Assembly: GCA_046723645.1 (NCBI GenBank) | Contig: JBKOUY010000009.1 | Coordinates: forward strand, 1-62,071 | Origin: Actinomycetota bacterium | GTDB taxonomy: Bacteria > Actinomycetota > Acidimicrobiia > Acidimicrobiales > VFJN01 | Direction: 5' to 3' | Length of the DNA: 62,071 nt | Part shown: positions 1 through 62,071 of the stretch, in pieces | How the letters are laid out: each line of letters starts with the position of its first letter | Position numbering within the stretch: position 1 is the stretch's first letter | Program-made: the position numbers and the translations under genes | The notes under the pieces: generated by a model | The model's database searches: none | Seen by the model: only the letters and a program-made list of their open reading frames with translations | What the model was told of the DNA's origin: nothing

Positions 1-702
1 CCATCCCTCCGCGTGCTCGTGCAGGGCCGTGGCGGTGCGGGGCGACAGCCCCAGTCCGAGGGAGTCGTTGAGAAACCGCCTGGTCTCCTGGGCCGTGAAC
101 GCGAGGTCGGCCTCGCGCAGCTCGAGCAGCTCTCCCCGGGCGCGCAGCGTGCCGAGCGGGAAGGGAGGGTCGACGCGACTCGAGACGACGATGTGGACGT
201 TCGCGGGCTCCCGGGTCAGGAACAGCTCGACCGACCGGTGGCACGCCGAGCTGGTGATCACGTGGTAGTCGTCCAGCACCAGCACGACGTCGCTCTCGAG
301 CGACGCCAGCTCGTTGAGCAGCCGGGGGACGATCGCATCGACGAAGTCCTGCTCCCCGAGGATGCCCGCCGGCGGCGTCAGCGGGGCGGCCGGCTCGATC
401 GCCTGCAGCGCGGCGACGACGTAGTTCCAGAAGAGCATGGGATCGTTGTCGGCGGCGTCGAGCGACACCCATGCCAGCGGGAGCTGGGCCGTTCCCCCCC
501 ATTGGCCCAGCAGCGTCGACTTCCCGAACCCGGGGGGCGCGACGACGAGGATGGGTCCGCCATGCGAGGAGAGGCGGCGGAGGAGCGCGGCCCGCTCGAT
601 CGTGGTCGACGGCAAGCGCGGCACTCCCAGCTTGGTGCCGAGCAGCACGGGCGCCGCCGGTTCCCGTGGCCTCCCGCGCCGTCGCGTGGATCCCCCTGCC
701 AC
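1..702 (-). CDS. MalT-like LuxR-family ATP-dependent transcriptional regulator, N-terminal part (runs off window edge)
   Basis: Hand translation of the minus strand (absent from the ORF track): VLLGTKLGVPRLP...LVVAPPGFGKSTLLGQW (Walker A)...WVSLDAADNDPMLFWNYV...VVLVLDDYHVIT; GTG at 700-702 is the probable start. Confidence 0.85.
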   Translation of the reverse strand, partial: MAGGSTRRRGRPREPAAPVLLGTKLGVPRLPSTTIERAALLRRLSSHGGPILVVAPPGFGKSTLLGQWGGTAQLPLAWVSLDAADNDPMLFWNYVVAALQAIEPAAPLTPPAGILGEQDFVDAIVPRLLNELASLESDVVLVLDDYHVITSSACHRSVELFLTREPANVHIVVSSRVDPPFPLGTLRARGELLELREADLAFTAQETRRFLNDSLGLGLSPRTATALHEHAEGW

Positions 703-802
703 GCAGGCAAGTCTGCCACGACGGCCCTAGTCATACTGGCCCTACCGGCGACCGGTCTCGCGTCGCGGGATGGCGGCGCGGCTGGATGGGATCGCCGGCG
801 GA

Positions 803-902
803 TCAGGGCGACGCCAGGGCGCTCCTGGGATGCTCGGGGAACACCGTCGACCAGTCGTCCCTGATGCTGATCACGGTCCAGCCGTGCGCCCTCGCCTGAT
901 CG
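803..902 (-). pseudogene. C-terminal remnant of a HAD-family hydrolase (acid phosphatase-like)
   Basis: ARAHGWTVISIRDDWSTVFP resembles the conserved C-terminal motif (GWTVVSMKxDWxxVF) of sulfatase-cluster HAD hydrolases; no N-terminal part present. Confidence 0.6.
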
Positions 903-1203
903 GGCCGCTGGCCGCCGCGGCCACGCCGGCGGCGACCAGCGTGGACGCCGTGAGCGTGGCGATGGTCGAGGTGGTGCTGACGCTCAGGACGCGGGAGCCG
1001 CCCAGCAGGGCGTACACGGCCATCGGCACCATGCACGTGTAGAGGCCCACCTGCACGGGCAGGTCGGCGATGGTCGCGTAGGCCATGGCCTGCGGCACCA
1101 CCACCAGGCCGGCGGTGAGGCCACCGACGATGTCGGCGCGCAGCCACGCGCCGCGGTACGTGCGCAGCCAGCCGATCGAGGGGACCACAGCCTGGCTGCG
1201 CAC
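871..1203 (-). pseudogene. SulP/SLC26 anion permease, truncated N-terminal ~100 aa
   Basis: WLRADIVGGLTAGLVVVPQAMAYATIADLPVQVGLYT is the SulP N-terminal signature; full-length members are ~550 aa, this one stops at 110 aa. Confidence 0.85.
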
Positions 1204-1235
1204 GCCGGTCCGCGCGTTGCGCGTCTAGGCCGCGC

Positions 1236-1631
1236 TCACGCGGTGTCGAACTCGTCGGTGGCCGCCAGCAGGGCCCAGATCACCGTCATGTCGATCGCCA
1301 ACACCACGAGCGCCCAGATGGGGGCGACGAAGATCATGAACACTGCCAGCGCCGCGCTGATCGCCGCCCACAGGACGCCGAGGATCTGGCCCATCGGGTG
1401 ACGGACGAAGATCAGGTAGGCGGTGATGAGCTGCAGCACCCCGATGATCAGCCAGAACCATCCCCACGCAGTGATGTTGACGCCGAACAGCACCTCGTTG
1501 AGCGCTTCGGTCTGGTCGTCCTTGCCGATGGCGGCGATGCCGCTCAGGATGTTCCAGATGGCGACAATCGCGGCAACGACGCCTGCGAACGTGACCCAGC
1601 CACTGCGGAACCGTGTGGTTTCCACGTGCAC
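1236..1631 (-). CDS. small 4-TM membrane protein (DUF7144-like)
   Basis: 131 aa, four hydrophobic helices, GWVTFAGV...TAWGWFWLIIG pattern; GGAGG RBS upstream. Confidence 0.75.
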   Translation of the reverse strand: MHVETTRFRSGWVTFAGVVAAIVAIWNILSGIAAIGKDDQTEALNEVLFGVNITAWGWFWLIIGVLQLITAYLIFVRHPMGQILGVLWAAISAALAVFMIFVAPIWALVVLAIDMTVIWALLAATDEFDTA

Positions 1632-1733
1632 CTCCAGGAGTGATGTACGGACGCACCGTGCCGCCTGGGGTGCCCGATTGCCTCACCCCCGCCGGGTGAC
1701 GACCCGTCCAGGGCCCGTCCCGAGCATGGGCCG

Positions 1734-2702
1734 ATGAGCACGAGCCGACCGACGGTCGCCGCCGACGGGGCCGCTCCCGGCCCGCCCCCCGACGCAGGGA
1801 TGGCCTGGGTCCCCGGCGGCACGTTCGTGATGGGCTCGGACCGGCACTACGCCGAGGAGGCACCCGCGCATCGCGTGACCGTCGAGGGCTTCTGGATGGA
1901 CCGGTGCGCGGTCACGAACCACGAGTTCCGCCAGTTCGTCGATGCCACCGGCCACGTGACGGTGGCCGAGCGGGAGCCCGACCCGGCCGACTACCCGGGC
2001 GCCGATCCCGCGCTGCTGGTGCCGGCGTCAGCCGTGTTCCGCAAGCCCCGCCGGCCCGTTGACCTCGGCAACCCCTACAACTGGTGGATCAACGTCCCCG
2101 GCGCGTCGTGGCGCCATCCCCGGGGTCCGCAGAGCTCGCTCAGGGGCCTCGGCGAGCACCCGGTGGTGCACGTCGCGTGGGCCGACGTCGAGGCGTACGC
2201 CGCGTGGGCGGGCAAGGCGCTGCCCAGCGAGGCCGAGTGGGAGCGCGCTGCGCGCGGCGGGCTCGAGGGAGCGGACTACGCCTGGGGCGACGAGCTCACC
2301 CCCGGCGGCAGGCACATGGCCAACGTGTGGCAGGGCGAGTTCCCGCTGCGCAACGAGATGCTCGACGGCTACGAGTACACGGCGCCGGTCCGCTCGTTCC
2401 CGCCCAACGGCTGGGGCCTGTTCGAGATGACGGGCAACGTGTGGGAGTGGACCGTCGACTGGTACCAGGGCCACGGCGAGGTCGCCCACGCCTGCTGCAC
2501 GCTGGACACTCCGCGGGGCGGTGACCGTGAGGCGAGCATCGACGGTGCCGACCCGGCGCGGGTTCCCCGCCGGGTGATCAAGGGTGGCTCGCACCTGTGC
2601 GCGCCGAACTACTGCCGGCGCTATCGCCCGGCGGCACGCATGGCGCAGGCCGTCGATACGGCCACATCGCACGTCGGCTTCCGCTGCATCGTGCGGGCGT
2701 GA
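1734..2702 (+). CDS. formylglycine-generating enzyme family protein (FGE-sulfatase)
   Basis: GGTFVMGSD, HPVVHVAWAD, LPSEAEWERAARGG, MTGNVWEW, and KGGSHLCAPNYCRRYRPAAR with both active-site Cys. Confidence 0.95.
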   Translation: MSTSRPTVAADGAAPGPPPDAGMAWVPGGTFVMGSDRHYAEEAPAHRVTVEGFWMDRCAVTNHEFRQFVDATGHVTVAEREPDPADYPGADPALLVPASAVFRKPRRPVDLGNPYNWWINVPGASWRHPRGPQSSLRGLGEHPVVHVAWADVEAYAAWAGKALPSEAEWERAARGGLEGADYAWGDELTPGGRHMANVWQGEFPLRNEMLDGYEYTAPVRSFPPNGWGLFEMTGNVWEWTVDWYQGHGEVAHACCTLDTPRGGDREASIDGADPARVPRRVIKGGSHLCAPNYCRRYRPAARMAQAVDTATSHVGFRCIVRA

Positions 2703-2726
2703 GCGCCGGGCGCGGGGAGCGCGCCG

Positions 2727-2764
2727 GAAATCGCTTGCGCGGCGGGTGGCGGCCGGGCTGACCT
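2727..2764 (+). promoter_or_regulatory. putative WhiB7/WblC-type promoter (GAAATC-2 nt-TTGCGC -35)
   Basis: GAAATC at 2727-2732 sits 2 nt before TTGCGC (2735-2740); weak -10 candidate TGACCT 18 nt downstream. Confidence 0.4.
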
Positions 2765-2821
2765 GACGGCCGCACCGCCCAACGGGCGGTGCCATAGCGA
2801 GCGGACGGAAGGTGGTGACCG

Positions 2822-2893
2822 ATGCCCAGGTTCACGAGCGCCGGGCGTCGCGCGCCCGGGTGGTCCGTCCGGCCTCCGCGCTGGCTTTCCTGA
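2822..2893 (+). CDS. putative leader peptide (uORF) MPRFTSAGRRAPGWSVRPPRWLS
   Basis: ATG at 2822 preceded by GGAAGGTGGTG RBS-like sequence, TGA at 2891-2893; lies in the leader of the RNHCP gene. Confidence 0.5.
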   Translation: MPRFTSAGRRAPGWSVRPPRWLS

Positions 2894-2974
2894 GAGGGTC
2901 CAGCCCCGGCCACTGAGACGGCGCCCCGGCGGACGCGACGCGGTCCATCGTCCTGCTGTCTCGGAGGTCTTCCC

Positions 2975-3343
2975 TTGTCGCGCGATCAGCGCATCTCCCG
3001 CCGGCGCTCGCCCACATCGTTCCGGTGCCGCAACTGTCGGCTCGACGTTCCCGTCGACGCGCCGGGCACCGCCCACCGCAACCACTGTCCCAACTGCCTG
3101 TGGAGCCGCCACGTCGACGACTCGCCGGGCGATCGGGCCGCGCTCTGCGGCTCGTCGATGGAGCCGATCGCCATCTGCGTGCGCGGCGCGGGCGAGTGGG
3201 TCCTGGTCCACCGCTGCCTCGGCTGCGACATCGTGCACCTCAACCGCATCGCCGGCGACGACAACCCGTTGCTGCTGGTGCGCATCGCCGTCGGCCCGCT
3301 GGCGCAGCCGCCCTTCCCGCTCGACGTGCTCGGTCGCCTATGA
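2975..3343 (+). CDS. RNHCP domain-containing Zn-finger protein
   Basis: FRCRNC...GTAHRNHCPNCLWSRHVD..PGDRAALCGSSMEPI...HRCLGC...NRIAGDDN; TTG start with GGAGG RBS. Confidence 0.92.
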   Translation: MSRDQRISRRRSPTSFRCRNCRLDVPVDAPGTAHRNHCPNCLWSRHVDDSPGDRAALCGSSMEPIAICVRGAGEWVLVHRCLGCDIVHLNRIAGDDNPLLLVRIAVGPLAQPPFPLDVLGRL

Positions 3344-3346
3344 CGC

Positions 3347-6046
3347 CTACAGGTCGAACCGGCGGGGGTCGGTGCACTCCGGGTCGATGCCGTAGTGCGC
3401 GATGGCCTCGGCCACCGTCTCGGCCTTGACCTCGCCGTGCTGGGCAAGTGCCCACAGCGTGGCCACGACCACGTGCCGCATGTCGATCTCGAAGAACTGC
3501 CGCAGCTTCTCGCGGGTGTCGGAGCGGCCGAAGCCGTCGGTGCCCAGCGGCACGAACGGCTGGCGCACCCAGCGCGAGACCTGGTCCGGCACCGCCTTCA
3601 TGAAGTCGGTCACCGCGACCACCGGCCCGCCCTCGGCGCCTAGCAGCTGGGTGACCAGCGGCGTCCGAGGCGGCTCGGTGGGGTGGAGCCGGTTCCAGCG
3701 TTCGGCCGTGAGCGCCTCCTCGCGCAGCCGCTTGTAGCTGGTCGCCGACCACAGGTCGGCGCCGACGTCCCAGCGCTCGGCCAGCTCTGCCTGCGCAGCC
3801 CGGGCCGCACCCTGCGCCGTGCCCGAGAACAGGATCGTCGCCCGGTGCGCCGGCCCGTCGGGCGCATCGGCCCAGCGGTACAGGCCCTGGATGATGCCGT
3901 CCTCCACGCCTTCGGGCATCGGCGGCATCACGTAGTTCTCGTTGTAGAGCGTGAGGTAGTGGATGACGTCGCGCTCGTCCACGAGCATCTCCCGGATGCC
4001 GTGGCGGATGATCGTCGCCATCTCGTACGCGAACGCCGGGTCCCACGCCTCGACCGTCGGATGGGTCGAGGCCAGGATCAGGCTGTGGCCGTCCTGGTGC
4101 TGCAGGCCCTCGCCGAGGAGTGTCGTGCGGCCGGCGGTGGCACCCAGCAGGAAGCCCCGGGCCCGGGAGTCGTTGGCCGACCAGATGAGGTCGCCGACGC
4201 GCTGGAACCCGAACATCGAGTAGAAGGTGAAGAACGGCAGCATGGGCACGCCGCGGTGGGCGTACGAGGTGGCGGCGGCGATGAACGACGCCATCGACCC
4301 GGCCTCGGTGATGCCTTCCTCGAGGACCTGGCCGTTTTTGGCCTCGGTGTACGACAGCAACAGCTGGGCGTCGACCGGCTCGTAGACCTGGCCCTGGGCG
4401 GCGTAGATCTTGAACTCCTTGAACAGTGCGTCCATCCCGAAGGTGCGGGCCTCGTCGGGGATGATCGGAACCACCCGGGGGCCAAGCTTGGGATCACGGC
4501 ACAGGTTCCGCAGCAGGCGGGTGAACGCCATGGTGGTCGACACCTCCTGCTTGCCGGACCCGGCCAGGACCTCGGCGAACGGCTTGTCCTCCGGCATCCC
4601 GAGGGCCCGCTTGGTGGTGACGACGCGGCTGGGCAACGGCCCGTCGAGCGCCTTGCGGCGGTCCATGAGGTAGCCGTTTTCGATCGTGCCTTCGTCGAAG
4701 CGGATGTACGGCGGCTCCTTGTCGTCGGCCAGCGCCTCCTCCGGGATCACGTCCTGGAGGTAGAGGCGCTCGCGGAGAACCCGCAGCTGGTCGACGGTCA
4801 TCTTCTTGATCTGGTGGGTGGCGTTGCGGCCCTCGACGTCGGGGCCGAGCGTCCAGCCCTTGATGGTCTTGGCGAGGATGACGGTTGGCGCCCCCGTCTG
4901 CTCGGCGGCGGCCTTGTAGGCCGAGTAGAGCTTGCGGTAGTCGTGCCCGCCGCGGGGGAGCGTGCGCAGCTCGTCGTCGGACAGGCGCTCGACCATCTTG
5001 CGCAGCCGCGGGTCGGGCCCGAAGAAGTGCTCGCGGATGTAGGCACCCGACTCGACGGCGTAGCGCTGGAACTCGCCGTCGACGGTGGTGTTCATCTTGT
5101 TGAGTAGCACGTGGTCGCGGTCCTGCATCAACAGCTGGTCCCACTTGGAGCCCCAGATGACCTTGATGACGTTCCAGCCGGCACCGCGGAAGATGGCCTC
5201 CAGCTCCTGGATGATCTTGCCGTTGCCTCGCACCGGCCCGTCGAGGCGCTGCAGGTTGCAGTTCACGACCCAGATGAGGTTGTCGAGTTGCTCGCGGGCG
5301 GGAAGCGACAGGGCGCCGAGGGTCTCCGGCTCGTCGACCTCGCCGTCGCCGACGAAGCACCACACCCGGCTGCCGCTGGTGTCGTCGATCTTGCGGTTGT
5401 GGAGGTACCGCAGGAAGCGGGCGTGGTAGATCGAGTTGAGCGGGCCAAGGCCCATCGACACAGTCGGGTACTCCCAGAAGTCGGGCATGAGCCGCGGGTG
5501 CGGGTAGCTCGCCAGCCCGGCGCCGTCGACCTCCTGGCGAAAGCCATCGAGCTCCTGCTCGGTGATCCGGCCCTCGAGGAAGGCCCGGGCGTAGATGCCG
5601 GGTGCCGCGTGGCCCTGGATGTAGACGGCGTCGCCGGCGAGGCCGTCCTCCTTGCCGCGGAAGAACCAGTTGAACCCGACGTCGTAGAGGGCCGCCGAGG
5701 AGGCGAAGGTCGACAGGTGCCCGCCGATGCCCTCGGCGTGCTTGTTGGCCTTGATGACCATGACGGCGGCGTTCCACCGGATGTAGGCGCGGATGCGGCG
5801 CTCGAGGTCCTCGTCGCCCGGGAACCAGGGCTCCTCCTCCGCCGGGATGGTGTTGACGTACGGCGTCGACACGGTGGCCGGCGTGCCCACCTGCAGCTCG
5901 CGGGCGCGCTCGAGCAGCTTGGACATCAGGAACCGGGCACGGGTCTTGCCGTGGGCGTCGACGACCGCGTCGAGGGAGTCGAGCCATTCGCGGGTCTCGG
6001 AGGGGTCGGTGTCCGGAAGCTGGTGGACGAACCCGTCAATGATCAT
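3347..6046 (-). CDS. aceE: pyruvate dehydrogenase E1 component, homodimeric type
   Basis: DTDPSETREWLDS, TPYVNTI, IGGHLSTFAS, PTVSMGLGP, TPP motif GDGEVDEPE...NCNLQRLDGPV, GTDGFGRSDTR; start re-assigned to ATG 6046 (899 aa). Confidence 0.97.
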   Translation of the reverse strand: MIIDGFVHQLPDTDPSETREWLDSLDAVVDAHGKTRARFLMSKLLERARELQVGTPATVSTPYVNTIPAEEEPWFPGDEDLERRIRAYIRWNAAVMVIKANKHAEGIGGHLSTFASSAALYDVGFNWFFRGKEDGLAGDAVYIQGHAAPGIYARAFLEGRITEQELDGFRQEVDGAGLASYPHPRLMPDFWEYPTVSMGLGPLNSIYHARFLRYLHNRKIDDTSGSRVWCFVGDGEVDEPETLGALSLPAREQLDNLIWVVNCNLQRLDGPVRGNGKIIQELEAIFRGAGWNVIKVIWGSKWDQLLMQDRDHVLLNKMNTTVDGEFQRYAVESGAYIREHFFGPDPRLRKMVERLSDDELRTLPRGGHDYRKLYSAYKAAAEQTGAPTVILAKTIKGWTLGPDVEGRNATHQIKKMTVDQLRVLRERLYLQDVIPEEALADDKEPPYIRFDEGTIENGYLMDRRKALDGPLPSRVVTTKRALGMPEDKPFAEVLAGSGKQEVSTTMAFTRLLRNLCRDPKLGPRVVPIIPDEARTFGMDALFKEFKIYAAQGQVYEPVDAQLLLSYTEAKNGQVLEEGITEAGSMASFIAAATSYAHRGVPMLPFFTFYSMFGFQRVGDLIWSANDSRARGFLLGATAGRTTLLGEGLQHQDGHSLILASTHPTVEAWDPAFAYEMATIIRHGIREMLVDERDVIHYLTLYNENYVMPPMPEGVEDGIIQGLYRWADAPDGPAHRATILFSGTAQGAARAAQAELAERWDVGADLWSATSYKRLREEALTAERWNRLHPTEPPRTPLVTQLLGAEGGPVVAVTDFMKAVPDQVSRWVRQPFVPLGTDGFGRSDTREKLRQFFEIDMRHVVVATLWALAQHGEVKAETVAEAIAHYGIDPECTDPRRFDL

Positions 6047-6079
6047 GGGTCCATGCTGGCACCGCCGTGACCGAATCGA

Positions 6080-6200
6080 AACGAGTCGGCCGCAGGCCGA
6101 CTCCACCACGGGGTGGCGGGTGGGGGTCGGGCCGGAACGAGTCGGCCGACGGCCGACGCCACCACGGGGCGGCGGGTGGGGGTCGGGCCGGAACGAGCCG
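6080..6200. repeat. 56-bp tandem repeat (2 copies plus partial third) with internal hairpins
   Basis: Units beginning AACGAG at 6080, 6136 and 6192; each full unit contains the stem GTCGGCC...GGCCGAC followed by CCACCACGGGGyGGCGGGTGGGGGTCGGGCCG. Confidence 0.9.
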
Positions 6201-6238
6201 CCCCATCGGGGGCCGCATAGGGTGCCGACGTGCCCGCC

Positions 6239-6688
6239 ATGCCGACGACGCCCGCCATCGTGTTCACCGACGGCGCCTGCCTCGGCAACCCCGGGCCGGG
6301 GGGGTGGGCCTGGGCCGAGGAGGGCGGCGCCTTCGCATCCGGCCACGAGCCCTCCACCACCAACCAGCGCATGGAGATCACCGCGGCGTACGAGGCGGTG
6401 CGCGCCCACCCCGGGCCGCTCGAGGTGGTGAGCGACTCCGCCTACGTCGTCAACTGCTTCCGCGACCGCTGGTGGGAGGGGTGGATCCGCCGGGGCTGGG
6501 TCAACTCCGCCCGTAAGCCGGTGGCCAACCGCGACCTCTGGGAACCGTTCGTCGAGCTGGTGCGGGCCCGGGGCGATGTGACCTTTCGGTGGATCAAGGG
6601 CCACGCAGGCCACCCCATGAACGAGCTCGTGGACCGGCTCGCCGTCGAGGCCGCCCAGACCCAGCGGTCGAGATCGGGCGCCCACTAG
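6239..6688 (+). CDS. rnhA: ribonuclease HI
   Basis: FTDGACLGNPGPGGW, TTNQRMEI, SDSAYV, NRDLW, WIKGHAGHPMNELVDRLA; all acidic catalytic residues present. Confidence 0.95.
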   Translation: MPTTPAIVFTDGACLGNPGPGGWAWAEEGGAFASGHEPSTTNQRMEITAAYEAVRAHPGPLEVVSDSAYVVNCFRDRWWEGWIRRGWVNSARKPVANRDLWEPFVELVRARGDVTFRWIKGHAGHPMNELVDRLAVEAAQTQRSRSGAH

Positions 6689-6698
6689 GCGGGGGACC

Positions 6699-8597
6699 GT
6701 GCGGATCGGCGTCGACACCGGGGGCACGTTCACCGACCTGGTCACGGCCGGCGGGGACGTGGTCAAGGTGCTGTCGACGCCCGAGGACCCGGTCCTCGCC
6801 GTGCGCGATGCGATCGCCGACGCCACGCCGGCGGGATCGGCGGTCCGACCAGAGCTCCTGGCGCACGGCACCACCGTCGCCACCAACGCCCTCCTGGAGC
6901 GCCGGGGCGCAGCCGTGGCCCTGGTGACGACCGAGGGGCTCGCGGACGTCATCGAGATCGGCCGCCAGGATCGGCCGTCGCTCTACGATCAGCTCGCGTC
7001 GCGCCCCGAGCCCCTGGTGCCACGCGCCTGGCGCTACGAGGTCGCCGGCCGCTTGGCTGCCGAGGGCTCCGAGCTGGCGCCCATCGACCCCGGCGGGCTC
7101 CCGGCCCTCGACCCCGCGGTGGAGGCGGTGGCGATCTGCCTGCTCCATGCCGACATCGAGCCCGCGCACGAGCGCGCGGTGGCCCATGAGTTGCGCGCCC
7201 GCGGCCACGACGTGAGCTGCTCTCACGAGGTGTCCCCCGAGATGCGCGAGGTCGAGCGCACGGTGACGACCGTGATCAACGCCGCGCTGCGGCCGCGTTG
7301 CCGGGCGTACCTGCGAGGCATCGCCGACGTCGCCGACGAGGCCCTGGTCATGACCTCGGCCGGCGGGCTCGTCCCGGCGGCGGAGGCCGCGGAGCTGCCG
7401 GCGGCGTTGCTGCTGTCGGGGCCCGCCGGCGGGGTGCGGGCGGGGGCCGCGGCGGCGGTCGCGAACGGGTTTCCCGACGCCGTCACCTTCGACATGGGCG
7501 GCACGTCGACCGACGTGTGCCTCGTGCTCGGGGGGAGCCCGGCGTCCGCGGCCGAGCGGGAGGTCGCGGGGTTCACGGTGCGGTTCCCGGCTCTCGACGT
7601 GCACACCATCGGCGCCGGGGGTGGATCGATCGCTCGGATCGACCCGGGCGGCGCGCTGGTCGTCGGCCCGCAGAGCGCGGGCGCCGACCCCGGGCCGGCG
7701 TGCTACGGGCGGGGCGGTGTCGCCGCCACCGTCACCGACGCCAACCTGGTCGCCGGGCGGATCACCGCCGACGCCGCCTTCGGGGGCCTGCGGCTCGATG
7801 TCGGCGCCGCGCAGGCGGCGCTGGATCGTGCGGGGGTGACCGCCGGCGGCGTCATTGCGGTGGTCGACGCCAACATGGAGCGTGCGCTGCGCGCCGTGTC
7901 GGTGGAGCGCGGCGTCGACCCCGGGCGCCTGGCGCTGGTGGCCTTCGGCGGCGCCGGGCCGCTGCACGCGTGCGCGCTGGCGGAGGCGCTCGGGATGGCC
8001 GCGGTGATCGTGCCGGCGAGGGCGGGCGTGTTGTCCGCCGTCGGGCTGCTGACCGCTCCCCGGCGCCGGGATGCCGTGCGGTCGTGGCCGACACCGCACG
8101 ATCACGCGGGCCTGCCGGAGGCGCTGGCGCTGCTGGCGAAGGAGGCCGCCGGGCTGGTGGGTCGGACCGACGGAGGCGGCGCCGCCACAACGGTGGAGAC
8201 CGCCGTGGACTGCCGCTACCGCGGCCAGAGCCACGAGCTGACCGTGCCCACCGTCGCCGAGTTCCACGACGAGCACCGCCGCCGCAACGGCTACGCCCGC
8301 CCCGACGAGCGAGTGGAGGTCGTGGCGCTGAGGGCCGTGGCGACGCGGCCCCCGCCGGTCGGGCCCGACGACCTGCCGGCGGCCACGCGCCCCGACGGCG
8401 AGCTGGCCGGGCCGGCCGTCGTCGCCGAGCCGGACTGCACGATCTGGGTCGCCGGCGGCTGGACGGCGCGCGCCGGCGCCGGTGGGGCGCTGGTGATGCA
8501 TCGCATCGGCCTGTCTGACGACCCCACGCGGACTTCCTGGCGCAGTTCTGGTTGCTGCGCAACCAATTCGGCGCCAGGAACCGGGCCCGAGCCATGA
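6699..8597 (+). CDS. hydantoinase/oxoprolinase subunit A
   Basis: IGVDTGGTFTD, HGTTVATNALLER, LSGPAGGV, DMGGTSTD, IGAGGGSI, FGGAGPLH, RYRGQSHEL. Confidence 0.95.
   Translation: MRIGVDTGGTFTDLVTAGGDVVKVLSTPEDPVLAVRDAIADATPAGSAVRPELLAHGTTVATNALLERRGAAVALVTTEGLADVIEIGRQDRPSLYDQLASRPEPLVPRAWRYEVAGRLAAEGSELAPIDPGGLPALDPAVEAVAICLLHADIEPAHERAVAHELRARGHDVSCSHEVSPEMREVERTVTTVINAALRPRCRAYLRGIADVADEALVMTSAGGLVPAAEAAELPAALLLSGPAGGVRAGAAAAVANGFPDAVTFDMGGTSTDVCLVLGGSPASAAEREVAGFTVRFPALDVHTIGAGGGSIARIDPGGALVVGPQSAGADPGPACYGRGGVAATVTDANLVAGRITADAAFGGLRLDVGAAQAALDRAGVTAGGVIAVVDANMERALRAVSVERGVDPGRLALVAFGGAGPLHACALAEALGMAAVIVPARAGVLSAVGLLTAPRRRDAVRSWPTPHDHAGLPEALALLAKEAAGLVGRTDGGGAATTVETAVDCRYRGQSHELTVPTVAEFHDEHRRRNGYARPDERVEVVALRAVATRPPPVGPDDLPAATRPDGELAGPAVVAEPDCTIWVAGGWTARAGAGGALVMHRIGLSDDPTRTSWRSSGCCATNSAPGTGPEP
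8534..8580. repeat. REP-like nested inverted repeat at the junction of the hydantoinase A and B genes
   Basis: TTCCTGGCGC (8534-8543) pairs with GCGCCAGGAA (8571-8580); inner stem TGGTTG/CAACCA. Confidence 0.6.
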
Positions 8598-10162
8598 GCC
8601 TCGGCCCCGCAGAGCTGCAGGTGCTGATCTCGCGGCTCACCGGCATCGCCGAGGAGATGGGCGCCGTCCTCAGGCGGGCCGCGTTCAGCCCCAACATCAA
8701 GGAACGGGCCGACTGCTCGGCGGCGCTGTTCACGCCGGCCGGCGAGCTGCTGGTGCAGGCCGAGCACATACCGGTCCACCTAGGGTCGATGCCGGCGAGC
8801 GTCGGGGCCGCGATCGAGGCGTTCGGGGGCGGCCTCGATGCCGGGGACCAGGTGGTGCTCAACGACCCCTTCGCCGGCGGGACCCACCTGAACGACATCA
8901 CGCTCGTGGCGCCGTGCGTGGTCGACGGCGAGCTGGTGGGGTGGGCGGCGAACCGCGCGCATCACGCCGACGTCGGCGGCTCGGCCCCGGGGTCGATCCC
9001 GGCCGACGCGACGGAGATCCAGCAGGAGGGGCTGCGGATCCCGCCCACGCGCCTGGACGAAAGCGTGCGGCGGCTGCTGCTGGCCAACTCGCGGACGCCG
9101 GCCGAGCGCATCGGTGACCTCGACGCGCAGGTGGGCGCCAACGTGGTCGGCGTCGGCCGCCTGGCGGACCTGGCCGGCGCCCCGGCGCCGCTGGCCGAGG
9201 TCGTCGACTACGGCGAGCGGCGCATGCGGGCGGCGCTGGCGGCCTTGCCCGACGGCACCTGGCGGGCCGACGACGTCCTGGACTCGACGGGCGCGGCCGC
9301 CGACCAGCAGCGACCGGCGCATGTCACCGTCGCCGTCACTGTCGTCGGCGACGGGGTGACGTTCGACTTCACCGGCACCGATTCGCAGGCGCGCGGCAAC
9401 GTCAACGCCGTGGCGGCGGTCACGGCCTCGGCCGTGTCCTACGCCCTCCGGGCCGCGGTCGATCCCTCGATCCCCGCCAACGGCGGCGCCCTGCGTCCGG
9501 TGCGCGTGGTGGCGCCGGCCGGGACGATCGTCGCCGCGCGTCCACCGGCCGCCGTCGGCGCCGGCAACGTGGAGGTGAGCCAGCGGGTGGCCGACGTGTG
9601 CCTCAAGGCCCTGGCGGAGCCCTGCCGGGCGCGCGTACCTGCCGCCGGCCAGGGCACGATGAACAACCTGCTGATCGGCGGGGACGGCTGGGTCTACTAC
9701 GAGACGGTGGCCGGCGGTCAGGGTGGTCGGCCCGTCTCCCCGGGGATGAGCGGCGTGCACACGGGGATGACCAACACGAAGAACACGCCGATCGAGGCGC
9801 TGGAGCGCACCTTCCCCCTGCGGGTCCTGCGCTACCGGCTGCGCCGGGGGAGCGGCGGTGCCGGCCGGCAGCCCGGCGGGGAGGGCATCGCGCGCGACCT
9901 CGAGGTCCTGGAGGCCTGCACGGTGTCGCTGATCACCGAGCGGCGGCTGAGCCGGCCGTGGGGCCTGTTCGGCGGCGAGCCGGGTGCCCCGGGGGAGAAC
10001 TGGCTGCTGCCCGACGGTGACGAGTCCCGGGCCGAGCCCCTGCCCGACAAGTGCACGGTCCGTCTCCGGGCCGGCGACGTCGTGCGCATGCTCACTCCCG
10101 GCGGCGGCGGGTGGGGCCTGCCGGCGCCCGCGGGGTCCCAGCACCGCTCGGAGACAACGTAA
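8594..10162 (+). CDS. hydantoinase B/oxoprolinase subunit
   Basis: EEMGAVLRRAAFSPNIKERADCSAALF, HIPVHLGSM, NDPFAGGTHLND, QGTMNN, TPGGGGWG; ATGA overlap with subunit A. Confidence 0.95.
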   Translation: MSLGPAELQVLISRLTGIAEEMGAVLRRAAFSPNIKERADCSAALFTPAGELLVQAEHIPVHLGSMPASVGAAIEAFGGGLDAGDQVVLNDPFAGGTHLNDITLVAPCVVDGELVGWAANRAHHADVGGSAPGSIPADATEIQQEGLRIPPTRLDESVRRLLLANSRTPAERIGDLDAQVGANVVGVGRLADLAGAPAPLAEVVDYGERRMRAALAALPDGTWRADDVLDSTGAAADQQRPAHVTVAVTVVGDGVTFDFTGTDSQARGNVNAVAAVTASAVSYALRAAVDPSIPANGGALRPVRVVAPAGTIVAARPPAAVGAGNVEVSQRVADVCLKALAEPCRARVPAAGQGTMNNLLIGGDGWVYYETVAGGQGGRPVSPGMSGVHTGMTNTKNTPIEALERTFPLRVLRYRLRRGSGGAGRQPGGEGIARDLEVLEACTVSLITERRLSRPWGLFGGEPGAPGENWLLPDGDESRAEPLPDKCTVRLRAGDVVRMLTPGGGGWGLPAPAGSQHRSETT

Positions 10163-10177
10163 GGGTCGTCGCTTACC

Positions 10178-10813
10178 GTGTCAGAGGTGCTGGCCCTCGA
10201 CCACGTGATCATCGTCGTTGCAGACGTCGACTCTGCGGCCCGGCGCCTCTACCAGGAGCATGGCCTCGCGTCCGTTGCGGGTGGGCATCACGCCGGCCAC
10301 GGCACCGGCAATCGCATCGTGCCGCTCGGAAGCAACTACATCGAGCTCATGGCCGTCGTCGATCGTGACGAGGCGGCGTCCAGCCCGCTCGGCTCGTGGG
10401 TGGCACAACGCCTTGTCGAGGTCGGCGAAGGGCCGGTGGCCTTGTGCCTGCGCACGGACGACATCACGGCCACGGCCCGACGGACCGGGTACACGCCGCT
10501 GGCGATGAGTCGCACCCGCCCCGACGGCGTCGAGCTCGCATGGCAGCTCGTGGCCCTCCAAGCCGCTTTGGCTGAAGGTCTTCCGTTCTTCATCCACTGG
10601 CACGTCGACGACGCCGATCACCCCGGCCGTGAGCTCGTCGAGCACCGTTGCGCTCCAATCGGCATCGACTGGGTCGAGATCGGCGGTGATGAGGACCGGC
10701 TCGCGTCCTGGCTGGGAGGCCATGAGCTTCCCCTTCGTCACGTCCAGGGTCCGCCCGGGCCACACCGGCTCGCCGTCGCCATGGCTGCCGGCGAGCCGAT
10801 CCTCATCAGCTGA
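10178..10813 (+). CDS. VOC/glyoxalase-like protein (Glyoxalase_3 type)
   Basis: LDHVIIVVAD, GGHHAGHGTGNRIVPLGSNYIEL, RTRPDGVELAW, LPFFIHW. Confidence 0.85.
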   Translation: MSEVLALDHVIIVVADVDSAARRLYQEHGLASVAGGHHAGHGTGNRIVPLGSNYIELMAVVDRDEAASSPLGSWVAQRLVEVGEGPVALCLRTDDITATARRTGYTPLAMSRTRPDGVELAWQLVALQAALAEGLPFFIHWHVDDADHPGRELVEHRCAPIGIDWVEIGGDEDRLASWLGGHELPLRHVQGPPGPHRLAVAMAAGEPILIS

Positions 10814-10840
10814 GTCATCGCCCGGGCGTGATGGGGTTGG

Positions 10841-11755
10841 TCAGGCGGACAGCGCCGCGGCTGCTTGGCCGAGCTTGTCGGCGCCGCCCGCGGTGAGCTC
10901 CTCGACGATCGCGACGAAGTTCGGGTGCTCCAGCCCGGAGACGAGGAACGTCCACCGGTACGAGCGCAGCTGGTGGGTCCGGATCTCGTCCCGCTCGGCG
11001 TCGGTGAACGTCCGGCCGGCGGCTGCCTGCAGCGCGTCGATGTCGAGCTCCGCCTGCTGAGCCAGGAGCCCGTCGACGGCGCCGCCCAGCTCGAGCAGCT
11101 CGTCGATGGCCTTCTCGCGCTCGTCGGCCGGGAGCGAGCTCGCGACCTCGTCGATCAGCAGGCTGTCCATGCGGGCGTGCCGGGACTCATCGATCCAGTG
11201 GAAGCGCAGGATGTCCCGGAACAGGTCGTCGAGCTCGGCGCGGTCGCGGACGTGCTCGACGTAGTGGAGCTGAGTGAACCACTCGATCATGCTGGTCAGC
11301 AGCAGCGCGGTGAGCGGAGAGGTGGCGAGGACGGCGCCGGCGACGTCCTCGCGCCCGGGCACCAGGCCGCAGCTTGTGCCGAACCCCGCCTCGAACTGAT
11401 CGCAGGCTCGGCGCAGCATCTCCTGGTGCTTGACCTCTTCCTCGGCGAAGCGCAGGAGGGTCCACAGCCGGGTCTCGTCGCCGTACACGTCGCCGCGGGC
11501 GTGGTCAACGACCATCGGCACGATGTACTCCTCGACGAAAGCGAAGATGTGGCAGTAGCTGTTGCCGCGGATCTGGTTCAGCATCCGCTTCTCGTCGTCG
11601 CTCAGGCAGCCGATGGCGCTGACGCCGGCGATCCGGTCGGGCAGGAACGGCTTGGTGAAGTCGAAGTCGCGGCCCCGGAAGCAGTCGTCCACCGTCCAGG
11701 CGTTCTTCACCGAGCCCTCGAGGCAGATCTTGTAGCTGTAGTCGTTCGTCAACAT
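10841..11755 (-). CDS. ferritin-like diiron protein (AurF/diiron-oxygenase-like)
   Basis: 304 aa from ATG 11755 with GAGAGAGGGAA RBS; ligand pattern VEEYI...EEEVKH...IEWFTQLHY...HWIDESRH (two ExxH motifs). Confidence 0.8.
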   Translation of the reverse strand: MLTNDYSYKICLEGSVKNAWTVDDCFRGRDFDFTKPFLPDRIAGVSAIGCLSDDEKRMLNQIRGNSYCHIFAFVEEYIVPMVVDHARGDVYGDETRLWTLLRFAEEEVKHQEMLRRACDQFEAGFGTSCGLVPGREDVAGAVLATSPLTALLLTSMIEWFTQLHYVEHVRDRAELDDLFRDILRFHWIDESRHARMDSLLIDEVASSLPADEREKAIDELLELGGAVDGLLAQQAELDIDALQAAAGRTFTDAERDEIRTHQLRSYRWTFLVSGLEHPNFVAIVEELTAGGADKLGQAAAALSA

Positions 11756-11774
11756 GTTGGTTCCCTCTCTGTCT

Positions 11775-11796
11775 CGTTCGATCGATCGACCGAATC
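11775..11796. promoter_or_regulatory. putative TetR operator, copy 2 (CGTTCGATCGATCGACCGAATC)
   Basis: 19/22 identical to the perfect palindrome at 15478-15499; 20 nt upstream of the diiron gene start. Confidence 0.75.
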
Positions 11797-11838
11797 CATA
11801 CGGAGTAGTGCTCGTGAATGGGACGTCATCGGGAGGCG

Positions 11839-13959
11839 TCAGACGAGCTCGGCGATGAGCCGGGCGGCGTGGGCGGCGCCGTCGGTTTCGACGTCGCGGT
11901 ACGCGACCGGCGCGCCGACGTGGTCGGCGATGGCCGCCGCGATCAGGTCGGGATCGCTCGTCGCGTAGTCCATGCACCGGCCCGCGTCATAGCGGTCCAG
12001 GCGGTGCCGGACGTGGAAGTTCTGCTCGAAGTGGTGCCGCAGCGGGAAGTAGAGGAAGGGCCGCTTCGCCGCGGCCAGCTCCATGGTCGTCGTCAGCCCG
12101 CCCTGCACGATGGCCAGGTCGCACACCGAGAGGTGCCGATAGAGGCGATCGACGTAGCCGCGCACCTCCAGACCGGGATCCCTGGGAAGGGGAAGGCTGC
12201 CGGGGTCGATGCGAGGCCCGGCGACGACCACCATCCGCAGCTCCGGAGTGCGCCGCTTCGCCAGGGGGTACGCGGCGATGACCTTCTCGAGCAGCGCCCG
12301 TCCGACGCCGCTGCCGCCCACGGCCACGATGCAGACCTGCTCGTCGTCGCGGTAGCCGAGCTCGGCCCGGATCGCCGGGATCTCGTCGGGGCCGGGCGGC
12401 ATGAAGCCGGTGATGTAGCCGCAGAACGAGAAGTGCGTCTCGGTCCAGGCGCGGATGCTCGGGAGGCCGCCGCCGAAGGTGCCCGGAACGATGTCGTCGG
12501 GGTTCCCGACGAAGATGGCGGCGTCCCGGATGCGCGGGTAGCGCGCGACGTGCTCGATCATCTCGGCGTTGTAGTCGGCGGTGAGGAACGCCTCGTGCTC
12601 GCCGCCGTCGGGCATCGGGAGATAGCCGACGAAGTCGGTCATCCAGACGTGGCCCCCCCGCTTGAGCTCGGGGTTCTCGTGCCAGAAGTGGTCGACGTCC
12701 CAGGCTTCGTCGCCGATGACGAGGTCGTACAGCCCCTCCTCCACGACCTCCTGGAACACCATGAAGTTGGCCACAAGGATCTCGTCCATCCGCCGGAGCG
12801 CCTGGAAGCAGTGCAAGTCGTGCTCGCATGACTCGGAGGCCATGTGCGCGGACTCGTTGGCCAGCCACGCACTGGCCGGATGGATCCGCTCGCCCTCCGC
12901 CTCGAGCACGCTCGTGACCGGGTGCTGGGCCAGCCAGTCGACCTCGAGGTCCGGACGGAGGCGCTCGAGCTCCTTCACCACGGCCACGTCCCGCCGAGCG
13001 TGCCCGAGCCCGATCGGCGACGAGAGGTACAACGCCCGCTTGGGCCGGTCGAGGCCCCGTGTCCAGACCCCTCCGCGCATGGGTGCCCCCTCGATCGAGT
13101 CGACGAACTCCTTGACCAGCCGGTTGACCTTGACCGGCTCGCGGCCGTGAGGCAGATGGCCAGCGCCCTCCAGGACTGCAAGCGTGCCGCCGGTCAACTC
13201 GGCCAGCCGCTGGCCCCTCGCCACCGGCTGGCACCGGTCCTCCGTGCCGTGGATGACGAGCGTGGGACACCGGACGCTCCGGCACAGCGCCTCGGCCGCG
13301 TCCCGGCTCTCCGGTGCGTCACGGCCCTCACGCTCGGCGATCATCGTCTCGGGATCGGTCTCGAGCGCCCACGAGACGGCATCCTCGTACTGCTTGGTGG
13401 AGTGGGCCTCGGGGAGCAGCTGGTCGAAGAAGAACCGCGGCCAGGCGGGGTAGTCCTGCCGCCAGAAGCGGCGGTTGCACAGCCCCCATCCGGTGGGATC
13501 GTCGACCTCGTCGGCCCAGCGCTCGGTCGGCTCGGCCCAGTGCTCGTCGCGCGGAGCGAGCGCGATGGCGGGAGCGATCGCCACGACGCCCGACACCCGA
13601 TCGGCGTGATCGGCGGCCAATCGCAGGGCCCAGGGCACCGCATGGCAGTGGGCGATGACGACCGCCCGCCTCAGCCCCACCGCGTCCAGCACGGCGACCT
13701 GGTCGGCGACGACCTCGTCCGGCCCGTAAGCGTCGCGTTCGGTGGGCCGGTCGGAACCGCCGTTCCCGCGTCCGTCGACGGTGACGACGAGATGGTGGCG
13801 GGACAGGAAGGGGACGAGGGCCTTCCACGACCGCGCGTGGGTGATGGGCGTGGACGGGACGAGCAGGAGCCCCGGCTCTCCCCGGCCGAAGACCTCGTAC
13901 GCGACCTTGACCCCCTCGCGCTCGACGACGTCGGCCCGGTCGGGCAGCCGCGCCCTCAT
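11839..13959 (-). CDS. alpha/beta hydrolase - GT-B glycosyltransferase (GT28-like) fusion protein
   Basis: N-half: DGRGNGGSDRP, IHGTEDR, LEGAGHLPH; C-half: SSPIGLGHARRD, VAVGGSGVG, AIVQGGLTTTMELAAAKRPFLYFP, HFEQ; start ATG 13959 overlaps upstream stop (706 aa). Confidence 0.85.
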   Translation of the reverse strand: MRARLPDRADVVEREGVKVAYEVFGRGEPGLLLVPSTPITHARSWKALVPFLSRHHLVVTVDGRGNGGSDRPTERDAYGPDEVVADQVAVLDAVGLRRAVVIAHCHAVPWALRLAADHADRVSGVVAIAPAIALAPRDEHWAEPTERWADEVDDPTGWGLCNRRFWRQDYPAWPRFFFDQLLPEAHSTKQYEDAVSWALETDPETMIAEREGRDAPESRDAAEALCRSVRCPTLVIHGTEDRCQPVARGQRLAELTGGTLAVLEGAGHLPHGREPVKVNRLVKEFVDSIEGAPMRGGVWTRGLDRPKRALYLSSPIGLGHARRDVAVVKELERLRPDLEVDWLAQHPVTSVLEAEGERIHPASAWLANESAHMASESCEHDLHCFQALRRMDEILVANFMVFQEVVEEGLYDLVIGDEAWDVDHFWHENPELKRGGHVWMTDFVGYLPMPDGGEHEAFLTADYNAEMIEHVARYPRIRDAAIFVGNPDDIVPGTFGGGLPSIRAWTETHFSFCGYITGFMPPGPDEIPAIRAELGYRDDEQVCIVAVGGSGVGRALLEKVIAAYPLAKRRTPELRMVVVAGPRIDPGSLPLPRDPGLEVRGYVDRLYRHLSVCDLAIVQGGLTTTMELAAAKRPFLYFPLRHHFEQNFHVRHRLDRYDAGRCMDYATSDPDLIAAAIADHVGAPVAYRDVETDGAAHAARLIAELV

Positions 13960-14825
13960 CGCCTGGCTCTCTCGACGAACTGCCGGATCAGCAGGTTGAC
14001 CCTCACCGGGTCGCGGACGTGCGGGAAGTGCCCGGACCCCTCGAGCGTGACCAAGGTCCCGCCGGTGCGTTCGGCCAGGGACGCACCCTGGGCGTGGATG
14101 CGGATTGCATCGTCGGACCCGTGGATCACCAACACCGGACACCGGACGTTCGCCGCGAGCCGACCGATCGCCCGGGGGGTGCAGTGGTCGAGGCCGTATT
14201 GGGTCGCGATCAACGTCGCCGGATCGATCTCCAGCGCCCAGCCCACCGCGTCCTCGTGCTGTTTGGTGGAGTGCGGCTCGGTGAACATCCGACCCACGAA
14301 GAACTCGACGAAGTCCCGGTAGTCGGCCTTCCAATGATGGGCGTTGTACTTCTCCCAGCCCGCTGGATCCTCGACCACCTCGTCGAACCGCTGGAGCACC
14401 ACGCGCTCGAGCGATGGGAGCGCGAACGGGACCGTGGGAGCGATGAAGATCGCGCCCAGCACGCGCTCCGGATGCTCGGCGCACAGATGCAGGGACCAGA
14501 GGGCGCCGCGCGAGACGCTGACGAGAACCGCGCGCTCGGTCTCCGTGGCGTCCATCACCGCCAACGCATCGGCGGCGAACTCGGCAGCGCTGTACGAGGC
14601 GGGACTTGCCGGCCGGTCCGACCGCCCGCTTCCCCGCCCGTCGAAGGTCAGCACGGTGAAATGCCGGGCCAGGTAGGGGACCTGGAACTTCCAATGGCGC
14701 GAGTGCACGAGCGACCACGTCGGGAGGAGCACGACTGTCGGCGTTCCGGAGCCGTGTCGCGCGCAATGGACGGTGACGCCGTCCCGGGTGACCGATCCTT
14801 CAGCGTCGGCGACGACGGCCCGCAT
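13956..14825 (-). CDS. alpha/beta fold hydrolase
   Basis: LLPTWSLVHSRHWKFQVPYLARHF, FDGRGSGRSDRP, elbow SVSRG, IHGSDD, GSGHFPH; start ATG 14825 (289 aa). Confidence 0.9.
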   Translation of the reverse strand: MRAVVADAEGSVTRDGVTVHCARHGSGTPTVVLLPTWSLVHSRHWKFQVPYLARHFTVLTFDGRGSGRSDRPASPASYSAAEFAADALAVMDATETERAVLVSVSRGALWSLHLCAEHPERVLGAIFIAPTVPFALPSLERVVLQRFDEVVEDPAGWEKYNAHHWKADYRDFVEFFVGRMFTEPHSTKQHEDAVGWALEIDPATLIATQYGLDHCTPRAIGRLAANVRCPVLVIHGSDDAIRIHAQGASLAERTGGTLVTLEGSGHFPHVRDPVRVNLLIRQFVERARR

Positions 14826-15444
14826 TCCTGGCGCCTTCCTTGTTTGCGTCTTCGTCGTCGCCCTCTTCGAGCATCCGCAGGACGTCGCCGATCCTGCGAA
14901 GGGCCGAGCGCGCCGGGATCGCGGCGTCGTCCAGACCGAGCAAGATGACCGTCTCGGCACCCAGGAACGGAAGCCCGGCGAGGGCCGCCACCTCCTCGGG
15001 CGTAAACGGGCCCAGGGTCCCGAAGCGTTCGTGGGCGCGGCGCGCGACACCGGTCAGCAGGTCGAACCAGGCGCGTATGTCCTGGCCGACCGAACCGGCG
15101 ATCTCGGCGTCGGACCAGCCCGCGGCGACCATCTCCTGCAGCACGCGGACGTAGCCGGACTCGAGGTCGTCGTCGAGGAAGTCGCAGGCCTGCTCCCACT
15201 GCTTCCACAGCGGGATGTCCGAGCCGAACATGGCGGCCTGCCGGCCGAGGAGCCGACGGTTCTCCTGCTCGAGCAGCTCCAGGACGAGCTTCTGCTTGGA
15301 CCCGAAGTGGTAGTGGATCTGGCTGAGCGGGACGCCGGCGGTCTCCGCGATCACCCGCGTCGACAACCTGGCGTACCCCACCTGGAGCAGGCTGGTCTTG
15401 GCCGCCTCCAGGATCCGTGTCCTCGTCTCGGGCTCACCGGCCAA
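14800..15444 (-). CDS. TetR/AcrR family transcriptional regulator
   Basis: TRTRILEAA...GYARLSTRVIAETAGVPLSQIHYHFGSKQKL; TTG 15444 with GGAGG RBS. Confidence 0.92.
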   Translation of the reverse strand: MAGEPETRTRILEAAKTSLLQVGYARLSTRVIAETAGVPLSQIHYHFGSKQKLVLELLEQENRRLLGRQAAMFGSDIPLWKQWEQACDFLDDDLESGYVRVLQEMVAAGWSDAEIAGSVGQDIRAWFDLLTGVARRAHERFGTLGPFTPEEVAALAGLPFLGAETVILLGLDDAAIPARSALRRIGDVLRMLEEGDDEDANKEGARNAGRRRRR

Positions 15445-15477
15445 CGAACGCCACCCCTCCGCCAGGACTACTGGCGC

Positions 15478-15499
15478 CGTTCGGTCGATCGACCGAACG
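15478..15499. promoter_or_regulatory. putative TetR operator, copy 1 (perfect 22-bp palindrome CGTTCGGTCGATCGACCGAACG)
   Basis: Perfect inverted repeat just downstream of a minus-strand TTGACA-17 nt-CAAGCT promoter candidate and upstream of the TetR start. Confidence 0.8.
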
Positions 15500-15542
15500 A
15501 AAGGAGCTTGCGCTAGCTCAGGTCGGTTGTCAAGACCCCGCG

Positions 15543-15567
15543 GGTTGCCGGTCCCCGTCGGGGGTAG
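15543..15567 (+). promoter_or_regulatory. SigB/SigF-type promoter candidate GGTT-N15-GGGTAG
   Basis: Motif about 45 nt upstream of ATG 15613; same spacing found at 49070-49094 and 55677-55701. Confidence 0.5.
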
Positions 15568-15612
15568 GACGCCAATGAGGACGGAGACTCGACGCCGAGA
15601 GGATGGAAGACG

Positions 15613-15984
15613 ATGGCCGTCACCGCATTCCAAGATCTTCCGCTGGCCGACCGGGACCGGGCGTGGGACGGCGACGCGGCCGAGAAGCGGGTCCGACGGT
15701 GGGCCGGGGCCGACGACACGCCCAACGCCAAGTACCGCGACGCGCACGTCTGGTACGACGCCGACGACAAGGACGAGTTCGGCGCCTACAAGCTCCTAGT
15801 CGCCGACGTCATCGACGGCCGATTGACCGCCGTCCCTCGGGGCGTCATGGCCGCGGGCGCGGTCATGCAGGGTTCGCGAGGAGGCGTCGATCTTCCGCGC
15901 AACGACATCGCACGAGTCAAGTCACACCTCGCCAAGTACTACGCCAAGATGGGCGACACCGCCCCGTGGGAGCGGGGCTCCTAG
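15613..15984 (+). CDS. conserved hypothetical protein (123 aa)
   Basis: GAGGATGGAAG RBS, strong GC3 coding bias; WDGDAA...YKLLVADVIDG...PRGV...QGSRGGVD pattern. Confidence 0.8.
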   Translation: MAVTAFQDLPLADRDRAWDGDAAEKRVRRWAGADDTPNAKYRDAHVWYDADDKDEFGAYKLLVADVIDGRLTAVPRGVMAAGAVMQGSRGGVDLPRNDIARVKSHLAKYYAKMGDTAPWERGS

Positions 15985-16946
15985 GAGGACCCGTCCCGTC
16001 GTGGAGCGTTGCGGCTGCGCCGGCGGGATCCGGGACCGGGGGCGGTCGCGTCGACCTCGAGGTTGTTCAGGCTGTCGGCGGCGGCGTCGAGGAACGCCGT
16101 CGCCGGGGCGGTCTGGCGCATGTCCTCGTGCCAGACCGCGACCAGGTGCCGGGGCTGAACCGGCGGGATCACCGAGATCAGGCGGGTGCCGGGGTGATCC
16201 GGATCGAGGGTGAGCCAGGGCAGCAGGGCGTGGGCCAGGCCGGCGGCGACGCAGCCCTGCAGGGTCGGATTGTCGTCGAACCGGTAGGGGAACCGGGGCC
16301 TGTGCGGCAGTCCGGTGAAGAGGTCGACGATGTGGGCGTGGTCGGCATCGGCCCGCCAGCCGATCAACGGCAACCGGGCGATGTCCTCCAGGCTCACATC
16401 GTCGCGGCCGGCCAGCTCCGACGACGTCGACGTCACGAAGACGTAGGGGTCGTGGAAGAGGTGCCGCGTCAGGAATGGGCCGGGCGGCAGCGGCAGGTTG
16501 ACGAACGCCAGGTCCAGCTCACCGCGCTCGACCCCCACCAGCAGGTGGCGGGGCTCGAAGGCCGGGGTGATCTGGACCTCGACCCCCGGCCACGACTCGA
16601 GGAACCGGCTCAGCAGTCCGGGCAGCACCCGGGCTCCCACGCTCTGGAGCACTCCCACGCGGAGGCTGCCGACCTGTCCGGTGGACAGCGCCGCGACGTC
16701 GGACTCGGCCGCGTGGAGCCGGGCGATGACGGCGTCGGCGTGGGGAAGGAACGCCTCGCCGATGTCGGTCAGGCGAACCCGACGGGGCCCGCCGGGTCGG
16801 TCGAACAGTGAGGCGCCGACGAGCCGCTCGAGCGCGGCCACCTGCTGGCTCACGCCCGATTGCGTGTAGCCGAGCTCGCGCGCCGCGGCGCTGAAGGAGC
16901 CCGTCGAGATCACGGCCCGGAAGGCGAGGAGGTGGCGCAGCTCGAT
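15981..16946 (-). CDS. LysR family transcriptional regulator (start codon unresolved)
   Basis: IELRHLLAFRAVISTGSFSAAARELGYTQSGVSQQVAALERLVG HTH plus substrate-binding domain; no canonical start near the HTH, so coordinates are given from the ATC at 16946. Confidence 0.88.
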   Translation of the reverse strand: MELRHLLAFRAVISTGSFSAAARELGYTQSGVSQQVAALERLVGASLFDRPGGPRRVRLTDIGEAFLPHADAVIARLHAAESDVAALSTGQVGSLRVGVLQSVGARVLPGLLSRFLESWPGVEVQITPAFEPRHLLVGVERGELDLAFVNLPLPPGPFLTRHLFHDPYVFVTSTSSELAGRDDVSLEDIARLPLIGWRADADHAHIVDLFTGLPHRPRFPYRFDDNPTLQGCVAAGLAHALLPWLTLDPDHPGTRLISVIPPVQPRHLVAVWHEDMRQTAPATAFLDAAADSLNNLEVDATAPGPGSRRRSRNAPRRDGSS

Positions 16947-17303
16947 GCCCTGCCATCTCGTCGCCGCCGGGTACGGACCCGCTGGCGGAGCCGGGCCGAT
17001 CTCGGCATCACGGTTGCCATCGGGGCCGAGATCAGTAGTAGTAGTGATGGAAATACACCCTAACCCGAACTTTACTAATGGTCGGGCATGGGTCAGGGTT
17101 GGACCGTTCCCGGATCCCGGCACCCGGCGATCCGGACGGGTGCAGGTCCGGTCACCCAGGCAGCCTCCGCCCTCCCCCGGAGGTGTGGCCGGGCCCACCC
17201 GCGCCGCTCCCCCCGATACTGGCCCCCAGCCGCAGGCCGGGGGCCAGCATCGTGTGGCGGGAGCAACGCTGGGGGCCGGGGCCGCCGAGCGGCCCGCTAC
17301 AGG

Positions 17304-18227
17304 TCAGGGCTGGAGGATCACCTTGCCCGGGATGCTCCGCGTCGACTTGGCCATGAAGGCCTCTCGGGTGTCGGAGAGCGGGTACACCGCGCCGACCTGC
17401 GGCCGGAGTTCCCCGGCGTCGACCAGCCGGGCGAGCTCCAGGAGCTGGGCGCGGCTGGGTTCCCGGACGAAGTGGAGCGCCCGGATGTCGCCGCGATCGC
17501 TGGGCGGGGGGGCGCAGACCGAGACGAGGGCGCCGCCCGGCTTGACGATCGCCGGTGAACGGGCGAGCACGTCGCCGCCGATCGCGTCGAACACGACGTC
17601 GGCCTGGCCGACGGCGTCCTCCCAGCGATCCTGCTCGAGGTCGACGAAGCTGTCGGCACCCATGTCCAGTGCCAGCGATCGCGCGCTGGCCCGGCCCGTT
17701 CCGATCACGTGGGCACCGGCAGAGCGGGCGAGCTGCACGGCGATGGACCCGACGGCGCCACCGGCACCGTGGATCACTGCGGTCTGCCCGGCGGCGAGCT
17801 GGCCGTGGTCGAATAGCGCCTGCCAGGACGTGAGCCCGGCCTGGGGGATGGCGGCGGCATGCACGTGGTCGACGGTCGCCGGCTTCGGCGCCACGTCGCG
17901 AGCCTCGATCGCAATGAGCTCGGCAGCCGCACCGTCCCGGTACCCGTCGATGAGGCCGTACACCTCGTGGCCCACCGCCACGCCGGCGGTGCCGTACCCG
18001 AGGGCGGCCACGACGCCGGAGAACTCGTGGGCCGGGATGATGGGCGCGCGATCGTGGCCCGCCCGGTCGGTCCAGAGCGGCCACTGCAGCTCGGTGGGAG
18101 TGAAGCCGGCGGCGTAGACCTTGACGAGGACGTCGCCGACCGCGGGCACCGGATCGGGTGCGTCCTCGTAGACGAGCCCGTCGATGCCTTCGAGGCCGAT
18201 GGGCTCGTGGGCTCGGGCCGCCTTCAT
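17304..18227 (-). CDS. NADP-dependent oxidoreductase (MDR/quinone-oxidoreductase family)
   Basis: GDVLVKVYAAGFTPTEL, IPAHEFSGVV, IHGAGGAVGSIAVQLAR, GKVILQ; ATG 18227. Confidence 0.9.
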   Translation of the reverse strand: MKAARAHEPIGLEGIDGLVYEDAPDPVPAVGDVLVKVYAAGFTPTELQWPLWTDRAGHDRAPIIPAHEFSGVVAALGYGTAGVAVGHEVYGLIDGYRDGAAAELIAIEARDVAPKPATVDHVHAAAIPQAGLTSWQALFDHGQLAAGQTAVIHGAGGAVGSIAVQLARSAGAHVIGTGRASARSLALDMGADSFVDLEQDRWEDAVGQADVVFDAIGGDVLARSPAIVKPGGALVSVCAPPPSDRGDIRALHFVREPSRAQLLELARLVDAGELRPQVGAVYPLSDTREAFMAKSTRSIPGKVILQP

Positions 18228-18254
18228 CGGAATGTCTCCATTGCTCTGCTCCTC

Positions 18255-18316
18255 TGTCACATCGGCGGGGTTCCGCCGGTCACTGCTATGACACGGCGTG
18301 ACAAGGGAATGTGACC
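18255..18316. promoter_or_regulatory. two opposed ECF41-type promoters
   Basis: Plus strand TGTCACA-N16-GGTC (18255-18281); minus strand GGTCACA-N16-TGTC (18316-18290); the published ECF41 consensus is TGTCACA-n16-CGTC. Confidence 0.75.
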
Positions 18317-18317
18317 G

Positions 18318-19199
18318 ATGGACGAGCACGACTGGCTGACCGGACGATTCGAGGAATACCGGTCGCACCTCCGCGCCGTCGCCTACCGCATGCTCGGTTC
18401 GCTGAGCGAGGCGGACGATGCCGTTCAGGAGACCTGGCTCAGGCTCGAGGCCGCCGACACGAGCGACGTCGAGAACCTGGGTGGATGGCTCACGACGGTG
18501 GTGTCCCGCGTGTGCCTGAACCGGCTGCGCTCGCGCTCGGCACGGCGCGAGGAGCCGCTGGACGTGCACGTGCCCGACCCGATCGTGCGCCGCGAGGACC
18601 AGCTCGACCCCGAGGACGAGGTCGAGCTCGTCGACTCGGTCGGCCTTGCCCTGCTGGTGGTGCTCGAGACGCTCGCCCCCGCGGAGCGGCTCGCGTTCGT
18701 CCTGCACGACATGTTCGCGGTGCCCTTCGACGAGATCGCCAGGATCGTGGACCGTGCCCCCGCCGCGGCGCGCCAACTCGCCAGCCGGGCGCGCCGGCGG
18801 GTGCAGGGAGCCGCCATCCCCGATGTCGACCTCGCGCGCCAGCGAAAGGTGGTGGACGCATTCTTCGCGGCGGCCCGAGGCGGGGACTTCGAGGCGCTCG
18901 TCGCCGTGCTCGACCCCGACGTCGTGCTGCGCTCCGACGGCGGCGTCGCGCGTCCGAGCGTGTCGGAGGTTGTGCGGGGTGCGGCCGCCGTCGCCGGGCG
19001 GGCGTCCGGTTACACGCGGCTGTCGCCGTTCGTGCGGCCCGCGATCGTGAACGGCGTCGCGGGGGTCGTCGTGGCGCCCGGTGGACGACCGTTCTCGGTC
19101 ATGGCTTTCACGGTCAGGGGCGGCAGGATCGTCGAGATCGACGCGGTCTCCGACCCCGAGCGGCTGCGACGCCTGGCGCTGCCCGTGTTCGACGATTGA
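18318..19199 (+). CDS. ECF41 sigma-70 factor with C-terminal SnoaL-like domain (SigJ-like)
   Basis: AVAYRMLGSLSEADDAVQETWLR, ERLAFVLHDMFAVPFDEIA, RQLASRARRRV, VVLRSDGG. Confidence 0.93.
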   Translation: MDEHDWLTGRFEEYRSHLRAVAYRMLGSLSEADDAVQETWLRLEAADTSDVENLGGWLTTVVSRVCLNRLRSRSARREEPLDVHVPDPIVRREDQLDPEDEVELVDSVGLALLVVLETLAPAERLAFVLHDMFAVPFDEIARIVDRAPAAARQLASRARRRVQGAAIPDVDLARQRKVVDAFFAAARGGDFEALVAVLDPDVVLRSDGGVARPSVSEVVRGAAAVAGRASGYTRLSPFVRPAIVNGVAGVVVAPGGRPFSVMAFTVRGGRIVEIDAVSDPERLRRLALPVFDD

Positions 19200-19248
19200 T
19201 CGGTCAGTCGGCAAATGTGCACGCGTTGTGGGCCAACGGTGATGCGGA

Positions 19249-19950
19249 TCAGAAGGGGACCGGTGTCCCGTCCCGGAAGAAGCCGCCCGTCGGGCCGTCA
19301 TCGGGCAGGTCGATCGCCCACATGACGCTGGCCGCACCCGCCTCGACGGGGCGACCGCCGGGGCCTCCCATGTCGGTCGCGACCCAGCCGGGGCACACGC
19401 TGTTCACCAGGATGCCGTCGGGCCGCAGCTCGGAGGCGAGCATGCGGGTCAGTGCGTTGAGCGCCGCTTTGGACGCTCGGTAGGCGGGCGTCCCGCCACT
19501 CATCGACGCGAGCGACCCGGCCTCGCTGGACACGTTGACGATCCGACCGTGCGCGCTCGCTCGCACCAGGGGGAGCAGGGCGTTGACGGTCCGCCACGCG
19601 CCCACGAGGTTCGTGTCGAGCGCCTCGACGACCACACCCAGGTCGGCGCCCGCGGCCTGCTGCCAGGTGTCGTAGTGGATGGCGGCGTTGTTGACGATCA
19701 CGTCGACCCGTCCCTGGTCCGCCCGTAGCTCCTCGGCGACGGCGTCCAGGCTGGCCTGGTCGGTGACGTCCAGGCGCCGCACCAGCACCCGGCCGCCGGC
19801 GGTGCTCGCGGGCAGGGCCGCGGCGGCCCGATCGCCGGCGGCGGTGTCCCGCGTGCCGAGGACGATCGTGTCGCCCGCCGCGGCGAGCTGCCGCACGACC
19901 TCGAGGCCGATGCCTCGGTTGGCCCCGGTGACGACGGCGATGCGGTTCAT
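19249..19950 (-). CDS. SDR oxidoreductase (carbonyl reductase-like)
   Basis: VTGANRGIG, NNAA, NVSS, YRASK, CPGWVATDMGG. Confidence 0.93.
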   Translation of the reverse strand: MNRIAVVTGANRGIGLEVVRQLAAAGDTIVLGTRDTAAGDRAAAALPASTAGGRVLVRRLDVTDQASLDAVAEELRADQGRVDVIVNNAAIHYDTWQQAAGADLGVVVEALDTNLVGAWRTVNALLPLVRASAHGRIVNVSSEAGSLASMSGGTPAYRASKAALNALTRMLASELRPDGILVNSVCPGWVATDMGGPGGRPVEAGAASVMWAIDLPDDGPTGGFFRDGTPVPF

Positions 19951-19986
19951 GGGACCGGGTTTATCGGACCGGGTTCATGGGGACCG
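19944..19986. repeat. three imperfect 14-15 bp tandem repeats overlapping the SDR start codon
   Basis: GGTTCATGGGACCG / GGTTTATCGGACCG / GGTTCATGGGGACCG. Confidence 0.75.
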
Positions 19987-20185
19987 GGCGCACCCGGCGG
20001 GGCGTAGTGGGTCGCGTCACGGCCAGTGGACCCTCACGGAAGTCATCGTGGCGTCTCGCCGGCCAGGCCGCCGCTGGACATCGTCCTCGTCGTCGCCGCA
20101 GCCGCTGGCTGTGCCTTCGTCCTGCGTCCTCGCCAGGGACGAATCTGACACGGCGATACATCCACGGAACTCCCGCGAGCGCCCA

Positions 20186-21184
20186 CTAGGTCACCAGGAC
20201 GGCGGCGCCGGTCAGCCGATCGTTGGCCAGGTCGGCCAGGGCCTTGTCCGCCGCATCGAGCGGGTATGGCGTGGCCGTCACCTGCACGCCCAGGCGCTCG
20301 GCGAGCGACAGGAACTCCTCGCCGTCGGCTCGGGTGTTGGCGGTGACGCTGCGCACCTGGCGTTCCTGGAACAGGTGGCGCTGGTACTCGAGCGGCGGCA
20401 CGTCGCTCAGGTGGATGCCGGCGATCGCCAGCGTGCCGCCGCGATCGAGGGCGGCCAGGGCGGGCAGGACCAGCCCGCCGGCGGGCGCGAACAGCACGGC
20501 GGCGTCGAGCGGCTCGGGGGGCATGGCATCGGCGGGCCCGGCGGAGTGCGCACCCAGCTCGAGCGCAAGCTGGCGCGCCGCCGCCGCGCGCGTCATGACG
20601 TGCACGGTCGCCCCCTGGGCCAGGGCCACCTGGGTGGCGAGGTGCGCCGAGGCCCCGAACCCGTAGATCCCGAGCCGGCCTCCCGGCGGCAGCTCGGCCC
20701 GACGGAGCGCCCGGTAGCCGATGATGCCGGCGCACAGCAGCGGCGCCGCGTGCACGTCGTCGAAGCTTTCGGGCAGCTCGTAGGCGTACGCCTCGTCGAC
20801 CACCGCCCATTCGGCGTACCCCCCGTCCGCGTCCCAGCCCGTGAACCGCGGGTCGATGCAGAGGTTCTCCCGGCCCCGCCGGCACCAGCGGCAGCGCCCG
20901 TCCGTGTGGCGCAGCCAGGCGATGCCGGCGCGCTGTCCCAGCTGGAACCGGCCGGCGCCGGCACCGAGGGCGTCGACCGTCCCCACGACCTCGTGGCCCG
21001 GCACCGTTGCCGGTCGATGGGGCGGGAGGTCGCCCTCGGCCAGGTGGAGGTCGGTCCTGCACACGCCGCACGCGCTGACCCGCACCCGGATCTCGCCCGG
21101 CCCCGGCTCGGGGACCGGACGCTCGACGCGGACGAGCGGGCCGGTGGCGATCGGCCCGGGCGTGTCGACGACCCACGCCTGCAT
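20186..21184 (-). CDS. zinc-dependent alcohol dehydrogenase family protein
   Basis: [52 protein letters not shown]. Confidence 0.93.
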
Positions 21185-21311
21185 GGCGCCTCCCCGGGAC
21201 AGCGGACTTCGTGCTCCCGACTCCGTCTAACAACCGGGGGCGGTCGTGTCCATCGCCGGACAGCGGATCTCGATGGACGCGGGGCGCGCCGAGGCGGTAG
21301 GCACGGATCCG

Positions 21312-21653
21312 ATGGTGGCGATCGAGCAGGTGCGCGAGCTGGCGAGCACGCTGCCCCGGACCTACGAGGCGCTGGTCCGGGACCGGGTCAAGTTCCGGGT
21401 CGGCCAGATCGTCTACCTGGCCTTCTCCAGGGACGAGACGCTCATGGGGTTCGCCTTCCCCAAGGAGGAGCGTCAGGCGCTGATCGACTCCGAGCCCCAC
21501 AAGTTCCTGATGCCCGAGCGCTCCGACCAGCGCTACAACTGGGTGGTCGTCAGGCTCGAGGCGATCGACGAGGTGGAGATGCGCGAGATCGTGCTCGACG
21601 CCTGGCGCATGGTCGTGCCCAAGCGCGTGGCCGCGGAGCACCTTGGCGACTGA
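21312..21653 (+). CDS. MmcQ/YjbR family DNA-binding protein
   Basis: LPRTYEALVRDRVKFRVGQIVY, YNWVVVRL, DAWRMVVPKRV; ATG 21312 chosen as start. Confidence 0.85.
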   Translation: MVAIEQVRELASTLPRTYEALVRDRVKFRVGQIVYLAFSRDETLMGFAFPKEERQALIDSEPHKFLMPERSDQRYNWVVVRLEAIDEVEMREIVLDAWRMVVPKRVAAEHLGD

Positions 21654-21734
21654 CCCGGCAACTGAGCCTCGCGCCGCACGCCGGCCGATAAGCGGGTCGT
21701 GGCTGGGGTGCGATCCGGGCACAATCCTCGGGTG

Positions 21735-24644
21735 ATGGACGCCCAGGTCCTGAGCGACGCAGGCGTGTCGAGCCGGGAGGCCGACGTGCTCTCCGGCGTC
21801 GCCGAGCACCTCACCAACGCCGAGATCGCCGCCCGCCTGTACATCTCGGTCCGAACCGTCGAGAGCCACGTGTCGTCGCTGCTCCGCAAGCTCGGCGTCG
21901 CGGACCGCCGCGCGCTCGCCAGCTACGCCGCCACGCTGGCGGCGACCTCGTTGCCCGACGGCCCCGAGGGGGCGGGACCATCGGCGGTCGCCATCCTCCC
22001 CGTCGCCAGACCCCCGGCCCCGGCGATCCCGACGCCGCTCACCTCCTTCGTGGGCCGGGCGGCGGAGCGCGAGGCGCTGGGCGCGGCCATCGCCGCGCAT
22101 CGGCTCGTTACCGCCGTCGGCCCCGGGGGCGTCGGCAAGACCAGGCTCGCCATCGCGGTCGCCGCCGAGTCGGTCGAATCGGCCGACGCGGTGTGGTTCG
22201 TCGACCTCGTCCCGATCTCCGATCCCGGGATGGTGGCGGCGGCCGTGGCGGCGGTCCTCGGTGTAGCCGAGCGGCCGGGCGGCACCATCGACGACGCGGT
22301 CGTGGCCCGCCTCGGCAGGTCGGAGGCCCTGATCGTGCTCGACAACTGCGAGCACCTGGTCGACGGCGTCGCCGTCTTCGTGGAGCGACTCCTGGCCACG
22401 TGCCCGCAGACCAGGGTGCTCGCCACGAGCCGGACGCGCCTGATGCTGCCCTTCGAGCACGTCTTCCCGGTGCCCGGGCTGTCGTTGCTGCCGGACGAGG
22501 GCGAGGACTCCGACGCCGTGGCGCTGTTCCTCGAGCGGGCTCGCGCCGCCGCAGGATTCGAGCCGGGCCCGGGCGACGTCGCCCGCATCGCGCGGGTCTG
22601 CCGGTCGCTCGACGGCATGGCCCTCGCCATCGAGCTGGCCGCAGCCCGCCTGGCCACGCTGGGGCTCGACGGCGTCGAGTCGGGACTGGCCGACGCGCTG
22701 CGCATGCTGTCGGGCGGCTCGCGGCTCGACGAGCGGCACAGCTCCCTGCGCTCCACGATCGACTGGAGCTACGCGCTGCTGGAGCCGGCCGAACAGGCGC
22801 TGCTCCGGCGGGTGTCGATCTTCGCGGCGCCGTTCACCGCCGACGCCGCCGCTCAGGTGGCCCGCTTCCCCCCGATCGATTCGGGGCTGGCCGACGCGCT
22901 CGCCCGGCTGGCCGACAACAGCCTCGCGATCGCCCGCCCCGCCTCCGAAACGCGCTACCGGGTGCTGGAGACGATCCGCCAGTACGGCGTGGACCGGTTG
23001 GAACAGGCCGGTGAGCTCGAGGAGGTGCGGGCCCGGCACGTGCGCTGGTGCGTTGCGACGGCGGCGGCGCTCGTCGAGCGGGCAGACGCCGACGTCGAGT
23101 GCTTCGTGCAGGGTCGCGGTGGCGACGGCGCCTGGCGCGGCGGTGGCGACGGCGCCTGGCGCGGCGCCTTCGACGTGGTTGCCGACGACCTGCGGGCCGG
23201 GTTCGCCTGGGCCAGCGGGCGGCCCCAGCTGCGGGACGACGCCCACCGCCTGGCGCTGTTGCTGGGTTCGCTGACCTTCCTGCGGGGCCTGCCGGCCGAG
23301 GCGCAGCGCCGGTTCGAAGAGGCGGCGACCCTCACCGACGACCCCGCGGCCCGGGTCACGGCGCTCAACGACGCCGCGGGCGCCGCGATGAGCCGCCACG
23401 TCGGCAACGACAGCTTCCGGCTCTGGCGGCGGGCCGCCGACCTCGCGGCCGCGACCGGCGACGGGGTGACGGCCGCGCACAACCTCGCGCTCGCGGCGAC
23501 GCTGATCCACCGGGGACCCGGCATCATGGCCGAGGTCCCGCCCGCATCGGTCGTCGACGAGCTGATCCAGGAGGCGGTGGCCGTGGCGGGCGGCTCGCCG
23601 CGCGCCGAGCCGTCGATCCTGACCGCGCAGGCGTTCAAGGGTGACGATCTCGACCCCGTCACGCGGGAGCTGGCCGAGCGGGCGGTGACGCTAGCCCGGC
23701 GGGTGGGCGATGCGTACGACGAGAGCGCGGCGCTCGACGAGCTGTCGGCTGTCCACCTGGCGGTGGGCGACGTCCCGGCCGCGGTGGCCACGGTTCGTGC
23801 CCGCATCGAGGTGCTGAAGCGCGTTCCGCTCGGGCCGGCCACCGGCATGGAGTTCTCCGACTGCTACGCCATGGCGTCGGAGATCAGCCTGGCCGCCGGC
23901 GACTTCGTGAACGCCCGGGCGTACGCCGACCGGTTGGCGGCGCTGCCGTTCGTCACGGAGCTCGACCACATCGCCAGCGCCCGCCGCCTGAAGGTCGACG
24001 CCATGGCCGGGGAGCTCGACGCGGTGGTGGCCGCTGCCGAGCGCTTCCGTCGTGGTTGGGAACAGGCGGGGCGCCCGGTGGCGAGCAACTTGGCGGGCGC
24101 CGCGCTGGCGGTGGCGATGGTCCACGGGCTGCGGGGCGACGAGGAGCAGCGCGCCGAGTGGCGGGAGCGCGCGCTGGCGATCGGCGTGACCGTCGAACGG
24201 CTCGACAGCCCGTTGAGCGGCTACGGCCCAACCTTCGATGCGATCGTCGCGCTGCATCTGGGTGACGTCGAGGCTGCGGTCGCCCGGTTGTCCGTCGATC
24301 CCGACCGCCTCCGGGACTGGTTCAGCGGCGAGTGGCGCCCGTGGTACGCCGCTCTGTGGGCGGAGGCGGCGGTGCTCGCCGGCCGCGCCGACGCCGCCGA
24401 GCGCATCGAGCGGGCCCGGCTGTCCGTCGCCGCCAACCCGGTGACCACGGCGATGGTCGACCGCGCGGCGGCGTTCGCGGCCGGCGACACCGAACGGATC
24501 GTGGCGGCCGCCGCCGCAATGGAACCGACCGGTTGCCGGTACCAGTGGGCCCGGACCCTGGTGATGGCGGGCGGCGAGCATCGCGACGCTGGGGTGGCCG
24601 CCATGGAGCGCATGGGTGCCACCCCAACGGGTATGGCGCGGTAG
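21735..24644 (+). CDS. LuxR-HTH (N-terminal) + NB-ARC/STAND ATPase + helical-repeat regulator
   Basis: SSREADVL...TNAEIAARLYISVRTVESHVSSLLRKLG; TSFVGR, GPGGVGKTRLA, LDNCEHL, LDGMALAIELAAAR. Confidence 0.92.
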   Translation: MDAQVLSDAGVSSREADVLSGVAEHLTNAEIAARLYISVRTVESHVSSLLRKLGVADRRALASYAATLAATSLPDGPEGAGPSAVAILPVARPPAPAIPTPLTSFVGRAAEREALGAAIAAHRLVTAVGPGGVGKTRLAIAVAAESVESADAVWFVDLVPISDPGMVAAAVAAVLGVAERPGGTIDDAVVARLGRSEALIVLDNCEHLVDGVAVFVERLLATCPQTRVLATSRTRLMLPFEHVFPVPGLSLLPDEGEDSDAVALFLERARAAAGFEPGPGDVARIARVCRSLDGMALAIELAAARLATLGLDGVESGLADALRMLSGGSRLDERHSSLRSTIDWSYALLEPAEQALLRRVSIFAAPFTADAAAQVARFPPIDSGLADALARLADNSLAIARPASETRYRVLETIRQYGVDRLEQAGELEEVRARHVRWCVATAAALVERADADVECFVQGRGGDGAWRGGGDGAWRGAFDVVADDLRAGFAWASGRPQLRDDAHRLALLLGSLTFLRGLPAEAQRRFEEAATLTDDPAARVTALNDAAGAAMSRHVGNDSFRLWRRAADLAAATGDGVTAAHNLALAATLIHRGPGIMAEVPPASVVDELIQEAVAVAGGSPRAEPSILTAQAFKGDDLDPVTRELAERAVTLARRVGDAYDESAALDELSAVHLAVGDVPAAVATVRARIEVLKRVPLGPATGMEFSDCYAMASEISLAAGDFVNARAYADRLAALPFVTELDHIASARRLKVDAMAGELDAVVAAAERFRRGWEQAGRPVASNLAGAALAVAMVHGLRGDEEQRAEWRERALAIGVTVERLDSPLSGYGPTFDAIVALHLGDVEAAVARLSVDPDRLRDWFSGEWRPWYAALWAEAAVLAGRADAAERIERARLSVAANPVTTAMVDRAAAFAAGDTERIVAAAAAMEPTGCRYQWARTLVMAGGEHRDAGVAAMERMGATPTGMAR
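23116..23163 (+). repeat. perfect in-frame 24-bp tandem duplication
   Basis: GCGGTGGCGACGGCGCCTGGCGCG x2, encoding a duplicated GGDGAWRG. Confidence 0.9.
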
Positions 24645-25162
24645 TGGACCGCTCGAATGCGTGGCGTGCCGTACGCGGCGCGGGTCTGGGCGGGCTGGTG
24701 CTGTTCGCGGCTATCCAGCTCGTGCCGTACGGCTGGCGTCACCCCAACCCGCCGGTCACCCAGGACGCGCCGTGGCCGGACGGCGAGGCCGAGCGGATCG
24801 CGCGCTCGTCCTGCTATGACTGCCACAGCAACGAGACCGACTGGCCGGTGTACTCGTATGTTGCGCCGATGTCGTGGCTGGTGCGCCGCGACGTCGAGTC
24901 GGGGCGCGACAAGCTGAACTTCTCGGAATGGGACCGCGACGACGACGATGGCGACAAGGCGATCGAGACGATCGTCGAGGGATCGATGCCTCCCGACCGC
25001 TACACCCTGATCCACCGTGGCGCCCGGTTGACCGATGCGGAGGCGGACCGCCTGGCCGCATCGCTGGAGGTGCTGGAGGGCCAGCGGAGCGACGGGAACG
25101 GCGGCCGGGACGGCGGCGGTGATGACGGGCGGGGGAGTGGCGGGGAGGACGGTGACGACTGA
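24644..25162 (+). CDS. heme-binding (Haem_bd) cytochrome c domain protein
   Basis: N-terminal TM ending AIQLVPYG, NPPV, CYDCHSNET (CxxCH), WPVYSYVAPMSWL, MPP; GTG overlaps the upstream stop. Confidence 0.88.
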   Translation: MDRSNAWRAVRGAGLGGLVLFAAIQLVPYGWRHPNPPVTQDAPWPDGEAERIARSSCYDCHSNETDWPVYSYVAPMSWLVRRDVESGRDKLNFSEWDRDDDDGDKAIETIVEGSMPPDRYTLIHRGARLTDAEADRLAASLEVLEGQRSDGNGGRDGGGDDGRGSGGEDGDD

Positions 25163-26104
25163 ATGAGCGAGGCGCTGGAGCTGGGCCCGGTCCTGCACAT
25201 CGGCGACGCCGAGGTTCGCGTCGGCACCTGCTCGTGGACCGACAGGACGTTGATCAAGAACACCGACTGGTACCCGAAGCGCTCGATGAGCGCGGCCGAA
25301 CGGCTGGCCTACTACAGCGCGCGCTTCGCCGTCGTGGAGGCCGACAGCACCTACTACGGGCCGCCGTCGCGCCAGCTGGCCGAGGGCTGGGCAGAGCGCA
25401 CGCCCGACGGCTTTCGCATGAACGTCAAGGCCTACTCGCTGATGACCGGCCACCCCACCAAGCCCGACAGCCTGTGGCGCGACATCACCGAAGCACTGGA
25501 CCCGGAGGTGGCCGGCAAGCGCAACGTGTATCCCCAACATCTCCCCGCCGAGGCCGTCGACGAGGTGTGGGCGCGCTTCGCCGACGCCCTCGAGCCGCTG
25601 CGGGTGACCGGCCGGCTGGGGTCGATCCTGCTGCAGTATCCGCCGTGGTTCACGCCCAAGCGCGCCAACCGCGACGAGTTGGCCCGGGCGCGGGAGCGGC
25701 TGGACGGCCTGCCCGCGTGCGTCGAGTTCCGGTCGCCGTTGTGGTTCGGCGAGGACGACATCGACCGGACGATCGGTTGGCTGGCGGACCACGACTTGGC
25801 GCTGGTGAACCTCGACGCCCCCAAGGTCAGCAAGCTGCCCCGCCTGGCAGCGGCGACGGCGGACCCCGCGGTGGTGAGGTTCCACGGCCGGGCCGACGAC
25901 ACCTGGAAGGGGCGGACGACGTCGGCCGCGGAGCGCTTCCGCTACCTCTACGACAAGCGCGAGCTGCGTCCCTGGGTGAAGCGCGTGCAGGAGCTGGCGG
26001 GAGCGGCGCGCGAGGTCCATGTGCTCATGAACAACTGCTACGAGGACTACGGCGTCCGCAACGCCGCCGATATGACCGACCTCCTGGGGGCGGTCGCGGA
26101 CTGA
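25163..26104 (+). CDS. DUF72 domain protein
   Basis: VGTCSW, VEADSTYY, WAERTPDGFRMNVKA, LLQYPPWF, VEFR, VRFHGR, MNNC. Confidence 0.92.
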   Translation: MSEALELGPVLHIGDAEVRVGTCSWTDRTLIKNTDWYPKRSMSAAERLAYYSARFAVVEADSTYYGPPSRQLAEGWAERTPDGFRMNVKAYSLMTGHPTKPDSLWRDITEALDPEVAGKRNVYPQHLPAEAVDEVWARFADALEPLRVTGRLGSILLQYPPWFTPKRANRDELARARERLDGLPACVEFRSPLWFGEDDIDRTIGWLADHDLALVNLDAPKVSKLPRLAAATADPAVVRFHGRADDTWKGRTTSAAERFRYLYDKRELRPWVKRVQELAGAAREVHVLMNNCYEDYGVRNAADMTDLLGAVAD

Positions 26105-26168
26105 CCTTCCGGTCGTTTGGTTGTCACTAGAGTTTCGGGGCTCCGGCCAGGCGCGTAGGAAGGGAACC

Positions 26169-26867
26169 GTGGTCGACGAGGCGAGAACGACGGCGACGAG
26201 GCCGGCTCCGAGGCGACCACCCCGTAGGGCGAGCGAGCGCGGGCGCAGTGCGAGGAGCGCGAGGAATCACGAGGACCGCTGGACCGACATCGTCGAGCGC
26301 GCCGGCGCCATCTTCTACCGGAAGGGCTACGAGGCGACCAGCCTCCAGGACATCGCCGACTCCGTCGGCATGCTCAAGGGCAGCATCTACTACTACATCA
26401 AGACCAAGGAGGACCTCCTCTACGAGCTGGTCTCCCGGGCACAGGACATGTTCGAGGCGACGCTCGAGGAGGACGAGGCAACCGCCCGGTCGCCGGCCCC
26501 CGTGCGGCTGCGCGCGTTCATCGGCCGATGGATGGCGCTGACCTCGCGGGAGCGGGAGTGGGGCCTGGTCGCCGAGCGCGAGTTCACGCGGCTGAGCAGG
26601 CGTCGCCTCAGGCGGGTGATCGAGCGGCGCGACGAGCTCAGCGGCTACGTCAAGGACATCATCCGCCAGGGCATCGACGAGGGAGCGTTCGACCCCACCA
26701 CCGACGAGTCGGTGGGGGCGGCGGCAATCTTCGAGCTGATGAAGACCAGCCACCTGTGGCATCGGCCGTCCGGTCCCCTGTCGATGGCCGAGCTCGGTGA
26801 CTGGTACGCCACCTTCGCCATCCGCGGCCTCGGCGGGCCCCGCTGGCGCGACCGAGATCCAGCCTGA
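26169..26867 (+). CDS. TetR family regulator (KstR2-like)
   Basis: FYRKGYEATSLQDIADSVGMLKGSIYYYIKTKEDLL; C-terminal WHRPSGPLS. Confidence 0.9.
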   Translation: MVDEARTTATRPAPRRPPRRASERGRSARSARNHEDRWTDIVERAGAIFYRKGYEATSLQDIADSVGMLKGSIYYYIKTKEDLLYELVSRAQDMFEATLEEDEATARSPAPVRLRAFIGRWMALTSREREWGLVAEREFTRLSRRRLRRVIERRDELSGYVKDIIRQGIDEGAFDPTTDESVGAAAIFELMKTSHLWHRPSGPLSMAELGDWYATFAIRGLGGPRWRDRDPA

Positions 26868-26874
26868 CCTGCCG

Positions 26875-27501
26875 ATGGACGCCTCGCTCACCGACAATCG
26901 GGACCTTCGCAACCGCCTGCTCCAGGCGGGCAACGCCGTATTCAGCGAGGTCGGCTACACGGGAGCGACCGTCGATGACCTCATCGCCCGCGCGTCGACG
27001 TCGCGGGCAAGCTTCTACCGCTACTTCCGCAACAAAGACGACCTGTTCGACGAGCTGAGCCGCGCCTGCTTCCGGGACATGAGGGCGATCGTCGAGGAGC
27101 TGGGCCGCGTCCGGCCGGGAGAGGTCGAGACGGCGGAGATCGAGGAGGTGCTGGGCCAGTATCGCGACCTGCACGCCCGCCACGCGGGTGTGTTCCGGGC
27201 CTGGTGGGAGCGAGTGGCCCGGCTGGACCCGGAGGTGCCGGCCGAGGAGGGCCACGTCTTCAACCGGCTCGTCGAGAGCCTCACGCGGTTCGTGAGCGAC
27301 GCCCGCGGCGAGTCGCTGATCGCCCCCGAGGTGCAGGCCGCGCTGCTCTACCTGCTCGTCGAGGGCTCGTACGCGGCGGTCACGTCCCGCTGGTCGCGCA
27401 TCGACCCCGACACGTTGGCGCCGACCCTCGCGCGGATGGTCCACCGCACCTACCTGGGTGGCGATGCGCCGCGGCGCGCCAGCCGCCTGCGGCTCGTCTG
27501 A
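26875..27501 (+). CDS. TetR family regulator
   Basis: LLQAGNAVFSEVGYTGATVDDLIARASTSRASFYRYFRNKDDL; start uncertain. Confidence 0.88.
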   Translation: MDASLTDNRDLRNRLLQAGNAVFSEVGYTGATVDDLIARASTSRASFYRYFRNKDDLFDELSRACFRDMRAIVEELGRVRPGEVETAEIEEVLGQYRDLHARHAGVFRAWWERVARLDPEVPAEEGHVFNRLVESLTRFVSDARGESLIAPEVQAALLYLLVEGSYAAVTSRWSRIDPDTLAPTLARMVHRTYLGGDAPRRASRLRLV

Positions 27502-27530
27502 GGCCCGCGCGTGCCATACAAGCCGCCCCA

Positions 27531-28169
27531 CTAACCGAAGACGGACCGATGGACGAGCTCGGTCAGGCCGTCGACCAGCTCGTCGAACGAGACGACGAGC
27601 TGTCCCCGGTGCGTCGACCTCGTGGCGCGGTCGATCAGGTTGTAGATGCACACCGCCGCCAGGTACGGGTCGATGCCGGTGGGGCCCGCAGCGCCGATCC
27701 GGTCCGCCAGCGCGGTGGTCCAGCGTTGCTGCGCCCGCAGGCCCTGCTTGGTGATCCGGGGATCGGCGTCCTCCACGATCGCATCGAGCAGCGCGGCGTG
27801 GATGGCCGAGTGCTCGAGGAAGAGGCGGCACACTTCCGACAACCAGGCGCGTAGCGAGGCGAAGCCGGCCGGGCCGGGGTCGAAGTCGGGCATCTTGGCC
27901 AGCAGGTCGTCCATCGCGGCCGTGATCTCGTCCTGCATGGCCAGCAACAGGTCGTCCTTGCCGTCGAAGTAGACGTAGAACGTGCCGTGCGACGTGCGGG
28001 CACGCTTGGCGACGCGGGCCATCCGGGCGCCGTGGTAGCTGTGGGCCGAGAACTCCGCCACGGCGGCGTCGAGCAGTCGGGTCAGCGTGCGGCGACCGCG
28101 CTCGCGGCTCGTGCGGGCATCGAGCAGCCCCCGCCATCGCTCCGGCGACCCCCCGGCGCTCTGCGACAC
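27531..28169 (-). CDS. TetR family regulator
   Basis: RGRRTLTRLLDAAVAEFSAHSYHGARMARVAKRARTSHGTFYVYFDGKDDL; GTG 28169. Confidence 0.9.
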   Translation of the reverse strand: MSQSAGGSPERWRGLLDARTSRERGRRTLTRLLDAAVAEFSAHSYHGARMARVAKRARTSHGTFYVYFDGKDDLLLAMQDEITAAMDDLLAKMPDFDPGPAGFASLRAWLSEVCRLFLEHSAIHAALLDAIVEDADPRITKQGLRAQQRWTTALADRIGAAGPTGIDPYLAAVCIYNLIDRATRSTHRGQLVVSFDELVDGLTELVHRSVFG

Positions 28170-28243
28170 GGGTGTCAAGTTAGCCCTCGGCCGCGGCCGG
28201 CCGGCACCCGTGCCCACGGGCCTCGGGCCGTCGACGGTCGGAG

Positions 28244-29068
28244 CTATGACCCCCGGAAGGTGGGCTTGCGCTTGGCGACGAATGCGGCGGCGGCCTCGCG
28301 GTGGTCGTCGCTGACGAACGTGGCGCCCTCGAGCAGCAAGCCGGTGTCCATGAGCAGGTTCATGCGGTCGCGCACGATGCGATTCAACGTCGCCTTGGTG
28401 CCCTGCACGGCCAGCGGTGCCCCGTCGGCCAGGCGTCGGGCCAGGGCGGTGGCCTCCTCCAGGAGCTGCTCGGCCGGCACGGCCTTGAGGACCATGCCGA
28501 GCCGGGCGGCCTCGGCACCGCTGATCGGTTCGCCGGTGAGCAGGTACCACTTGGCGGCGCCGAAGGGCATGATCAGCGGCCACATCACCGCGCCCCCGTC
28601 GCCGGCCACCAGCGCCACACTGACGTGGGTGTCGGCGAAGCGCGCGTCCTCGGCCGCCACGACGACGTCACTGAACAGGGCGATCGTCGCACCCAGCCCC
28701 ATGGCGTAGCCGTGGACCGCAGCGACGATCGGCTGGGGCACCCCCAGGATGGCGTCGAGGAGCTCGGTGGCGTTGAGCGTGTGCAGCACTGTGTGGGCCG
28801 GGCGCGCCGGCTTCGTCCCCGAGGCGCGCTCGTCGAAGCCCTTGACGTCGCCGCCCACGCAGAACGCCCGCCCCTCGCCCCGCAGGAGGACCGCACCCAC
28901 CGAGTCGTCGGCACCCGCGCGGCCCAGGATCTCGACGAAATCCTCGTGGAAACCGCCGCCGATTGCGTTCAGCCGATCGGGGCGGTTGAAGGAGACCGTG
29001 AGCAGGCGCCCGTCCTGACGCACGAGCATCGTCGTGTACTCGCCCCAGTCGTGCGCAGCAGCGGTCAT
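28244..29068 (-). CDS. enoyl-CoA hydratase/isomerase
   Basis: FNRPDRLNA, GEGRAFCVGGD, AAVHGYAMGLGAT, ADTHVSVALVAGDGG; ATG 29068. Confidence 0.92.
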   Translation of the reverse strand: MTAAAHDWGEYTTMLVRQDGRLLTVSFNRPDRLNAIGGGFHEDFVEILGRAGADDSVGAVLLRGEGRAFCVGGDVKGFDERASGTKPARPAHTVLHTLNATELLDAILGVPQPIVAAVHGYAMGLGATIALFSDVVVAAEDARFADTHVSVALVAGDGGAVMWPLIMPFGAAKWYLLTGEPISGAEAARLGMVLKAVPAEQLLEEATALARRLADGAPLAVQGTKATLNRIVRDRMNLLMDTGLLLEGATFVSDDHREAAAAFVAKRKPTFRGS

Positions 29069-29076
29069 GGACCCGG

Positions 29077-30279
29077 CTACCGGGTGATGCCGAACCGCTC
29101 GAGCCCGAAGGCGCGGATGGCATTGCCGCGCAGCAGCTTGTAGGTCTCGTCCGCGTCCAACCCGGCGTTGCGGCAGATCTCCTCGGCCACGGCCTCGGAG
29201 TGGGGGAACGTGCTGTCGGCGTGCGGGTAGTCGGTCTCGAAGCAGATCGTGTCCATGCCGATGCGGTCGCGGTTCGCCAGGCCCGTCTCGTCGTCGAAGA
29301 TGCAGCCGTAGACCCGCCCGCGGATGTAGCTGGTCGGTGGCTCGGGGAGGTTGGTGCCGAAGGAGTTGTCCGACCGCTCCTCCCACAGCTTGTCCATCCG
29401 CTCGAGCAGGTAGGGCATCCAGCCGACCTGTCCCTCGGAGTAGGCGACGACCAGCTCGGGGAACCGCGCCAGCGTGCCCGAGAACACGAAGTCCAGAAGG
29501 GAGCCCATGGCGTTCTGGAACGTCAGCGTGGAGCTGACGATGAACGGCGCGTCGGGCGTCGTCCCCGGCATCTTCGAGGACGAGCCGATGTGCATGCACA
29601 GCACCGTGTCGGTCTCCTCGCAGGCGGCGAACAGCGGGTCCCACTGGCCTGAATGGATCGAGGGCAGCCCCAGCGGATGCGGGTTCTCGGAGAAGGTGAT
29701 GGCGTGGGACCCCCGGGCCGCGCAGCGGCGGACCTCCTCGGCCGCCAACTGCGGATCCCACAGCGGCACCATGGCGAGCGGGATCAGCCGCCCCCTGGCG
29801 TCGCCGGCGCACCACTCGTCGATCATCCAGTCGTTGTAGGCCCGCACGCACAGCAGCGCGAGGTCCTTGTCGTCCCGCTCGGCGAAGGTCTGCCCGCAGA
29901 AGCGGGGGAGCGTGTTGGGAAAGCAGATGGACGCATCCATGTGGTTCGCGTCCATGTCAGCGAGCCGCTCCTTCTGCCGCCAGCAGCCGGGCCGGATCTG
30001 GTCGAAGGTCACGGCGCCGAACCCCAGTTCGTCGAACCCGGCGGCGGCCGACAGCTTCATCAGCGGCGACACCATGCCGTCGTAGTGCCACACGTCGGCC
30101 CAGTCGCCATCGTCGTGCGCCGTCCACACCAGGCCGGTCTTGGCGACGTCGTACGAACCCCTCTCCCGCACGACGCGGGGCCCGCGCTCGCCGTACTTGG
30201 CGGGGAGGCGGCTGGACCAGAGTTCCGGCGGCTCGACGACGTGGTCGTCGACGGAGATGATCCGGGGGATCTGCGTCAT
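29077..30279 (-). CDS. amidohydrolase family protein (Amidohydro_2)
   Basis: ISVDDHVVEPP, RLADMD, AYNDW, MHIGS, FETDYPHAD; ATG 30279 with GGGAGG RBS. Confidence 0.92.
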   Translation of the reverse strand: MTQIPRIISVDDHVVEPPELWSSRLPAKYGERGPRVVRERGSYDVAKTGLVWTAHDDGDWADVWHYDGMVSPLMKLSAAAGFDELGFGAVTFDQIRPGCWRQKERLADMDANHMDASICFPNTLPRFCGQTFAERDDKDLALLCVRAYNDWMIDEWCAGDARGRLIPLAMVPLWDPQLAAEEVRRCAARGSHAITFSENPHPLGLPSIHSGQWDPLFAACEETDTVLCMHIGSSSKMPGTTPDAPFIVSSTLTFQNAMGSLLDFVFSGTLARFPELVVAYSEGQVGWMPYLLERMDKLWEERSDNSFGTNLPEPPTSYIRGRVYGCIFDDETGLANRDRIGMDTICFETDYPHADSTFPHSEAVAEEICRNAGLDADETYKLLRGNAIRAFGLERFGITR

Positions 30280-30363
30280 GCGGTGCCCTCCCTCACGCAA
30301 TTCTCCCGGTGGTTCACCCCGGATTCCCCGGAAACCCGAGCTCTTGGCCACCATATCCGTATA

Positions 30364-30377
30364 TGACAACACCGTCT
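30364..30377. promoter_or_regulatory. putative operator TGACAACACCGTCT
   Basis: Matches TGACAACnnnGTCT also at 41029 and 57269; lies upstream of the amidohydrolase-ECH-TetR operon. Confidence 0.6.
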
Positions 30378-30390
30378 AACAGGGCCCGCG

Positions 30391-33300
30391 TCACCCCCGT
30401 GACGCCGCCAGCGTGGCGAGCTCGGTGCGGTTGGTGACGTCGAGCTTGGCGTAGATGTGGGACAGGTGGGTCTTGACGGTGTCGCGACTGATGAAGAGGC
30501 GGGTGGCGATCTCGGGATTGGTCAGGCCCTCGACCGCCAGGCCGACGACCTTGAGCTCGGTCGGCGTCAGGCTCGCCCAGCCCGTCGGCGGTCGGCCCCG
30601 GGCGCCGCGGGCCCGGCTGACGTAGGCGACGGCATCGTCCAGCGACAGCGCGGTCCCCTCCGACCAGGCTGCGTCGAAGCCGTCGACGCCGAGCGACGCC
30701 CGCAGCGCCGCGACTGCGGCATCGCGGGCGGCGTGGTCGATCGCCGGCCGCGGGTAGCCCATGAGCCCTCGCGCCGCATCGCTGGCGGCATGCAGGCGGG
30801 CGGCCTCGGCATTGCGGCCGCTGCCAGCGGCGCGGCAGGCAAGCGCGTCGAGGCTGTCGACGTAGAACGTGCGCAGGCCGTGCTCCACGCGGACCGCGAG
30901 CGCCTCGTGGTTGAGGCCCTCGGCCCGGTCGGGGTCGTCGGCGGCCACCAGCACCGCCGACTCGTCCAGCGCATCGGCCAGGATGCGGGGGAGGTCGAGC
31001 TCGCGACCCAGCTGCAGCGCCCGTTCCAGGTGTGCCCCGGCTGCCCCCGGGTCACCCAGGCGGCGAGTCGCGGCCGCCAGCCCCGGTAGCGCCCGGGCGA
31101 CGATCATGTTGCCGACGAACGGCTCCGCGTAGCGGGTGGCCTGCTCCAGCCACGCCCGGGCGCTCTCGAGGTCGCCGTTCCAGAGGTGGAGCTGCCCGAG
31201 CGAGACCGCCATGGTCGGGACGTGGACCGCGTGGCCGGCGTCCTCGACGGAGCGGACCACCCTGTCCATGAGCCGCAGCGCCCCCTCGGGGTCGCCGCCC
31301 AGGCCCCTGACCCACGCGAGGTTGCTCAGGGTCGTGCCCACGGCGAAGTAGTCGCCCAGCGGCTCGGCCAGCCCGACCGCCTCGGCCGCCAGCGCCTCGG
31401 AGAGGCGCACGTCGCCGGTGCGCTGCGCCGCCTCCAGCTGCCCGGTGAGGGCGAAAGCGGCGAGGATGCGGTCGCCCCGGCGCCGGCATCGCCGCACGGC
31501 CTCCTCGAGGATCGGGGCGGCGTCCCGGTGGCGATCGCAGTTGGTGAGGGCGAGGCCCTCGAGGACCAGGGTGAGGTCGGTGCCCCAGGCGTCCCCGGCG
31601 GCCTCGGTGTGCCGGCGTGCCTCGACGCAGAGCTCACGTGCCCGGACGAAGTCGAGGTACACGTTGATGTAGGCGTGCAGTGCGAGGCAGCGGCCCATGT
31701 TCCGGTCGTCGCCGTTGGCCGTCGCGATCTCCAGGCCCCGTTCGGCGGAATCGACGGTGAGCCCGAACTCGCCGCCGGTGGCGCCGAGCAGGGCGGCGCC
31801 CACCAGGAGCCTGGCCTGGAGCGTCGAACGATCGGCGGGGGCGAGCCCGATGGCGCGCTTCAGGTGCTGGATGCCCTCGTGCGCGTGGCCATGGAGCAAC
31901 CAGAGCCGGGCGAGCGCCGCCGCCAGGCGCCGGCCGCGGGCGGCGTCGGGCGCCGAGAGCCCCCAGTCGAGCGCCGCCCTGAGGTTGTCGTGCTCGGTCT
32001 CGAGCGTGGTCAGCCATGCATCCTGGCCGGTGCCCTCCAGCTCCGGCTCCGCGAGCTCCGCCAGCGCCAGGAAGTGGTCCAGGTGCCGGTCGCGGGTGGC
32101 GGCGGCCGCCCCGGTGTCGCGGAGCCGATCGTGCGCGTACTGGCGGATCGTGTCCAGGAGCCGGTAGCGGGCCTGGGCGTCGCGCTGGTCGACCAGGACG
32201 AGGGACTTGTCGACGAGGCGTCCGAGGGTGACGAGCACGTCGTCGGCGCCGCCCGGTCCGGCACACACCGCCCGGGCGGCTTCGACCGTGAAGCCGCCGG
32301 TGAACACGGCCAGCTGGTGCAGGACCGCGCGGTCGGGCCCGTCGAGCAGGTCGTGGCTCCACTCGACCGACGCGGCGAGGGTCTGCTGCCGCGCGACCAC
32401 GCCTCGTGCGCCCCCGGCGAGCAGCCGGAACCGGTCGTCGAGGCCGGCGACGATCTCGGCCGGGGACAACGTGCGGAGCCAGGCGGCGGCGAGCTCGACG
32501 GCCAGGGGGATCCCGTCGAGCCGCTGGCACACCGTGCGCACGGCGGACTCGTTCCCGTCGTCGACGGCGAAGCCGGGCCGCACGTGGCCGCCGCGATCGG
32601 CGAACAGCGAGACGGCCTCGTCCTCGACCATCGACGGCACCCGCCACACCGTCTCGCCCGCCACCCCGAGGGGCTCCCGCGTCGTGGCGAGCACGGACAC
32701 CTCGGGGCAGGAGCGCAGCAGCGCGTCCGCCAGCTCGGCGCTGGCATCCAGCAGGTGCTCGCAGTTGTCGAGGCAGACCAGCAGCCGGCGATCGTGCAGG
32801 TGCAGGGCCAGTGCCCGCAGGGGCCCTGCGAGCGGGTCGACCATGACCCGGGTGGCGGCGGCCGTGAGCTCAGCCACCAGCGAAGGGTCGGTGACGGGGC
32901 CGAGGTCGACCCACCACACCCCGTCGGGCCAGCGGTCGGCCAGCCGCGCCGCCGCCTGGACGGCCAGGCGGGTCTTGCCGCATCCGCCCGACCCGGTGAG
33001 CGTCACCATCCGTTCGGTGCCCAGGAGCCGCTCGACCGCCGCCAGCTCGTCGCTGCGCCCCACGAAGCTCGTGAGCTGGGGTGGCAGGTTGTTGGCCAGC
33101 ACGTCCAGCGAGCGCAGCGGCGGGAAGTCGCCGGGCAGCTCTGCGTGCCGCAGCTCGAAGATGCGCTCGGGTGCCGAGAGGTCGCGCAGCCGGTGGGCGC
33201 CCAGGTCCCGGAGCCAGCCCCCGGCTGGGAGCGCGTCGCTGACGATCGAGGCCGTGACTGCGGTCAGCAGCGTCTGGCCGGCGTGGGCGACATCGCGTAG

Positions 33301-33678
33301 CCGGGCGCCGCGCGGCAACGCCGGCCCGGTGTAGCCGCGGCCGTCGACAGGGTGGGCTTCCCCGGTATGGACCCCGATCCTGGCCCGCGACGCCGACCCG
33401 CCGCCGGCGTCGCCGCCCAGCGCGCGCTGCAGGTCCAGCGCGGCTGTCACGGCGTCCGCCGCCGACGCGAACACGGCGGCCGTCCCGGCACCGTTGGCCC
33501 CAGCGTCGAGCAGATGGCCGCGGTGCGCGGCCAAGGTCGCCAAGGTCGCCGGGGTTGGTGGGTTCGACGGCGTGGCCGGTGCTGCCGGCGTCGGCGGCAC
33601 CGCCGAGAGGTCCACGTCGGCGAGGAGGAACGTCACCGTCCCGGCGGGCAGATCCGGTGCCGGCGGATCGTGGGCCAT
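30391..33678 (-). CDS. degenerate adenylate/guanylate-cyclase-like domain + NB-ARC ATPase + C-terminal LuxR regulator
   Basis: GTVTFLLAD, RIGVHTGEA, DLGAHRLRDL, NLPPQLTSFVGR, GSGGCGKTRLA, LDNCEHL, GWASLTPTE...TVKTHLSHIYAKL. Confidence 0.93.
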   Translation of the reverse strand: MAHDPPAPDLPAGTVTFLLADVDLSAVPPTPAAPATPSNPPTPATLATLAAHRGHLLDAGANGAGTAAVFASAADAVTAALDLQRALGGDAGGGSASRARIGVHTGEAHPVDGRGYTGPALPRGARLRDVAHAGQTLLTAVTASIVSDALPAGGWLRDLGAHRLRDLSAPERIFELRHAELPGDFPPLRSLDVLANNLPPQLTSFVGRSDELAAVERLLGTERMVTLTGSGGCGKTRLAVQAAARLADRWPDGVWWVDLGPVTDPSLVAELTAAATRVMVDPLAGPLRALALHLHDRRLLVCLDNCEHLLDASAELADALLRSCPEVSVLATTREPLGVAGETVWRVPSMVEDEAVSLFADRGGHVRPGFAVDDGNESAVRTVCQRLDGIPLAVELAAAWLRTLSPAEIVAGLDDRFRLLAGGARGVVARQQTLAASVEWSHDLLDGPDRAVLHQLAVFTGGFTVEAARAVCAGPGGADDVLVTLGRLVDKSLVLVDQRDAQARYRLLDTIRQYAHDRLRDTGAAAATRDRHLDHFLALAELAEPELEGTGQDAWLTTLETEHDNLRAALDWGLSAPDAARGRRLAAALARLWLLHGHAHEGIQHLKRAIGLAPADRSTLQARLLVGAALLGATGGEFGLTVDSAERGLEIATANGDDRNMGRCLALHAYINVYLDFVRARELCVEARRHTEAAGDAWGTDLTLVLEGLALTNCDRHRDAAPILEEAVRRCRRRGDRILAAFALTGQLEAAQRTGDVRLSEALAAEAVGLAEPLGDYFAVGTTLSNLAWVRGLGGDPEGALRLMDRVVRSVEDAGHAVHVPTMAVSLGQLHLWNGDLESARAWLEQATRYAEPFVGNMIVARALPGLAAATRRLGDPGAAGAHLERALQLGRELDLPRILADALDESAVLVAADDPDRAEGLNHEALAVRVEHGLRTFYVDSLDALACRAAGSGRNAEAARLHAASDAARGLMGYPRPAIDHAARDAAVAALRASLGVDGFDAAWSEGTALSLDDAVAYVSRARGARGRPPTGWASLTPTELKVVGLAVEGLTNPEIATRLFISRDTVKTHLSHIYAKLDVTNRTELATLAASRG

Positions 33679-33758
33679 GGCCCGATCATCGGCCGGTGCG
33701 ACAGGTCGCAACATCGTCCACGTGGGCGAAGTTGCCGGCGCGCTCCGGGCCATCCGCC

Positions 33759-34499
33759 TCAGGAGCTGGCCGGCTTCTCGTACACCGAGACGTGCTTCGC
33801 GCTGTCGTTGTCGAACGGCTCACGCTTCCAGCCTCCCCACCGGTCGCGCAGCCGGAGGCCCGCCAGGCGGGCCATGAGGTCGAGCTCGGACGGCCAGGCG
33901 TAGCGGAGCACCACCGGCACGAGGCGCACGCCGGTGGGGGAGAGCACGACGTGCTGGGCGTCGACGCGCTGGTCGACCGGGTGGTGCCGGGACACGTCGA
34001 GCCGCACGCGGTCGACGTCCATGCCTATGACGTTCACACGCTGCCCGCGATCGAACCGCGCCACGTCGGGGACGAAGCCCTCCATCGCGAAGCAACCGCC
34101 GGGTTCGAGCCGGCGGGCGACGTTGGCGAAGCACCGCAGCTGGTCGTCCTGGGTGACCAGCGCGAAGAACGTGTTGAAGGCGATGAAGATCAGTGAGTAC
34201 GACCGGTCGACGGCCACGTCGGCCAGGTGACCGAACGTCACCTCGATCCCGCCGCCGCCAGGCTTGGCCCGCATGTGCTCGACCATCGCCGGCGACGCAT
34301 CGATGCCGTGGACCTCGAGTCCCCGCTCGGCCAGCGGGATGGCGATCCGCCCGGTCCCGACGCCGAGCTCGAGCACCGGCCCGCTCCCGGCCAGGGAGAC
34401 GAGCGCCTCGACCGTGTCGGTCGGGTCCATGCCCTGGTGCCACTGGTCGTAGACGTCGGCGATCCGCTCCCCGTACGTCTCGGGCCCGTATCGGTCCAT
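33759..34499 (-). CDS. class I SAM-dependent methyltransferase
   Basis: VLELGVGTGRIA, GIDASPAM, FNTFF, LRYAWPSELDLMARLAGL. Confidence 0.92.
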   Translation of the reverse strand: MDRYGPETYGERIADVYDQWHQGMDPTDTVEALVSLAGSGPVLELGVGTGRIAIPLAERGLEVHGIDASPAMVEHMRAKPGGGGIEVTFGHLADVAVDRSYSLIFIAFNTFFALVTQDDQLRCFANVARRLEPGGCFAMEGFVPDVARFDRGQRVNVIGMDVDRVRLDVSRHHPVDQRVDAQHVVLSPTGVRLVPVVLRYAWPSELDLMARLAGLRLRDRWGGWKREPFDNDSAKHVSVYEKPASS

Positions 34500-34539
34500 G
34501 CGCCACCCTTCACCAGCCGTGCCGGGGACTCAAGCGCAT

Positions 34540-34620
34540 TCAGCTACCGGCGTCGATCGCCGCCTCGATCCGCCCGGACCTGACCGCCTCCAGCAATCCC
34601 GCATGATCCCGTTCGTTCTC
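34540..34620 (-). pseudogene. C-terminal remnant resembling a DUF2252 protein
   Basis: Hand translation gives ENERDHAGLLEAVRSGRIEAAIDAGS*, like the DUF2252 C-terminal QNERD...AVRSGRI motif; no upstream body. Confidence 0.55.
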
Positions 34621-34638
34621 GGGCGACGCGACCAGTGC

Positions 34639-35267
34639 TCAGGTGCGACGCACGAACACGCGCCGGAGCTCGCCGAACGGGACGACGAGGAACACGGCAA
34701 TGGCGCAGTACAGACCCACCGCGACCGCCGGCAGGACGAGCCCGATGAGGATGGCGATCCCATACACCACCACGACCGGCAGGATGCCTCGCCTCACGCT
34801 GTCGGTTTCCTCGACGTCCTCGTCGCTCACACGCGCATACAGGTGTTCCCACCGCGCGTACGCATCCAACGCGTACAGCAGGACGCGGATCACCAGCAGG
34901 ACGATGCCGTACATCGCGACGAAGACCCGTTCCCCCGAGACGTCGTCCAGTCCCTCGGCGACCAGGCGCGTCGGGAACGGCAGGACGGCCACGAACAGGA
35001 GCAGGAGCAGGTTGAGCCGGAGCAGCCCCACGTCGGCCTTGGTCAGCCGTCGGTGATGCCCGTGTGTGCGAGCCACGCGGCGCCGATCGTCAGGAAGCTG
35101 ACGACGTACGCCAGGTAGAACGGCCAGGCATCTGCGACCCGGTCCAACGCATGGCCCGAATCCCGGATCGCCAGGTCCAGGACGAGCAGCGTGATGGCGA
35201 TGGCGAACACGCCGTCGCTGAACGCCTCCAGCCGGTTCGTGCCGACGAATCGGCGTGGCTCGTCCAC
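34639..35267 (-). pseudogene. TMEM175/DUF1211 family potassium channel, frameshifted
   Basis: RLEAFSDGVFAIAITLLVL in one frame (GTG 35267, GAGGAG RBS) and LNLLLLLFVAVLPFPT in another; break at about 35048 (ACC GAC GGC TGA, one base short of GAC CGG CTG). Confidence 0.85.
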
Positions 35268-35363
35268 ATGCTCCTCACCGGCCAACCGGGTCACCTCCAG
35301 GAGACGGCGGCGGCGCACAGAACGGCACCCGATTCGGGCGGGTGCCGTGGGGATCGGCGGTGG

Positions 35364-35786
35364 CTATAGGTCGGGGCGGAGGTCGTGATCGATCTGCATC
35401 AGCTCGACCGGTGCACCGTTGACGGCGATGAAGGCGACCGTGACCCCGGCGCTCGGACTGTTGGGCTCGATGATCACCCGGTGCCCCGCCAGTGCGGCCT
35501 GCAGGTCGTCGACCTCGAATGCCACGTGCGGCACCGTCCTCACGAGGTCCGGGTAGGGCGCGTCGTCCCAGTAGCGCTGCCACTGGATGCCGAACGGATT
35601 GTCCTGGTGGTCGCTGACGGTCATCCTCAGGTGGGGGAGCGGGATCTCGCCCTCGAAGCTGCCCGTCGTCGGGATGCCGATGTGGTTGAACCTCAGCTGC
35701 TGATCCACCGGCGCCGGCCTGGCGCCGCCCATCTCCATCGGCACCGGGTCAGTCTGTCCACCGCCGCCCTGGGCCTGCGCCTCCAT
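35364..35786 (-). CDS. VOC-like hypothetical protein
   Basis: FNHIGIPT, PHVAFEVDDL, VAFIAVNGAPVELM; start uncertain. Confidence 0.75.
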   Translation of the reverse strand: MEAQAQGGGGQTDPVPMEMGGARPAPVDQQLRFNHIGIPTTGSFEGEIPLPHLRMTVSDHQDNPFGIQWQRYWDDAPYPDLVRTVPHVAFEVDDLQAALAGHRVIIEPNSPSAGVTVAFIAVNGAPVELMQIDHDLRPDL

Positions 35787-35910
35787 TTTCGTTGCCGGAT
35801 CGTGCTCGACTGGTGCCGCTGTCGGATCCGGCGCGTGAGCTGGCCGTCCCTCGGGGGGTAGCCGCTACCGTCGTCCCGGCGTGACGACCGCGCGACCAGA
35901 GGGGGGTCAC

Positions 35911-37551
35911 ATGCCAGTGCCCGACCTGGACTACGCACCGACGATCCCGGTCGTGGTCCGCCGCGCGGCGGCGACGTTCGGGGACAACGACTTCATCGTC
36001 ATGCCCGATCGCCGCATGAGCTACGCCGAGGCAGAGGTGGCATCCCGCCGCGTGGGCAAGCAGCTCCTGGCGGCGGGGGTGGGCAAGGGCACGCGCATCG
36101 GGTTCGCGTTCCCGTATGGCACCGACTGGGTCGTGGCGTGGCTGGCGATCACGCGGATCGGGGCGATCGGGATGCCGTTCAGCACCTCGTACAAGCCGGC
36201 CGAGCTGCGCAAGGCGCTCCGCTTCGGCGACGTCGACACGCTGCTGGTGCCGTCGACCATGTTCGGTCAGGATCATCTCGCCTACGTCGAGGAAGCCGTC
36301 CCAGGCCTCGCCGAGGCCGGGCCCGAGCCGCTGCGGCTCCCGGCCCTGCCGTTCCTGCGGCACGTGCGGGTGAGCGGCCCGAGCGATCGGCTGTGGGCGA
36401 AGGCCCTGCCCTTGGACGTCCGGCCCGGCGCCGCAGCCGGCGACGCCGACGCCGACATCGGCGACGAGTTCTTCGAGGCCGTCGAGGCCGAGGTCACGCC
36501 CTCCGACCTCATGATGACGATCTTCACGTCCGGCACGACGAGCGAGCCCAAGGGTGTCGTCCACACGCACGGGAACTTCCTGCGCCACGGCGCCAACCTG
36601 GCGCGCTTCGCGGGCCTGACCGCCGAGTCCCGCCGTCTGTGCGCCATGCCGTTCTTCTGGATCGGCGGCGTGGGCCTGACGCTCAACATGGCCCTGTCGG
36701 TCGGCAGCACCGTCCTCTGCGTCGAGAAGTTCGAGCCGGACGCGGTGCTCGATCTGATGGAGGCCGAGGGCGCCACCGAGCTCGCCGTGTGGCCCCAGCT
36801 CGGTCAGCGGATGCAGCGCTACGTCGTCGAGACCGGCCGCGATGTCAGCAAGATCCCGGCCTTTGCCCCGCCGCCGACCACCGACCCGGGGCTGCGCCAC
36901 AACTCGTTGGGGATGACAGAGACCATGGGGCCCCACTCGGCGGCCGGCCCCGAGGCCGACCGGGTCCTCCCCGAGGAGATGCGGGGATCATTCGGGCTGC
37001 TGGTGCCGGGCGTCGAGCACCGCATCGCCGACCCCGAGACCAACGCCACCCTCGACGAGGGCGAGGTGGGCGAGGTCTGCATCCGTGGCTACAGCGTCAT
37101 GAACGGGCTGTACAAGCGGGAGCGCCACGACACGTTCGACCACGACGGCTGGTACCACACGGGCGACAAGGGCCTCATCCGCGACGGCTACCTGTACTTC
37201 TTCGGACGCCTGAGCGAGATGATCAAGACCTCGGGATCCAATGTGGCCCCGCGGGAGGTCGAGCTGCTGCTCGAGTCGTTCCCCGAGGTGAGCCTGGCGG
37301 TGGTCGTCGGCCTGCCCGACGCCGATCGCGGCGAGGTCGTCGCCGCCGCGCTGGTGCCGGCGGCCGGCGCCCGGGTCGATCCGATCGAGATGCTGCACCG
37401 GGCCGGCGAGGAGCTGTCGAACTACAAGGTGCCGCGGCGCGTGCTCGTCCTCGCCGAGGGGGAGACGCCCTACCTCGCCAACGGCAAGCCCGATCGGCTG
37501 GCCCTGCGGCAGCTGCTGGCCGATCGTGCGTCCGAGGTGGAATGGCGGTAA
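35911..37551 (+). CDS. acyl-CoA synthetase / class I adenylate-forming enzyme
   Basis: FTSGTTSEPKG, LGMTET, GWYHTGD, GRLSEMIKTSGSNVAPREVE, YKVP, NGKPD. Confidence 0.93.
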   Translation: MPVPDLDYAPTIPVVVRRAAATFGDNDFIVMPDRRMSYAEAEVASRRVGKQLLAAGVGKGTRIGFAFPYGTDWVVAWLAITRIGAIGMPFSTSYKPAELRKALRFGDVDTLLVPSTMFGQDHLAYVEEAVPGLAEAGPEPLRLPALPFLRHVRVSGPSDRLWAKALPLDVRPGAAAGDADADIGDEFFEAVEAEVTPSDLMMTIFTSGTTSEPKGVVHTHGNFLRHGANLARFAGLTAESRRLCAMPFFWIGGVGLTLNMALSVGSTVLCVEKFEPDAVLDLMEAEGATELAVWPQLGQRMQRYVVETGRDVSKIPAFAPPPTTDPGLRHNSLGMTETMGPHSAAGPEADRVLPEEMRGSFGLLVPGVEHRIADPETNATLDEGEVGEVCIRGYSVMNGLYKRERHDTFDHDGWYHTGDKGLIRDGYLYFFGRLSEMIKTSGSNVAPREVELLLESFPEVSLAVVVGLPDADRGEVVAAALVPAAGARVDPIEMLHRAGEELSNYKVPRRVLVLAEGETPYLANGKPDRLALRQLLADRASEVEWR

Positions 37552-37668
37552 CGGCACCCCGGTGACTTGCCGGCGATGAGAAATGCGCCCCCATCCCGTC
37601 TGGACATCCGAACGCCCGGTGGGCCACGAAAACCGGATGTACGACGGATGAAAGGAAAGGGGCGCGTG

Positions 37669-37842
37669 ATGAGCACGCATGTCTTTGGACTCACCGTGGC
37701 GACGCTGGCCGACGCGTCCCGCGCCGCGCGGACGGTCGATCACGCCGTGACGCTGGTCGACGAGACGTCTCACGTGGTGGTCGTGGTCGACCAGCGGGGT
37801 CGGGTGACCATGCGACCGCAGGAGCGCCTGCCGATCGGCTGA
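37669..37842 (+). CDS. small hypothetical protein (57 aa)
   Basis: Strong RBS GAAAGGAAAGGGG and GC3-biased codons; no recognised family. Confidence 0.5.
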   Translation: MSTHVFGLTVATLADASRAARTVDHAVTLVDETSHVVVVVDQRGRVTMRPQERLPIG

Positions 37843-37863
37843 ACCCGGCTCGCCACACCTGAA

Positions 37864-37907
37864 CGGTTACATACAGGCTTGACTGTATGTAACCGAAGGC
37901 GAATACT
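37864..37907 (+). promoter_or_regulatory. TetR operator palindrome overlapping a sigma-70 promoter
   Basis: CGGTTACATACAG-6 nt-CTGTATGTAACCG (perfect 13-bp arms) containing TTGACT; AATACT 17 nt later; ATG 7 nt after the -10, suggesting a leaderless transcript. Confidence 0.8.
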
Positions 37908-37914
37908 GGGTGGC

Positions 37915-38553
37915 ATGCCCACGGTCACGTCGGAGCCGCGGCGCCCCCGCACCCAGGCCGAGCGCAGCGCCGCGACCCGTGTCCGGCTGCTGGACGCCAC
38001 CATCGACTGCCTCGTGGAACTGGGTTGGTCCGGCACCAGCACGACCGAGGTCGTGCGCCGGGCCGGCGTCTCCCGAGGCGCCCAGGTGCACCACTACCCC
38101 ACGAAGGAGGACCTGGTGGTGGCGGCGGTGGAACATCTCTGCGGCCGCCGCATGGCCGAGTACCGGGCGACGCTCGAGCGGCTGCCGGCGTCGGAGCGGA
38201 CGCCCGCCGCCTCCATCGACCTGCTGTGGTCCGTCTGGTCGGGCCCGACGCTGGAGGCCTGGCTCGAGCTGATCGTCGCCTGCCGGACCCGGCCGGCGCT
38301 GCGCACCCGCTTTGTGGAGTTCGAGCACCGGTTCTTCGACGCCGCGGTCGCCCTGTTCCAGGAGACGCAGCCGGAGATGACCGGCGACCCGGAGTTCGCC
38401 CGCCTGGCGCTCCGCTTCACGTTCTGCCTCCTCGACGGCCTGGCGGTCGCACGCCTCGGCGGCATCGACCGTGCGGAGCTGGATGGGGTCGTCGAGGGAT
38501 TCAAGATCCTGACCACCGTCGTCTCGCCCACCGACCTGGGAGCGAACCAATGA
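37915..38553 (+). CDS. TetR family regulator
   Basis: RRPRTQAERSAATRVRLLDATIDCLVELGWSGTSTTEVVRRAGVSRGAQVHHYPTKEDL. Confidence 0.93.
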   Translation: MPTVTSEPRRPRTQAERSAATRVRLLDATIDCLVELGWSGTSTTEVVRRAGVSRGAQVHHYPTKEDLVVAAVEHLCGRRMAEYRATLERLPASERTPAASIDLLWSVWSGPTLEAWLELIVACRTRPALRTRFVEFEHRFFDAAVALFQETQPEMTGDPEFARLALRFTFCLLDGLAVARLGGIDRAELDGVVEGFKILTTVVSPTDLGANQ

Positions 38554-39512
38554 CCGCAACCGCCCTCGACCGCCAGCCGCTCGACGAGGAACAGCAGGAC
38601 GACCGGTTCACCGAGCTCCTCCGGCGGCTCAGCCACCAGTCGGTGGTGAAGCATTTCGACGCCTACGCGGATGTCGATTGGGATCATCCCGACAATGCCA
38701 TTGATCCCCGCGACCCGCGGTGGGAGCTGGATTCGGGCAGTGGCCTGGCCGAGACCGACTGGTACCGCTCGTTACCGGCCGAGACCCGGGCCCGCATCGG
38801 GCTGCACGGGATCACGAGCAACATGAAGGCGGGGCTCCAGTTCGAGAACGTCCTCAAGCGCGGCCTGCTGGAGTACGCATTCCGGCTGCCCGACGGCTCA
38901 CCCGAGTTCCGGTACGTGTACCACGAGGTCATCGAGGAGGCGCAGCACTCGTTGATGTTCCAGGAGTTCGTCAACCGGACCGGACTGGAGACCCCGGGCC
39001 TTCCCTGGGAGCTGCGCCTGGGGAGCCGGAACGTCGTCGGGTTGGCCCGGCGGTTCCCGCCGCTGTTCTTCGTGTTCGTCCTCGGCGGGGAGGATCCGAT
39101 CGATCACGTGCAGCGCACCGTCCTGCGCAGCGACAAGGACATCCACCCGCTGCTCGAGCGGATCATGCGCATTCACGTGACCGAGGAGGCGCGGCACCTG
39201 TCCTTCGCCCGCAGCTACCTGCGCACCAACGTGCCGAAGCTGCCGTCCTGGCGCCGGCATGCCCTGGCCATGCAGGCTCCGCTCGTCCTGGCCACCGAGG
39301 CGGGCGTCATGCTGCGCCCGCCGCGGCACCTGGTCCGCACCTACGGCGTCCCCGATGCCGTCCTGCGCGACGCCTACGGTCCGGGCTCCCCGGCCCGTCA
39401 GCATGCGAAGGACTCGCTCCGCAAGGTGCGCAACCTGCTGGTCGAGCTCGACCTGGTCACGCCGCCGGCCAAGCGACTGTGGCGGCGCTTCGGCATCTGG
39501 GACGAGGCCTGA
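38550..39512 (+). CDS. AurF-family diiron N-oxygenase-like protein
   Basis: LQFENVL, YHEVIEEAQHSLMF, LGGEDPIDH, RIHVTEEARHLSFA; ATGA overlap with the TetR gene. Confidence 0.9.
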   Translation: MTATALDRQPLDEEQQDDRFTELLRRLSHQSVVKHFDAYADVDWDHPDNAIDPRDPRWELDSGSGLAETDWYRSLPAETRARIGLHGITSNMKAGLQFENVLKRGLLEYAFRLPDGSPEFRYVYHEVIEEAQHSLMFQEFVNRTGLETPGLPWELRLGSRNVVGLARRFPPLFFVFVLGGEDPIDHVQRTVLRSDKDIHPLLERIMRIHVTEEARHLSFARSYLRTNVPKLPSWRRHALAMQAPLVLATEAGVMLRPPRHLVRTYGVPDAVLRDAYGPGSPARQHAKDSLRKVRNLLVELDLVTPPAKRLWRRFGIWDEA

Positions 39513-39537
39513 CGCTCCCCGCCCCGCCCCCGGCCCG

Positions 39538-39984
39538 TCACGACGGTGCGGCCTGGCGCCCCTCGGTCGTGACCTTGCGATAGGTGAAGAGCCAGCGGCC
39601 GTCGCGCTCCTCGTACTCGTCGACGTATCGTCCCCAATGATCGAGGCCGTTGGCGCGGATCACGAAGAAGTAGCAGCGGCCCTTGGCGTGCCGCCGATCC
39701 CCGAGGTCGATCTGGTGGGTGGCGATGCAGTGGCGCACATAGCCGGGTTGGGCACGCTCGTCGGCCTCGGCCCGAAACGTCTCGATCGCGCCGGTGAAGA
39801 TCGTCTCGATCTCGTCGATGCCGCGGTAGGTACGCGTCTCGCCGCCCGCGCCGGTGATCTCCAACGTCGCGTCGGGTGCGAACAGGTCGAGGACCTGCGG
39901 GATCCGGCCGCTGTCGCCGTTCGAGTTGTACCTGGTGACGAGGTCTCGGATGCCCTCGCGGGCCAGCACCTCCCACGGCTCCAT
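39538..39984 (-). CDS. NTF2/SnoaL-like protein
   Basis: AREGIRDLVTRY, LFAPDA, RHCIAT, GRYVDEYEERDGRWLF. Confidence 0.88.
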   Translation of the reverse strand: MEPWEVLAREGIRDLVTRYNSNGDSGRIPQVLDLFAPDATLEITGAGGETRTYRGIDEIETIFTGAIETFRAEADERAQPGYVRHCIATHQIDLGDRRHAKGRCYFFVIRANGLDHWGRYVDEYEERDGRWLFTYRKVTTEGRQAAPS

Positions 39985-40008
39985 GGACGTGCTCGTCTCT
40001 CGGGCCCA

Positions 40009-40431
40009 CTAGTCGACGGCGGCGGTCGCCTCGCCGGCGAACACCTCGAGCCCGTCCTGGTTGGTCGTCGTGATGCGGAGCTCGACGAGGGGGCCACCAC
40101 CCTCCTCGTCGCGGATGCCGACGACCTCGGCCCGCGCCGTCAGGGTGTCGCCCGGCCACACCTGCGCCCGAAACCGCCCGCCGAACGATCGCAGCCGGCC
40201 ATCGCCGACGTAGTTGGTGACCATCTTGCCGGTCAGGCCCATCGTCAGCATCCCGTGGGCGAAGATGCTCGGGAACCCCGCCACCTGCGTGGCGAAGATC
40301 TCGTCGGTGTGGAGGGGGTTGTAGTCGCCCGATGCCCCGGCGTACTGCACGATCTGGGTCCGGGTCAGGTCGTCGACGAGCACCTCGCTGTGCACGTCGC
40401 CGACGTTCAGCTCGCTCGCCCTGAGCGTCAT
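40009..40431 (-). CDS. MaoC family dehydratase
   Basis: YAGASGDYNPLHTD, AHGMLTMG, RFRAQVWPGDTL. Confidence 0.92.
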   Translation of the reverse strand: MTLRASELNVGDVHSEVLVDDLTRTQIVQYAGASGDYNPLHTDEIFATQVAGFPSIFAHGMLTMGLTGKMVTNYVGDGRLRSFGGRFRAQVWPGDTLTARAEVVGIRDEEGGGPLVELRITTTNQDGLEVFAGEATAAVD

Positions 40432-40979
40432 TGCGACTCCTCCCCTGCGGTGGCCGCGGTCTCGGGCGCCCGCTCGGTCTGCACGCCGACGGTCCGCGCG
40501 GTGACGACGAGCTCGTCGTTCTGATCCCGGTACTCGGTGATCGTCTCGCGGAACACGAGCTTGCCGGCGCGCCGCCCCTCCTTCTCCCAGGTCCCGCCCG
40601 GTCGGGTCGCCGCGTGTAGGACATCGCCCGGTCGCAGGTGCCGGTGGTACTCGAAGTGCTGCTCGGCGTGGAGTCCGCGGGCCATGCCGCCGTCCCCACC
40701 GCCCCCGCCCCCGCCACCACCGTCGCCTCCGTCATCCCGGGGCGGCGTGCCCGTGGGGTTCCTCCCAGAGCCGAACCAGGGCGCGCCGATCGTGGGCCGC
40801 AGCGGCCAGTCGGGATCGAACTGCGCGCCCGCCTGAACGAACGTCGGCGGCGCGATGACGTGACCGACCTCGCTGGTGGCGGCGTACTCCTCGTCGGAGT
40901 AGATGGGGTTCGCGTCGCCGACGCTGCGGGCGAACATCATGATGTGCCCGAGCTCGATCGGGAATCGTTCGACAGCCAT
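40428..40979 (-). CDS. MaoC-like dehydratase N-terminal (hotdog) partner
   Basis: IELGHIMMFARSVGDANP, APPTF, LHAEQHFEYHR, YRDQNDELV; poly-Gly insert. Confidence 0.9.
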   Translation of the reverse strand: MAVERFPIELGHIMMFARSVGDANPIYSDEEYAATSEVGHVIAPPTFVQAGAQFDPDWPLRPTIGAPWFGSGRNPTGTPPRDDGGDGGGGGGGGGDGGMARGLHAEQHFEYHRHLRPGDVLHAATRPGGTWEKEGRRAGKLVFRETITEYRDQNDELVVTARTVGVQTERAPETAATAGEESQ

Positions 40980-41028
40980 GCCCCGCGATCATGTCAGGCC
41001 GCGGCGACCCAGGGCGCGGCCCGTTTCC

Positions 41029-41042
41029 TGACAACCTAGTCT
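41029..41042. promoter_or_regulatory. putative operator TGACAACCTAGTCT
   Basis: Shared motif in the short divergent spacer between the MaoC and LLM operons. Confidence 0.6.
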
Positions 41043-41065
41043 CGCCTCCGGACGGAAGGGGACCC

Positions 41066-41980
41066 GTGAGCGACTCGACGCCCCTGCTCGGCTTCGCGAT
41101 GCAGCTGCCGGTGCAGGCCCAATCCACACTCGTCGCCCAGCCGTGGGAGGCGGGGGCCGGGCCCCCCGAGCTGGCGGCGGTCGCCAGCGCGTGCGATGCC
41201 AACGGCTTCTACTCGGTGTCGGTATGCGACCACGTCGCCATCCCCAGGGAACGGGCGTCGACCATGACCACGACGTGGTACGACACCGTCGCCACCCTTG
41301 CGTGGCTGGCCGGCCGGACGGGGCGTGTGCGGCTGCTGTCGCACGTCTACGTCGTCGCCTACCGCCATCCGCTGCAGACGGCCAAGGCGTTCGCCACCCT
41401 CGACGCGCTGTCCGGCGGCCGGGCGATCCTCGGCGTGGGGGCCGGGCACGTCGAGGGCGAGTTCGACGCGCTGGGAGTACCGTTCGCCGAGCGCGGCCGG
41501 ATCACCGACCAGGCGGTTGTGGCCATCCGGGCGGCCCTGTCCGACGAGTGGGGCGGCGGCGACGTCGGCCAACGACCGCGTCCCGTGCAGCCCGGCGGCC
41601 CGCCGATCTGGGTGGGCGGGTCGTCGGCCGCGGCGCTGCGCCGGGCCGCCCGGCTGGGCGATGGCTGGCTGCCGCAGGGACCGCCCGAGGGCGGGATGGC
41701 CACGGCCATCGCGACCCTGAAGCGGCTGCGAGCGGAGGCCGGGCGGGACGAGCCGTTCGCCATCGGTGGGGGCGTCGACCTCTATGTCGGCCGGCCGTCG
41801 TTCGACGTGCCCCGATGGACCGTCACCGGCGACCCCGGCACCATTGCCGAGGCGGTGCGCAGGCTGGTGGCGCTCGGCGTCAACCACGTCGCCGTGCGGA
41901 TCCCGTCACGGAGCTGCGAGGAGCACATCGACCAGATCGCCGCGTTCGGCCGCGAGGTGGCCCCCCTGGTCGCGGGGTAG
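41066..41980 (+). CDS. LLM-class (probably F420-dependent) oxidoreductase
   Basis: VCDHVAIP, YRHPLQTAKAFATLDALSGGR, GVGAGHVEGEF, PPIWVGGSS, GDGWLP. Confidence 0.9.
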   Translation: MSDSTPLLGFAMQLPVQAQSTLVAQPWEAGAGPPELAAVASACDANGFYSVSVCDHVAIPRERASTMTTTWYDTVATLAWLAGRTGRVRLLSHVYVVAYRHPLQTAKAFATLDALSGGRAILGVGAGHVEGEFDALGVPFAERGRITDQAVVAIRAALSDEWGGGDVGQRPRPVQPGGPPIWVGGSSAAALRRAARLGDGWLPQGPPEGGMATAIATLKRLRAEAGRDEPFAIGGGVDLYVGRPSFDVPRWTVTGDPGTIAEAVRRLVALGVNHVAVRIPSRSCEEHIDQIAAFGREVAPLVAG

Positions 41981-42066
41981 CCCGAACGCCTGGCACGAAA
42001 CACAGGTGTCAGGTCGTGTGCCATGCTGCTCGTGCGGCCGGCTGACGGACGGAGGGGACGGACCGG

Positions 42067-43566
42067 GTGGCACAGACCGAAGCCATCGATGGGGCCACCG
42101 CCCACGAGGGCTATTCCCTGTGGATCGGCGGTGACCGTGTCGAGGGCTCGAGGGGAACCTACGAGGTCGTCAATCCCGCGACCGAGGAGATCGTGGGCCT
42201 GGCTCCTGAAGCCACGGCGGACGACGCACGCCAGGCCGCCGCAGCCGCCGCCGAGGCGTTCCCCGGCTGGTCGCGGACCGCCCCGGAGGAGCGGGCACGC
42301 CTGCTCGATCGGGCGGCCGACATCCTGCAGCAACGCACCCCGGAGCTCATCCCGCTGGTGCAGGCCGAGACCGGCTCCACGGTCCAGATGGCGCGGACGG
42401 CCCAGGTCCCGGTGGCGGTGGCCCGCCTGCGCCGCTATGCCCGGGGCGCCCTCGAGGCCCGGGAGATCCCGCTCCCCCCGGCGCCGAATCTGCAGACGAC
42501 GACGCCGTCGTCCACCGGTGGGGGCCTGGTCAATGCGATGGCCGTGCGGCAGCCGGTCGGCGTCGTGGTCTGCATCACGTCGTACAACGTGCCGATGACC
42601 AACGTCATGGGGAAGCTCGGGCCCGCCCTGGCCATGGGCAACACGGTCGTCATCAAGCCCGCGCCCCAGGACCCCCTCGGGGTCATCAGGATGGTGGAGG
42701 CCTTCCACGAGGCCGGCTTCCCGCCCGGGGTCGTCAACCTGGTGGTCGGCTCCACGCCCGAACCGGCCGAGGCGCTCGTGGCGGCCGCGCAGACCGACAT
42801 GATCAGCTTCACCGGCAGCACCGCCATCGGGCTGAAGATCGCCGAGGCCGCCGCCCGCGACATGAAGCGCGTGCTGTTCGAGCTCGGCGGCAAGGGCGCC
42901 AGCCTGGTGTTCGACGACGCCGACATCGACGCCGCTGCGCAGGGCACCGCCAGCACGTTCGCCTTCCACGCAGGTCAGATCTGCACGGCGCCCACCCGCC
43001 TGATCGCACAGCGCGGCGTCTACGACCAGGTGGTGGAAAGGCTGGCGCGGATTGCCGCGGTGCTCAAGGTGGGTGACCCCCTCGACCCGGCCACCGTGGT
43101 CGGCCCGGTCATCAGCGCGGCCCAGCGCGACCGCATCGAGGGCTATGTCCGCTCGGGCGTCGACGAGGGGGGCACGCTCGTCGCCGGCGGCACCCGCCCG
43201 GAGACGGAGCGCGGATTCTTCTCGCCCCCCACGCTCATCGCCGGGTGCCACAATGGCATGGTCGCGGCCCGCGAGGAGATCTTCGGTCCCGTGGTGGTCG
43301 CCATTCCCTTCGACGACGAGGAGGAGGGGATCGGCGCAGCCAACGACAGCGACTACGGCCTCTACGACTACGTCTGGACCCGCGATACCGCTAGGGGCAT
43401 GCGGGTCGCCCAGCGCCTGCGCGCCGGCAATGTCGGCCTCAACACGCTCGCCCGCAACCCGGAGACCCCGTTCGGGGGGTTCCGCAGGAGCGGCATCGGG
43501 CGTGACGGCGGATCGTTCGCGCTGCACGCCTACAGCGAGCTGCAGAGCATCGTCTGGCCCGGCTGA
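42067..43566 (+). CDS. aldehyde dehydrogenase
   Basis: NPATEE, GNTVVIKPA, SFTGST, ELGGKG, GQICTA, EEIFGPV, PFGG. Confidence 0.95.
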   Translation: MAQTEAIDGATAHEGYSLWIGGDRVEGSRGTYEVVNPATEEIVGLAPEATADDARQAAAAAAEAFPGWSRTAPEERARLLDRAADILQQRTPELIPLVQAETGSTVQMARTAQVPVAVARLRRYARGALEAREIPLPPAPNLQTTTPSSTGGGLVNAMAVRQPVGVVVCITSYNVPMTNVMGKLGPALAMGNTVVIKPAPQDPLGVIRMVEAFHEAGFPPGVVNLVVGSTPEPAEALVAAAQTDMISFTGSTAIGLKIAEAAARDMKRVLFELGGKGASLVFDDADIDAAAQGTASTFAFHAGQICTAPTRLIAQRGVYDQVVERLARIAAVLKVGDPLDPATVVGPVISAAQRDRIEGYVRSGVDEGGTLVAGGTRPETERGFFSPPTLIAGCHNGMVAAREEIFGPVVVAIPFDDEEEGIGAANDSDYGLYDYVWTRDTARGMRVAQRLRAGNVGLNTLARNPETPFGGFRRSGIGRDGGSFALHAYSELQSIVWPG

Positions 43567-43578
43567 AGGAGAGTCCTT

Positions 43579-44649
43579 ATGAGAGCCATCGTCTGGACCG
43601 GCGAGCTCGAGGTGCGCGACGACGTCGAGGTGAGGGCGCCGGGCCTGCGCGAGGTCGCCGTGCGCATCCACCGCGCCGGGCTCTGCCACAGCGACGTCTC
43701 GGTCATCGACGGGACCATCCCGATGCCGCCACCGATCGTGCTCGGCCACGAGGGCGCCGGCGTGGTGGAAGAGGTCGGCGCCGCGGTCACCGGCGTGAAG
43801 CCCGGCGACCACGTCGTGTTGGTGACGCTGGGCAACTGCGGCCAGTGCGACGCGTGCGATCGCGGCCTGCCCACGCACTGCCGCCGGCCCTTCGGCTGGA
43901 CCGACACCCGTTTCACCACCGGCGGCCGGCAGGTGCCGGCGTTCGCCAACCTCGGCGTCTTCTCGGAGCGCACCGTGGTCCACGAGCACCAGGCCGTCGT
44001 GATCGATCCGGCGGTTCCGCTCGATGCCGCCTCCCTGATCGGCTGCGCCGTGGTCACCGGCGCGGGGGCGGTGCTCAACCGGGCCAAGGTCCGGCCCGGC
44101 GAGACCGTGGCGGTGATCGGGACGGGCGGCATCGGTCAATCCGTCATCCAGGGCGCCCGCCTGGCGTCGGCGGGGCGGATCGTGGCCATCGACGCCAACC
44201 CGCTCAAGGAGGCCGTGGCCCGGCAGTTCGGCGCCACCGACTTCATCGACGCGTCGCAGCATCCGGACGGCGCTGTGGCGGCCGCCAAGGAGCTGGTGCC
44301 TGCGGGCTTCGACTACGCGTTCGAATGCGTCGGGCACCCGGCCCTCATCCGCCAGGCGATCGACATGCTCGGGACCGGGGGCTGCTGCGTCCTGCTCGGC
44401 GTGCCCAAGCTCGGCACGGAGGCGAGCTTCGTGGTGAGCAACCTCTACAACGACAAGTCGATCCTGGGCTGCCGCTACGGCCAGACGCGGCCCCACCACG
44501 ACGTGCCGCTCATCACGCGGTTCTACCTGGATGGCCGCTTCATGCTCGACGAGATGGTCAGCCAGACCTACGACCTCGGGGACATCGAGCAGGCCCTCGC
44601 CGACCTCGAGGCGGGCAAGCTCAATCGCGGCGTCCTGACCCTGACCTGA
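43579..44649 (+). CDS. Zn-dependent alcohol dehydrogenase
   Basis: GLCHSD, LGHEGAG, CGQCDAC...C, IGCAVVTG, GTGGIG. Confidence 0.94.
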   Translation: MRAIVWTGELEVRDDVEVRAPGLREVAVRIHRAGLCHSDVSVIDGTIPMPPPIVLGHEGAGVVEEVGAAVTGVKPGDHVVLVTLGNCGQCDACDRGLPTHCRRPFGWTDTRFTTGGRQVPAFANLGVFSERTVVHEHQAVVIDPAVPLDAASLIGCAVVTGAGAVLNRAKVRPGETVAVIGTGGIGQSVIQGARLASAGRIVAIDANPLKEAVARQFGATDFIDASQHPDGAVAAAKELVPAGFDYAFECVGHPALIRQAIDMLGTGGCCVLLGVPKLGTEASFVVSNLYNDKSILGCRYGQTRPHHDVPLITRFYLDGRFMLDEMVSQTYDLGDIEQALADLEAGKLNRGVLTLT

Positions 44650-44672
44650 CCCTCGAACAGAAGGCGAGAGCC

Positions 44673-45797
44673 ATGGAGTTCGGCATCTTCATCCAGGGAT
44701 TCGTCCCGAGCTACCGACGCCAGGCAGATCCGGATGCCGAGCACACCGCCCTCATGCACGACATCGAGTGCGTCATCGCCGCCGACAAGGCGGGGTTCAA
44801 GTACGTGTGGGCAACGGAGCACCACTTCCTCGACGAGTACTCCCACATGTCGGCGAACGACGTGGCGCTCGCCTACCTGGCCCGGGCCACCGAACGGATC
44901 CACCTGGGCTCGGGCATCTTCAACCCGCTGCCCCAGGTCAACCACCCGGCCAAGGTGGCCGAGAAGGTGGCCATGCTCGATCACCTGTCGGGCGGGCGAT
45001 TCGAGTTCGGGACAGGACGGGGCGCCGGCAGCCACGAGATCCTGGCGTTCCTGCCCGGGATGAGCGACCTGACCAAGACCCGGGAGATCTGGGAGGACGT
45101 CATCGCCGAGTTCCCCAAGATGTGGCTCCATGACGAGTACGAGGGCTACCAGGGCAAGTACTGGTCGCTGCCCCCGCGCAAGGTCCTGCCGAAGCCCTGG
45201 TGCAAGCCTCACCCGGCCATGTGGTACGCGGCCGGCAACGTGAGCAGCTACGAGATGGCGGGACGGCGGGGGCTCGGGGTGCTCGGGTTCTCCGTGGGCT
45301 CGATCCAGGAGCTCGAGCCGGTCATGAAGGCCTATAAGAAGGCCGTCAGGGAGCCGGAGCCGGTCGGCGCGTTCGTCAACGACAACATCATGGTCACGAC
45401 GGGCGCGTTCGTCGCCGAGGACGACCACCGGGCGATCGAGGCGGCCACCCGGCCGCACAACAGTTACCTGGCCAGCAACGTGTACCGCTACCACGACACG
45501 TTCCCGCACCCGGCGGAGATCCCCGTGTGGCCCGAGCTGATGCCCGATGCCACGGCCGAGGACATCCCCGTCGCCCGCGAGCGCGGCGGGATCTGCGGCG
45601 ACCCCGACCACGCGCTGGAGCAGTGCCGGCGATGGGAGGAGGCGGGCTGCGACCAGCTGGTCTTCGGGACCGGCTCCGCCCGCCACGAGGACACGCTGGA
45701 GATGATCCGGCTCATGGGCGAGCACGTGATCCCCAAGATCGACACGGATCCCGTGCACCGCACGACGCGCTTTCGCGAGGCCGCGGCGCGCCAGTGA
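44673..45797 (+). CDS. LLM-class flavin-dependent oxidoreductase
   Basis: MEFGIF, WATEHHFL, HPAKVAEKVAMLDHLSGGRFEFGTGRG, PKPWCKPHP. Confidence 0.92.
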   Translation: MEFGIFIQGFVPSYRRQADPDAEHTALMHDIECVIAADKAGFKYVWATEHHFLDEYSHMSANDVALAYLARATERIHLGSGIFNPLPQVNHPAKVAEKVAMLDHLSGGRFEFGTGRGAGSHEILAFLPGMSDLTKTREIWEDVIAEFPKMWLHDEYEGYQGKYWSLPPRKVLPKPWCKPHPAMWYAAGNVSSYEMAGRRGLGVLGFSVGSIQELEPVMKAYKKAVREPEPVGAFVNDNIMVTTGAFVAEDDHRAIEAATRPHNSYLASNVYRYHDTFPHPAEIPVWPELMPDATAEDIPVARERGGICGDPDHALEQCRRWEEAGCDQLVFGTGSARHEDTLEMIRLMGEHVIPKIDTDPVHRTTRFREAAARQ

Positions 45798-46666
45798 CGG
45801 GCGTGCTCGACGGCCAGGTGGCGGTGATCACCGGCGCCGGCCGGGGCCTGGGCCGCGCCTACGCCCTGGCCTACGCGCGGGAGGGCGCCAGCGTCGTCGT
45901 CAACGACCTCGACGCGGCGTCGGCCGCGTCGGTCGTCACTGAGATCGGAATGCTCGGGGGCGAGGCGGTCGCGAGCCACGACTCCGTCGCCGATCCGTCG
46001 GGCGCCGGCCGGATCGTCGCAGCCGGAGTCGATCGCTTCGGCCGCATCGATGTCATGATCACCAACGCCGGCGCCGACCGCCGGGGGCCGGCTCTGGACC
46101 TGGCGCCGGACGACTGGGAGTTCACGCTGGGGACGCACCTGTTCGGGTCGATCCACTGCTCCGTGGAGGCGGGCCGGGTCATGCGCAGCCAGGGCAGCGG
46201 TGGCGTGATCGTGAACGTCTGCTCGGCGGCCTTCTACGTCGGCACCGCGACGCTGGCCCCCTACGGCGTTGCCAAGGGTGGGATCTACGGGCTGATGCGC
46301 TCGTTGGCGGGTGAGCTGGCGCCGTTCGGCATCAGCGTGAACGCGGTGGCGCCGCCATTGACCGCCACGGCTCCGGCGCTGGCGTTCGTCGACAGCCTGG
46401 CCGACATGGGCCTGACCGCCGGGCAGGTCGAGGCCATGCGCTCGTCGATGCCGCAGCCCGAGGACGTCGCCCTCATCACCGTGTTCCTGGCGACGCCGGA
46501 GGGCCGGCGAGTGTCCGGGCGCCTCCTCACGATGAGCAAGGACGAGCTGTCGGCGATCGGTCCACCGGACGGCGGGCGGCCCGTGCGGGCTGCGGGGGAG
46601 CGATGGACGTTGAAGGAACTGGGCGCGGCCGTCGCATCGTTGGGGGCTGGCCCGACAACAACCTGA
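45794..46666 (+). CDS. SDR oxidoreductase
   Basis: ITGAGRGLG, VVVNDL, TNAG, YGVAK, VNAVAP; GTGA overlap with upstream gene. Confidence 0.92.
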   Translation: MTGVLDGQVAVITGAGRGLGRAYALAYAREGASVVVNDLDAASAASVVTEIGMLGGEAVASHDSVADPSGAGRIVAAGVDRFGRIDVMITNAGADRRGPALDLAPDDWEFTLGTHLFGSIHCSVEAGRVMRSQGSGGVIVNVCSAAFYVGTATLAPYGVAKGGIYGLMRSLAGELAPFGISVNAVAPPLTATAPALAFVDSLADMGLTAGQVEAMRSSMPQPEDVALITVFLATPEGRRVSGRLLTMSKDELSAIGPPDGGRPVRAAGERWTLKELGAAVASLGAGPTTT

Positions 46667-46679
46667 CGCTGCCGCAATC

Positions 46680-46874
46680 CCAGTGGGGGCCAGGACCGGG
46701 TTGGCCTGGCCGACCGCGTGGTCGCGGTCGCGGTCGCCGATGGGATGGACCGCGGACCTTACCGACGAAGAACGAGTGCCACTTCTCGCCGAGGTGAGAT
46801 CGCTGCTCTCCGACGGCGAATGCCGGCGACTGTGGACCACCCACGTCTACTGGACCCGACTGCTGGGCGGCTGA
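46680..46874 (+). pseudogene. C-terminal remnant, probably of a class I SAM methyltransferase
   Basis: MGWTADLTDEERVPLLAEVRSLL...RRLWTTHVYWTRL resembles methyltransferase C-termini; no SAM-binding N-terminus present. Confidence 0.45.
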
Positions 46875-46979
46875 GCCGGTCGACCATGACCGCCGGCCGC
46901 TGACGCATCGTTGGTCCTCAGTGGTGGTGGCGGTCAGAATGTCCTGTTGTTGGCAGCGACGGCGGAGCCAGGGGCCGGC

Positions 46980-47723
46980 ATGGCTGAAATCGTGGACGAG
47001 CCGGGTGGTCCGGTATCGAGGCGGCGGGTCGGGCTCGAGCCGACGGTCAGGGTGCTGTCGGCGACGATCATCATCGGCGCCGCCACCGGTGCGGTCATCG
47101 GCGGGCTGGGCGGTCGGCTCGCGATGCGCATCCTGTTCCTGACCTCTGACGACGCGGTCAGGGGGCTGACGAGCGACGACGGCTTCGAGATCGGGAGGTT
47201 CACCCTCGGCGACACCGCTGGGCTCGTGGTCGTCACGTCCGTCATCGGCGTGATCGCCGCGTTGATATTCCTCGTCGCCTGGCCCTTCGTCTCCCGCTTC
47301 GGGCGCACGACGGTGCCGATGATGGCCGTGCTGTACGGGGTGGTTGGTGGGGCGATGATGGTTCATACCGACGGCGTCGACTTCACAGTCTTGGAGCCGG
47401 CTGCCCTGGCCATCGCCCTGTTCGTCGCGATCTGCGCCGGGTTCGGGGCAGTGGTGGCTCATCTCGTCGGCCGCGCGGCGGCCGTCGACGGATGGCCCCG
47501 GGCGAGCGGGTGGTGGCTGCTCGGTCCGCCATTGATCCTCTTGTTGTTCCCGCCCGTCCTGGTCGTCGCCGTGGCGGCCGCGGCCACGAATCAAGCTGAC
47601 GCGGTGGCCAGTCCGGACGACAGGCGGTGGCGCACGGTGCACGCCGGCGCCTTGCTGGCCATGCTCGCCCTGTTCGTGGCCGGTGCGGTGGATCTGGCGC
47701 GGGACACCGCCACGCTGACATGA
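46980..47723 (+). CDS. multi-pass membrane protein, hypothetical
   Basis: About 6-7 hydrophobic segments; GGLGGRLAMR, SDDGFEIGRFT, DGVDFTVLEP motifs. Confidence 0.78.
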   Translation: MAEIVDEPGGPVSRRRVGLEPTVRVLSATIIIGAATGAVIGGLGGRLAMRILFLTSDDAVRGLTSDDGFEIGRFTLGDTAGLVVVTSVIGVIAALIFLVAWPFVSRFGRTTVPMMAVLYGVVGGAMMVHTDGVDFTVLEPAALAIALFVAICAGFGAVVAHLVGRAAAVDGWPRASGWWLLGPPLILLLFPPVLVVAVAAAATNQADAVASPDDRRWRTVHAGALLAMLALFVAGAVDLARDTATLT

Positions 47724-47756
47724 GATCCGAGGCGGTCAACCGTCTCGCCGGCTTCG

Positions 47757-49028
47757 CTAGCCCTTGCCGGCGCCATTCCCTCCTGCCCCACGGTTGTCCC
47801 CATCGTCGCCTTGGTCACCGTGGCCCCGGTTGCCGTCGCGCCGGTCACCGTCCCCCCGGTTGCCGTCGCCCCGGTTGCCGGGGCCGCCTGCCTGCACGTC
47901 GACGTTTCGTGGCTTCTCGACGGTCGGCCTCGGAGGTGTGCTCGAAGCCGTGGTCGAGGTCGGGCTCGCCGCGGCCGGTGCGGGGCCCGGACCGGGCGGG
48001 GCGTCGGCCGACTGCGGCTTGCCGGCGAACAGCCACGCCGGCACCGTCAGAGCGACGCTTGCGGCCACCACGGCCACCAGGCGGCTTCGGCGGGTGGCGG
48101 CTGGCCGGTGGCCCCCGGTCGGACGGGCGGGAACCGGCATCCTCCTCGAGCTGCCGGGCGTGATCCGAGCCGTCGGCGCCAGGACCGCGGTGTCGGTGGT
48201 CGCGGGGACGATGCGGGCGGTGGCCCCCAGCACGAGGGGTGCCGACCGGGCGTCGAAGGCCTCCGCGGCGGCGCAGGCGGTCGGCCGCCGGGCCGGGTCG
48301 CGGTCCGTCATGGCCCCGAGGACGTCGCGCAACCAGCCCGGGAGGCCGGGCGGGATCGCCGCCGGCCGACAGAGGCGCGCCATCGCCGCTTCGAGCTGGC
48401 CCCCCGGATAGCAGCGGGTCCCGGTGAGGCACTCGAGCACCACGAGCCCCAAGGCGTAGACGTCGGCCGGCGGTCCGACCACGCGCCCCTCGAGCTGCTC
48501 GGGGGCGAGGTAGGCGCCGGTGCCGACGACCATCCCCGTGGCCGTCACGGCGCCGGCGTCGGCGACGCGAGCGATTCCGAAGTCGCTCAGCCGGGCTTGG
48601 CCGGCCACGTCGAACAGGACGTTGCCGGGCTTCACGTCGCGATGGACCACCGGGACCCGATGGGCGTGGGCGATGGCGTCGGCAAGGTCTCGGGCGAGGT
48701 CGAGGGACCGGTCGGTTCCGAGGGGCCCGGCGACGAGCTCATCGGCGAGCGTGGGCCCGTCGACGAGCTCCAGCGCCAGGTAGGGAACCCCGTCGTGCGC
48801 CCCGGTCCGGTACAGCTTCACCACGCCCGGGTGATCCAGGCGGGCGAGCGTTGCCGCCTCGATCCGGAACCGGTGCAGGTGCTCGGCGTGGACGTCGCGG
48901 AGGAGCTTCAAGGCAACCGGCCGGTCGCCCTCGGTGTCCACGGCCCGGTACACGTCGGCCATGCCCCCGCGACCCAGGAGCTGCTCCACGCGGTAGCGCT
49001 CATCGATCATCGAACCGAGGGCGAGCAC
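47757..49028 (-). CDS. Hanks-type Ser/Thr protein kinase with TM and low-complexity tail
   Basis: LGRGGMADVY, VALK, HRDVKPGN, DFG, YLAPEQ, DVYALG; TM LVAVVAASVALTVPAWLF. Confidence 0.93.
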   Translation of the reverse strand: MLALGSMIDERYRVEQLLGRGGMADVYRAVDTEGDRPVALKLLRDVHAEHLHRFRIEAATLARLDHPGVVKLYRTGAHDGVPYLALELVDGPTLADELVAGPLGTDRSLDLARDLADAIAHAHRVPVVHRDVKPGNVLFDVAGQARLSDFGIARVADAGAVTATGMVVGTGAYLAPEQLEGRVVGPPADVYALGLVVLECLTGTRCYPGGQLEAAMARLCRPAAIPPGLPGWLRDVLGAMTDRDPARRPTACAAAEAFDARSAPLVLGATARIVPATTDTAVLAPTARITPGSSRRMPVPARPTGGHRPAATRRSRLVAVVAASVALTVPAWLFAGKPQSADAPPGPGPAPAAASPTSTTASSTPPRPTVEKPRNVDVQAGGPGNRGDGNRGDGDRRDGNRGHGDQGDDGDNRGAGGNGAGKG

Positions 49029-49069
49029 GGCATTCGTCCTGACCTGCCGGGGAAGTGGTCGACAACCGG

Positions 49070-49094
49070 CTACCCGGTACGCGCGGACCCAATC
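49070..49094 (-). promoter_or_regulatory. SigB/SigF-type promoter candidate GATT-N15-GGGTAG
   Basis: About 40 nt upstream of the kinase start on the minus strand. Confidence 0.45.
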
Positions 49095-49338
49095 GGCCGT
49101 TCAGCCGTGGGCGTCAGACCACTGGACCGACCAGAACGATGGGCCGGTCCCGCCGTGGTACTCGGCCAACGTGTTCAACGCGTCGTGATCCGCGACCAGT
49201 ACTGCCGGCCGCCACCTCGACCACCGCGGGAATGAAGGGGCGCGGCGGGCACGCTGTGCGTGAAAATCGACGGAAGTTCGTTGAGTCGCATCTGCCCGCG
49301 GCGAGCAGCGCGCGGGTCGCAGGACAGGGGGAACCGAC

Positions 49339-49737
49339 ATGACCGACACACCACCGCCTGTCCCGCCGCCTTCCGCAGCAGCACGCGGCCCGAGAGGACA
49401 GGTGCGGAACCCGGCCGCGGTGATCATCTTCTCGATCATCACCATCGGGATCTACTACCTGTACTGGACCTATCAGGTGTTCCGCGAGCTCAAGGAGCAC
49501 ACCGGCGAGGGGATCGGGCCGGTGATCGGTCTCGTACTCGGGATCCTGATCAACCCAGTCAACTGGTTCGTGCTGCCCTCCGAGATCGGCAACATGTACG
49601 ACCATGCGGGCCAGCCCAAGCCAGTGAGCGGCGCGACAGGCTTCTGGCATCTCATCCCACTCGTCGGGTTCATCATCTGGACCGTGAAGGTCCAGGGCGC
49701 GCTCAACCGGGCCTGGGAAGGCCAGGTAGCCGTTTAG
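49339..49737 (+). CDS. DUF4234-like membrane protein
   Basis: GQVRNPAAVIIFSIITIGIYYLYWTYQ...EL, VQGALN.W. Confidence 0.82.
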   Translation: MTDTPPPVPPPSAAARGPRGQVRNPAAVIIFSIITIGIYYLYWTYQVFRELKEHTGEGIGPVIGLVLGILINPVNWFVLPSEIGNMYDHAGQPKPVSGATGFWHLIPLVGFIIWTVKVQGALNRAWEGQVAV

Positions 49738-49786
49738 CGCAGTTCTGACGAGACCGCATGATGCGGGGTTCCAGAGCCGCGGGCGC

Positions 49787-50170
49787 TCAACCGATCAGCG
49801 TCCGCTTTGGTCGCAGGATGCAGAACTCGTTGCCCTCCGGGTCGGCCAGCACGGTCCAGGACTCGTCGCCCGTCTGCCCGATGTCCACATGTCGGGCACC
49901 CAGGGCCAGGATCCGGCTGATCTCGGCCTCCCGGTCGTCGGGACCCGCGTCGCCGCCGGGATTGAGATCGAGGTGGACACGGTTCTTCACCGTCTTCTCC
50001 TCGCCTGCGGGCATCAAGCAGATCCCGACCGGGGCGTCCACGTCGGTGCCGATGACGACCTCTCGCTCACGTTCGGAGAGGATCTGCCAACCCAGGACCT
50101 GACTCCAGAATCGAGCCAACCGGGGCAGATCGTGGGCGTCGATGACGATGTGATGCAGCGACACGGTCAT
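49787..50170 (-). CDS. VOC family protein (Glyoxalase_6)
   Basis: IVIDAHDLPRLARFW, KNRVHLDL, WTVLADPEGNEFC. Confidence 0.9.
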   Translation of the reverse strand: MTVSLHHIVIDAHDLPRLARFWSQVLGWQILSEREREVVIGTDVDAPVGICLMPAGEEKTVKNRVHLDLNPGGDAGPDDREAEISRILALGARHVDIGQTGDESWTVLADPEGNEFCILRPKRTLIG

Positions 50171-50223
50171 GGACGAAGTGTGGCGTCGATCGTGCGGCCG
50201 GCAACCCCCGCCGAGGCGACCCG

Positions 50224-51147
50224 TCACTTGACGACGATCGGGTTGACCGGGGAGCCGAGGCCGTTGACGAAGGGCTCCGGCGAGCCCTCGAAGAGGAATT
50301 GGTAGACGCCGTCGTCGGCGCAGTCGTCGGCCAGGGCCTCGAGGTCGAAGTTCTGTCCCTGGGTCAAACCCATCTCGACCAGGTGGAGCAGGTGCACCAC
50401 CAGCAGCAGGTCGGGGTGCCTGTCCATGTCCAGGTACTCGAAGGTGATGTTGTCGGTGGCCACGGCGGCCACATCGTGGTCGCGGAACCACTCGACCGAC
50501 CAGAACGACGGGCCGGTCCCGCCGTGGTACCCCTGCTTGTCGCCGGCCCTCAGCAGCTGCATCAGCCCCGTCCGCACCAACACCACGTCGCCGGGGCCGA
50601 CGGTCACCCTGCCCAGTTCGCAGGCAGCATCGAGGTCGTCGCCGGTGATGGCGTAGGGGACGTCGAGCCGCTCCATCCCCTTGGCCCGGGCCACATCCAG
50701 TAGGACGCCGCGGCCAACCAGCCGGCCGACGTTGCCGATGCCGCACCTGGCGGCGCCGGCCTCGCTGAGGCTCTCGATCGGATGGCCGTTGTAGATCCGG
50801 CCGAGATAGGACGCGTGGGCCAGAGCGTCCCAATGGGTCGCCGCCTGGAGGCCCATGACCACGACGTCGTCGCTGGTGCAGAAGCCCTCCGGGTCGAAGA
50901 CCGGCCGGTTCACCGTGAGCATGGTGCGCAGCGGGTTCAGCCGCCCCGGGATGGCGCCGATCTGCGGGCCGTCCGGGCCCAGCGGCAGGGCGAGCGAGAA
51001 AGCCCTGCCCTGCCGGACGAGCCCAGCCGCCTCGCGCACCCCGTCGGGCGTGATGAGGTTCAGCGTCCCCAGCTCGTCGTCCGTGCCCCAGCGGCCCCAG
51101 TTGTTGACCTTGCGGGCCAGCTCGAAGAAGGCGTCGGGCAGCGTCAT
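50224..51147 (-). CDS. metal-dependent cyclase family protein (kynurenine formamidase-like)
   Basis: NNWGRWGTDDELGTLN, QAATHWDALAH, GRGVLLDV, GDVVLVRTG, GSPVNP. Confidence 0.9.
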   Translation of the reverse strand: MTLPDAFFELARKVNNWGRWGTDDELGTLNLITPDGVREAAGLVRQGRAFSLALPLGPDGPQIGAIPGRLNPLRTMLTVNRPVFDPEGFCTSDDVVVMGLQAATHWDALAHASYLGRIYNGHPIESLSEAGAARCGIGNVGRLVGRGVLLDVARAKGMERLDVPYAITGDDLDAACELGRVTVGPGDVVLVRTGLMQLLRAGDKQGYHGGTGPSFWSVEWFRDHDVAAVATDNITFEYLDMDRHPDLLLVVHLLHLVEMGLTQGQNFDLEALADDCADDGVYQFLFEGSPEPFVNGLGSPVNPIVVK

Positions 51148-52613
51148 CAGCGCGGGTCGCGCTCGGCGACGAGGGCGGCCCGGTTGAGCTTGCCCGCCTC
51201 GCTGCGGGGGATGGCGTCGACCAGCTCGATCGACTTCGGCACCTTGTACGGCGAGAGGCGCTCCCGGCACCAGGCGATCAGCTCGTCGGCCGCCACCGGT
51301 GCCCCGGCGTGCGCGGGCTGGACGACGGCGTGGACGCGCCGCCCCCACTCCTCGTCGGCCAGGCCGATCACGACGACGTCGCCCACGGCCGGGTGCTCGC
51401 TCAGGGCGCTCTCGACCTCGGCCGGGAATACGTTGGCGCCACCGCTCACGATCATGTCCACCCGCCGGTCCGCCAGGTAGAGGTAGCCGTCGGCATCTAG
51501 GAAGCCCAGGTCGCCCACGGTGGCGAAGCCGTCGCCGGTCTCCGGGATCGGTGCCACGTCGCCGACGTACGTGGACATCACGCCCTGCGGCTGGCGCATG
51601 TAGATGCCGCCAACCTCGCCGGTCGGAAGCTCGGTGCCGTCGTCGTCGAGGATGCGTAGCTCGGTGCCGATCGCACCCCTTCCCACCGTCCCGGGATGGT
51701 CGAGGTACTCGTCACCGCGCGCGAACGTGGCGCCGGCGCCCTCGCTCGAGCCGTAGCAGACGAAGAAGTGCGTGGGCCCGACGAGGTCGATCCACGTGCG
51801 GGCCAGCCATTCGGGCAGCGGGGCGGCCCCGTGCATGACCCACTCGATGCTGGACAGATCGCGCTCGCCGGCCCGGGGCTCGCGCGCGATGCGCTGCAGC
51901 ATGATCGTGGTGGCGACGAAGCCCGTCACGCGGTGCCGTTCTATGGCGTCGAGGAGCCGGGCGGGGTTGAACCGCTGCAGGAGCAGCAGGCGATCGCCCG
52001 CCAGCAGGTTGGCGGTGTGCATGAAGCCGTTGTTGTGGTACAGCGGCGCCGGCACGAGGACGAGCTGAGGATCCGACAGCTGCCCGTACGCCTCGAGCAG
52101 GGCGTTGGGCGAGCCCTCCGGGTTGTAGACGCCCGGGCTCTTGCGGAGGATGACCTTGGGCGTGCCCGTCGACCCCGAGCTCAGGATGCCCGACGAGTGG
52201 GGCGCGATGACCTCCGGCAGCGGCTCCGTCGACGCCGACAGGCTGCCCTCCAGCAGCTCGGCATCGTCGGGCTCGACCATGAGCTTCGGGTCCAGCACGG
52301 AGCGCACGCGCTCGAGCTCCCACGCAGGCAGGTCCCAGCGCACCGGCACCACGACGGCCCCGAGCTTCCACCCGGCGAAGGTCGTGAAGATGTGCTCGGG
52401 GCAGTTGTGGAGCTTGATCCCCAGTCGGTCGCCCTCGCCGAGCCCCCGCGCGGCCAGCGCCCGGGCGATCTGGGTCGAGCGCGCGTCGAGCTCGGACCAC
52501 GGGACCAGGCGCTCGCCCCCGCGGTCGGCAGCGAAGACGATGGCGGTCTGGTCCGGATGCTCCTCGCCCAGCTGCCGAATGCGTGACCCATAGGGGATGG
52601 GTGCGGTGTTCAT
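51147..52613 (-). CDS. acyl-CoA synthetase / AMP-binding protein (bile acid-CoA ligase-like)
   Basis: SSGSTGTPK, APLYH, YGSSEG, TVGDLG, DMIVSGGANVFPAEVE, YKVPK, AGK; ATG 52613. Confidence 0.92.
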   Translation of the reverse strand: MNTAPIPYGSRIRQLGEEHPDQTAIVFAADRGGERLVPWSELDARSTQIARALAARGLGEGDRLGIKLHNCPEHIFTTFAGWKLGAVVVPVRWDLPAWELERVRSVLDPKLMVEPDDAELLEGSLSASTEPLPEVIAPHSSGILSSGSTGTPKVILRKSPGVYNPEGSPNALLEAYGQLSDPQLVLVPAPLYHNNGFMHTANLLAGDRLLLLQRFNPARLLDAIERHRVTGFVATTIMLQRIAREPRAGERDLSSIEWVMHGAAPLPEWLARTWIDLVGPTHFFVCYGSSEGAGATFARGDEYLDHPGTVGRGAIGTELRILDDDGTELPTGEVGGIYMRQPQGVMSTYVGDVAPIPETGDGFATVGDLGFLDADGYLYLADRRVDMIVSGGANVFPAEVESALSEHPAVGDVVVIGLADEEWGRRVHAVVQPAHAGAPVAADELIAWCRERLSPYKVPKSIELVDAIPRSEAGKLNRAALVAERDPR

Positions 52614-52627
52614 GTCCCCCTCGCCCG

Positions 52628-53833
52628 TCAGGCGGCCACCTTCTCCTCGACGCCGAGCAGGCGCATCATGTTGCCACCCATGATCTTGCGCAGATCCTCG
52701 TCGGGTAGCCCCGCGAGCTCGTCGAGGTAGGAGAGGGGATCGGCCAGGCCCTCGACGTGGGGGAAGTCCGACCCGAAGATCACGTGGTCGGCGCCCAGCA
52801 GCTGAACCAGCCCGCGGGGATCCTCCTCGTGGAACGGGTGCATCCAGATGTTCCGCTTGAACGTGTCGGACGGCATCGCCTCGTACGTCTGGGGCATCTG
52901 CCGGTAGCAGTGGTCCAGGTGCTCGAGCAGGTTCGGTACCCAGCCGGCGCCGTTCTCGATGAGCGCGACCCGGACGTCGGGGAACCGCCAGAACACCCCG
53001 TGGCAGATGAGCGAGGTGACCGCGTCCTCGATGTCGCGGTGGCGCGTCTGCACGGTGTGCGCGAACGGCGACGGCTGCGCGAACGCCTGCGTCTCGGTGT
53101 GCACGCCCTCCCACTCGTTGGCATAGCGCACGTAGCCGGTGTCGGATGCGTGGAGCACCACCAGCGTGCCGCTCTCCTGGATCCGCTCCCAGTAGGGGTC
53201 GAACTCGGGCAGGGCGAACGACCTGGGGCCCTGGTAGCCCCAGGCGGGCGCGGGGCGCATCAGCACCACGCGGGCGCCCCGCTCGAGGAGCCACTCGAGC
53301 TCGTCGAGGGCACGGTCGAGGAGCCCGGGCGTCACGATCGGTGTGGAGAAGATGCGACCCTCGAACACGAAGGGCCACGCCTCGGTCATCCACTGGTTCA
53401 GCGCGTGGATGGCGTCGGCGCACAGGTCGGGGTCGTCCTTCATCCGCTCCTCGACCAGGCTGGCGAGCGTGGGCAGCATCAGCGCGTAGTCGACCCCCTG
53501 CTGGTCCATGATCTCGAGCCGTGCCGGCGCCTCACGGAAGCCGGGCGGGCAGTCGATGCCCCGCCCGATGATCTCGCGCTGTGACCTTCCGTTGGGGTTG
53601 CCCTCCTTGAAGTACTCCTCCTGCGCGCCCGGGCGGCCGACGCGGTCGAACGTCGGGTTGGGGATGTAGTCGCTGATCTGGCCGCGCACGACGATCTTCG
53701 TCCGCCCATGGAAGTCGACGTAGTCGATGGCCCCCCTCTGGGGCCCGGGGAGGTACTTCGTGAGCGCGTCCCGCGTCTCGTAGAGGTGGTTGTCGGCGTC
53801 GAAGATGGGAAAGTTCACCCTGCGGGAGGTCAC
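52628..53833 (-). CDS. amidohydrolase family protein
   Basis: FDADNHLYE, HALNQW, LHASD, IENG, FGSDFPHVEG. Confidence 0.92.
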   Translation of the reverse strand: MTSRRVNFPIFDADNHLYETRDALTKYLPGPQRGAIDYVDFHGRTKIVVRGQISDYIPNPTFDRVGRPGAQEEYFKEGNPNGRSQREIIGRGIDCPPGFREAPARLEIMDQQGVDYALMLPTLASLVEERMKDDPDLCADAIHALNQWMTEAWPFVFEGRIFSTPIVTPGLLDRALDELEWLLERGARVVLMRPAPAWGYQGPRSFALPEFDPYWERIQESGTLVVLHASDTGYVRYANEWEGVHTETQAFAQPSPFAHTVQTRHRDIEDAVTSLICHGVFWRFPDVRVALIENGAGWVPNLLEHLDHCYRQMPQTYEAMPSDTFKRNIWMHPFHEEDPRGLVQLLGADHVIFGSDFPHVEGLADPLSYLDELAGLPDEDLRKIMGGNMMRLLGVEEKVAA

Positions 53834-53961
53834 CGCTCCTCCTTGGCTGGATCCAACGGCCCGCCGGCCAGGCCGCCGGGCATGCTCGCAGCGTAACTGT
53901 CAAACGGTTGGCAGGCTGGAAGCCAGGGCGACGCCGGTCGGCCTGCGCGACGATGGGTCCC

Positions 53962-55662
<1,701 letters not shown>

Positions 55663-55676
55663 CGCGGGGTCGGGCC

Positions 55677-55701
55677 GTTTCGCCTCGTCGACAATGGGTA
55701 G
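55677..55701 (+). promoter_or_regulatory. SigB/SigF-type promoter candidate GTTT-N15-GGGTAG
   Basis: Near-consensus match about 40 nt upstream of ATG 55742. Confidence 0.55.
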
Positions 55702-55741
55702 GTGTTGGCGGGACAGGATGCCGATCTGGGGAGGTGCCCTC

Positions 55742-56374
55742 ATGCGTTGGTCGCGCAGCCGCGACGCGGAGATTACGGACGACGCCAGTCCCCACCACCT
55801 GCGGAGCCGGACGGCCGAGGAGGCCGAACTCGTTGGCGCCCTCCGGGCACGCCACGAAACGCCGGGGCCGGAGCCGTTCGCGGAACCACCGACGCTCGAA
55901 CGCTGGGACCGCGTCCAGAGCCGCTGGAACCTCGGCAGCGCCATGGTGCTGCTGGCCGGCGCCGCGATCGCGGTCCTCGGCGGCGTGGCGCTTGCCCGCA
56001 CGGGCATCGACGAGACGTGGTTCCGGCCCGTTCACGACGTGGCGGGCATCCACCACACGCCCCTACTGGCGGCGATCGAGGCCGGCGTCGGGTTGCTGCT
56101 GGTGGCCGCGGGCCTCGCCGGAGCCCCCGGGCTGGCCGCGTTCGTCTGCATCTCCGCGGCAATGGGCGCGGGAGTGGCGGCGGCGGAACCCAGTGTCATC
56201 AGCGAGCAGCTGGCCGCTGAGCGGTGGTGGCTCGTCGCGGTGGCGGTCGCCGGCGCCGGGCTGGCCGTCATCTCGATGGTGCCGTGGCCGCGCTTCGTCG
56301 AGCGCCACTACACCAGCGAGACTGCGACCGCGAGGCGCGGTCCATCGGCGGCCAGGCCCCACCTCGTCAGCTGA
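55742..56374 (+). CDS. 4-TM membrane protein, hypothetical
   Basis: GGGAGG RBS; hydrophobic helices; GGVALARTG...HTPLLAAIE. Confidence 0.72.
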   Translation: MRWSRSRDAEITDDASPHHLRSRTAEEAELVGALRARHETPGPEPFAEPPTLERWDRVQSRWNLGSAMVLLAGAAIAVLGGVALARTGIDETWFRPVHDVAGIHHTPLLAAIEAGVGLLLVAAGLAGAPGLAAFVCISAAMGAGVAAAEPSVISEQLAAERWWLVAVAVAGAGLAVISMVPWPRFVERHYTSETATARRGPSAARPHLVS

Positions 56375-56398
56375 CGGGGTCAGCGACTCATATCACCG

Positions 56399-57106
56399 TC
56401 AGGGCGAGTCTCCCGGCGGGGTCGCCGGGACCGGGGTCCGGTCCGGCCCCGCCTGCGGGCGGGGCTGCCGGTCCGGTCGGCGGCTGGGTGCACAGTCGCC
56501 GATGGCGCCCACGAGCAGATCGCGCAGCATGGCATCGGGGTCCTGGATGCATGCGTGCGCGATGCCCACGACCGCGTGGCGGACAGTGTTGGGCGCGCCA
56601 TGACGGTAGAACCCCTTGGCCGTCGTCCTCATGTCGCGGTTGAAGGTCTCGGCCCAGCGTGCGGCGTCAGGCGCCTGTGCCAGCGCCCTTCGGCTGCGCT
56701 CGTCGATCTCGTTCGGCGGTCGCCCGTCGAGATCGGACAGCACCCGTTCGGCTGCCAGCACGGCCACCGCGAGGATCCGTTGCCGCTCCTCGGAGACGAC
56801 CGGCAGCGCCATGGTGGCGGCGCGCAGTGCGATGCGTACGTCGACGCGGGGGTCGGTGCTGGTCAGCCCGATGACGGACGGGACCAGCTCGATCAGGTTG
56901 CGGCGACCGGCGTCGGTGGTGTGGTCGTTGACGAGGCGGGCGAGCGCGCCGAGCAGCGGGTGGGTGCACGTCGGGTGATCGCTCCAGGCCTCCCCGGCGA
57001 GGTACGACGCCATCTCCATGAAGCACGCGCCCTTGCGCGGCGACCGGTGCTTGCCTCGGGAAAGCTCCGGGATCAGCTCTGGGACTCGAGGGCCGGAACG
57101 AAACAT
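56399..57106 (-). CDS. conserved actinobacterial hypothetical protein
   Basis: LSRGKHRSPRKGACFMEMASYLAGEAWSDHPTCTHPLL...VND motif. Confidence 0.8.
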   Translation of the reverse strand: MFRSGPRVPELIPELSRGKHRSPRKGACFMEMASYLAGEAWSDHPTCTHPLLGALARLVNDHTTDAGRRNLIELVPSVIGLTSTDPRVDVRIALRAATMALPVVSEERQRILAVAVLAAERVLSDLDGRPPNEIDERSRRALAQAPDAARWAETFNRDMRTTAKGFYRHGAPNTVRHAVVGIAHACIQDPDAMLRDLLVGAIGDCAPSRRPDRQPRPQAGPDRTPVPATPPGDSP

Positions 57107-57268
57107 GAGACGCTCCCTGGGGCTCGGGGTCTCCGCCTCCAGTCTGCGCCTTCGGCAGCGGCCTGACCAGCCCGTTCTGCGGATCGCCGCTCGGGTGGGC
57201 GGCGGGGCCGTCGATCTCAGAACTTGGTCACAGTCCAAGACCTGTAGTATCCAGGCGCCAGCCTCGAG

Positions 57269-57282
57269 AGACATGGTTGTCA
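57269..57282. promoter_or_regulatory. putative operator AGACATGGTTGTCA (reverse complement TGACAACCATGTCT)
   Basis: Shared motif 50 nt upstream of the ECH-LLM-ACAD operon. Confidence 0.6.
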
Positions 57283-57332
57283 GATACACAGGGCGATGCG
57301 ACTGACACCGAGACCAGCGTGAGAGGGGGGAG

Positions 57333-58157
57333 ATGTCGGCGGCCCGCACGTCCTACGAGACCCTGCTGGTCGAGGTCGACCGAGGCGTCGCGCTGGTCAC
57401 GCTGAACCGGCCCACCCGGCTCAACGCCCTCGACCGGCAGATGACGGGTGACCTCTTCGCCGCGCTGCGGGCCTTCGAGGCCGACGACTCGGTGCGTGCG
57501 GTCGTCGTCACCGGAGCGGGCCGGGCCTTCTGCGCCGGCGCCGACCTCGAGGATGGCTTCGAGGGGCGCACGGGCGATGTCGGCGTGGACGGTGCGGCGC
57601 AGCGACCCTCAGTGCTCGACATGCGGCCCTGGGAGATGCGGACGCCGATCCTGGCCGCCATCAATGGCGCCGCCGTCGGCATGGGCCTGACCTACCCCCT
57701 CATGTGGGACATCCGCATCGCGGCCGACGACGCCCAGATGGGCCTGGTGTTCACGCGCCGCGGCTTGCTGCCCGAGGGCAACTCGCTGTGGTTGCTGGCG
57801 CGGCTGATCGGGGCGTCACGTGCGCTCGAGCTGTTGCTCAGCGGCCGCCTGTTCAGCGGGGAGGAGGCGGCGCAGTTGGGCGTCGTCAGCCGGGCGGTCC
57901 CCGCGAGGGACGTGGTCGACACCACGCTGGAGCTCGCCGCCGACATCGCCGCCAACACATCACCGACCGCGGTGGCGCTGACCAAGCGCCTCTTCTACCG
58001 CCAGCTCGACGGGTGCGACCGGATAGCGGGTCGCAAGGAGGAGCTTGAGGCGTTCCGGTGGCTCGCCGGCAGGCCCGACGTCCGGGAGGGCGTCGCCGCG
58101 TTCCGCGAGCAGCGCACACCTGACTGGCCGGCCATCGCCGAGGAGCTGCCCTGGTGA
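57333..58157 (+). CDS. enoyl-CoA hydratase/isomerase
   Basis: LNRPTRLNA, TGAGRAFCAGADL, AAINGAAVG, FTRRGLLPE. Confidence 0.93.
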   Translation: MSAARTSYETLLVEVDRGVALVTLNRPTRLNALDRQMTGDLFAALRAFEADDSVRAVVVTGAGRAFCAGADLEDGFEGRTGDVGVDGAAQRPSVLDMRPWEMRTPILAAINGAAVGMGLTYPLMWDIRIAADDAQMGLVFTRRGLLPEGNSLWLLARLIGASRALELLLSGRLFSGEEAAQLGVVSRAVPARDVVDTTLELAADIAANTSPTAVALTKRLFYRQLDGCDRIAGRKEELEAFRWLAGRPDVREGVAAFREQRTPDWPAIAEELPW

Positions 58158-59062
58158 GGGGCGACGGCCCGGAGTTCCACGTCTTCATCCCCCAGATGCG
58201 GATGGACCTCGACGTGCTGGTGGACAAAGCCCGGGCGGCCGAGGCAGCCGGGTTCGGCGGCATCGCCCTGATGGACCACCTGGCGCCCCCGATGGCCGAG
58301 GACCGTCCGATGCACGAGGCGATGATCACCGCCGCCTGGCTGGCCGCGCACACGGAGACGTTGGGCGTCGGACACCTCGTGCTGTGCGATTCGCTCCGCC
58401 ACCCGGCCGTGCTTGCGAAGCAGGCGGTGACGATCGACCACGCGTCAGGTGGGCGCTTCGAGCTCGGCATCGGTTGGGGTTCGGTGCCCGACGAGCTCGA
58501 CGCCTTCGGGGTCGGCGACACAGCCCCGAGCGCCCGGGTGCGCCGGCTCGCCGAGAGCCTCGAGGTCATGACCGCGCTGTGGAGCGGCGAGTCGGTCGAC
58601 TTCGAGGGCGAGTTCCACCGCGTCAAGGGTGGCCGCCAGCAACCGGTGCCGCTAGGCAAGATCCCCCTCCTCATCGGCGGGGCAGGCCGCCGGACGCTGG
58701 CGCTAGTGGCCCGGTACGCGGACTGGTGGAACCTGCCGATCTACGCCCTCGAGCGGCTCGAGGAGCTCCGCCCGGCGGCCGGACGCGCCCGCGTGTCGGT
58801 CCAGCAGCTCGTGGCCTTCGTGCCGAACGAGGCCGGCCGCGCCCGCGTGACCGAGCTCGCGGAGCGGCGCTTCGGCGTCTACGGCGACGGACTGATCATC
58901 GGCGACGCCGTCCAACTGGTCGATCACTTCACGGCGCTGCATGATCGTGGCGTCGAACGCTTCTATACCTGGTTCTCGGACTTCGCCGACCCGGAGACGC
59001 TGGCCGCCTTCGGCGCCGACGTGATCGAGACCCTGGCGCCACACGGAGGGCCGAGACCGTGA
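58154..59062 (+). CDS. LLM-class flavin-dependent oxidoreductase
   Basis: LMDHL, RHPAVLAKQAVTIDHASGGRFELGIGWG, LLIGGAG, YADWWN. Confidence 0.9.
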   Translation: MRGDGPEFHVFIPQMRMDLDVLVDKARAAEAAGFGGIALMDHLAPPMAEDRPMHEAMITAAWLAAHTETLGVGHLVLCDSLRHPAVLAKQAVTIDHASGGRFELGIGWGSVPDELDAFGVGDTAPSARVRRLAESLEVMTALWSGESVDFEGEFHRVKGGRQQPVPLGKIPLLIGGAGRRTLALVARYADWWNLPIYALERLEELRPAAGRARVSVQQLVAFVPNEAGRARVTELAERRFGVYGDGLIIGDAVQLVDHFTALHDRGVERFYTWFSDFADPETLAAFGADVIETLAPHGGPRP

Positions 59063-60222
59063 ACCTGACGCTGAGCCCGGAGCAGAGCTTCTTCCAGGAG
59101 ACCACCAGGCGGTTCCTGGAGGGGCAGGCGCCGCTCACCAGGGTCCGCGAGCTGGCCGACGAGGTTGCGGGGTTCGACCGTGGCTGGTGGCGACGAGGCG
59201 CGGACCTGGGCTGGACGGCGTTCCTGGTGCCCGAGGACCACGGGGGCGGCACGCTGTCGGGCGGCGGCGTCGCCGACCTGGCGATCGTCGCCGAGGAGTT
59301 CGGGCGCCTCGTGTCGCCGGGGCCGTTGCACCCAACCAACATCGTGGCCGCCGCGCTCGCCGCCTCGGGGACACCCGAGCAGCAGGCCGAGGTGCTGCCC
59401 GGCATCGTGAGCGGCGACCTCGTGGCCACCTGGTGCTTCCACGAGCCCGGCCGCGGCTGGCGCCCGGGCGACGTCGAGCTGGTGGCCCGGCCGAGTGGGG
59501 ACGGGTTCGTGCTGGCCGGGACCAAGACCATGGTCGAGGCCGCAGGCGAGGCCGACTGGCTCCTGGTCACCGCTCGCCCGGACGCCGGCGACGGGCTCGC
59601 CCAGTTCCTCGTCAAGGCCGACGCGCCGGGCGTCACGATCACCCCGATGAACGCCATCGACCTGGTGCGGCGGTTCGGCCAGGTCGCGTTCGACGACGTG
59701 GCCCTGTCCGGTGCCGCGCGGGTCGGCAGCGGCGATGCGACGGACGACGTCGAGCGGCAGCTGCAGATCGGCGCCACGCTCGAATGCGCGCAGATGGCTG
59801 GCGCCGCCGATCGGGTGCTCGAGTTCACGGTCCAGTACGCCTTCGACCGCTATTCGTTCGGTCGCCAGCTGGCGTCGTACCAGGCCCTCAAGCATCGTTT
59901 CGCCGACATGAAGCTGGTCCTCGAGGCCACGCATGCCACCGTGGACGGCGCCGCCCAGGCGCTCGACGGTGCTGCCGGCACGGGGAACGGCACCGGCGGC
60001 GCCCCGGCCATGTCGGCCGCCCGCCTGGTCAGCGCCGCCAAGGTGTACGCCGGCGATCGCGTTCCCGAGCTGGTCCAGGACTGCGTGCAGATGCACGGCG
60101 GCATCGGCGTGACCTGGGAGCACGACATCCACCTGTACCTGCGCAGGGTGACGCTCGCCCGGGCCCTCTACGGCACGCCCGACGACCACCGCGAGCGCCT
60201 GGCCGCGGCCGCCGGGCTGTAG
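59059..60222 (+). CDS. acyl-CoA dehydrogenase family protein (short partner subunit)
   Basis: LVPEDHGG, RYSFGRQLASYQALKHRFADM, QMHGGIGVTWEHDIHLYLRR. Confidence 0.92.
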   Translation: MNLTLSPEQSFFQETTRRFLEGQAPLTRVRELADEVAGFDRGWWRRGADLGWTAFLVPEDHGGGTLSGGGVADLAIVAEEFGRLVSPGPLHPTNIVAAALAASGTPEQQAEVLPGIVSGDLVATWCFHEPGRGWRPGDVELVARPSGDGFVLAGTKTMVEAAGEADWLLVTARPDAGDGLAQFLVKADAPGVTITPMNAIDLVRRFGQVAFDDVALSGAARVGSGDATDDVERQLQIGATLECAQMAGAADRVLEFTVQYAFDRYSFGRQLASYQALKHRFADMKLVLEATHATVDGAAQALDGAAGTGNGTGGAPAMSAARLVSAAKVYAGDRVPELVQDCVQMHGGIGVTWEHDIHLYLRRVTLARALYGTPDDHRERLAAAAGL

Positions 60223-60244
60223 GACGAGGACGAGGGAGGTCTCG

Positions 60245-61525
60245 ATGGTCGACACCACCGCCACTACCGACGCCACGCGACGCGAGGATCTCGACGCGTA
60301 TCGCCAGCGGGTGCGGTCGTGGCTTGCCGACAACATGCCCCGGCTGGAGCCGGGCGTGGACTGGAACCCCACCCGTGACGACGACCACCGCGCCAGCCGC
60401 GCCCGCGAGCTCCAGCGTCGCCTCTACGACGGCGGCTTCGCCGGCATCTGCTACCCGCGCGAGTACGGCGGCCAGGGCCTGCCCATCGAGTACCAGCGGG
60501 TGTTCGACCAGGAGTCCGAGGGCTACGAGCTGCCGCTGCTGTTCAGCGTGCCGACGCTGTCGATCTGTGGCCCGACCCTGCTCGAGTTCGGGACGGAGGA
60601 GCAGAAGCAGCGCTACATCCCGGCGTTCATCCGCGGCGACGAGCTGTGGGTGCAGTTCATGTCGGAGCCGTCGGGCGGCTCCGACATGGCGAGCGCCCTC
60701 ACCCGCGCCACCCGCGACGGCGACGTCTTCCTGCTCAACGGCTCCAAGATCTGGAGCACGTACGCCTACCGCTCCGACCTCGCCCTGTGCCTGGCGCGCA
60801 CCAACTGGGACGTTCCCAAGCACCGCGGCCTCACGATGTTCATCGTCCCCATCCACCACCCCGGCATCACGGTCAACCAGATCACGATGGTGGACGGCAC
60901 CCAGGAGTTCTGCGAGGAGTTCTTCGACGACGCGGCCATCCCCGCGGAGAACGTGCTCGGCGAGGTCGACGACGGCTGGACGGTCGCCACCCGCCTGCTG
61001 TTCCACGAGCGAGCCACGGTCGGCGGCGCCTCCCCCTACACCAGCGGCCGGATGCGGGCCGGTCCCGAGACCGCCCGTGACGAGCTCGTCGACCTGGCCA
61101 AGTCGCGCGGGCGGGGCCACGATCCCCGGGTCCGGCGCCTCATCGGCCAGTCCGAGGCGCTGTCCATCGTGCACGCGCAGCTCGTCGACCGGGTGCGCAC
61201 GGGGCTGGAGACAGGCTACTTCCCGGCCCCCGCGGGGTCGCTGGTCCGGCTCTTCGCCGGGACCACCGCCGTCGATCGCGCCACCATCGCGCTGGAGATC
61301 GCCGGCGACGAGGCCGTCGTCTGGGACGGCGACGCCGACGGTCGCTACGGCATCGGCTACATCAAGCGCCAGACGTCCTGCCTGGGCGGGGGCAGCACCG
61401 AGATGGCGCGCAACATCATCAGCGAGCGCCTCCTGGGCATGCCCCGGGAGTACGCCGCCGATCGCGACGTCGCGTTCCGTGAGGTCCGCCGCAACGCCAC
61501 GCCTTCCGAGAAGGGGAGCAAGTGA
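60245..61525 (+). CDS. acyl-CoA dehydrogenase family protein (catalytic subunit)
   Basis: YPREYGGQG, QFMSEPSGGSD, LNGSKIWS, KHRGLTMF, GGGSTEMARNII. Confidence 0.93.
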   Translation: MVDTTATTDATRREDLDAYRQRVRSWLADNMPRLEPGVDWNPTRDDDHRASRARELQRRLYDGGFAGICYPREYGGQGLPIEYQRVFDQESEGYELPLLFSVPTLSICGPTLLEFGTEEQKQRYIPAFIRGDELWVQFMSEPSGGSDMASALTRATRDGDVFLLNGSKIWSTYAYRSDLALCLARTNWDVPKHRGLTMFIVPIHHPGITVNQITMVDGTQEFCEEFFDDAAIPAENVLGEVDDGWTVATRLLFHERATVGGASPYTSGRMRAGPETARDELVDLAKSRGRGHDPRVRRLIGQSEALSIVHAQLVDRVRTGLETGYFPAPAGSLVRLFAGTTAVDRATIALEIAGDEAVVWDGDADGRYGIGYIKRQTSCLGGGSTEMARNIISERLLGMPREYAADRDVAFREVRRNATPSEKGSK

Positions 61526-61842
61526 TGGATCAGCTCGAGTTGCGTCCCGGGTCCCGGCTGCGCAGCGCCGTCGACGCCACCGAGGTGGTCGTGGTGCGGC
61601 CACCGGCGCAGCCGGTCGACCTGCGCTGTGGGGGGCAGCCGATGGTCCCGCTGGACTCGGACGGTCCGGCCGGGTCCACGCCCTCGCCCGACCACGCCGG
61701 CGGCACCCTGCTGGGCAAGCGCTACGTGGACACCGACGAGACCCTGGAGGTGCTGTGCACCAAGCCCGGCGACGGGTCCCTGTCGATCGGTGAGCAGCCG
61801 ATGCGGGTCAAGGAGGCCAAGCCCCTCCCGGCGTCGGATTGA
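61522..61842 (+). CDS. conserved hypothetical protein (106 aa)
   Basis: LRPGSRLRSAVDATEVVVVR...CGGQPM...GKRYVD...LCTKPG...AKPLPASD; overlaps the ACAD stop. Confidence 0.8.
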   Translation: MMDQLELRPGSRLRSAVDATEVVVVRPPAQPVDLRCGGQPMVPLDSDGPAGSTPSPDHAGGTLLGKRYVDTDETLEVLCTKPGDGSLSIGEQPMRVKEAKPLPASD

Positions 61843-61899
61843 GGGTCGATTCCGCGGATCCCGCCGATGACGCCATCGCTGCCGCCCGGGCGGACCGGC

Positions 61900-62070
61900 T
61901 CAACCCATCGGCGTCCAGCCACCGCCCTGGAGGTGGTTGCCGGCGTCGACGTCGATGACGACGCCGGTGATCGAGGCGGCGTCGTCGGACAGCAGGAAGG
62001 CGCACGCACTGGCGATGTCGTCGGCGGTCGTGAGGCGGCCGAGCACGAGGTTGCCCCCGGCGGCGGCGCC
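61900..62070 (-). CDS. SDR oxidoreductase, C-terminal part (partial at window edge)
   Basis: Hand translation: LGRLTTADDIASACAFLLSDDAASITGVVIDVDAG...MG*. Confidence 0.85.
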   Translation of the reverse strand, partial: GAAAGGNLVLGRLTTADDIASACAFLLSDDAASITGVVIDVDAGNHLQGGGWTPMG

Positions 62071-62071
62071 G

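Follow-up and report, generated by a model that had tools for sequence, protein, structure and literature searches.

A putative two-operator TetR regulon with a hydrolase-glycosyltransferase fusion and an AurF-like diiron protein in an Actinomycetota bacterium

Results

Gene content of the locus

The 62,071-nt stretch of DNA analyzed here (the window) carries four co-oriented genes that encode a TetR-family repressor, a stand-alone alpha/beta hydrolase (ABH), a fusion of a second ABH domain with a glycosyltransferase (GT), and a ferritin-like diiron protein (Table 1). The ABH gene overlaps the 3' end of the TetR gene by 26 nt, and the ATG of the ABH-GT fusion overlaps the stop codon of the ABH gene (ATGA). 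The diiron gene follows after a gap of 83 nt. Genes for hydantoinase A/B, Glyoxalase_3, and LysR flank the unit in the window. The layout of the four genes, all on one strand, was given in the preliminary description of the locus, and the gene identities proposed there hold. All four proteins fall within known superfamilies. The literature searched contained no description of a TetR/hydrolase/glycosyltransferase/diiron composition, which agrees with the earlier statement that no characterized pathway is built in this way.

Table 1. Coordinates of genes, domains, and putative regulatory elements in the window
Feature	Position	Strand	Details
TetR-family repressor gene	14800-15444	minus	214 aa, TTG start; TetR_N match
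Stand-alone ABH gene	13956-14825	minus	289 aa; Abhydrolase_1 match
ABH-GT fusion gene	11839-13959	minus	706 aa
ABH domain, N-terminal part of fusion	13075-13959	minus	Abhydrolase_1
GT-B glycosyltransferase domain, C terminus of fusion (residues 296-706), GT1-like	11839-13074	minus	Glyco_tran_28_C and structure
AurF/CmlI-fold diiron (ferritin-like) protein gene	10841-11755	minus	304 aa
Operator O1	15478-15499		perfect 22-bp palindrome
Operator O2	11775-11796		19/22 copy of O1
Promoter-like elements of TetR operon	15505-15533	minus	candidate elements, read from the sequence

Two conserved operators and a TetR subfamily

O1 (CGTTCGGTCGATCGACCGAACG) follows a −10-like hexamer at a distance of 5 nt and precedes the TetR start codon by 33 nt. 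The 16-nt core of O2 begins 46 nt past the GT stop codon, and 19 nt separate the end of the site from the start codon of the diiron gene. Both the palindrome and its imperfect copy, noted in the preliminary description, were confirmed. An 18-nt operator core matched twice in the window with up to three mismatches, compared to 0.09 matches expected, and two or more matches were found in 0 of 100 shuffled sequences. With at most one mismatch, O1 and O2 are the only sites in the whole genome of 4,089,088 bases; two further sites elsewhere in the genome have three mismatches each. Four related loci (L008, L009, L010, and L015) keep both operators at the same two places within intergenic DNA that has otherwise diverged. 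Two more (L034 and L077) contain the diiron-side operator on contigs that end short of the TetR gene. The matches in these six loci are the only ones in 1.09 Mb of diiron-anchored loci. Because both operators are conserved in related loci, the diiron gene is assigned to the TetR regulon, as the preliminary description had proposed from the two sites in the window.

Upstream of the TetR gene, TTGACA (15528-15533) is separated by a 17-nt spacer from the −10-like hexamer CAAGCT (15505-15510). GTCTTGACA followed by a CAnnnT-type hexamer 17 to 19 nt downstream is conserved in the four loci that retain both operators. A generic sigma-70 scan of the locus called 0 promoters, and for this reason we infer a promoter here from these elements only as a candidate. 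A CACTAC hexamer 8 nt upstream of O2 (11805-11810) may be an internal −10 element, a reading that depends on the low-information CAnnnT hexamer. A terminator-like hairpin between the −35 element and O1 (15504-15519) was rejected, as it scored at chance level in a terminator scan.

Residues 12 to 58 of the TetR protein match TetR_N (PF00440) with 43.2 bits (cut-off 24), which places it in the family. Its ligand-binding domain matched no curated equivalog in NCBIfam, where the best match was to the ScbR autoregulator-binding family (residues 7 to 167; 40.9 bits, cut-off 150). The protein contains a single Cys, within an ACD motif. This Cys is invariant in all 13 type-1 TetRs, a set that is 53 to 100% identical and includes the window protein, and is absent from 33/33 type-2 TetRs. 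The operator follows the same division: it is present upstream of the TetR gene in the loci of 13/13 type-1 proteins and 0/33 type-2 proteins. A lone invariant Cys is reminiscent of thiol-based sensors such as NemR, and by this analogy it could mean thiol-based sensing.

Hydrolase and glycosyltransferase domains

The stand-alone ABH matches Abhydrolase_1 with 85.5 bits and contains the catalytic triad Ser (SVSRG), Asp (HGSDD), and His (GSGHFPH). The fused ABH domain is 46% identical to it and matches the same model with 67.8 bits. It retains the Asp and His, but the nucleophile position reads AHCHA (Cys105) instead of Ser; because of this replacement, the fused domain is perhaps no hydrolase at all. 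ABH-fold proteins with Cys as the nucleophile are reminiscent of acyl-transferring enzymes. The best NCBIfam matches of both ABHs are 3-oxoadipate enol-lactonase models, far under their cut-offs. The ABH-GT architecture is represented by an Atlas cluster of 2,426 members.

The GT domain matches Glyco_tran_28_C with 27.2 bits (cut-off 22), and profile matches in the PDB include the UGT 7vlb (5.6e-6), MurG (9.4e-5), and YjiC. Against TIGR01133 (murG), it scored 21.7 bits with a cut-off of 250. A structure model of the domain (pLDDT 85.2) gave VIA Z scores of 28.1 with UGT109A1 (346 aligned residues), 27.9 with 2iya, 27.5 with YojK, and 25.4 with MurG. The model and the profile evidence together place the domain in the GT-B fold, and, as judged from the model, it is closest to GT1 small-molecule UDP-glycosyltransferases. 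Invariant positions include G22-x-G24-H25 near the N terminus and G325-G326...T329...E332 and E350-Q351 in the C-terminal half, which we take to correspond to the catalytic His and donor-binding motifs of GT1 enzymes.

The diiron protein

The predicted diiron ligands are E76, E107-x2-H110, E158, and H186-x3-E190-x2-H193. All seven positions, among them the two ExxH motifs noticed earlier (E107-H110 and E190-H193), are invariant in 38 aligned family members. With its additional His, four positions ahead of the second ExxH motif, this pattern matches the ligand spacing of AurF. In the structure model (pLDDT 89), the best VIA Z scores were with CmlI (18.5/18.0) and AurF (17.3 to 17.8), while other ferritin-like proteins scored 15.0 or less. 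The model and the 38-sequence alignment thus agree on a ferritin-like core of four helices that holds a 3-His/4-carboxylate dimetal site. The protein scores 27.3 bits with the Pfam AurF model (PF11583), just under the cut-off of 29.6, and so lies outside that family as Pfam defines it; most of its close homologs bear a precomputed PF11583 label. Searches of PDB sequences with the protein or its profile returned nothing meaningful.

The family comprises 299 cluster representatives (50% identity clusters) at E ≤ 1e-30. No member was found at E ≤ 1e-10 in 300 other sampled genomes of the same order, a result that indicates rarity in this sample, not absence. A word search among longer proteins suggested P0125 as a fused form of the diiron protein, but this single match is an artifactual long ORF that contains an internal gap. 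In six Acidobacteriota loci, genes of the kynurenine pathway are found a few genes from the diiron gene, which is the one lead toward an arylamine substrate.

An OsmC-like gene in the operator slot of sister loci

The distance from the GT stop codon to O2 is 44 to 59 nt in 4/4 type-1 diiron loci, and an operator stands at this same distance in 10/12 loci with a downstream OsmC-like gene in the same orientation. The slot controlled by O2 belongs to a 1-Cys OsmC-like gene, for a small protein of the peroxide-defense type, in sister loci and has been taken by the diiron gene in the lineage of the window. In the four sequences read, the linked OsmC-like proteins have a single Cys instead of two; the subfamily scores 50.7 with the NCBIfam model for OsmC-related (seleno)proteins (cut-off 95). 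On Nostoc and Novosphingobium plasmids, a diiron gene adjoins an OsmC-like gene, and a profile search identified the diiron-OsmC fusions P0154 and P0190. The genome that contains the window has an OsmC-like gene of its own on another contig (C214), beside a FAD monooxygenase gene, where no operator was found beyond chance.

Core and accessory genes in related neighborhoods

Gene neighborhoods were compared for the best 70 diiron-anchored genome loci and the best 80 GT-anchored loci, with gene calls and neighbor clusters taken from a rough gene caller. A diiron gene was found only once among the 69 metagenome loci that were anchored on the GT and extend at least 300 nt downstream. Conversely, a GT gene lies directly upstream of the diiron gene in 8 of the best 70 diiron-anchored loci, and one more (L070) has a broken GT copy. 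The pairing of fusion and diiron protein that had been suggested from the window recurs in other genomes, but the four genes do not form a fixed, obligate pathway. The comparison of neighborhoods identifies the TetR gene and the ABH-GT fusion as the conserved core, with the diiron gene as a swappable accessory. In sister loci, other redox genes stand in the place of the diiron gene; the variable neighbors of the core in the GT-anchored loci scanned were mostly redox enzymes, with counts of OsmC (17 loci), FAD monooxygenase (7), flavin monooxygenase (6), and P450 (4). The pattern of operator and genes recurs in uncultured soil bacteria.

In a GT tree of 86 rows, the loci of the diiron type group together in a single subclade (SH-aLRT 92) nested in a 27-row clade (SH-aLRT 99) with 12 OsmC-type loci. 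Three other loci with a diiron gene (L022, L029, and L038) fall in the other main GT clade and have a different TetR and operator, which indicates that the pairing of diiron and GT genes arose at least twice. GT-linked and ECF-sigma-linked diiron genes are mixed in one clade of the diiron tree; the gene moves easily between regulons. The remaining diiron-anchored loci among the best 70 represent at least five other regulator contexts. As most diiron genes sit in these other contexts, coregulation with the GT unit need not mean a common substrate. Fusions of an ABH with a LuxR-type regulator are paired with the diiron family in Acidobacteriota (15 loci), Burkholderia, and Caballeronia. The idea that one specific ABH subfamily is tied to the diiron family was dropped, as the partner in one context (context C) is haloalkane-dehalogenase-like and the others are PcaD/LipJ-like.

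Discussion

We propose, with a probability of about 0.5, that the locus is an inducible two-operator regulon under TetR repression, which detoxifies or modifies a reactive or oxidizable small molecule. Gene content, operator conservation, the exchange of genes in the slot, and the folds are observed; that the window TetR is the repressor, what induces the unit, which substrates it handles, and in which order its reactions run belong to the following model, which we infer. O1 would overlap the start region of a promoter that drives the TetR, ABH, and ABH-GT genes as one translationally coupled transcript. Bound at O2, TetR would control the AurF-like diiron gene in one of two ways, as a block to an internal promoter or as a block to read-through. 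An inducer would free TetR from both sites; candidates are a small-molecule ligand and an oxidant or electrophile that reacts with the conserved Cys. The conserved machinery would consist of the Ser hydrolase and of the fusion in which a Cys-variant hydrolase is joined to a GT1-like NDP-sugar glycosyltransferase; it is predicted to cleave an ester or lactone and to glycosylate a small-molecule acceptor. The diiron protein, with its arylamine N-oxygenase fold, would serve as a swappable accessory, an oxidase or oxygenase that uses O2. An inducible unit that oxidizes, hydrolyzes, and glycosylates was already part of the preliminary description; the GT1-like GT and the redox genes in sister loci fit this idea, but its four genes as a fixed pathway do not survive the comparison.

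The strongest alternative is coregulation of enzymes that have no biochemical connection. Both the diiron protein and the OsmC-like one that it replaces would then provide stand-alone protection against oxidative or peroxide stress under a stress-sensing TetR, and the diiron protein would have no substrate in common with the hydrolases and GT. That an OsmC-like gene fills the slot behind O2 in most sister loci argues for this, as do the diiron-OsmC fusions and adjacencies that exist without any GT, the many unrelated regulators that adjoin the diiron family, and the invariant Cys of the type-1 TetRs, with its likeness to thiol sensors. However, the diiron gene has become linked to ABH-GT at least twice, with two TetR types, which suggests a functional tie to the GT unit, and its fold and ligand pattern match substrate-oxidizing N-oxygenases better than the other ferritin-like structures listed. 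We consider this alternative unlikely on balance.

A broader version of the detoxification reading is more speculative, and we regard it as rather improbable. In this version, the diiron, 1-Cys OsmC-like, and ABH/ABH-GT families would be parts of one unrecognized, widespread system of soil bacteria, each under a dedicated sensor, that handles one class of reactive oxidized metabolites. The sensors would be 1-Cys TetRs, ABH-LuxR fusions, and SARP, LAL, or ECF sigma regulators, and the metabolites would be, for example, aryl hydroxylamines, nitroso compounds, or organic hydroperoxides. The diiron and OsmC-like proteins would act as an oxidase/reductase pair, the GT would add a sugar cap, and the window TetR would be a thiol-based sensor.

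It is very doubtful that the unit is a biosynthetic tailoring module, in which ester or acyl chemistry, glycosylation, and oxidation would serve to build or modify a glycolipid or secondary metabolite of the cell itself and not to detoxify a compound from outside. GT1-type enzymes and AurF/CmlI homologs are classic natural-product tailoring enzymes (structural neighbors here are CalG1/2, SpnG, GtfD, CmlI, and AurF), and the Cys-nucleophile ABH was likened above to acyl-transferring enzymes. Yet no PKS, NRPS, terpene, or sugar-nucleotide synthesis genes lie beside the unit in the window, scaffold-building genes did not recur among the neighbor clusters of the 80 GT-anchored loci scanned, and the accessory genes differ from locus to locus. 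Inducible units for catabolism, efflux, or detoxification are usually laid out like this locus, with an autoregulated TetR whose operators stand at the structural genes, and this also argues against tailoring. Signal turnover, in which the lactonase- or receptor-like hydrolases degrade or modify a lactone-type signal with TetR as its receptor, is similarly remote: the ScbR and enol-lactonase matches and the pairing of the diiron family with ABH-LuxR fusion regulators favor it, but these matches lie far under curated cut-offs and amount to superfamily-level likeness, no signal synthase is nearby in the window, and the operator does not appear to resemble autoregulator-receptor boxes.

The detoxification regulon we propose would matter because all four proteins come from large uncharacterized families. 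Through the comparative data, the locus becomes testable: the operator sequence and the repressor subfamily are both defined, the regulated slot is either OsmC-like or AurF-like, and diiron-OsmC fusions exist in nature. The locus offers a way to learn what an AurF-fold family outside natural-product clusters does, and it suggests a possible oxidize-and-glycosylate detoxification route in uncultured soil Actinomycetota. If the regulon reading is wrong, it is an ordinary TetR-controlled enzyme operon.

The locus resembles several known systems in part. As in the TetR/QacR paradigm, the repressor has an N-terminal TetR helix-turn-helix and a perfect palindrome at its own putative promoter, immediately past the −10-like hexamer, and another copy of the operator stands at a target gene; the repressor differs from that paradigm in the lack of a curated ligand-domain match and in the single invariant Cys. 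The GT domain shares the GT-B fold of GT1 UGTs (UGT109A1/YjiC/YojK, 2iya, and CalG1/2) with Z scores of 26.4 to 28.1 over 334 to 351 residues, and its nucleotide-sugar half gives the profile match to 7vlb. Unlike the solved GT1 enzymes, to which it is ∼15 to 18% identical, it is fused behind an ABH domain. MurG (GT28) scores almost as high (Z 25.4), so any CAZy family placement is provisional; "GT1-like" is more apt than the earlier label "GT28-like." The diiron protein has the ferritin-like helical fold of AurF and CmlI, its best structural matches over 258 to 270 aligned residues, but it is only 14 to 16% identical to them in these alignments, its gene lies outside any natural-product cluster, and its family is always found beside a regulator and sometimes adjacent or fused to an OsmC-like domain. 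The OsmC/Ohr thiol peroxidases have no member in the window unit, and the linked OsmC-like proteins are of the 1-Cys type; the connection to them is that an OsmC-like gene fills the operator slot of the diiron gene in sister loci.

Two operators tie the diiron gene to the TetR gene

The preliminary description of four genes and two operators proved real and far from chance. The start codon of the alpha/beta hydrolase (ABH) gene lies 26 nt within the TetR gene, that of the hydrolase-glycosyltransferase (ABH-GT) fusion gene overlaps the ABH stop codon (ATGA), and an 83-nt gap separates the fusion gene from the AurF-like diiron gene. The Pfam AurF score of the diiron protein (27.3 bits) is slightly below the cutoff of 29.6. 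Genes on either side, a convergent Glyoxalase_3 gene plus hydantoinase A/B genes downstream and a LysR gene and a divergent 123-amino-acid (aa) open reading frame (ORF) upstream, look unrelated to the unit. This ORF has good GC3 bias and starts ~110 nt from O1, the operator before the TetR gene; Pfam gave no match, and no counterpart was apparent among the neighbor clusters of related loci.

Coordinates of features in the window and in related loci
Feature	Position	Strand	Description
TetR gene	14800-15444	minus	214 aa; TTG start preceded by GGAGGGG; TetR_N, 43.2 bits (Pfam)
Stand-alone ABH gene	13956-14825	minus	289 aa; Abhydrolase_1, 85.5 bits (Pfam)
ABH-GT fusion gene	11839-13959	minus	706 aa; Abhydrolase_1, 67.8 bits; Glyco_tran_28_C, 27.2 bits
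AurF-like diiron gene	10841-11755	minus	304 aa
O1	15478-15499		CGTTCGGTCGATCGACCGAACG, perfect 22-bp palindrome
O2, before diiron gene	11775-11796		identical to O1 in 19 of 22 positions
Divergent ORF	15613-15984	plus	123 aa
OsmC-like gene after FAD_binding_3 monooxygenase gene, contig C214 of the same genome	L170 17-2049
Diiron paralogue remnant, contig C178 of the same genome	L006 1405-1770	minus	27-residue N-terminal remnant, VLTHDYRYETCLEGPVKNAWTVDDCFQ
GT-diiron junction	L070 9247-10252		GT residues 18-253, then diiron residues 165-248
ABH-LuxR-sized gene, Burkholderia or Caballeronia plasmid	L160 3614-4702
ABH-LuxR-sized gene, Burkholderia or Caballeronia plasmid	L161 3721-4806

With up to three mismatches allowed, an 18-nt operator core occurs twice in the window versus 0.09 times expected, and two or more matches were reached in none of 100 shuffles. 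Throughout the 4.09-Mb genome (244 contigs), the core with at most one mismatch is found only at O1 and O2. Upstream of O1, TTGACA is followed after 17 nt by the hexamer CAAGCT and after 5 nt more by the operator; the layout of GTCTTGACA, 17 to 19 nt, a CAnnnT-type hexamer, and an operator is repeated in four related loci (L008, L009, L010, and L015). We regard TTGACA/CAAGCT only as a candidate promoter because a generic sigma-70 scan called none. In 1.09 Mb of loci gathered with the diiron protein, the 18-nt core was found solely in these four loci, each with one copy before the TetR gene and one before the diiron gene, and in L034, where it precedes the diiron gene. Conservation of both sites supports the proposed membership of the diiron gene in the TetR regulon.

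The diiron family has varied partners

A profile search of 50%-identity cluster representatives returned 1,612 diiron-family sequences at an E value of ≤0.001, 991 at ≤1e-10, and 299 at ≤1e-30. Soil metagenomes commonly contain members of the family: a word search gave ~1,900 matches, the best 120 of which are 81 to 92% identical. Its distribution in genomes is patchy, and none of the 300 other same-order genomes sampled yielded the protein. Scanning a collection recovered 70 loci, which come from metagenome-assembled genomes labeled Acidimicrobiales/Acidimicrobiia, Acidobacteriota, Alphaproteobacteria, Methylomirabilota/Rokubacteria, and Chloroflexia, among others. Neighboring genes were called with our own GC3-based caller, clustered by BLASTP, and named by Pfam. 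TetR, ABH, and ABH-GT genes precede the diiron gene in eight loci and a broken copy (L070). Elsewhere it is surrounded by ECF sigma, zf-HC2 anti-sigma, and methyltransferase genes (seven loci), lies between a divergent SARP/BTAD regulator and a downstream ABH (seven loci), is divergent from a LuxR-type large ATPase regulator (four loci), is convergent with an ABH-LuxR fusion of ~357 aa (15 loci), or stands beside a wHTH-TPR regulator, with or without an ABH (four loci); the remaining loci were of other types, cut, or not called. Distant homologues (30 to 40% identical) occur on plasmids of cultured bacteria, in the order AraC, diiron, OsmC in Novosphingobium and OsmC, diiron in Nostoc, and with an ABH-LuxR-sized gene immediately upstream in Burkholderia sp. 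YI23 and Caballeronia. On the basis of these varied contexts and the plasmid homologues, we conclude that enzymes of the diiron family accompany regulators, have varied partners, and are no fixed part of a GT pathway.

The ABH-LuxR fusion of Acidobacteriota (L041 to L067, 15 loci, ~360 aa) joins an alpha/beta hydrolase to a LuxR (GerE) DNA-binding domain and may be a hydrolase-fold sensor regulator. Its Burkholderia and Caballeronia counterparts have the same size and position, one annotated as LuxR and the other as alpha/beta hydrolase. Six Acidobacteriota loci (L044, L045, L046, L052, L056, and L065) carry kynurenine-pathway genes ~3 to 8 kb upstream of the diiron gene, for tryptophan 2,3-dioxygenase, 3-hydroxyanthranilate dioxygenase, Amidohydro_2, a RidA-like protein, and aldehyde dehydrogenase; these could point to an aromatic amine as the substrate or may reflect shared synteny of related genomes. 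L070, where a partial GT runs directly into a partial diiron sequence, looks like a decayed copy with a deletion over the junction, or a misassembly. The second diiron paralogue in the window's genome, whose reading frame runs on into unrelated residues, has either been disrupted or been joined to other sequence during assembly, and most resembles the copies adjoining LuxR-type large regulators.

Eight longer proteins among the 150 listed diiron-family representatives were checked for fusions. P0154 (522 aa) and P0190 (505 aa), 40% identical over their full length, have a C-terminal OsmC domain. Over 301 residues, P0154 shares 40% identity with the window diiron protein, and its C-terminal part aligns to a GT-linked OsmC-like protein, including the N-terminal extension of the latter (E = 1e-10). 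The metagenomic P0159 (459 aa) carries a response-regulator receiver domain (343-453) after its diiron domain (6-288). Three of the eight gave the AurF match alone, P0146 an additional subthreshold PEGA match, and P0260 a chaperonin match only.

The unit is one form of a wider regulon

A metagenome scan with the GT domain found at least 558 relatives, of which the best 80 loci were retained. Their repeated core is a TetR gene, called in 47 loci (the window and six genome loci counted), and the ~700-aa ABH-GT fusion, an architecture with 2,426 members, mostly Actinomycetota, in one Atlas cluster; in Deinococcus sp. QL22, TetR is followed by both domains annotated as separate genes. Only 1 of 69 GT loci with ≥300 nt downstream, the closest relative L077, has a diiron gene. 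The proposed four-gene pathway holds as the variant of a wider regulon that this lineage carries but not as a fixed unit. The most frequent variable neighbor is OsmC-like (17 loci), followed by Lumazine_bd_2 (10), SBP56 (9), PpoB2 and DUF1326 (8 and 7), FAD_binding_3 monooxygenase (7), Pyr_redox_3 flavin monooxygenase (6), wHTH-methyltransferase (6), and P450 (4); large SARP/AAA regulators are also repeated. PpoB2 copper-chaperone and DUF1326 pairs recur near the fusion.

A search for a 16-nt core (≤2 mismatches) covered 0.53 Mb of loci gathered with the GT domain. Its matches lie mostly upstream of TetR, OsmC-like, diiron, or ABH-GT genes, and three fall within unrelated genes. In all four diiron loci with a type-1 TetR, O2 begins 44 to 59 nt past the GT stop codon (the window value is 46 nt). 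The same spacing is seen in 10 of the 12 loci in which a same-strand OsmC-like gene comes next; of the other two, L097 carries a degenerate copy and L106 lacks one. The intergenic DNA around O2 shows no conservation. In loci with an OsmC-like gene divergent from TetR, the region between them contains two operator copies in L080 and L130; one was found in L124. The OsmC-like gene of the window's own genome is 63% identical to that of L092 and directly follows a FAD_binding_3 monooxygenase gene, a pairing also seen behind O2 in L111 and L112. At the window genome's copy, on contig C214, no operator was found beyond chance.

The operator follows the TetR type. All 13 type-1 TetRs (53 to 100% identical to the window TetR, which is counted) have the operator in their locus and keep the single Cys of an ACD motif; none of 33 type-2 TetRs (25 to 38% identical) has either. 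Three of the latter (L022, L029, and L038) have a different operator, TTAGTC-N4-GACTAA, found upstream of TetR only. Type-2 loci (L098, L102, L118, L128, L133, L135, and others) often carry SBP56 (selenium-binding protein family) and Lumazine_bd_2 genes just 5' of TetR/ABH-GT.

The order of the regulon is O1, TetR, a separate ABH that some loci lack, the ABH-GT fusion, O2, and an accessory gene, usually for a 1-Cys OsmC-like protein and in the window for the AurF-like diiron protein.

A GT tree (86 rows; quick IQ-TREE, SH-aLRT support only, midpoint root) places the window, L015, L008, L009, and L077 in a single subclade (92), nested in clades of 15 (97) and 27 rows (99); 12 rows of the 27-row clade are OsmC-type. 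The other main clade holds L022, L029, and L038. Starred branches of this tree force at least two origins of the diiron-GT linkage. In a 43-row diiron tree, the window protein groups (94) with GT-linked L008, L009, and L010 and ECF-linked L007 and L011, and the GT-linked copies do not form one clade. We read this as a probable replacement of the OsmC-like gene behind an existing O2 by a diiron gene in this lineage, a direction that depends on the root, and as a putatively independent joining of a diiron gene to ABH-GT in a separate lineage.

Predicted function and relation to known enzymes

The regulon most likely oxidizes, hydrolyzes, and glycosylates a reactive small molecule inducibly. The listings and abstract openings returned by a literature search gave no description of it.

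The two hydrolases differ at the nucleophile. In 12 of 14 loci that have a separate ABH upstream, the fused domain carries Cys at this position, most often within AHCHA (the window included); the separate protein has Ser in 11 of 12. When no separate ABH was called upstream, 44 of 51 fusions have Ser and 7 have Cys, some of these 7 at contig edges. Fused ABHs keep the Asp column in 63 of 65 and the His in 65 of 65. This pattern suggests that the two copies split or altered their roles after duplication.

The AlphaFold model of the diiron protein (pLDDT 89) aligned best in VIA-align with CmlI (Z of 18.5 and 18.0) and AurF (17.3 to 17.8); methane monooxygenase, RNR R2, and R2lox reached Z of ≤15.0, ~2.3 to 3.5 lower. 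All 38 aligned diiron-family sequences share E76, E107, H110, E158, H186, E190, and H193, with an H-x3-E-x2-H spacing like that of AurF. The GT sequence profile matches 7vlb, MurG, and YjiC. By structure, the GT-domain model (pLDDT 85.2) scored highest with GT1 small-molecule transferases (UGT109A1, 28.1; macrolide GT 2iya, 27.9; YojK, 27.5; CalG1, 27.0); MurG scored 25.4.
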